Origin: a virus
Taxonomy: Duplodnaviria; Caudoviricetes
IMG/VR virus record: IMGVR_UViG_3300020044_005320
Coordinates: 1-26,441 of that record
Length of the DNA stretch: 26,441 nucleotides
Direction: 5' to 3' (one strand)
Below the pieces are notes generated by a model. The model saw only the letters and a list, made by a program, of their open reading frames with translations, was not told the DNA's origin and did not search any database. This document shows positions 1 to 26,441 of this stretch, piece by piece. The position numbers were made by a program, and so were the translations under genes. Position 1 is the first letter of the stretch. Each line of letters opens with the position of its first letter.

Positions 1-242
1 CATACCGTCACGCGGACGAGGTGCTACTACCAAACGGGACAGAGCAGCCATTACCAGAAACTGATGGCGCTATCGTAGTCAAGGTGCGCCCTCGCAGTTA
101 TGAAGTCGTACCTGCTGACGTTACAGAGTCGACCTTCAAATTTTTTAGGCACATACAGGTTGCGTGGCGGTGGCAACACGAAGCAAGCAAAGATGTACTC
201 GGTCGTCCAATCCGTCCGATCGCAGAAGAGGTAGGTGCATAA
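1..242 (+). CDS. PD-(D/E)XK / Cas4-like phage exonuclease, C-terminal part (truncated by window)
   Basis: Frame open from window start (..YRHADEVLLPNG..), resembling the QLxAYRxA motif region of actinophage exonucleases; its TAA overlaps the next ATG (TAATG 240-244). Confidence 0.55.
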   Translation, partial: YRHADEVLLPNGTEQPLPETDGAIVVKVRPRSYEVVPADVTESTFKFFRHIQVAWRWQHEASKDVLGRPIRPIAEEVGA

Positions 243-1312
243 TGCCAATCCTTACATTACAACGCAAACTCACCGAGGTTGGTCGTATCCGTCTTGGTGC
301 CAAGTCAGGCAAAGGTGCACCAACAAAACTCGAAAACTTTCGCCTCACCAGCAAAAGCAAAGAGGCAATAGATGCTGCTGCCGAAGTATACGGTGGCACA
401 GTCGGTACGTGGTCTGGCCCGGACGGGCAAGAGTACGAACTAATCACAGAGACCAATACGCTTGACGTAGTTGTCCCACCAGGCAACGCCCTCTCCCAAT
501 GGTATGAGATGTGGTCTGGTGCAGGATGCCAACGTCGTTGCGACGGTCAGACAGAAACACTATCAGGCAGCCCATGTAAGTGCCCAACAGATCAGGCACA
601 ACGTACAGAGCTGTCAGGAAGGGGGCAAGCATGCCGCCCAACAACACGCCTATCAGTAATCCTACCGCAAGTACGAACAGTGGGAATCTGGCGCCTCGAA
701 ACTCACGGCTATCACGCAGCAACAGAACTCGCAGGTGTGGCAGAGTTATTGGAAAGAGTAAGTGCAAACGACCGCTACCTACCCGCTACCTTACGTCTTG
801 AACCACGCTCGTCAAAGAAGGGTGGCAAGACATCACGCTTCGTTGTACCAGTACTTGAAGTAGGAGCAACCGTACAGGAAGCTATTGCTGCATCTGCCGG
901 TACAGAAATCCCACAGGTTGAGTATCGTAAGATGCCAAGTGTAATGACACAGACCCGTGCTGCAATCAGTGAGCCTGACTTCGACAATGATGAAGAGGTT
1001 GTAACAGAACCTATTGTCAAGGTTGTTGAGGCTAAGCCCGTAGTAGAAGAGCCGCCACTTGACGACAACCCATTTGGTCTTGATGAACCGTCACCGGTAG
1101 ATGAGCCAGTTGCTGCCGCTAAACCAAAAGCTATCAACTACACCACCCGTATCCAGATACTGCGACGTGAACTCGGCTTGACCGACGAGCAGTACAAAGC
1201 AGGTCTATCCAAGTACGGTGTATCCTCATCAAAGGATCTCACACCAGAACAAGCAGCAGAAGTTATTGAGAAGTTATCGGCAGCCGTGGCAAAAAAGAAA
1301 GCCAGCCAATGA
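242..1312 (+). CDS. Gp3-like recombination directionality factor (phiC31/phiBT1 gp3 family), 356 aa, with acidic linker and C-terminal helical domain
   Basis: Motifs VGRIRLG, KLENFRLTS, AEVYGG, RRCDG, GSPCKCP, GIWRLET are collinear with phiC31 gp3 motifs as recalled (VGRFHSG, QLFGG, HHCDG, GQPCGCP). Start moved from 164 to ATG 242 because of TAATG coupling. Confidence 0.8.
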   Translation: MPILTLQRKLTEVGRIRLGAKSGKGAPTKLENFRLTSKSKEAIDAAAEVYGGTVGTWSGPDGQEYELITETNTLDVVVPPGNALSQWYEMWSGAGCQRRCDGQTETLSGSPCKCPTDQAQRTELSGRGQACRPTTRLSVILPQVRTVGIWRLETHGYHAATELAGVAELLERVSANDRYLPATLRLEPRSSKKGGKTSRFVVPVLEVGATVQEAIAASAGTEIPQVEYRKMPSVMTQTRAAISEPDFDNDEEVVTEPIVKVVEAKPVVEEPPLDDNPFGLDEPSPVDEPVAAAKPKAINYTTRIQILRRELGLTDEQYKAGLSKYGVSSSKDLTPEQAAEVIEKLSAAVAKKKASQ

Positions 1313-1563
1313 CGGATCAATACCACCTACCGCTTGATGAGGCGCTAACCAAAGCCGGTATCTCCAAGACAGTGTTCAAGGAGTTTACCGGTTACAATGA
1401 CGCCAAGATTGAGAAGCTGCAAACCTTTGGTGTCGACATTATCGAAGCCGATAAGGTAGCAACCACACTCGGCTATCACCCGTCCGAACTCTGGGTAGGG
1501 TGGGGCGACCTGCTGTTCCAAGTGCTGCAATGGCGCGAGGAAGACCCCTATGAAAACCAATGA
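1309..1563 (+). CDS. Small helix-turn-helix (Cro/Xre-like) DNA-binding protein
   Basis: 84 aa, ATGA overlap with the upstream gene; ADKVATTLGYHPSELW tail typical of Xre-like phage proteins. Confidence 0.6.
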   Translation: MTDQYHLPLDEALTKAGISKTVFKEFTGYNDAKIEKLQTFGVDIIEADKVATTLGYHPSELWVGWGDLLFQVLQWREEDPYENQ

Positions 1564-1945
1564 ACTGAACGTGTTCTTTCAGCAGCCATCAACGCCGCTG
1601 TCTTTGAACAAGTCCTATTCGATGCACTGGTCTCGTAGGCGTAGTCACAACAACGACTGGCGTATGGCGCTGCGAGAGGCTTACATAAAGCGTACAGCAG
1701 TGTTCGAGTTACCTGTCGCGCCGGTGCACATCGAGTTCACCTTCACGTTCCCAAAGAACGCACGGCGCGATCCGCACAACTGGGTGGCCCAAGCCAAGCC
1801 TCTGGTAGATGAACTCGTCGTACTCGGTCTCGTACCGGACGACACAGCAGAGTGGGTATCTGTGGCAGAACCCAAACTCCGCATCGACAAAGATAACCTC
1901 TGCCACGTGAAGATAAGTCTGCGAGACACTAATGGAACTTCTTGA
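1550..1945 (+). CDS. rusA: RusA-like Holliday junction resolvase
   Basis: P-S-L-N at N-terminus and RRDPHN-x5-K-x3-D...GLVPDD match the RusA DxDN..K..D..DD pattern. Confidence 0.8.
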   Translation: MKTNELNVFFQQPSTPLSLNKSYSMHWSRRRSHNNDWRMALREAYIKRTAVFELPVAPVHIEFTFTFPKNARRDPHNWVAQAKPLVDELVVLGLVPDDTAEWVSVAEPKLRIDKDNLCHVKISLRDTNGTS

Positions 1946-3566
1946 CACACAGGGACCAAGACTGGCCAACCTATCAGCGGAAGCCGCTCTACTCGGTCAC
2001 CTCATAAACCACCCTACCTCACTTGATCTCGTCACCGAACATCTCGGACCTGCCGATTTCAGCAACTCACGCAACTCTGCTATCTACTCCGCAATCTGTA
2101 TCGACGCCGTTGAGGTGGGTACAGTAAGCCTTGCCTCTATCGTGGAGCAAATGCGTAAGGACGGCTCACTCGGTGAGGTTAGCGAGGGCTACCTACACAA
2201 CCTAACCAAAGCTGCCTGCGACGAGAAGGAACTGAAACTAAACGCCGCTATCATCATTGACCTATCAGCCAAGCGTGAGAAGATGATGGCAGCGCAGTCA
2301 GTCGTAGCAGCAGTTGCCCGTGGTGAGGACGACACAATCGCCTTCGATAAGTTGCTTGCTGTCCAGGATCGCCAGGTCACCGACGGTGATGGCTTCGCCA
2401 AGTTAGGCGACACCATGAAGGACATCATCAGCGGTAACTACACCCGCATTGAACCAACCATACTACGCCGCAGCGATGGTCAGCACCTAATCTATGCTGC
2501 CAAACTATCCTGGGTATCAGCCCCACCAGAGGCATTGAAGTCGTTTGCCATGCTTCTTGCCAGCGTACAAGAGATGCAAGCCGGTCGTCCAGTTGCCTAC
2601 GTGGACTATGAGGACGACGCTTCTACAATCTGCGAGCGCCTTTACAAAGTTGCGGTAGGTCAGCAACTCGATAACGCCGAGGAACTCGTGATGACATGGG
2701 TAGCCGGTCCGCTCTATGCAGACGGTAGCCGCGACGAGTCAAAGGCACTGTTCCACTACATCGCAGCTGGCCGCGCCTTCGACATGAAGATGCGATCCAT
2801 ACTACTCAAAGTCATCAAGCGTGGTGCACAACTGATAACCATTGACGGTTGCGCCAGTGCCCTGGCATACGCTAACCTAAACGAGAATGACAACAGCGAT
2901 GTGAACCGTTGGATCTCAACTCTCTGGCCACTGACAAACGCCGGTGCAGCCGTAGTGGTAATCGACCACGTAGTCAAGAACACCCAACCAGGTAGTGGTG
3001 CATTCGGTGCTCGCTCACCTCGTGGTGCCGGCTCAAAGTTATCTGCGGTATCCGGTGCTGCTCTTATGTTCTCCGTGCTCGACGCACCCAGCGCATACAG
3101 CGACGGCAAAATCGAAATCACCGTGGCTAAGGACCGGCCTGGCCGTATTCGTGTACAGAAGCGTAGCGGTAAGCGCTTAGCCGGTGTACTGATGAGCAAG
3201 CCAATGGAGGGTGGGCGTGAGGGTATCCAACTCACTATTCACCCAGCCGAAGAAGTCAGCCAGATGGTCGAGCAAAAGCGCTTCGACCTGGTATGTGCAG
3301 AGCACATCTCCAAGATCGTCAAGGAACTCGGCCCAATCAGCAAGACAGAAATCCGCAAGGTTCTCAAAGAACGTGCTGACGCAAAAGGTACTTCTGGTTT
3401 CAGAACAGAGACTACCGTAGCAGCCATGAAGTTCCTTGCTGACAATGGCTATGTCCGCATGGAGAAGAACGAACGGCAAGAGATGCTTATCTCCCTGATT
3501 CCATACGAAGCCACTCACGGCGACAAGCACGCCGATGACATTGGCTATGAGGAGTCGCCCTTCTAA
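1932..3566 (+). CDS. Replicative helicase-like protein: DnaB N-terminal domain plus RecA-fold (RepA/AAA_25-like) domain
   Basis: AEAALLG..L.PADF...N..IY is DnaB-N-like; degenerate Walker A APPEALKS, YVDYED, Walker B LITIDG, VVIDH and AKDRPG motifs. Confidence 0.75.
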   Translation: MELLDTQGPRLANLSAEAALLGHLINHPTSLDLVTEHLGPADFSNSRNSAIYSAICIDAVEVGTVSLASIVEQMRKDGSLGEVSEGYLHNLTKAACDEKELKLNAAIIIDLSAKREKMMAAQSVVAAVARGEDDTIAFDKLLAVQDRQVTDGDGFAKLGDTMKDIISGNYTRIEPTILRRSDGQHLIYAAKLSWVSAPPEALKSFAMLLASVQEMQAGRPVAYVDYEDDASTICERLYKVAVGQQLDNAEELVMTWVAGPLYADGSRDESKALFHYIAAGRAFDMKMRSILLKVIKRGAQLITIDGCASALAYANLNENDNSDVNRWISTLWPLTNAGAAVVVIDHVVKNTQPGSGAFGARSPRGAGSKLSAVSGAALMFSVLDAPSAYSDGKIEITVAKDRPGRIRVQKRSGKRLAGVLMSKPMEGGREGIQLTIHPAEEVSQMVEQKRFDLVCAEHISKIVKELGPISKTEIRKVLKERADAKGTSGFRTETTVAAMKFLADNGYVRMEKNERQEMLISLIPYEATHGDKHADDIGYEESPF

Positions 3567-4294
3567 TGAGGTTTCTTACGCTGTCCCAAGATGAGCTGTC
3601 CGTTCTCGCAGACACAGTTCGTCTTGGGCTGCGCAAGAAAGCAACGGAGGAGCAGCGCCTTGCTGCTGACCAAGCACGCACGTCCCTTATAGAAGCCTAC
3701 GCCCCTCTGGTGGTGAGGCTATCTGACCGGTATGTGGGTAAGCTCGGTCGGCAGGAGGCGCTGTCCGCCGCGTTCTACGGTTGTGCTCTTGCACTAAACT
3801 CATGGAACCCAGACAAAGGCGCACTGCCATCTTGGATACGATTGTATTGTAAGTCGTCTCTGATCCGTGAGGTAGACAAGCAGCAACACATCCGACTACC
3901 ACAAACAGCAATGGCCAAGAGAGCCAAGATAGAACAGTTACGTGGTCAGCAAGTTAGCCTTGACGACATTGCACACTTGGTTGGTATGACACCAGATGAG
4001 GTCACCGACCTTGAACAGACAGCAAAGGTTACGACGCTTGTTGATGAGACGCATGACCGGGCTGTTGACGACGCAAGCGAGCACGCTCTTGCTGCACACC
4101 TTGCAACACAACTTCTCGATACTCTCGACGCTTTGGGCAAGTTCGTTTTGTCTGCGCGTTTCGGTGTCGGGTATAACGGGTTAGTCCACTCGTATGAGGA
4201 GCTGTCAAGTTTGATGGGCCTTTCGGTATCAGAGGTTGCCGTTATTGAGGCTAACGCTCTTCGTCATCTTCGTCAAGAAGCTGCACCAGTTTGA
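3566..4294 (+). CDS. Phage-encoded sigma-70 family factor (divergent)
   Basis: Region 2-like LVVRLSDRY..WNPDKG..HIRLP, region 3-like HTH (LDDIAHLVGM), region 4-like RFG..SYEELSSLMGLS..IEANALRHLR; TAATG coupling at 3564-3568. Confidence 0.85.
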   Translation: MRFLTLSQDELSVLADTVRLGLRKKATEEQRLAADQARTSLIEAYAPLVVRLSDRYVGKLGRQEALSAAFYGCALALNSWNPDKGALPSWIRLYCKSSLIREVDKQQHIRLPQTAMAKRAKIEQLRGQQVSLDDIAHLVGMTPDEVTDLEQTAKVTTLVDETHDRAVDDASEHALAAHLATQLLDTLDALGKFVLSARFGVGYNGLVHSYEELSSLMGLSVSEVAVIEANALRHLRQEAAPV

Positions 4295-4676
4295 TCGTAA
4301 GGGCGGCAAGGTCTTCACCGGCTAAGCCAGGGTGTACCCGTGCCACCTCGTCAGCAGCGTCCCAGAATGCTTTGGTTGGTTTACGATTACCCTTTTCCAG
4401 TTCGTAGTAATCTAAGAAGTCCGTCATGGTTGGCAGTGCCCCATACCATAACCAGTCTGGGCACTCACCCTCGTGAACATGGCAAGACGTATTCTTGTAG
4501 ATACGCCGGCCACAACCACCACAATGAAAGCATAGATCCTTACGGGCTTTCAGTCTCTTGCCACTGGTTACCTCACCAAGATCGGCATAGGCCACAAAGG
4601 TATGGAAGCAAGAGAGGTCGCAAAAAGGCAAAGCCGCCCCTTCTCCGGTCTGGACAAGAAACGGCAATGCCTTCAT
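4251..4676 (-). CDS. Hypothetical Cys/His-rich (putative Zn-binding) protein, 141 aa
   Basis: FCDLSC, CFHCGGC and CHVHEGEC clusters; ATG 15 bp after the integrase stop; 3' end overlaps the sigma gene by 44 nt. Confidence 0.55.
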   Translation of the reverse strand: MKALPFLVQTGEGAALPFCDLSCFHTFVAYADLGEVTSGKRLKARKDLCFHCGGCGRRIYKNTSCHVHEGECPDWLWYGALPTMTDFLDYYELEKGNRKPTKAFWDAADEVARVHPGLAGEDLAALTIKLVQLLDEDDEER

Positions 4677-4677
4677 G

Positions 4678-4691
4678 CAGTAGTAGGTGTC
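4678..4691. repeat. Inverted copy of the attP-like inner half-site plus central dinucleotide
   Basis: CAGTAGTAGGTGTC versus the reverse complement of 6710-6723 (CAGTAGTAGTTGTC): 13/14 identical; fills the gap between int and the downstream gene. Confidence 0.7.
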
Positions 4692-6485
4692 TTATGCGGC
4701 CACCTTTGGAGCGATGACCTTAGCCCAATCAGTACCCAAGTTCAAGACGCTGCCGTCCTGGAACTCAATCTGGATACGGCGGTAGTCGGTGTGCCAGCCA
4801 AGATCAGCCAACTGGTAACGGTTGAGAATGTCAGTGACGGGGCTGATACGGATCTGCTTGATGTGCGAGTTCACGGTCCGATACACACCGAGACGATGAT
4901 CGGGATTGTTCCATGCCTGCTCAAAAACCACAGACCCATTGACAATCTGCTTGACCAGCTTGGTCCGCACGAGGTTATCCCCATCCATTTTGTCAAGGTC
5001 ATCCCGCATGGCTTGGATTACAGCCCTGATACCCACTTGATCGTACCTGCTGGCTGCTTCAAGTTCCGCCTCCTTAGCCTCAATCTGGACAAGAAGGGCA
5101 TCGCGCTCTGGATTCTCCTTTGGCTTTTCTTCCAGCGCCTTAGAGACCCGGCTCATCTCAATGGGATTGGATAACCAACGCTCCACCATCTCATAGACAA
5201 TCTGGTCAAGACCAGTCATAGTGATTGTGTTGGATACGCAGGTTCCATTTGTCCTGTGATTACAACGGTACTTTGGATAACGCCCACCCTTGCCATTGCC
5301 GCCAGTACCACCAACCATGCCATTGCCACACTTTGCGCAGACAACGAGACCAGTAAGGCGAGTACTTGAACGCTTTGCACGCTTGACGTACTTCTTATCC
5401 AGTACCGCAATAGCTGCGTAGAACTTCTCGGCAGTGACAACCTGCTCGAAAGCAATGATTGGGTTACCGGCCTTGTCTTTCGCAATGTGCTTCGCATTGA
5501 AGCGCGACCAAGACTGCTGGCCAACCTTATGTGTCTGGAAACCAGCATAGCGAGCATTGCGAATCATACCATGCAGTGTGCGATTATCCCAGCCGTTCTT
5601 GCTACCACGGCGTGAGGGAATGCCGAGACCGTTGATCCAGCGAGCTATGCTTGCCGTGCTGTTGCCCTCGATTACCTTATCGTACAGTAGGTTTACGAAA
5701 GCAGCCTCACTCATGCCGTCTGGTAGGTAGTCGGTTGGGTCGTGGTTCACAACCAAAGTAGGGTGAATCTCCCCTTCCTTGATGACGCGCTTGAAACCAA
5801 TCGGCGTGGGGCCACCGCGAAAGTAGCCCTCGTCAGTACGACGCTTGTGGGCGTCAGTAGCACGCTGCTTCAAGTGGCGGGCTTCACCTTCCGCAACACG
5901 CACCAGGGATGTGAAACCCCAGTCGTGGTTACGGTCATGAATGTCCAAGTACGGTGACTGCTGAATGTGTAGGTGCACATTACGCTCACGTAGGATCGGC
6001 AGCACACGGTTCCACACTTCTTCCAGACGGGTAAACCGGTCAAACATGTAGGTCCAGATGTGAATAGGATTGTCGCCCTCAAACATCTCGATGAACTTGA
6101 TCATCGCGTCAAACTTAGGGCGGACAATGTTCTTGGACGCAGAGCCATTCTCCGGTACTTGTATGTGCATGTCATTATTGAAGTCAATGACAAAGCCCAT
6201 AGCTGTTGCCATTTCGGTAGTCTGCTGGTTCTGGCGATCGATAGACACAGACTCCTTCTTGCTGCGTGATAAGCGCAACTGAAAGAAGTGGATTGGCTCG
6301 GCATCTGGATTGACGACGCGTACATTGGAAGCCTTGTATGTAATAGAGTTCTGCTTGATCAGGTCCGTTTCTATTTGGGTACGACGTCCTCCCAGCGGAC
6401 GGTGCTCCAACTGGGTACGTGCCTTGATGTCAGCAAGTAGATCCTCGACGCTTGTCAAGTCTACGTTATTCTGGTTCTTGCTCAT
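4692..6485 (-). CDS. int: Large serine recombinase (integrase), 597 aa
   Basis: Catalytic QLRLS..SIDRQ, RPKF, DRFTR; recombinase domain GGPTPIGF..IARWIN..IRNARYAG; zinc ribbon LTGLVVCAKCG..YRC..C; coiled coil. ATG 6485 is preceded by SD GAGGAG. Confidence 0.95.
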   Translation of the reverse strand: MSKNQNNVDLTSVEDLLADIKARTQLEHRPLGGRRTQIETDLIKQNSITYKASNVRVVNPDAEPIHFFQLRLSRSKKESVSIDRQNQQTTEMATAMGFVIDFNNDMHIQVPENGSASKNIVRPKFDAMIKFIEMFEGDNPIHIWTYMFDRFTRLEEVWNRVLPILRERNVHLHIQQSPYLDIHDRNHDWGFTSLVRVAEGEARHLKQRATDAHKRRTDEGYFRGGPTPIGFKRVIKEGEIHPTLVVNHDPTDYLPDGMSEAAFVNLLYDKVIEGNSTASIARWINGLGIPSRRGSKNGWDNRTLHGMIRNARYAGFQTHKVGQQSWSRFNAKHIAKDKAGNPIIAFEQVVTAEKFYAAIAVLDKKYVKRAKRSSTRLTGLVVCAKCGNGMVGGTGGNGKGGRYPKYRCNHRTNGTCVSNTITMTGLDQIVYEMVERWLSNPIEMSRVSKALEEKPKENPERDALLVQIEAKEAELEAASRYDQVGIRAVIQAMRDDLDKMDGDNLVRTKLVKQIVNGSVVFEQAWNNPDHRLGVYRTVNSHIKQIRISPVTDILNRYQLADLGWHTDYRRIQIEFQDGSVLNLGTDWAKVIAPKVAA

Positions 6486-6657
6486 TTTGAATCTCCTCTG
6501 GTTGGTCGTTGGTTGGAGCCGCAAGGACCATTGTGGATAGGATGAAGTTGAGGCCGGCCAGTAGGTTGGCCTGCATCATTGGGGTAGCTCTCTCGGCTAT
6601 GTAGTCAGCGATCAAGGTTGGGATAGATTCTCCCTCGGGGGTGGGTATGTGGGTCAT
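6466..6657 (-). CDS. Small hypothetical protein (63 aa) between attP and int
   Basis: ATG at 6657; helical/hydrophobic core and acidic tail; overlaps the int start by 20 nt; no clear SD. Confidence 0.35.
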   Translation of the reverse strand: MTHIPTPEGESIPTLIADYIAERATPMMQANLLAGLNFILSTMVLAAPTNDQPEEIQNEQEPE

Positions 6658-6699
6658 GCCCCATACGGTGCGGCCCCCTGGCGGTTTGGCACATGCCCC

Positions 6700-6745
6700 G
6701 TGCTTTCTCGACAACTACTACTGGTAGTAGTTGCTCTAAAAGCAC
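6700..6745. other. Putative attP site of the serine integrase
   Basis: GTGCTTT-ctcga-CAACTACTAC-[TG]-GTAGTAGTTG-ctcta-AAAGCAC: perfect 10-bp inner and 7-bp outer inverted repeats about a 2-bp centre; intergenic, ~215 bp upstream of int. Confidence 0.8.
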
Positions 6746-6802
6746 CGTGCCTTTATGAGTGGTCTTACGGCTCTACGACATACTATTCGGGGCCAGACCC
6801 CC

Positions 6803-6888
6803 AAAAGCAAGAAGCCCCACCACCCCACACAGATGAGGGTTGATGGAGCGGATGCCACCTCAATGAGAGAGTTGAGGCAGGGGGCTTC
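6803..6888 (-). terminator. Branched intrinsic terminator ending the late operon
   Basis: GAAGCCCC/GGGGCTTC outer stem enclosing inner hairpins, followed on the - strand by TTGCTTTT; 8 bp after the holin stop. Confidence 0.6.
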
Positions 6889-6896
6889 CTGTTGTC

Positions 6897-7448
6897 TTAG
6901 TGGATTTCGATCTCGCCATCCTCATCCGAGACGACAAGGCCGTACGCCCCATCGTAGGGGTTGAGCCAGCGGAGCAGGACGGGCAGGGTAGCAGCTACAC
7001 CGGCGGAGGCATAGGTCTTCCAATCGTCAAGGCTAATCGAGAAGACGTCCCCAGCATCCAGCACCTTGCCAATGACGGCAGCTGCAAAGATAGCCAAAAG
7101 GACGCGAGCGTAAGAGGCTAACATAGCCAGTGAGGTATCTGTCATGGTATTCCTGTTCTGGTGAGGACACTCACCGTATGAGTTTTTGGCAGAGTTGCAG
7201 TTGCTACACAGCACCTGAAACTGGTCAGTAGGCCATTGCCCTGTCTTGTGACGTAGGCTACGGACTATCTTGACTACCGGCGCACCTTTGGCGGCTCTCC
7301 GGTCAGCTTGCCCCCCGCCGTTGATATGATCGAAGGTGAGAAAGCGGTGGTCTCTCTCGCCGCAGCAGCGGCAGATGGGTCGCCCATTGGCTATGCCAGC
7401 AAGAGCCTCATAGCGTAGGTTGGCCCGGTATCCGGGTTTATCGGTCAC
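6897..7448 (-). CDS. HNH endonuclease domain fused in frame to an actinophage-type holin; holin probably also starts at internal ATG 7145 (82 aa)
   Basis: N-terminal CRCCGE..LTFDHINGGG..VLCSNCNSAK..YGECPH; C-terminal MLASYAR..AGVAATLPVLLRWLNPYDGAYG with two hydrophobic helices; AGGA before ATG 7145. Confidence 0.75.
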   Translation of the reverse strand: MTDKPGYRANLRYEALAGIANGRPICRCCGERDHRFLTFDHINGGGQADRRAAKGAPVVKIVRSLRHKTGQWPTDQFQVLCSNCNSAKNSYGECPHQNRNTMTDTSLAMLASYARVLLAIFAAAVIGKVLDAGDVFSISLDDWKTYASAGVAATLPVLLRWLNPYDGAYGLVVSDEDGEIEIH

Positions 7449-7450
7449 AC

Positions 7451-7897
7451 CTATACAAGTGTCTGTCCGGCCTGACTTGGCACCTGCTGTGCGCTCTCTT
7501 CGAGGTATTGGGCAGCCAGGGCAAGGGCTACCTCCTCGGGGAACTCTGGGTATGCCTCACGAAAGACGGCAGACAATCGTAGCACCTCGGCATCTGCGGG
7601 GCTTACAGGGCCTTCTGGGGCCATTTGAAGGGCATTCTGGGGCAAGCCTAAAGCTTCAGTTCCAGGGGCAGGTTGAGCCGCTTGTAGGGCCATCAGTGGG
7701 TTCTGAGCAGGTTGAGCCTGAGCCTGTGGTTGAGGCATAGCAGGCAGGGCTACGGGCTGGGGGGTAGGCGGGGCTGGTTGGACAGTGCCGGCTTGGGCAG
7801 CAGTCCCAGCCTGGGCAGCAAAGCCACCCTCCGGACCACGGCGTCGGACTCGGGAAAGGGAGGCGTAGAGACCTGATACTGGATCGTTGTTAGCCAT
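7451..7897 (-). CDS. Hypothetical Pro/Gln/Ala-rich protein
   Basis: 148 aa, TAATG-coupled to the upstream gene; AAQAGT tandem duplication; short helical C-terminal domain. Confidence 0.7.
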   Translation of the reverse strand: MANNDPVSGLYASLSRVRRRGPEGGFAAQAGTAAQAGTVQPAPPTPQPVALPAMPQPQAQAQPAQNPLMALQAAQPAPGTEALGLPQNALQMAPEGPVSPADAEVLRLSAVFREAYPEFPEEVALALAAQYLEESAQQVPSQAGQTLV

Positions 7898-8391
7898 TAG
7901 CCCACCTGCTGCATAGTCAGAACCGCAGAAGCCACTATCGGTACTACCCCAGTTGCCACCTCATGCCAAAGGCTGATGTTAGTGTGGTTGGTTGACCAAG
8001 CCAGTTGCAGATAGTCGCCAGCTACCAAAGTCAAGAAATAGTCACGGCTGGTCACTTGGTATTCAGAGTTGGTTGTCACGCTTTGTCGAATACCAGTCTC
8101 GGCTACATTGTTGCCATTGACCTTGAACCATACGTGAGTATGGGCGCTACTACCACCACCACCGCTGTTGTGAAACTGCAAGGCATACTGGACATTGTAC
8201 AAGCCGCTGTTATCCACATAGAACCTATTGCCACTCGCCAACCTCATACCGCGTTCAAAGTCGGTGGAGTCAAATCCCACAATGAGTTCAACATCGGGAG
8301 TAACACCAGCAAACTGATCGACAAGACTCTGCCATGACCCATTGGGTACTTCGGAGAGACTGCCGATTTCGGGCTTGTACGTGATTGGCAT
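7897..8391 (-). CDS. Putative virion fibre/spike protein with a C1q/TNF-like jelly-roll domain
   Basis: SGLYNVQYALQF..VWFKVNG..LVAGDYLQLAW pattern typical of C1q/BclA-C-like domains. Confidence 0.6.
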   Translation of the reverse strand: MPITYKPEIGSLSEVPNGSWQSLVDQFAGVTPDVELIVGFDSTDFERGMRLASGNRFYVDNSGLYNVQYALQFHNSGGGGSSAHTHVWFKVNGNNVAETGIRQSVTTNSEYQVTSRDYFLTLVAGDYLQLAWSTNHTNISLWHEVATGVVPIVASAVLTMQQVG

Positions 8392-8393
8392 AC

Positions 8394-8645
8394 TTATCCC
8401 ACGTTCAGCATGCGGACGTCACAGTTACCACCGGACGCCTGAATCCAAACTGCACCAGCGCCGTCTTGCACAATCTGTGGAAACTCGTAGACCGCACCGA
8501 CCGGGAGTTGAATACCTTCGGTTGTGAGGTTTGTGCTGGTTGCGCCAAGATACAGGATACCAGGACCGAGGTTCTGGATGACCGGCATTTGGGTTGCGGT
8601 GTAGCCGGTGTTGTATGCACCTTGTGCTACTGTGATGGTTGCCAT
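8394..8645 (-). CDS. Small beta-rich hypothetical virion protein
   Basis: 83 aa, SD AAGGA; IQNLG..LYLG..GIQL.VG pattern seen in small phage structural proteins. Confidence 0.65.
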   Translation of the reverse strand: MATITVAQGAYNTGYTATQMPVIQNLGPGILYLGATSTNLTTEGIQLPVGAVYEFPQIVQDGAGAVWIQASGGNCDVRMLNVG

Positions 8646-8660
8646 GTTAGGTTCCTTTCC

Positions 8661-9329
8661 TTAGGCAGATCGACGGACCATGACGCGGATTGCTGTGCTG
8701 CCTCCGCCTTGACAGTTTGTAAACGAGGTTGTAGCGGGGAGGGTTCCACCAAAAGAGTTGATCTGTTCCAAATAAGAAAGACCACCACTATTGGCTGTTT
8801 GGCTACCCGGACCCTTTCTGTACATGTTTACAAAGTCTCCCGTAATGTTAGTTACGAGTGGTGTTCGGCCGGCAGCACCGTCAGTACCACCTGATTGGTT
8901 TAGTCCAGTAGCAATCCAGTAGAGCACACCGCCGGTAAGAACCTGACTTAGACCAGTAATCTCCAAAGCACCAGGTGCAGTTGGTGTCGCTGGGTCAATC
9001 GTAACGGTTCCAAAGTTTGCAAGCAGGGTAGCTGGGTAGTTATCCACGCTGCTGTAAAGACCAAGCCGATAGTAGTGGGCATCAACGCAACTATTCATGT
9101 TGACGAAGTTGATACCGATACGGTCGAGCGTCATGTTGTAGGCAGGCTTGAACGGTAAGTACGCTATGTGCCTGGGTAGGGTGTGCCGATAGTTGACTCC
9201 GGTGACGATAGATCCAAGGTCATTTCCCATAGGACGCATGTAACGATTGACGTCCACAAGCGGCAGGGCGGTTGTACTATCCGCACCCGTCGATGTTCCC
9301 GGTGTAACAGTACTGTATACGAATGGCAT
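8661..9329 (-). CDS. Putative minor tail / receptor-binding protein
   Basis: 222 aa, Thr/Gly-rich and beta-like; RLGLY...P..LL..G and GVLYWIA motifs; SD GGAGGAG; TAATG coupling. Confidence 0.55.
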   Translation of the reverse strand: MPFVYSTVTPGTSTGADSTTALPLVDVNRYMRPMGNDLGSIVTGVNYRHTLPRHIAYLPFKPAYNMTLDRIGINFVNMNSCVDAHYYRLGLYSSVDNYPATLLANFGTVTIDPATPTAPGALEITGLSQVLTGGVLYWIATGLNQSGGTDGAAGRTPLVTNITGDFVNMYRKGPGSQTANSGGLSYLEQINSFGGTLPATTSFTNCQGGGSTAIRVMVRRSA

Positions 9330-9874
9330 TATATGTCTCCTCCGGTTAGCTCGACTACGTGCGAGTGTAGCATCCCACCTATAGGGACCGACCCGTCAGC
9401 CCGCACCTTCTTACGACGTACAAACTTGGCTATGTCAGCAGCCTTGACCCCCGGCGCCACCTCAAAGTGCATCTGATCCACAGCCCTGGTGTAGTCACCA
9501 CCCCAACGAACCAAGCCCTCACAGTCAGCCACGATGGCCTGACAAGCGGCTACCTGCTTCTTGGTCATGTTTCGCTTGAACATCGGGAACTTCTGCCAGT
9601 TCAAGTCGATGGCAGTACCACTGGCATGGTTACTGAACTTGGTGGTCCCGTCAATCTTACGGTAGTTATACCCACCCTCATCCTGAAACCCGGTCTTGTT
9701 GTTCAGCCGCAATGAGCTGACTTCCTTGTCGAACCGGACAGCCACATAAGCGAGCAACTTAGCAGCATCCTTGTGTAGCCGCAGTGGTATGTTGGTCCGG
9801 GCAAGCCGAATCACTTTCAGTTTCTTATCTGACTGGTCTTTGATTACTGGCCAGCCGTTCTCGCTATTTGGCAT
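9329..9874 (-). CDS. Endolysin, M15 family Zn peptidase
   Basis: SENGWP, GGYNYR, SNHASGTAIDLN (SxHxxGxAxD), WGGDY and DQMHFE motifs. Confidence 0.9.
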   Translation of the reverse strand: MPNSENGWPVIKDQSDKKLKVIRLARTNIPLRLHKDAAKLLAYVAVRFDKEVSSLRLNNKTGFQDEGGYNYRKIDGTTKFSNHASGTAIDLNWQKFPMFKRNMTKKQVAACQAIVADCEGLVRWGGDYTRAVDQMHFEVAPGVKAADIAKFVRRKKVRADGSVPIGGMLHSHVVELTGGDI

Positions 9875-10283
9875 CGGTCCTCTTCGCTTTCGGTGTGTAC
9901 TTCTTTCGCCTGGCTAACTCTTCTTCAAGGGCCGCTACCTGGCTTTCCAGTTCTGCTACCTTCTTACGTAGTGAACGGTTCTCCTTGTGCAGAGCATCAA
10001 GTTCTTTGAGCTGCTTGCGGGCGTCTTCGAGATCTGCCTTCGCCTGTGTCAACTGCTCGATCAAAAAGGTTGTCTGCTCGGACAGGTATGAGATAGACTG
10101 TCCCTGTGTATCCAACGCGGTCGATAGGTTCTCTATGCTGGCACGCAGGTCGTCTGCAGTGACATCCACATTGAACAGCCGCTTGAGCCAAGTAAGGGCT
10201 TTTGATCTCCCCTTCTTGGTGCGCAGGTATGCGTAGAGAGCAGCAGGTGCTGCTACAAGAATACCAACGATAGTCTCTAACAT
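9864..10283 (-). CDS. Membrane-anchored coiled-coil protein, lysis-associated
   Basis: N-terminal hydrophobic helix followed by a basic patch and long heptad coil; SD AGGAGG; overlaps the endolysin start. Confidence 0.7.
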   Translation of the reverse strand: MLETIVGILVAAPAALYAYLRTKKGRSKALTWLKRLFNVDVTADDLRASIENLSTALDTQGQSISYLSEQTTFLIEQLTQAKADLEDARKQLKELDALHKENRSLRKKVAELESQVAALEEELARRKKYTPKAKRTDAK

Positions 10284-10302
10284 ACCGGCCCTCCTATGAC
10301 CT

Positions 10303-10324
10303 CAACTATCGGCAGACGCCGACA
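10303..10324 (-). promoter_or_regulatory. Late-gene motif TGTCGG-N9-ATAGTTG before the lysis cassette
   Basis: Exact match in the intergenic gap, immediately upstream of the SD. Confidence 0.75.
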
Positions 10325-13300
10325 TTATGCGAAGTAGCCAGATTCTGCTAATGCCCTGCCTCGGCGGATAATGTCAGGGACTTCCATACCGGCATTAGTT
10401 GCCGCCTTGACAAACTCCTCCAACTTCTTTTCATTGATACGCTGGCGTCGTGCCGAGGTTGTGATCTGCTCCTCGACATATCGATACCGGCTTGCCACCT
10501 CACCAGCTTCCGTCTCGGGCGTGACGGTCGTGATGGGTGCCGCCAAGCCTTTTGACAGAATAGAGCTAAACAACTTCTCGTCCTCGTTGGATAGGTTGAC
10601 CTTGAACCCTGCAGCCTCAAGCGCGGCTTCGATAGCCGGCAGTGTAGTACGGTCTTGTGTAGTGGCCATCGGAAGCACGGTCTTGAATACATCAAGCCAC
10701 TTCTCATCAACCTTATAGACTTGATCTTCAGGATCCCACAAAGGCTGTGCTGACGGCACAAAAGGCGCAATCATCGTTGAGATAGCTTGATACCACGCCG
10801 GAGCCTCAACACCTTCTGCACTGTAAGTCCTACCTGTGTACAAGTTTTTCTCAGCAGTGTACTGAATGAACGCTTTGACAAACGGGTTCATACCAGACTG
10901 AAACTCTTCGAAGTCAACCGAAACCGGCAGCGCACCCTTACCCTCAGTAAAGTACTTATTGAGATCGAGTATGGGAGACTCAAGACGAACAGCAAGTGGG
11001 TTATTTGGGTCAGCACCGAGCACGTTCATTATCGGCTCCAACTTACCCTGTAACTCAGGGTTTAGCATAAAGGCATAAGCCTCCTGCGCATACTCCGGCA
11101 TAAAATACATGTCGCCATTCGGATCACCAATAATACCCTTCACGGTATCCCAGCCCTCCAAGACCGTGTTGAAAGTACCAGGCTGATTCACAAGCATACG
11201 AAACTGTAAAGGTATATTGTACCTTGTCCAGGTGTAGAATGGCAAAACAAAACGACCTAACGACCGCTCAGCCTCTGTAAGATTGGAGTAATCAAAGTGC
11301 GCAAGACGCATCAGCCCAACAGCGTTTTGCTTACCAGCTTCGGTCGTTCCGTACTTGCGAAGACCCGCTGAGATTGCCGCGCCTCGGTGGTACTCTTCCA
11401 TGTTCTGATTGAGATCGCGGACAAGTTGCACTGGGCGTAGGTTGAAAGTTCTGCCGTTAGCCTTGATATCGACACCAGCATTCAAGTATGCCTCTGTTGC
11501 CTTCTGAAAGACGCTTCGTGGGTCTTCTTCGGTCGGAGCTACTGTTGCTTTTGCGCCGCGTATGAACGCAGCACCAGTGCTCTCGTCCTCCCCGCGCTGT
11601 ACAACAAACGTAGGCTTCTTTATTGATACCTTAGCGCCGGTTAGTGGAATGGTTACCTCGACACGCTCAGCACGAATAGGCTTGCGGTCGTTGCGAATAC
11701 TAATCCAGTCTGTGTCGCTATTGAGTAGGCTCGCCAAGTTTGCGTCGCGTTTCAAACCAGAGTACATGGCTACCGACTGGTATGGATCATATACCCCGCC
11801 CAGCTTCATGGCGTCGTAAAGCACATCAAGTGTGCCGTCGTAGTCACGTGATTGCATTTGTGACAGACGTTCGATAATGGTCTGGTTACGTATCTTTGCC
11901 ACAGTATTCACGGTCACTTTACCAGCATTGAGAATATCGACTCTTGCCAGCGCAGCTGCTTCGTCTACAAGTTTACCCTCGTCAATCAACTTCTCAAGGT
12001 ATTCTGTAGCCTTACTTCCACGCAAGGTCTCAAGCGGCGATAGCGCAAGATCAGTTGTTAGCCGTGTCCACCAGACTCTATTCATATCAAGATAACTGTC
12101 TGCAGACGCGTCCGCCACCATCACGCCATTGAACGTCGCGCCGATACCATTTCTACCAACGAAGCCAGGACCACCACCAAAGGTTGCGCCGGTACGGAAA
12201 CCTTGTGTGGCTGCATTTAGAGCATTGATGAACTTGGTTTGCATATCGTCGTCAAGAGCATGGCGGGTATTCATGGACAACCACTTACCCATCACGTCGC
12301 GTAGGTTCTGACTTGCAATGGTACCGACCAGTTCATCTGGTATGCGGGCTACGCCTTTGATGTTATCCTTGTCAAGTGCGCCTAAGTCTGAAAGGTTGTA
12401 CAGCTTCTTGAGTTCACGATCTGACGTACCAACCAAACCAAGAGTATCCTCCATGTATTGCTGGAAGGCTTTGCGCTCGACGTTCTTTTCAAGTGTTGCA
12501 GTACGAGTTCGTGGACCCTCCTTGACAACCTTCATAGCGTCTCTCTTGGCTGTCTCAATGTCGCGGCGACGCTGAGCCGCACGCTGCGTATCACCCAGGT
12601 CTACTGCTTCATCGTACTGATCAAGCAACCTACGATAGTTTGCCAACGCCTTCGGCTCCATTACTGACTCGATGTAGACGTCGCCAAGACGCTCAATGGA
12701 GTTCATAAAGGTAGCAATCTCTTGGTCAGCTTGCTTGACTTGTAGCGGGTCGGAACTGTCATACGCCTTAGCGAGCCGGTCGTTGAGCTGGCCAACGTAG
12801 TCGGTGAACCGGGTCTCGTCTCGCATGAAGTCTTTAGTCAAACGGTCAAGTTGGTCTGGGCGCATACCAGCTATGACGTTCTCTACAAGATTGTACTGTG
12901 CTGATACACGCGGCACATTACCACGAAACAGTAAGCCAGCCCTGAACAACTCATTGACCAGTTTCTTACGAGCAATAACCTTCGTTGCCCGGTCAGTGTA
13001 GTCAGCAAGAATCTCGCCAGGGTTTGACTTCAGGTACTTCAAGTACTCTGGCTTCATACCGGCTTCAAGCAACTGGTCTTGCATTTCTTGAATGGTAGCC
13101 GACCTGAAACCATCTGTGCCGTCAACATTTTTGATTGGTACAATAAAGATGCTGCGCTCCTTAGTAGGATCATAGCCACGTCCCGGTACGTTCACGAGAC
13201 CAGGCTTTGTCACATCGGGTCGCCCACCAATGTCAAAGCCAAGCCTATCCGCGATACTCTTGCCCTGCGCGTCCTTGAAAAGGTCTGTCCAATCTACATT

Positions 13301-14890
13301 GTCCTTGTCCATAGCCTGCTTGTTGAAGATGACGGGATGGAACTCGTTTAGGTAATCTACCGGTAGACCCTCTTCGACAAAGCGGGCGTGAATGTCGTCA
13401 AAGAGTTTGCGATACATCTGTGCGTAGTAGACAGCAGCCCTATCTAACTCGTCAAGATCAGTAGCCCCTTCAAGTTTCTTTGGGTCGATGATAAGTTCGT
13501 TGGTTCTGTCGTACAAAGCGCGCTGGTCCTTGTACATAGAGCTGTACTCCTCAAGCCAACCCTTAGCCGCAAGGGTCTCCTCGCCAACGATTTCAGCAAG
13601 ACGACCAGCCGGATCGCGTGCAGCAGGCGTCATAAACTCCTTGTATGCCTGTGTTAGGTCGGCGTCGTTGGCGTTCTTGACAGATGCTCGTACAAAGTTA
13701 GCCCATGCGCCAGACTCAATACCAATATGGTTGAGCAGACGTCCAGGGCCAGTGACACGTGCGCTATTCTTGAGAGCCTGATAACCAACAACCGGGTTCC
13801 ACTTTGTGCCAAGCAACTTGGGATCCATCTTCAATGCCTCGGCAACTGCGCGGGTCATGTATCCACCCTGGTTCAGATTGCCAAAACGCGAGTCATAGAA
13901 GCCGATACCAAGTCCACCACGCAGATCCTTTGGCATAGACATGAATGCTTCTTTGCCAACCTTCTTTCCAAACTCTCTTTCAAAAGCGTCGGACACACCG
14001 GCACTCCTACTGTTTAGGTTACCATTTGTCACCTTTGCGGCAAACAGTGTCGCCCTATCCTCAAAAGCCTGCTCCGTCTCGTCAGCCCCACGCTTCGCAT
14101 AAGTCTTGAAAGTTTCTTTTGCTTGGTTGCCAAGAGTCTCGGCTACACCCTTACGTGTCATGTTATTGGCACCAAAGCGTACAAAGCCTCGCGGACCACC
14201 GGCTGACCGAACATCAAGCACAAACGCAGCCGGCAACTTCCACGCCTTCTCAAGTACACCAGCATCCTCGGTCAGCTTTATCTCGCCAAACAGTTCGCCG
14301 GCGCCGCGATAGTTTTTCACATCGTCCACAAACTGCTGCATGCTTGGACGCTCTGCTGGCTTGGATTCAGTGACACCAAGAGACTCGGATAGGAAGCGTG
14401 ATGTTTGTGCTGCGCCCGGCACACCTTGTAATCTCTGTTCTATGGCCTGTTCGCGCTCTTCCTGCGTACGCACTCTGCCGTACAAGTACTCGTCCATACG
14501 GTTATTCAACCAGACGAGTGGGTTGATCTCACTCTCGGCGGCAGTGCCTACCGTGTTGACAACCTGTTTCATTCCAGCATTTATAACGGACATTGCCTGG
14601 AATAGACCCTTGACTACAGGATTGTCAATAGCCTCGGCTGCGCCTTCTTTTAGATAACCAAGTAGACCTCGTGGTCTCTCCGCCTCAACACCCAAGATAC
14701 CAGCGGCTGCCTGGTCACGCTCTAACCGACGTACCTGCTTTTCAAGATCAGGTTCTCCGCGTAAACGACGCTCTTGTGGTGACAACCCAGAAAGGTCGTT
14801 GATGAGCACCGGCTTGATCTCCGGCGCGGGCAGTTGCCTACTCGAAGTTGCAAAGTTGAGGTAGTCAAGCCATGATGGATTTTCGGCCAT
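10325..14890 (-). CDS. Large internal virion / DNA ejection protein, 1521 aa
   Basis: Helical; PGFVGRN and HFDYSNLTEAER..LPFYTWTRYNIPLQ motifs typical of large podophage internal proteins; last of three such genes after the nozzle gene. Confidence 0.7.
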   Translation of the reverse strand: MAENPSWLDYLNFATSSRQLPAPEIKPVLINDLSGLSPQERRLRGEPDLEKQVRRLERDQAAAGILGVEAERPRGLLGYLKEGAAEAIDNPVVKGLFQAMSVINAGMKQVVNTVGTAAESEINPLVWLNNRMDEYLYGRVRTQEEREQAIEQRLQGVPGAAQTSRFLSESLGVTESKPAERPSMQQFVDDVKNYRGAGELFGEIKLTEDAGVLEKAWKLPAAFVLDVRSAGGPRGFVRFGANNMTRKGVAETLGNQAKETFKTYAKRGADETEQAFEDRATLFAAKVTNGNLNSRSAGVSDAFEREFGKKVGKEAFMSMPKDLRGGLGIGFYDSRFGNLNQGGYMTRAVAEALKMDPKLLGTKWNPVVGYQALKNSARVTGPGRLLNHIGIESGAWANFVRASVKNANDADLTQAYKEFMTPAARDPAGRLAEIVGEETLAAKGWLEEYSSMYKDQRALYDRTNELIIDPKKLEGATDLDELDRAAVYYAQMYRKLFDDIHARFVEEGLPVDYLNEFHPVIFNKQAMDKDNVDWTDLFKDAQGKSIADRLGFDIGGRPDVTKPGLVNVPGRGYDPTKERSIFIVPIKNVDGTDGFRSATIQEMQDQLLEAGMKPEYLKYLKSNPGEILADYTDRATKVIARKKLVNELFRAGLLFRGNVPRVSAQYNLVENVIAGMRPDQLDRLTKDFMRDETRFTDYVGQLNDRLAKAYDSSDPLQVKQADQEIATFMNSIERLGDVYIESVMEPKALANYRRLLDQYDEAVDLGDTQRAAQRRRDIETAKRDAMKVVKEGPRTRTATLEKNVERKAFQQYMEDTLGLVGTSDRELKKLYNLSDLGALDKDNIKGVARIPDELVGTIASQNLRDVMGKWLSMNTRHALDDDMQTKFINALNAATQGFRTGATFGGGPGFVGRNGIGATFNGVMVADASADSYLDMNRVWWTRLTTDLALSPLETLRGSKATEYLEKLIDEGKLVDEAAALARVDILNAGKVTVNTVAKIRNQTIIERLSQMQSRDYDGTLDVLYDAMKLGGVYDPYQSVAMYSGLKRDANLASLLNSDTDWISIRNDRKPIRAERVEVTIPLTGAKVSIKKPTFVVQRGEDESTGAAFIRGAKATVAPTEEDPRSVFQKATEAYLNAGVDIKANGRTFNLRPVQLVRDLNQNMEEYHRGAAISAGLRKYGTTEAGKQNAVGLMRLAHFDYSNLTEAERSLGRFVLPFYTWTRYNIPLQFRMLVNQPGTFNTVLEGWDTVKGIIGDPNGDMYFMPEYAQEAYAFMLNPELQGKLEPIMNVLGADPNNPLAVRLESPILDLNKYFTEGKGALPVSVDFEEFQSGMNPFVKAFIQYTAEKNLYTGRTYSAEGVEAPAWYQAISTMIAPFVPSAQPLWDPEDQVYKVDEKWLDVFKTVLPMATTQDRTTLPAIEAALEAAGFKVNLSNEDEKLFSSILSKGLAAPITTVTPETEAGEVASRYRYVEEQITTSARRQRINEKKLEEFVKAATNAGMEVPDIIRRGRALAESGYFA

Positions 14891-14898
14891 TGGCTGTC

Positions 14899-16554
14899 CT
14901 ACTTTCTACTGGAGATTGATACGCCGGGTTTGTTGAGGTTGAGAACTGGCGGTGGTGACTTCTTGAACGGCTCTTCAGACGGAGCGCCGATCACGAGTGT
15001 CGGCTTTGCCGACAAAAGTGGCAAGCTTGTTGTGCCACCCGTGCCACCAGTACCACCCATGCCAGCAATCATTTGATTGTATACACTACCGAGCTGGGAG
15101 TAACCCATCCCGGCGTATGGGTTAGTAGGCTTACTACTTGTTCCACCTGGATCTTTTGACAAAAGCAAGGCCGTAATCTTCTTTGGGTCTCCCGTGCCTA
15201 AGATAAACTGAGTGGCAAGCAACAAATCACTGTTGCTCGAAATGTTTGAGAGTTGCATTGTAACAAGCTGCTCAAGCTGTGCCGGCGTAGGCTTAGTTGC
15301 TTGCGCCACCCCAGCAAGTTCGTTGATAATCGCCATTACATTGTAGATAGGAATAGCCGCAGTAATCGGTTGTTTCGTGGTTGGGTCTTCGGTTACGCGG
15401 AATACCTGACCATCCTGTACATAGAACTTACCCTGGAACTTCTGACCCTTGATGTGCGTTGCTGTCTTGGGGGTCGTTGGCTTATTAGCGATTAGACCAC
15501 TGACGTATGAAGCAAACTTGGTTTGTGATCCCTCTGCCTGCGCTTGTGCTTTTTGCTGCTCAGGTGTCAATGGTGTAGGCTTCTCGTTAGCCTTAGCCAG
15601 CGCGACTCGAGCCTTTTCAAGAGCCAACTGATTACGCAAATCAACCGCGCCCTTTGCCTCATACTCACGCATAGCATCAGCAAGTTTCTGTTCCTCGGTA
15701 CGGGTATCGCGGCCAACCTGGCTAGCAGCCGTTTGAGCCTCAAGCAATCTCATAGCGTTCTCTAACTCAATGTCTGACTTTTGTGTAAACATCTCAAGTT
15801 CGGCCAAGCGCCGGTCGCGTTCAGTGGTTGAATCTGCAGCACGTGCGGCAGCAAGCAACTCAGCACCCTTGAGGTCATAAGCTTGTCTCATGCGCTGAAT
15901 CTCTTGATACCCAGCCATCTCGAACTCACGAAGTCTATCGCGTTCTTTCTGCTCGCGATCCGCAGCAGCCTGAAGCGCACGAGTCTCAAGAGCAGTTTGT
16001 AAGTTGATTTGCTGTCCCTGCAACTGGGCGGCGGTAGCGGCGCGTTGACCGGCAAGCGCCTGTGAATACAAACTTTGTGCCAGACCAGAGATACCTTGCG
16101 CCCCGGTGATGTAGCGAGCATCAGATGCACCTTGCTGACGTGCCGCCAGTATGGCGTCCTCTTGCGCGGCTGTCGCCATACCAGGTGCGTACATTGCACC
16201 AATAGCACCAAGAGCGCCGGACGCCTGTAGTTGCTGACGTTGAGCCAACTCTTGATACTGCCGCTGAACTTCTTGTGCGGTCATCTGTGAGGCTTGTTGA
16301 GCAAAAGCAAACTGGTTCTGTGTGGCAGCAAGTGCTTGGCTGTATCGGTTGCCCAAGTCTTGTACCTGTGTTTCCAGTACGGTGCGCTCTCTCGGAGACA
16401 TACCAGACACAATAGCATTAGCAAGTTCGTTTACCTTGCTTTGGTACTGTTGTTCAGCAGCAGCGACCGAAGCGGTAGAAGTATCCTGAAACGCTTGAGC
16501 GGCTGCCATTGCGCGGTCAGCGTCTGACATTCCGTAGTTGATTGGATCAGCCAT
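14899..16554 (-). CDS. Putative internal virion / ejection protein, coiled-coil rich
   Basis: 551 aa, Ala/Gln-rich helical; TAATG coupling; synteny. Confidence 0.65.
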   Translation of the reverse strand: MADPINYGMSDADRAMAAAQAFQDTSTASVAAAEQQYQSKVNELANAIVSGMSPRERTVLETQVQDLGNRYSQALAATQNQFAFAQQASQMTAQEVQRQYQELAQRQQLQASGALGAIGAMYAPGMATAAQEDAILAARQQGASDARYITGAQGISGLAQSLYSQALAGQRAATAAQLQGQQINLQTALETRALQAAADREQKERDRLREFEMAGYQEIQRMRQAYDLKGAELLAAARAADSTTERDRRLAELEMFTQKSDIELENAMRLLEAQTAASQVGRDTRTEEQKLADAMREYEAKGAVDLRNQLALEKARVALAKANEKPTPLTPEQQKAQAQAEGSQTKFASYVSGLIANKPTTPKTATHIKGQKFQGKFYVQDGQVFRVTEDPTTKQPITAAIPIYNVMAIINELAGVAQATKPTPAQLEQLVTMQLSNISSNSDLLLATQFILGTGDPKKITALLLSKDPGGTSSKPTNPYAGMGYSQLGSVYNQMIAGMGGTGGTGGTTSLPLLSAKPTLVIGAPSEEPFKKSPPPVLNLNKPGVSISSRK

Positions 16555-17270
16555 TACTGCCCCGTTCCTGTGAGCTGGTTAGCCAGCGTTGTTGCCCGTG
16601 TTAGTTGCTCTTGGTTACGACGAATCTCTTCTTCGTAGGTAGACAACTGTGAGGTTAGTGTGCGCTCAAGTGCGGCGAGTTGTCTATTGCGATCGCTAAT
16701 CAAGGATGTGCGCTGCATGGCCGGCGCTGCCATCGCTGCTCGACGTGCTGCAACCGACAGGCCAGGAGCGCCAGAGATACCACGAGCGCCTAATGATGCC
16801 TGAGCCTTGACTTGCTGATTGTACATCTCGCGCCCTGCCCTGCGAATCTGGGGTTCGTAGGCAGTAGCTATCTCGGATCGCTGTTGCTGCGACTGAAGGC
16901 GCGCCGCCTGATCCTGTGTTGCTAAACGACGTAGAGCTGAGAGGTAGTTGATCTGGTCTTCTGTGGCGCCGCCCATTGGGATAGTCGGGGCTTGATAACC
17001 TATACCAGAAGTATTTGGGGTAGTCTCGGGTAAGCCCGTGTAGTTGCTTGGCGTGCCGGACGTTGTTGCTGCAGTACCCCCGCCAGCAGACTGAACTTTG
17101 TATCCCGGGATATTGTCCATCGCCCACCACGTGCTGTACTGGCCAGCTTGTGCCTCATAGCCATAGTTGACAAAAGTCTTTGCAACATCAGTGTAGGACA
17201 TGCCAGTTAGGTCAACGCCATACTGGTTTTTTAGTCTCGCTACTGCATCTAAATACTGTTGATATGTCAT
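16554..17270 (-). CDS. Putative internal virion / ejection protein, 238 aa
   Basis: Start reassigned to ATG 17270 (MTYQQY) after SD GGAGG; SLGARGISG motif and Gln-rich helices. Confidence 0.65.
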   Translation of the reverse strand: MTYQQYLDAVARLKNQYGVDLTGMSYTDVAKTFVNYGYEAQAGQYSTWWAMDNIPGYKVQSAGGGTAATTSGTPSNYTGLPETTPNTSGIGYQAPTIPMGGATEDQINYLSALRRLATQDQAARLQSQQQRSEIATAYEPQIRRAGREMYNQQVKAQASLGARGISGAPGLSVAARRAAMAAPAMQRTSLISDRNRQLAALERTLTSQLSTYEEEIRRNQEQLTRATTLANQLTGTGQ

Positions 17271-17286
17271 TAGGCACCAACCTCCC

Positions 17287-17309
17287 CAACTATCATAGGT
17301 GTCCCGACA
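17287..17309 (-). promoter_or_regulatory. Late-gene motif TGTCGG-N10-ATAGTTG before the ejection-protein genes
   Basis: Exact match in the intergenic gap, directly followed by GGAGG. Confidence 0.75.
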
Positions 17310-17310
17310 A

Positions 17311-17589
17311 TCATAGGATGACCCCCAACAGGACAAACCCCAGGTCACCGTTTGTCAAGCGCTGAAAGACGGCCTGGTCCCCGATGGTTACGGTCGTGTT
17401 GACCGCACGAAAGGCTTGCGTCTTGTTGTCTATGGTAGCTGTCCCTGATCGGGTTATGGCGTCGTATGCGCTAACCTGACCACGGCGCAGACCGATTTCC
17501 TGTTGTAAATCCTGCTTGAACAGGGCCAACCTCTTGTCAACGCTGTTTAGAGTTAGGCGTACAGATTCGTCCGATGCTCCGCGTATCAT
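17311..17589 (-). CDS. Small hypothetical tail-associated protein
   Basis: 92 aa; ATGA overlap with the nozzle gene; helix followed by a short beta domain. Confidence 0.65.
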   Translation of the reverse strand: MIRGASDESVRLTLNSVDKRLALFKQDLQQEIGLRRGQVSAYDAITRSGTATIDNKTQAFRAVNTTVTIGDQAVFQRLTNGDLGFVLLGVIL

Positions 17590-19583
17590 GGCTTGTTAGG
17601 CTTCCTTCCGTGTGCGTAAAATGTTACAGCCTCAATCTCGGCGCTCCCCTGAACGACAAACGCCACCTGCGCCTCAAGAGACGGGCCGTGGGCTGGGTAG
17701 AACTTCTCACCCCTGAAGTTTGCAGGAAAAGGGTAGGCTGTAGCCGGGCTGTTGGTTATGGTGTTTGTGCCGGGGGCCGTTAGACCAGGTATAATCCAGG
17801 GTGCGGAAGTCATTGACTTGATAGCAAAACTGCTGGTTCCTCTAAACCGCAACCCCACGCGGTGCCAGAATGTCTTGTCATGGGGATCGTCGCCACCCCG
17901 TACAGGACGAGTTATAAGGGTGAGGTCAACCGACGTACCGTTGATTTTTCCAAACTCACCCTGTGCTGCGCCTGTTGGCTGCATGTTGTATCTCCATACC
18001 TGCTTGTTGGTACCGTCATTCCAGATGAAGTAAACACAGTTTCCAGTTTCGTGCATGGAGATGGGGCCGGCTATTGCTCCCGTTAGCGTCGTATCTGGTA
18101 AAACAAACTCTGTCCACCCACCGCGTTCACCGAACTCGCGCAGCACAAAGAGTTGGTTTAGAGCACTAAACAGCAAGTACTTGTCCCAAGCTACGAGGTT
18201 ATCGGTGCTGTTGGCAAACGATGTCTGTGGGAACATGATGTTTTCACTTATGTGGGTTACGCTCTGTGTATTGGTCTGCCAGACAAGTGAGTTCTCGTCC
18301 AAGAAACAAACAGTGCCAGTAGCCGGCCAAACCTTTACGTGATTGAACGCGCCACCCGCGTTGGCAAAACCACGAGTACCAACACCGCCGCGTACAAGTT
18401 CCACTACAAAGTTTAGAGCAAGCTCTTCTTCAAGAACCACACCAGCGCTCGTGCCTCGGAGTAAGAAAATACCCGAGTCGTTACTGATAGTCTTTGTCAA
18501 AACAAGTAGTCCCTGCGGAACTACAACCATTGCAGTAATCTGGCTATCTGGCTGACCCAGAGTGAAGACAGCCAATGGATCAAAAGTTGTCGGGGACTCG
18601 GGGTTACTGAACCATACAGCATTTCGTATACGGGCGCTATTGGACGAGGAAAGGGGTAAGCCCTTTTCAATGTCAGCATTATCTCGGTAGTACTCAACAT
18701 CACCCAAAATAAGCTGCCCGTTCCAGAATGCCCCAACGTTGGCGTGTGGCACATATCCCTTTGCCGGTGGCTTTACGCCGCCCTCTGCGCTAAATGGAGT
18801 TTCTCCGTATGCGTTATAAGCTCGTACCACAACCCCGATCTCGTCACCCGAGACGCCAGTAAATGTAGCGGATGTAGCACCAGCAGCTGCCGTTGCTTTC
18901 AAAACTCCCGTAGAAGAATAAATACGAAAGCCTAAGATGGGGCTACTGCCGGGCGAGGTTACCCCCCAGTTTACCGTGACCGTTCCTGCTGCAAATGTTG
19001 AAGTAACGCCAGCCGGTGCGCCTGGCACATAACCAGGGTAGATCGCAACGGCGCCAGCCCCGTCAATGACACGCCAAGCACCTATGCTTGATGACGTGTC
19101 AGCCCAGATAAAAATAGGTCCAGCAGTAGCGCCAGTACCGAGGGTGTAGGCCTGGTTGATGAGTAGCGCTGGGATAGTGCGACCACTTGCAATAGTGGCC
19201 TGCTGAAATGATACGTCTGTAAGAAAATGTGAATCCGCAGACACAGTAAGAGTAGCCGTGCCGTTAGAGGACGTAATACGGGTCCATGATGTTGAGTTTA
19301 CTGTAGTAAAAGTAGAACCAACATTTGGCGCTGTGCAGTACCAGACCTCTCCGTTGTCCTTGATACCAACCACGAACTGTGATCCGTCTGCCGCAACAAG
19401 AGGGCGTATCTCTCTAAATCCAGCCTCCGTACCCACGCGCTGTAGTGGCGGCTGCGACCGTAACACATAATCCTTCACCAAAATAAAACCTTTGATGACA
19501 GACCACTCGTTTGGCTGAAAGTCCTCAGGTGCGTATGTAAACTTCTGCCCGCCGCTGAAGTCATTGATAGTAATCTTCTTCAC
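17586..19583 (-). CDS. Tail nozzle / stabilisation protein (T7 gp12 / P22 gp10-like) with an FN3 insertion
   Basis: N-terminal INDFSGG, beta-propeller-like body, VWFSNP..P..F, GLLVL and K.WHRV motifs; follows the adaptor gene. Confidence 0.75.
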   Translation of the reverse strand: MKKITINDFSGGQKFTYAPEDFQPNEWSVIKGFILVKDYVLRSQPPLQRVGTEAGFREIRPLVAADGSQFVVGIKDNGEVWYCTAPNVGSTFTTVNSTSWTRITSSNGTATLTVSADSHFLTDVSFQQATIASGRTIPALLINQAYTLGTGATAGPIFIWADTSSSIGAWRVIDGAGAVAIYPGYVPGAPAGVTSTFAAGTVTVNWGVTSPGSSPILGFRIYSSTGVLKATAAAGATSATFTGVSGDEIGVVVRAYNAYGETPFSAEGGVKPPAKGYVPHANVGAFWNGQLILGDVEYYRDNADIEKGLPLSSSNSARIRNAVWFSNPESPTTFDPLAVFTLGQPDSQITAMVVVPQGLLVLTKTISNDSGIFLLRGTSAGVVLEEELALNFVVELVRGGVGTRGFANAGGAFNHVKVWPATGTVCFLDENSLVWQTNTQSVTHISENIMFPQTSFANSTDNLVAWDKYLLFSALNQLFVLREFGERGGWTEFVLPDTTLTGAIAGPISMHETGNCVYFIWNDGTNKQVWRYNMQPTGAAQGEFGKINGTSVDLTLITRPVRGGDDPHDKTFWHRVGLRFRGTSSFAIKSMTSAPWIIPGLTAPGTNTITNSPATAYPFPANFRGEKFYPAHGPSLEAQVAFVVQGSAEIEAVTFYAHGRKPNKP

Positions 19584-19586
19584 CGG

Positions 19587-20255
19587 CTACACCCCGTAGT
19601 TTGTGCTGCGTCGTCCCCAGATACGTTGGCGCCCACCGAGACGGAAGATGCTACGATCGCGCTCGCTTAGGTAATCTTCCTTCATTTGCTCAAGACCATT
19701 GCGATACTGTGCGTTGTAGAAAGCACGGCGTTCGGTGTCGTCACCTTCGCGGTATAGAACTCGTACTGCCGCGCCGTAAGCAATAACAGTATGAAACTTG
19801 GCTTCAAAAGTTGGAGTGTCGGTGTTATTGACAAGCTCAACCGGCTCGCTGAAATAGCGAATCGTCACAGTCTCCGGCATGCTGGGTGTTGGCCAGAACT
19901 GGATGTTGCCTCGCCAGGTATTGTACTCTTGCGGGTTATCATTGATCAGTGGGCCAAGCGTGTCATCGACAGAGTACCGGCTACGTGGCTTCAACTGGCG
20001 GCGATTGGAGTCGTTGCTTAGTACGGCAACCGAGGCTATTGATACCTCGCCTACGCCGGCTGGCAGGGTGTAGCTGTCTGTGCCGGTGACCAAGTTGAGA
20101 GTGGCCTCATTGCGGAGGAACGGCCAGTCAGCCTCACGCATGATTTCAAGGTAGGCTTCATTGATGAAGATGTTTAGGTCAGCGTCGGATACAATGTCCG
20201 TGCTGGCTATGGCTACAAGTGAGCGAACGTGGGATCGCAGTTGTGAAAGGTTCAA
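19587..20255 (-). CDS. Head-to-tail adaptor (T7 gp11 / P22 gp4-like)
   Basis: MNLSQLR..FINEAY..WPFL..YTLP..FWPTP..FH.VI.YGA pattern; TTG start with SD GAGGAGG. Confidence 0.8.
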   Translation of the reverse strand: MNLSQLRSHVRSLVAIASTDIVSDADLNIFINEAYLEIMREADWPFLRNEATLNLVTGTDSYTLPAGVGEVSIASVAVLSNDSNRRQLKPRSRYSVDDTLGPLINDNPQEYNTWRGNIQFWPTPSMPETVTIRYFSEPVELVNNTDTPTFEAKFHTVIAYGAAVRVLYREGDDTERRAFYNAQYRNGLEQMKEDYLSERDRSIFRLGGRQRIWGRRSTNYGV

Positions 20256-20269
20256 GGGGGTCGCCTCCT

Positions 20270-20291
20270 CAACTATGGTAAGTGTCCGACA
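20270..20291 (-). promoter_or_regulatory. Late-gene motif TGTCGG-N9-ATAGTTG before the adaptor gene
   Basis: Exact match between the capsid terminator and the SD. Confidence 0.75.
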
Positions 20292-20327
20292 AAGGGTAAG
20301 CCCCCGACAGCCGAAGCCATCGGGGGC
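20292..20327 (-). terminator. Intrinsic terminator after the major capsid gene
   Basis: GCCCCCGATGGC-TTCG-GCTGTCGGGGGC (12-bp stem with G-U pairs, cUUCGg loop) followed by TTACCCTTT. Confidence 0.8.
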
Positions 20328-20346
20328 GCCCTAACTCAATCAGCGA

Positions 20347-21549
20347 CTATGCGCGGTTGAGCTTACCGTGAGCACGGCGGTTGTTTGTACCGAAGCACAG
20401 AACAGAAGCCAGCGGTGTCACTGAATCAAGTGTTCCAGTGATTTGCTGGGCAGGCATTGCCTTCATAAAGTTACCACCGAGGTAGCGGGCTACCAGGTAG
20501 TCAGTGTTCACGAAGTAAGCCGTGTTGACCGGAGCGTCTGGATCGAGACGAACAGGGATTCCGTCAAATGCCAACTCACGGAAGCGTGAATCCGCTGATC
20601 CGAGAGGTGCGTTGTAGGTCACCTTGTTGTCGAATGAGTTCTCGTACTCGGAGAACACGTTGCGACCCGCGATGATTGCGTTTGGACGCTCTCCTGATGC
20701 GACATAAATGTCGTCAGAGATTGTACGGAACGCTGTGATGATGTCCTGTGAGGCAGCAAGAATGGTCTTCTCGGTTGCCTTCCAGTATGTCTTGATGGCA
20801 GCCACAGTTGCTGTTCCGCCTGATGCGGTTGTACCAGCAGTTGCACCTGGTGAAACGTAGGTGAATGTGGTTGCAGCAACAGCTGTGATGGTCCAAGTTC
20901 CGTTGTATGAACCTGAGTCAAGAGTAGTACCAGCAACAACTACTGAGTCACCAACGATATAGTCGTGGGCACCAACAGTGATTGTAGTATTGTCGGAAGC
21001 ATCACGCTCAATGTCTGTGATGTTCTCAACAGAGTTACCACCACGGATACCACCAACGGTACGTGCAGTTGTTGTTGTGAGGGTGTCAGAGTTTGAGATA
21101 ACCTCATCGAGAGTGTTGAATGCGCCTGCTCCGGCTGAACCAGCGGTGTGAAGAACAGTAGCGATCTTCTTACCGTGGCCCTTGACAGCTGCGTCAAGGT
21201 GTGCCTTTGCAAGTGATACAACAGCTTCTGGACCAGAGTTCATTTCAAGCTGCTTGAACTGGACGCGAACCTTAGATACAAGTGGTTCTGCCCACTCGTA
21301 CTTGGCTACACCAAGAATGTCAGATGACACGCCGGTGTTGAAGGTTCCTGATGCATCTGTGAACACTGTTGAAGAGTCATCAGCTGCAATGATTGGGAAT
21401 ACAACAGCAGGTCCTGTTGTAGATGATACGTTTGACTTGAAGAAGTCAAGCGTTGGGTGTGCTGTGAGCACGTTGTCTACGAGTTGCTTCTCGATCTTTT
21501 GGATCGTAGCAGATAACAACTCGTTGAAGTCTGCTTGGCCGAGAGCCAT
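20347..21549 (-). CDS. Major capsid protein (HK97 fold) with an inserted beta domain
   Basis: L.DNV...P.L, E.NSG, TVGGI, L.FDGIPV..D..P..YF.NTDYL and NRRAHG motifs; strong SD AAGGAG; follows the scaffold gene and precedes a terminator. Confidence 0.9.
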   Translation of the reverse strand: MALGQADFNELLSATIQKIEKQLVDNVLTAHPTLDFFKSNVSSTTGPAVVFPIIAADDSSTVFTDASGTFNTGVSSDILGVAKYEWAEPLVSKVRVQFKQLEMNSGPEAVVSLAKAHLDAAVKGHGKKIATVLHTAGSAGAGAFNTLDEVISNSDTLTTTTARTVGGIRGGNSVENITDIERDASDNTTITVGAHDYIVGDSVVVAGTTLDSGSYNGTWTITAVAATTFTYVSPGATAGTTASGGTATVAAIKTYWKATEKTILAASQDIITAFRTISDDIYVASGERPNAIIAGRNVFSEYENSFDNKVTYNAPLGSADSRFRELAFDGIPVRLDPDAPVNTAYFVNTDYLVARYLGGNFMKAMPAQQITGTLDSVTPLASVLCFGTNNRRAHGKLNRA

Positions 21550-21583
21550 GTTTGTTTCTCCTTATAGGGTCGGGGTTGGAGGC

Positions 21584-22615
21584 TTACTGTTTAGAAGTAA
21601 GTTCCTGGAACGCTGCCCAAGCTGCGTCCTCAATGTTGCTCGGCGGTCGACTTGCGGATACCGAGCCACCCGTTGACTTCGCTGTGATAGCGCCAGTGGC
21701 TTCCTTCTTTGCAGAGACAGCCACCTTCTTAGTGGTGGAGGTCTTCTGCGACTCTTCGAACTTCAACGCCTTGTAAGCAATCTTGAGGTTCGTCAAGTTA
21801 TTGTCGAGAGCATACCTCAACAGGTTCAGTTTGGCTTCTACCTCTTGTGTAGGATCGAAGTTCAAACGGTTCTCTGTCTTGATTTGCGCCCACTGGTTCT
21901 CGTACCCCTGTATCAGAGCAGCTTCTTCAGTTTGCTGTTTTGCAAGTTCGTCCTGTTGTAGACGCTCCTGCTCAAACCGGTTCAACCTGTTCTTGAGTTC
22001 AGAGAGTTCGCTTGATGACTTTGTTTCCTCGGCCCACTTCTCCCGTACGTCTTTGGTTATGCCAAAGGTTTCAAGGAACTTAGGATCGAGCTTCTCCGCC
22101 TTAGCGAGTTCTACGATCACCTGTGAAATCGTCAGCGTTGGGTCTTCGGTGGATGCCACGAACCCGCTAACAACCTCGGCCTGATTAGCCTGCCACGCCT
22201 TCGTCAGATTCTCGACATACTCAACTTGTGCTTGAGTAGCCTGGCGCTCTGCATCAAATGCTTTGCGTTCGTCTGCGAGTGCCTGTGTCTTGCGGGTATA
22301 ATCCGCCTGACGCAGTGTTGCTTCCTTGACAGAGACTTCCGTCCCGTCTGGGAGAACAATGACATCGCTTTCAGTTACAGCAATGGGGCTTTTCGAATCT
22401 GCCTGACCATCGCTGCTCTCGTCAGCCTCTGCAACCTCTTCGGTTTCAGCTACCGCTTCTCCATCGGTCTCGGACTCTTTCACCGCCTCGGTGTTTTCGT
22501 CCTGCGCTTCTACCGCTTGTTCTACTGCCGGTACTTCGTCAGTTGGCTGTTCGGCCTTTGAAAGCTCTGACAATGCCTCCGTGAATAGATTCTCGAAAGT
22601 TGTTTCTTCTGACAC
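21584..22615 (-). CDS. Capsid scaffolding protein
   Basis: Acidic N-terminus, DGTEVSVKE..LRQADYTRKTQALA motif, coiled coils; lies between portal and capsid; GTG start with SD AAGGAG. Confidence 0.85.
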   Translation of the reverse strand: MSEETTFENLFTEALSELSKAEQPTDEVPAVEQAVEAQDENTEAVKESETDGEAVAETEEVAEADESSDGQADSKSPIAVTESDVIVLPDGTEVSVKEATLRQADYTRKTQALADERKAFDAERQATQAQVEYVENLTKAWQANQAEVVSGFVASTEDPTLTISQVIVELAKAEKLDPKFLETFGITKDVREKWAEETKSSSELSELKNRLNRFEQERLQQDELAKQQTEEAALIQGYENQWAQIKTENRLNFDPTQEVEAKLNLLRYALDNNLTNLKIAYKALKFEESQKTSTTKKVAVSAKKEATGAITAKSTGGSVSASRPPSNIEDAAWAAFQELTSKQ

Positions 22616-22716
22616 AGTTCTGTCTCCTTACCCGAGTGACTCGTAGCTGCGTGTGTCGCATTGCGATACGCACTATGGCTTATTCGGCTACGAGGGTACG
22701 CCAGAACAGCGTCCCT

Positions 22717-22740
22717 CAACTATAAGTGTCTTGTCCGACA
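22717..22740 (-). promoter_or_regulatory. Late-gene motif TGTCGG-N11-ATAGTTG before scaffold/capsid
   Basis: Exact match starting 2 bp after the portal stop. Confidence 0.75.
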
Positions 22741-22742
22741 GG

Positions 22743-24671
22743 TTACAGTATTGCTTCGCCAGCAGTCGGCGGAACTTGTTCTGTGCCAAGCGCGGCCAAG
22801 AGTTCAGGCGGCAACTGTTCAGCCCCCATTGGTAGGGCTTCTGGACCCGGTGCTGCTCCAAGCGCGGCCAACTCTGGCGGCAAACCACCGGCCATTGCTT
22901 CCGGTGGCATACCTTCTGGCGCTGCCGGCATAGCTGGCGGTGCTGGTGGTGGAGTGCGCTTCAAGAACTGATCTGGATCATAACCCAAATCACGGACGAC
23001 GTGGCGCATTGCTGGTTCTGGGTCGTATCCAAACGAGACCAAAGCTGGCAAGACAACGCTAAGCATCTCGATCGCTCGGGCCTGCTTGGTTGCTGGGTTG
23101 ACCGCAGAAAGTGACCCACCCTCAACGCGCATATCAAACTCGCCGGTCAAGACTTCGTTGTCCACGTCAGACCAAATGCCACCATTCTGACCAAGCAGAC
23201 GGATAACCCGACTCTCAATCAAGAACTCTTGGCAGAGTCTAATCATCTGGTTGAAAATACCACTTGCAGCCTTCTCAACCGCTTGCTGCTTATCCTTTGC
23301 ACGGAGAGTTGCTACCCCGTCAACAACTGCTGCTGCGTATGCGCTCATACGATCCGCGCCTACACCACCAGCCTGGAAGTCATTGATACCAAGCACCTGA
23401 CGGATAGCGTCTTCGAACTTAGCCTGCGCACCGTAAATGTCTGCCGGTAGTGGTGCGCGTGGCAGAGCGGTGATTGCGTCTCTTGGCATGATACCATTGA
23501 TAGGTTCCATCTCAACAACCACGTCAGGTTCGTCAGACTCTAACCGATCGCGGCTATCTGCATCAAAAAGTCCCTTGACAGTGACGTACTTGTTACCGGC
23601 ACGGCGCATGTTGTCAACCTGCTCGGTAAAAGTCTCGTTCATCTTCTCTTGCAGTGAGGCAATGTTCTCCAAGTCACCAAATGACCAGATCTCATTACCA
23701 CCATCAGAGAAGTTTCTCATGTGAATAAAGGGTGCGTGGCGATGTGAGTATGGAATCTCACCACGGTACAGCGGCTCGGCCATGCCAAGCTGCAAAACTG
23801 TCAGTGTTCTGGTACGCATGTCGTAGAACTCGTAGATAGTTGCTGTCTCGTAGATCAATGGTTCCAAGATTGACTGGTCTCCGCGCCAGTTGTCCTTCTC
23901 ACGGGTATCAATCAGACCGTCTGCTACGACATCTTTGGTATTTTTCAGTGTCTTGTTCGCCTTGATTTCGTCAACAGGTAGAACAATGCGCTGTGCTACC
24001 CATCGTGTCTCTTCAATGCGGCGTGCATTGTGTGGGAAGTAGATATCGTAGGGGCTGACGTACTCAACATACGGCTCATCTGCCTCAACTCGCTTGTCTG
24101 TCAGCGCAACAAACTCAACCAACTTGGAAACTTCTTCCATTGGCCGGCCTTCTGCTGCGGCAAGCCCAACTTCTGCAGCCATAACGCCTTGTAAGTCACG
24201 CTCAACGTCCTCAACGGCGCGTGGTGTCTCCTCGATCATGGACTTCCAGCCGATTTTGCAAAAACCATTACCCAAAACTACCATGTCCTGCGCCATGTCC
24301 CGCAAAACCGAGGTGGCATTGGTGCGCATCCAGTAGTACTGGGCTACTGCTTCGGCTACTTTGGCTGTTACTTCGGCTTGTTCGCCACCCTGGTAGGGGA
24401 CAGCGACCGGCTTTGGGTCTCTGGCTACAACAGAAGCAAGGATAATGTTCAAATGTGGCAGTACCATGTTGATAGTTTCAAGGTCTGCTGGGTGCAGCCG
24501 CTCAAAAATGGTGCCAGCTACCGTAGATTCACCCAGAGGCATCGACTTGCCAGTACGATACAGCGCTTCAAGCGAACGAAACCAGCTATGGCGCCACTTG
24601 TAACGCAACTTAGCATCGTCAATGAGTTCTTGAATCTCGTTGAGTTCATACGGTCTGACCTTTTCAGCCAC
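22743..24671 (-). CDS. Portal protein (P22-like), 642 aa
   Basis: G.GF.KIGW, VSPYDIYF, IYEFYD and FD.RVEGGS motifs; Pro-rich tail; start reassigned to GTG 24671 with SD AAGGAG, overlapping the terminase stop. Confidence 0.9.
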   Translation of the reverse strand: MAEKVRPYELNEIQELIDDAKLRYKWRHSWFRSLEALYRTGKSMPLGESTVAGTIFERLHPADLETINMVLPHLNIILASVVARDPKPVAVPYQGGEQAEVTAKVAEAVAQYYWMRTNATSVLRDMAQDMVVLGNGFCKIGWKSMIEETPRAVEDVERDLQGVMAAEVGLAAAEGRPMEEVSKLVEFVALTDKRVEADEPYVEYVSPYDIYFPHNARRIEETRWVAQRIVLPVDEIKANKTLKNTKDVVADGLIDTREKDNWRGDQSILEPLIYETATIYEFYDMRTRTLTVLQLGMAEPLYRGEIPYSHRHAPFIHMRNFSDGGNEIWSFGDLENIASLQEKMNETFTEQVDNMRRAGNKYVTVKGLFDADSRDRLESDEPDVVVEMEPINGIMPRDAITALPRAPLPADIYGAQAKFEDAIRQVLGINDFQAGGVGADRMSAYAAAVVDGVATLRAKDKQQAVEKAASGIFNQMIRLCQEFLIESRVIRLLGQNGGIWSDVDNEVLTGEFDMRVEGGSLSAVNPATKQARAIEMLSVVLPALVSFGYDPEPAMRHVVRDLGYDPDQFLKRTPPPAPPAMPAAPEGMPPEAMAGGLPPELAALGAAPGPEALPMGAEQLPPELLAALGTEQVPPTAGEAIL

Positions 24672-26397
24672 GGTATCTCCTTGATCTATTGGCCGCCCGG
24701 CGGTATTGCGACCAGTAACGGCGGTTTGCTCGTTCTTCAACCCGTCTCATCTCATCCACCTCGCCGTACAGGATGTTGAAGTCGAGTCGGTTAGCGCCAT
24801 CCACAGCCGTCTCAACTATCTGACCGCTCCCGACAGGCGTAATCTCCTCAATGAGGACGTAAACCCCAATAGCCAGGGACATAACCAAGTCGTCATGGCA
24901 ACCAACGTCAGCAGCCGTAGTGCCGTTCTCCCTGCGGACATAAGTACTCAACTCCTCGCGCAGCTTACCGTAGACATTCAGCAACCTCGGTTGCTCGCTT
25001 TCGTCCGGTGCGATGTACTCGGCAAGACGGTTGATCACCAGCGGCTTGGTCGTTCTGGTAGTTGGGAAGCCAAAGATCGGGGCACGCTTGCGCTTTGCCG
25101 CAGCCGGTGGTAGATAGCGATACATGTTCTGATAGTTGTACCGATTGCGCAGGTTGTCAATGATGGATACGCCAATACCACCAGCATTTTCAATGACCAT
25201 CAAGGCAGCAGGTTGGTTTGGTCCCTTGAAGTAGCGACCTATCAAGTCCAGTTCCCCTGCCCAGTCGCCTGGCTCAATGGCATTGCTGTGGTAGTAACCT
25301 ACGATTTCTGGTGTGCCATCTTCGAGTACCTGCAAAATGTGAGCTGCCGAGTAGTCGGCACCAACACCGAGAGCAGGGTCAGCAGCTACAACGAACTGTC
25401 GAGAGAAGTCAATCTGGTCTGGGTGGTAGGCAAGTGACAGTGGCGCTCGTGGTCCATCGCTGGGATCCTCCAACTCAAAGACAAGACCTTCGATACCGTC
25501 GCTAACCCAGCCGGTGTACTCAAACTCTGGGCAATCTTGCTCGGCTGGTATCCAAGAAAAGCGGGGACGGCCAGACTCGCGGAACGCTTCCTCGTCCGTG
25601 CTCGGATACTCTGCATAGAAAAGCCAGGGTTCGGAAATGAACTCCCGCTTCTTGTGTTCGTACTGTTCTGGTGTGATGAGCCTTGACGAGGACCACGGCT
25701 CAAAGATGGATGTAAACTCGTTCTGCTTTCTCTTACCTTCTCGGTAGATCTTGGCAAACATGTTGTTACCACCACGAGCAGTCGAGATGATAATCAATCT
25801 ACCACCGGCGTCAGTAGTCGGCTTGATAGTACGATAGGTGTTGGCTGGGTCTTCCATCAGAGCAAACTCGTCAAGGATCACAAGCGATGCAGTTTCACCA
25901 GCACCAGCAGTCTTCGTACCAGCAAAGGACTTCAATCGGTTAGTCGTACCGTCTGCGAACTTGAAGGCCATCTGCTTGGCTGCGTCTCCGTCAAGCTCTG
26001 GTCCCCTTGCCTTCAACCACTCTGGCAAGAACGAGTACATAAACCTTGCCATGCCCAAGTTCTTGTCCGCGCTGTCTTGGGACTTTGAAATCAGTAGGAT
26101 GTTGGCACGCGGCTTGAACAAGCAGTGCCAGAGTGCATAGGCCATTGCCAGTGTGGTAAAGCCGAGCTGACGGGCTTTGAGAATGATAGTGAAGCGATCC
26201 TGCATGTAGGCACGCAGCGCGTTCTCCTGGTAGTCCCACAGACCAAAAGGCTCACGGCCTCGTGGGTCTCGCTCCGACTCAATCCAGACATACGTCCTAA
26301 TGAAGTACTCTGGGTCGGCAGCACACTTTCGGAACTCTAACTCATACCAGAGTTTTTCGAGTTCGACAATAATGGGCGCAGATACGGCAACTGTCAT
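24664..26397 (-). CDS. terL: Terminase large subunit
   Basis: LWDYQ, Walker A variant KARQLGFTT, Walker B VILDE, ISTA, RNase H-like ADPALG..DYS..IENAG..HDDLVMSLAI. Confidence 0.97.
   Translation of the reverse strand: MTVAVSAPIIVELEKLWYELEFRKCAADPEYFIRTYVWIESERDPRGREPFGLWDYQENALRAYMQDRFTIILKARQLGFTTLAMAYALWHCLFKPRANILLISKSQDSADKNLGMARFMYSFLPEWLKARGPELDGDAAKQMAFKFADGTTNRLKSFAGTKTAGAGETASLVILDEFALMEDPANTYRTIKPTTDAGGRLIIISTARGGNNMFAKIYREGKRKQNEFTSIFEPWSSSRLITPEQYEHKKREFISEPWLFYAEYPSTDEEAFRESGRPRFSWIPAEQDCPEFEYTGWVSDGIEGLVFELEDPSDGPRAPLSLAYHPDQIDFSRQFVVAADPALGVGADYSAAHILQVLEDGTPEIVGYYHSNAIEPGDWAGELDLIGRYFKGPNQPAALMVIENAGGIGVSIIDNLRNRYNYQNMYRYLPPAAAKRKRAPIFGFPTTRTTKPLVINRLAEYIAPDESEQPRLLNVYGKLREELSTYVRRENGTTAADVGCHDDLVMSLAIGVYVLIEEITPVGSGQIVETAVDGANRLDFNILYGEVDEMRRVEERANRRYWSQYRRAANRSRRYRG
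24813..24835 (-). promoter_or_regulatory. Late-gene motif TGTCGG-N10-ATAGTTG inside the 3' end of terL, upstream of portal
   Basis: Exact match ~140 bp before the portal start. Confidence 0.7.
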
Positions 26398-26441
26398 TGT
26401 GACTCATTGCCAGGCACAAGCACAGCCTTACGTTTCTCTAA
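26394..26441 (-). CDS. C-terminus of upstream gene (possibly terminase small subunit), truncated
   Basis: Open frame LEKRKAVLVPGNESQ* whose TGA overlaps the terL ATG (ATGA); identity by synteny only. Confidence 0.4.
   Translation of the reverse strand, partial: LEKRKAVLVPGNESQ

Follow-up and report, generated by a model that had tools for sequence, protein, structure and literature searches.

The stretch of DNA analysed here, 26,441 nt in all and referred to throughout as the window, is a 26.4-kb phage fragment carried by freshwater metagenome runs, with terminase, portal, lysin, helicase and sigma factor genes recognised by Pfam; we call it a fragment because a 39.5-kb contig carries identical helicase and Cys-rich proteins. 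A large serine integrase gene (int) stands here between an attachment site, attP, and a gene for a Cys/His-rich protein, and the spacer between the two genes holds an inverted copy of half of attP, which we call site 2 (Table 1).

Table 1. Features of the integrase locus and associated genes, in window coordinates.
Feature	Position	Strand	Remarks
Gp3-like protein (phiC31 directionality-factor family)	164..1312	+	Pfam PF18897, E 2.7e-44
Phage sigma factor	3566..4294	+	Convergent with Cys-rich gene; Pfam/PHROG
Cys/His-rich gene, 141 aa	4251..4676	-	Directly downstream of int; 3' end overlaps convergent sigma-factor gene
Site 2 (inverted attP half copy)	4678..4691	-	attP core (4678-4679) plus inner 12 bp of int-proximal arm
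Large serine integrase, 597 aa	4692..6485	-	Pfam Resolvase, Recombinase, Zn_ribbon_recom; C-terminal -AA
63-aa ORF between attP and int	6466..6657	-	Overlaps int start; homologous 68-aa ORFs in L001 and L002
64-aa ORF crossing attP	6649-6843	+	From the ORF list
attP, imperfect palindrome	6697..6748	.	Core TG at 6722-6723; outer GTGC and inner CAACT motifs in both arms
Conserved stretch, holin side of attP	6762..6785	-	Kept in L001/L002; similar in L020 by eye

The catalytic R-L-S of the integrase is intact, and R71, L72 and S73 are invariant in an alignment of 12 homologues. Its C-terminal -AA (window 4692-4700), which we take to be a possible ssrA-like degradation tag, recurs in 11/12 close homologues, the other one ending in -VA. 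The 141-aa Cys-rich protein gave no match in Pfam and none above 0.9 in the ESM Atlas; three homologous clusters were found at 68-100%, and the Cys and His residues are invariant over six aligned sequences. The 63-aa ORF, which had no PHROG match, is a candidate directionality factor or regulator; it varies with the int allele, and ORFs of 61-67 aa also precede int in the related loci L025, L033 and L034. The Gp3-like protein is a possible RDF, and next to it an 84-aa ORF at 1309-1563, HTH-like by eye, has homologues in several related loci and matched neither Pfam nor PHROG. The conserved stretch beyond attP carries a second copy of a hexamer that overlaps the int stop and is a possible int promoter region; a sigma-70 scan found no promoter on this holin side of attP.

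The sequence-only reading of the window had taken the palindrome at 6697-6748 to be attP and had tied the copy after int to it, and both points are borne out. Its further statement, that no repressor lies adjacent, is provisional, the window being a fragment and the 84-aa ORF being HTH-like by eye. The assignment of attP is well supported because assembled contigs join foreign DNA to its core and because the palindrome is kept in two other integrase alleles. In two contigs of run X1 the holin-side arm is joined to a foreign stretch of at least 255 letters, with the joints lying before 6719 and before 6722; 6722 is also where contigs of X1 and X3 break. The foreign letters are absent from the window, and one of the foreign arms was not found in the GTDB representatives. 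The joints suggest integration junctions with at least two different targets, the foreign DNA presumably being host DNA; two targets fall below the bar of 'more than 3' that is given for multi-targeting in PMC10083194. The two foreign sequences joined at the core (6719-6726) in this one run differ from each other, and one shares three core-adjacent bases with attP.

The two other alleles are those of L001 and L002, whose palindromes (650-701 and 274-325, respectively) have the same outer GTGC and inner CAACT motifs with changed inner bases. Both records end inside int, and no close integrase relative whose DNA continues beyond the int stop was found in viral_contigs or genome_contigs. Since the holin-side backbone of L001 is nearly identical to that of the window, int-attP modules have been swapped in this phage. 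On the int-sense strand the attP core reads TG in L002 and CA in the window and L001, a difference that would either turn round the polarity of integration or point to another target. At least two integrase alleles (window 4702-6520), the window type and one assigned to P0002 (60% identical) by length and by-eye translation of loose ends, coexist in runs X1, X3, X5 and X7; the P0002 type is the commoner in X5 and stands at 14% depth in X1, and in X3 and X5 it keeps 4672-4701 unchanged. An X5 contig has a 38-nt stretch in place of about 80 nt after the holin stop (window 6818-6899), and the region is also shorter in L002, possibly through an insertion in the terminator region. Together, int and attP look like an ordinary phage large serine integrase pair whose integrase is apparently active.

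Between the int stop (4692-4694, minus strand) and the ATG of the Cys-rich gene at 4676 lies a spacer of 15 nt (4677-4691), of which 14 are taken up by site 2: 4678-4691 is the reverse complement of 6710-6723 at 13/14 positions, and the cores on the plus strand read CA (4678-79) and TG (6722-23). All of this agrees with the sequence-only reading, as do its caveats about the rest of the element, whose outer part matches at 2/12 and whose other arm matches at 4/12. Inverted 14-mer pairs with at most one mismatch arise readily by chance (the window has 120), so the significance of the copy rests on its anchoring to the attP core. The copy is the sole other match in the window to the 14-mer with at most one mismatch, and two such matches occurred in 0/100 shuffles; for a core-anchored half-site the expected number is 0.015 over the window and 3e-5 at up to 50 nt from the stop. 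On the shuffles and this core-anchored expectation we reject a pure chance origin: site 2 is a genuine feature, linked to attP.

The copy follows the int-proximal arm, agreeing with its inner 12 bp at 11/12 positions against 9/12 for the holin-side arm, and it ends exactly at the core, which would place a crossover 1 nt before the ATG. The inner arm and core include an exact 9-nt match; the single mismatch lies in a pentamer that is conserved across all six arms of the close attP family. In the structural model of PMC3783163, the recombinase domain reads the inner 12 bp of attP and attB alike, and the zinc-domain motif of attB is shifted 5 bp inward. That shifted motif scores 1-2 of 9 in both arms of site 2, which is chance level; site 2 holds the inner region and the core with neither an attP-placed nor a shifted zinc motif. 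The spacer has no Shine-Dalgarno-like run, unlike most neighbouring genes.

We compared the locus with 29 viral loci fetched by helicase profile. Serine integrase genes occur in nine related records, of which two (L019 and L020) have the orientation of the window and seven the opposite one. The Cys-rich gene is found in 3/29 of the helicase-linked loci (L019, L020 and G011, the last identical with L030), each time adjoining a serine integrase gene. L019 and L020 keep the gene order of the window, with a helicase 56% and an integrase 23-24% identical to those of the window and an integrase C-terminus other than -AA; being 96% identical to one another, they count as one replicate. Four further loci have a protein of 945-968 aa in the integrase position (L022 12432-15338, L023 12844-15726, L031 12482-15325 and L037 12346-15183), and the two of these that were scanned had no Pfam match. 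Two other candidate relatives were discarded: L003, the only match of the Cys-rich and sigma protein scans, was spurious, and L004, from the scan for the attP and flank pattern, was a chance match with no integrase-like ORF by eye.

The spacer of L019 and L020 is 21 nt long and 12/19 identical to that of the window in the register of the ATG, a score reached by about 0.1% of 19-mers; the spacer is therefore old, and part of the likeness may be old shared ancestry. Set against their own predicted int-proximal attP arm, inverted, these spacers match at 15/25 and 14/25 positions (shuffle p = 0.0008 and 0.005), and at 9/25 against the attP arm of the window; site 2 of the window matches its own arm at 13/25 and the L019/L020 arm at 10/25, and the two arms are themselves 10/25 alike. 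The projected core falls 1 nt before the ATG in both lineages, in each the best of 25 registers tried, with the L019/L020 match noticed before the register was fixed. The attP of L019 and L020 is predicted from the palindrome only, the two loci are AT-rich (34% GC), and the motif shared by spacer and arm is TATA-like. The match sits in the outer arm; the inner 12 bp agree at 5/12 and the core is TA against CA in the window, so that clean recombination would not be expected there.

An 11-mer shared between spacer and arm has exactly three copies (at most one mismatch) in each of the L019 and L020 loci, all in the flanks of int. One copy lies outside attP, beside the presumed promoter and within a small palindrome, and is operator-like in sequence. 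By eye, the promoter-side element at 13485-13505 of L019 resembles site 2 of the window in blocks of 7 and 9 nt with four extra bases between them. In G011 the Cys-rich gene is divergent from int, with the predicted attP 177 nt upstream, and no copy of an arm stands before that gene (5/25 and 7/25).

As a background we chose, for host variety, 13 of 197 phage records with a serine-integrase match and took the best palindrome per locus as attP, a rule that agrees with the annotation in the sole annotated record (L013). An inverted arm copy after int was found in 0/13 of these loci. One uniform test was applied to 21 loci, with L026 and L035 omitted for their closeness to L025 and L034. The window, L019 and L020 alone gave inverted matches of 11-12 of 13, and none of the remaining 18 exceeded 10; L025 has a direct match of 11/13, to a weak palindrome.

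The explanation we prefer, tentatively and at somewhat under even likelihood, is that site 2 is a half-site bound by the integrase, not routinely recombined, which gates or damps the downstream Cys-rich gene. The minus-strand unit would run from a promoter probably on the holin side of attP through the small ORF and int to the Cys-rich gene; Int would bind attP for integration and, when abundant, site 2 as well, forming an operator or roadblock where the Cys-rich gene begins, and the copy would be held in step with its cognate attP because one protein reads both. The arm copy is common to the two lineages and the match of the recombination core is not, which argues for binding rather than routine recombination; the operator-like third copy of the 11-mer, the constancy of 4672-4701 under the P0002-type allele and the want of an attB-type shifted motif in site 2 point the same way. 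The last point is weak, because no clear shifted motif is present in the natural junction arms either (3/9 and 4/9, scored by eye), and their match to attP is poor. The sequence-only reading had listed an Int-binding half-site as an alternative to its main proposal, and it is this alternative that fits the comparative data better. Against it, the copy includes the core, stops there and reproduces positions that differ between the attP arms, and binding needs neither; the matched part is the inner arm in the window and the outer arm in L019 and L020; and the sole mismatch of site 2 falls in the conserved pentamer. The covariation, for its part, comes from a single, AT-rich replicate lineage with a palindrome-predicted attP, a TATA-like motif and a register fixed afterwards, and the homology of the spacers may partly reflect shared ancestry.

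That homology would also suit an old operator or promoter element whose reader is a different protein (some phage regulator, the product of the small ORF, or the Cys-rich protein itself); its motif would recur in or near attP, and part of the longer match in the window would be coincidence. The hexamer overlapping the int stop occurs three times in the window against 11.5 expected, always on the minus strand and around the int module (4689-94, 6762-67 and 6894-99), and the third copy of the 11-mer in L019 and L020 lies outside attP in its small palindrome. We nevertheless think such an element very unlikely: it leaves the exact 9-nt match to inner arm and core unexplained, the hexamer is absent from the promoter-side position in L001 and L002, and two of its three copies merely begin with a stop codon.

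Pairing within RNA would also link the two segments, since a single predicted transcript contains both and their complementarity holds in both lineages: in the leader of that transcript, the attP arm would base-pair with the spacer, and translation of the Cys-rich gene would be blocked, once integration had removed the hairpin partner of the arm. The duplex is predicted at -18.6 kcal/mol, against -25.0 kcal/mol for the intact attP hairpin. Such pairing would have to act over 2 kb across a translated gene, and the attP hairpin of L019 covers the paired part incompletely; we rate it as most improbable.

In ending cleanly at the core and carrying arm-specific bases, site 2 resembles a product of strand exchange, which keeps two recombinational explanations viable. 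One is that site 2 is a scar, an attP arm and core that Int linked, in a past flip or capture of the int module, to the leader of the Cys-rich gene, and that has since decayed without a present role. An arm-specific copy ending at the core has the look of a hybrid between a P arm and foreign DNA; integrase orientation varies in the family (two against seven of nine), int-attP modules have been swapped in one backbone (L001), and the spacer lacks the Shine-Dalgarno-like run of most of its neighbours. We judge a scar unlikely all the same, as the same position must have been hit in two lineages with different attP sites, or one old copy must have tracked each attP; the outer arm must have been overwritten by the 3' end of int; and the single mismatch in 14 bases speaks for a recent origin, at odds with the age of the spacer (12/19 with L019). 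A related idea, that Int exchanges cassettes between site 2 and attP, we rejected, since L001 replaces both attP arms.

The other recombinational explanation is the one put first by the sequence-only reading, a self-inverting int switch. As that reading argued, the arrangement of the cores (TG/TG, in inverted orientation) would allow inversion and not excision; matching cores are required for recombination by serine integrases and set its outcome, as described in PMC3836970. In such a switch, Int would recombine attP with site 2 as an attB mimic and flip 4680-6721, splitting attP and cutting int and the Cys-rich gene off from their promoter; were Int and a directionality factor to flip the segment back, packaged genomes would show the sequenced orientation only. 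The geometry has a parallel in hixL and hixR, which share the core and 12 bp, the other half of hixR being 4/12 symmetric as counted from Table 3 of PMC3241671. Two foreign junctions in one run further suggest a relaxed choice of target: by eye, their arms match the inner 12 bp of attP at 5/12 and 3/12, so that natural junction partners would be as degenerate as the poor arm of site 2 (4/12).

We looked for the inverted form in assembled contigs of 4 of 20 freshwater runs (X1, X3, X5 and X7, of which X1 and X3 are possibly the source of the window sequence), bearing in mind that contigs drop rare variants. None of the six joints listed for these four runs changes strand, while foreign joints at the attP core are present, and in each of the four runs site 2 is crossed by a single contig (X1 3000-6726 at a depth of 1474, X3 3509-4701, X5 4107-4701 and X7 3976-5088). 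An abundant second isomer is therefore unlikely, and a rare one would stay hidden in contigs; even the second integrase allele, at 14% depth, left the X1 contig unbroken. An inversion switch is thus not supported by these runs, on evidence that is weak for rare isomers. The core match is also missing in L019 and L020, L002 has the opposite attP core, and a P-like inner arm without the shifted motif would be a poor attB under the model of PMC3783163, where pairings other than attP with attB are inefficient. Overall we regard the switch, in a rare or one-way form, as quite unlikely. An inversion assay is described in PMC12286644. The literature we searched, largely non-subscription, yielded neither a natural self-inverting large serine integrase nor a half-site after int.

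Comparison with known systems places the locus beside the phage large serine integrases phiC31, phiBT1, Bxb1 and A118/LI (PMC3783163, PMC3836970). It shares with them a three-domain integrase, a pseudo-palindromic attP of about 50 bp upstream of int, a 2-bp core with an outer motif, integration at the core and a gp3-like gene, and differs in the added inverted half-site after the int stop and in having at least two junction partners. The H-segment of Salmonella, which contains hin (PMC9368917), and the Din invertases resemble the window in carrying the recombinase gene within inverted sites, one outer half of which is poorly symmetric (PMC3241671, PMC9368917); the enzyme here, however, is a 597-aa large serine integrase with a zinc ribbon, not a small Fis-dependent invertase, and one of the two sites is a working attP. 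Because the enzyme class differs and a second orientation was not seen, we do not place the locus among the Hin-type segments.

Closer to the bound half-site that we prefer is KplE1 IntS, an integrase that represses its own promoter inside attL (PMC2951348) and so offers a precedent for repression through att-binding sites; in the window, too, an integrase would repress by binding recombination-type sites close to where a gene begins, with the difference that the half-site here is detached, stands before a downstream gene and is predicted to be bound. Mycobacteriophage BPs, described in PMC4557955 as having a proteolysis-tagged integrase and integration-dependent immunity, is similar in the -AA end of the integrase, a possible degradation tag, and in an attP so placed that integration would alter expression, and dissimilar in that the window has no repressor gene shown to span attP.

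A self-inverting switch is not the best-supported reading of the extra inverted half-site after the int stop. To our knowledge, large serine integrases are thought to use only attP and attB and the products of these sites. If site 2 does recombine, the locus would be a natural self-inverting integrase switch, in which attP is destroyed and int and the next gene are silenced as an alternative to integration, to be reversed before packaging: a Hin-like device on an integration system. The locus also presents swappable int-attP alleles with covarying sites, which are useful for learning how integrases change specificity. That two lineages each have a half-site following their own attP suggests that binding by the integrase serves a further, regulatory purpose in the circuit by which this family of uncultured freshwater phages decides between lysis and lysogeny.
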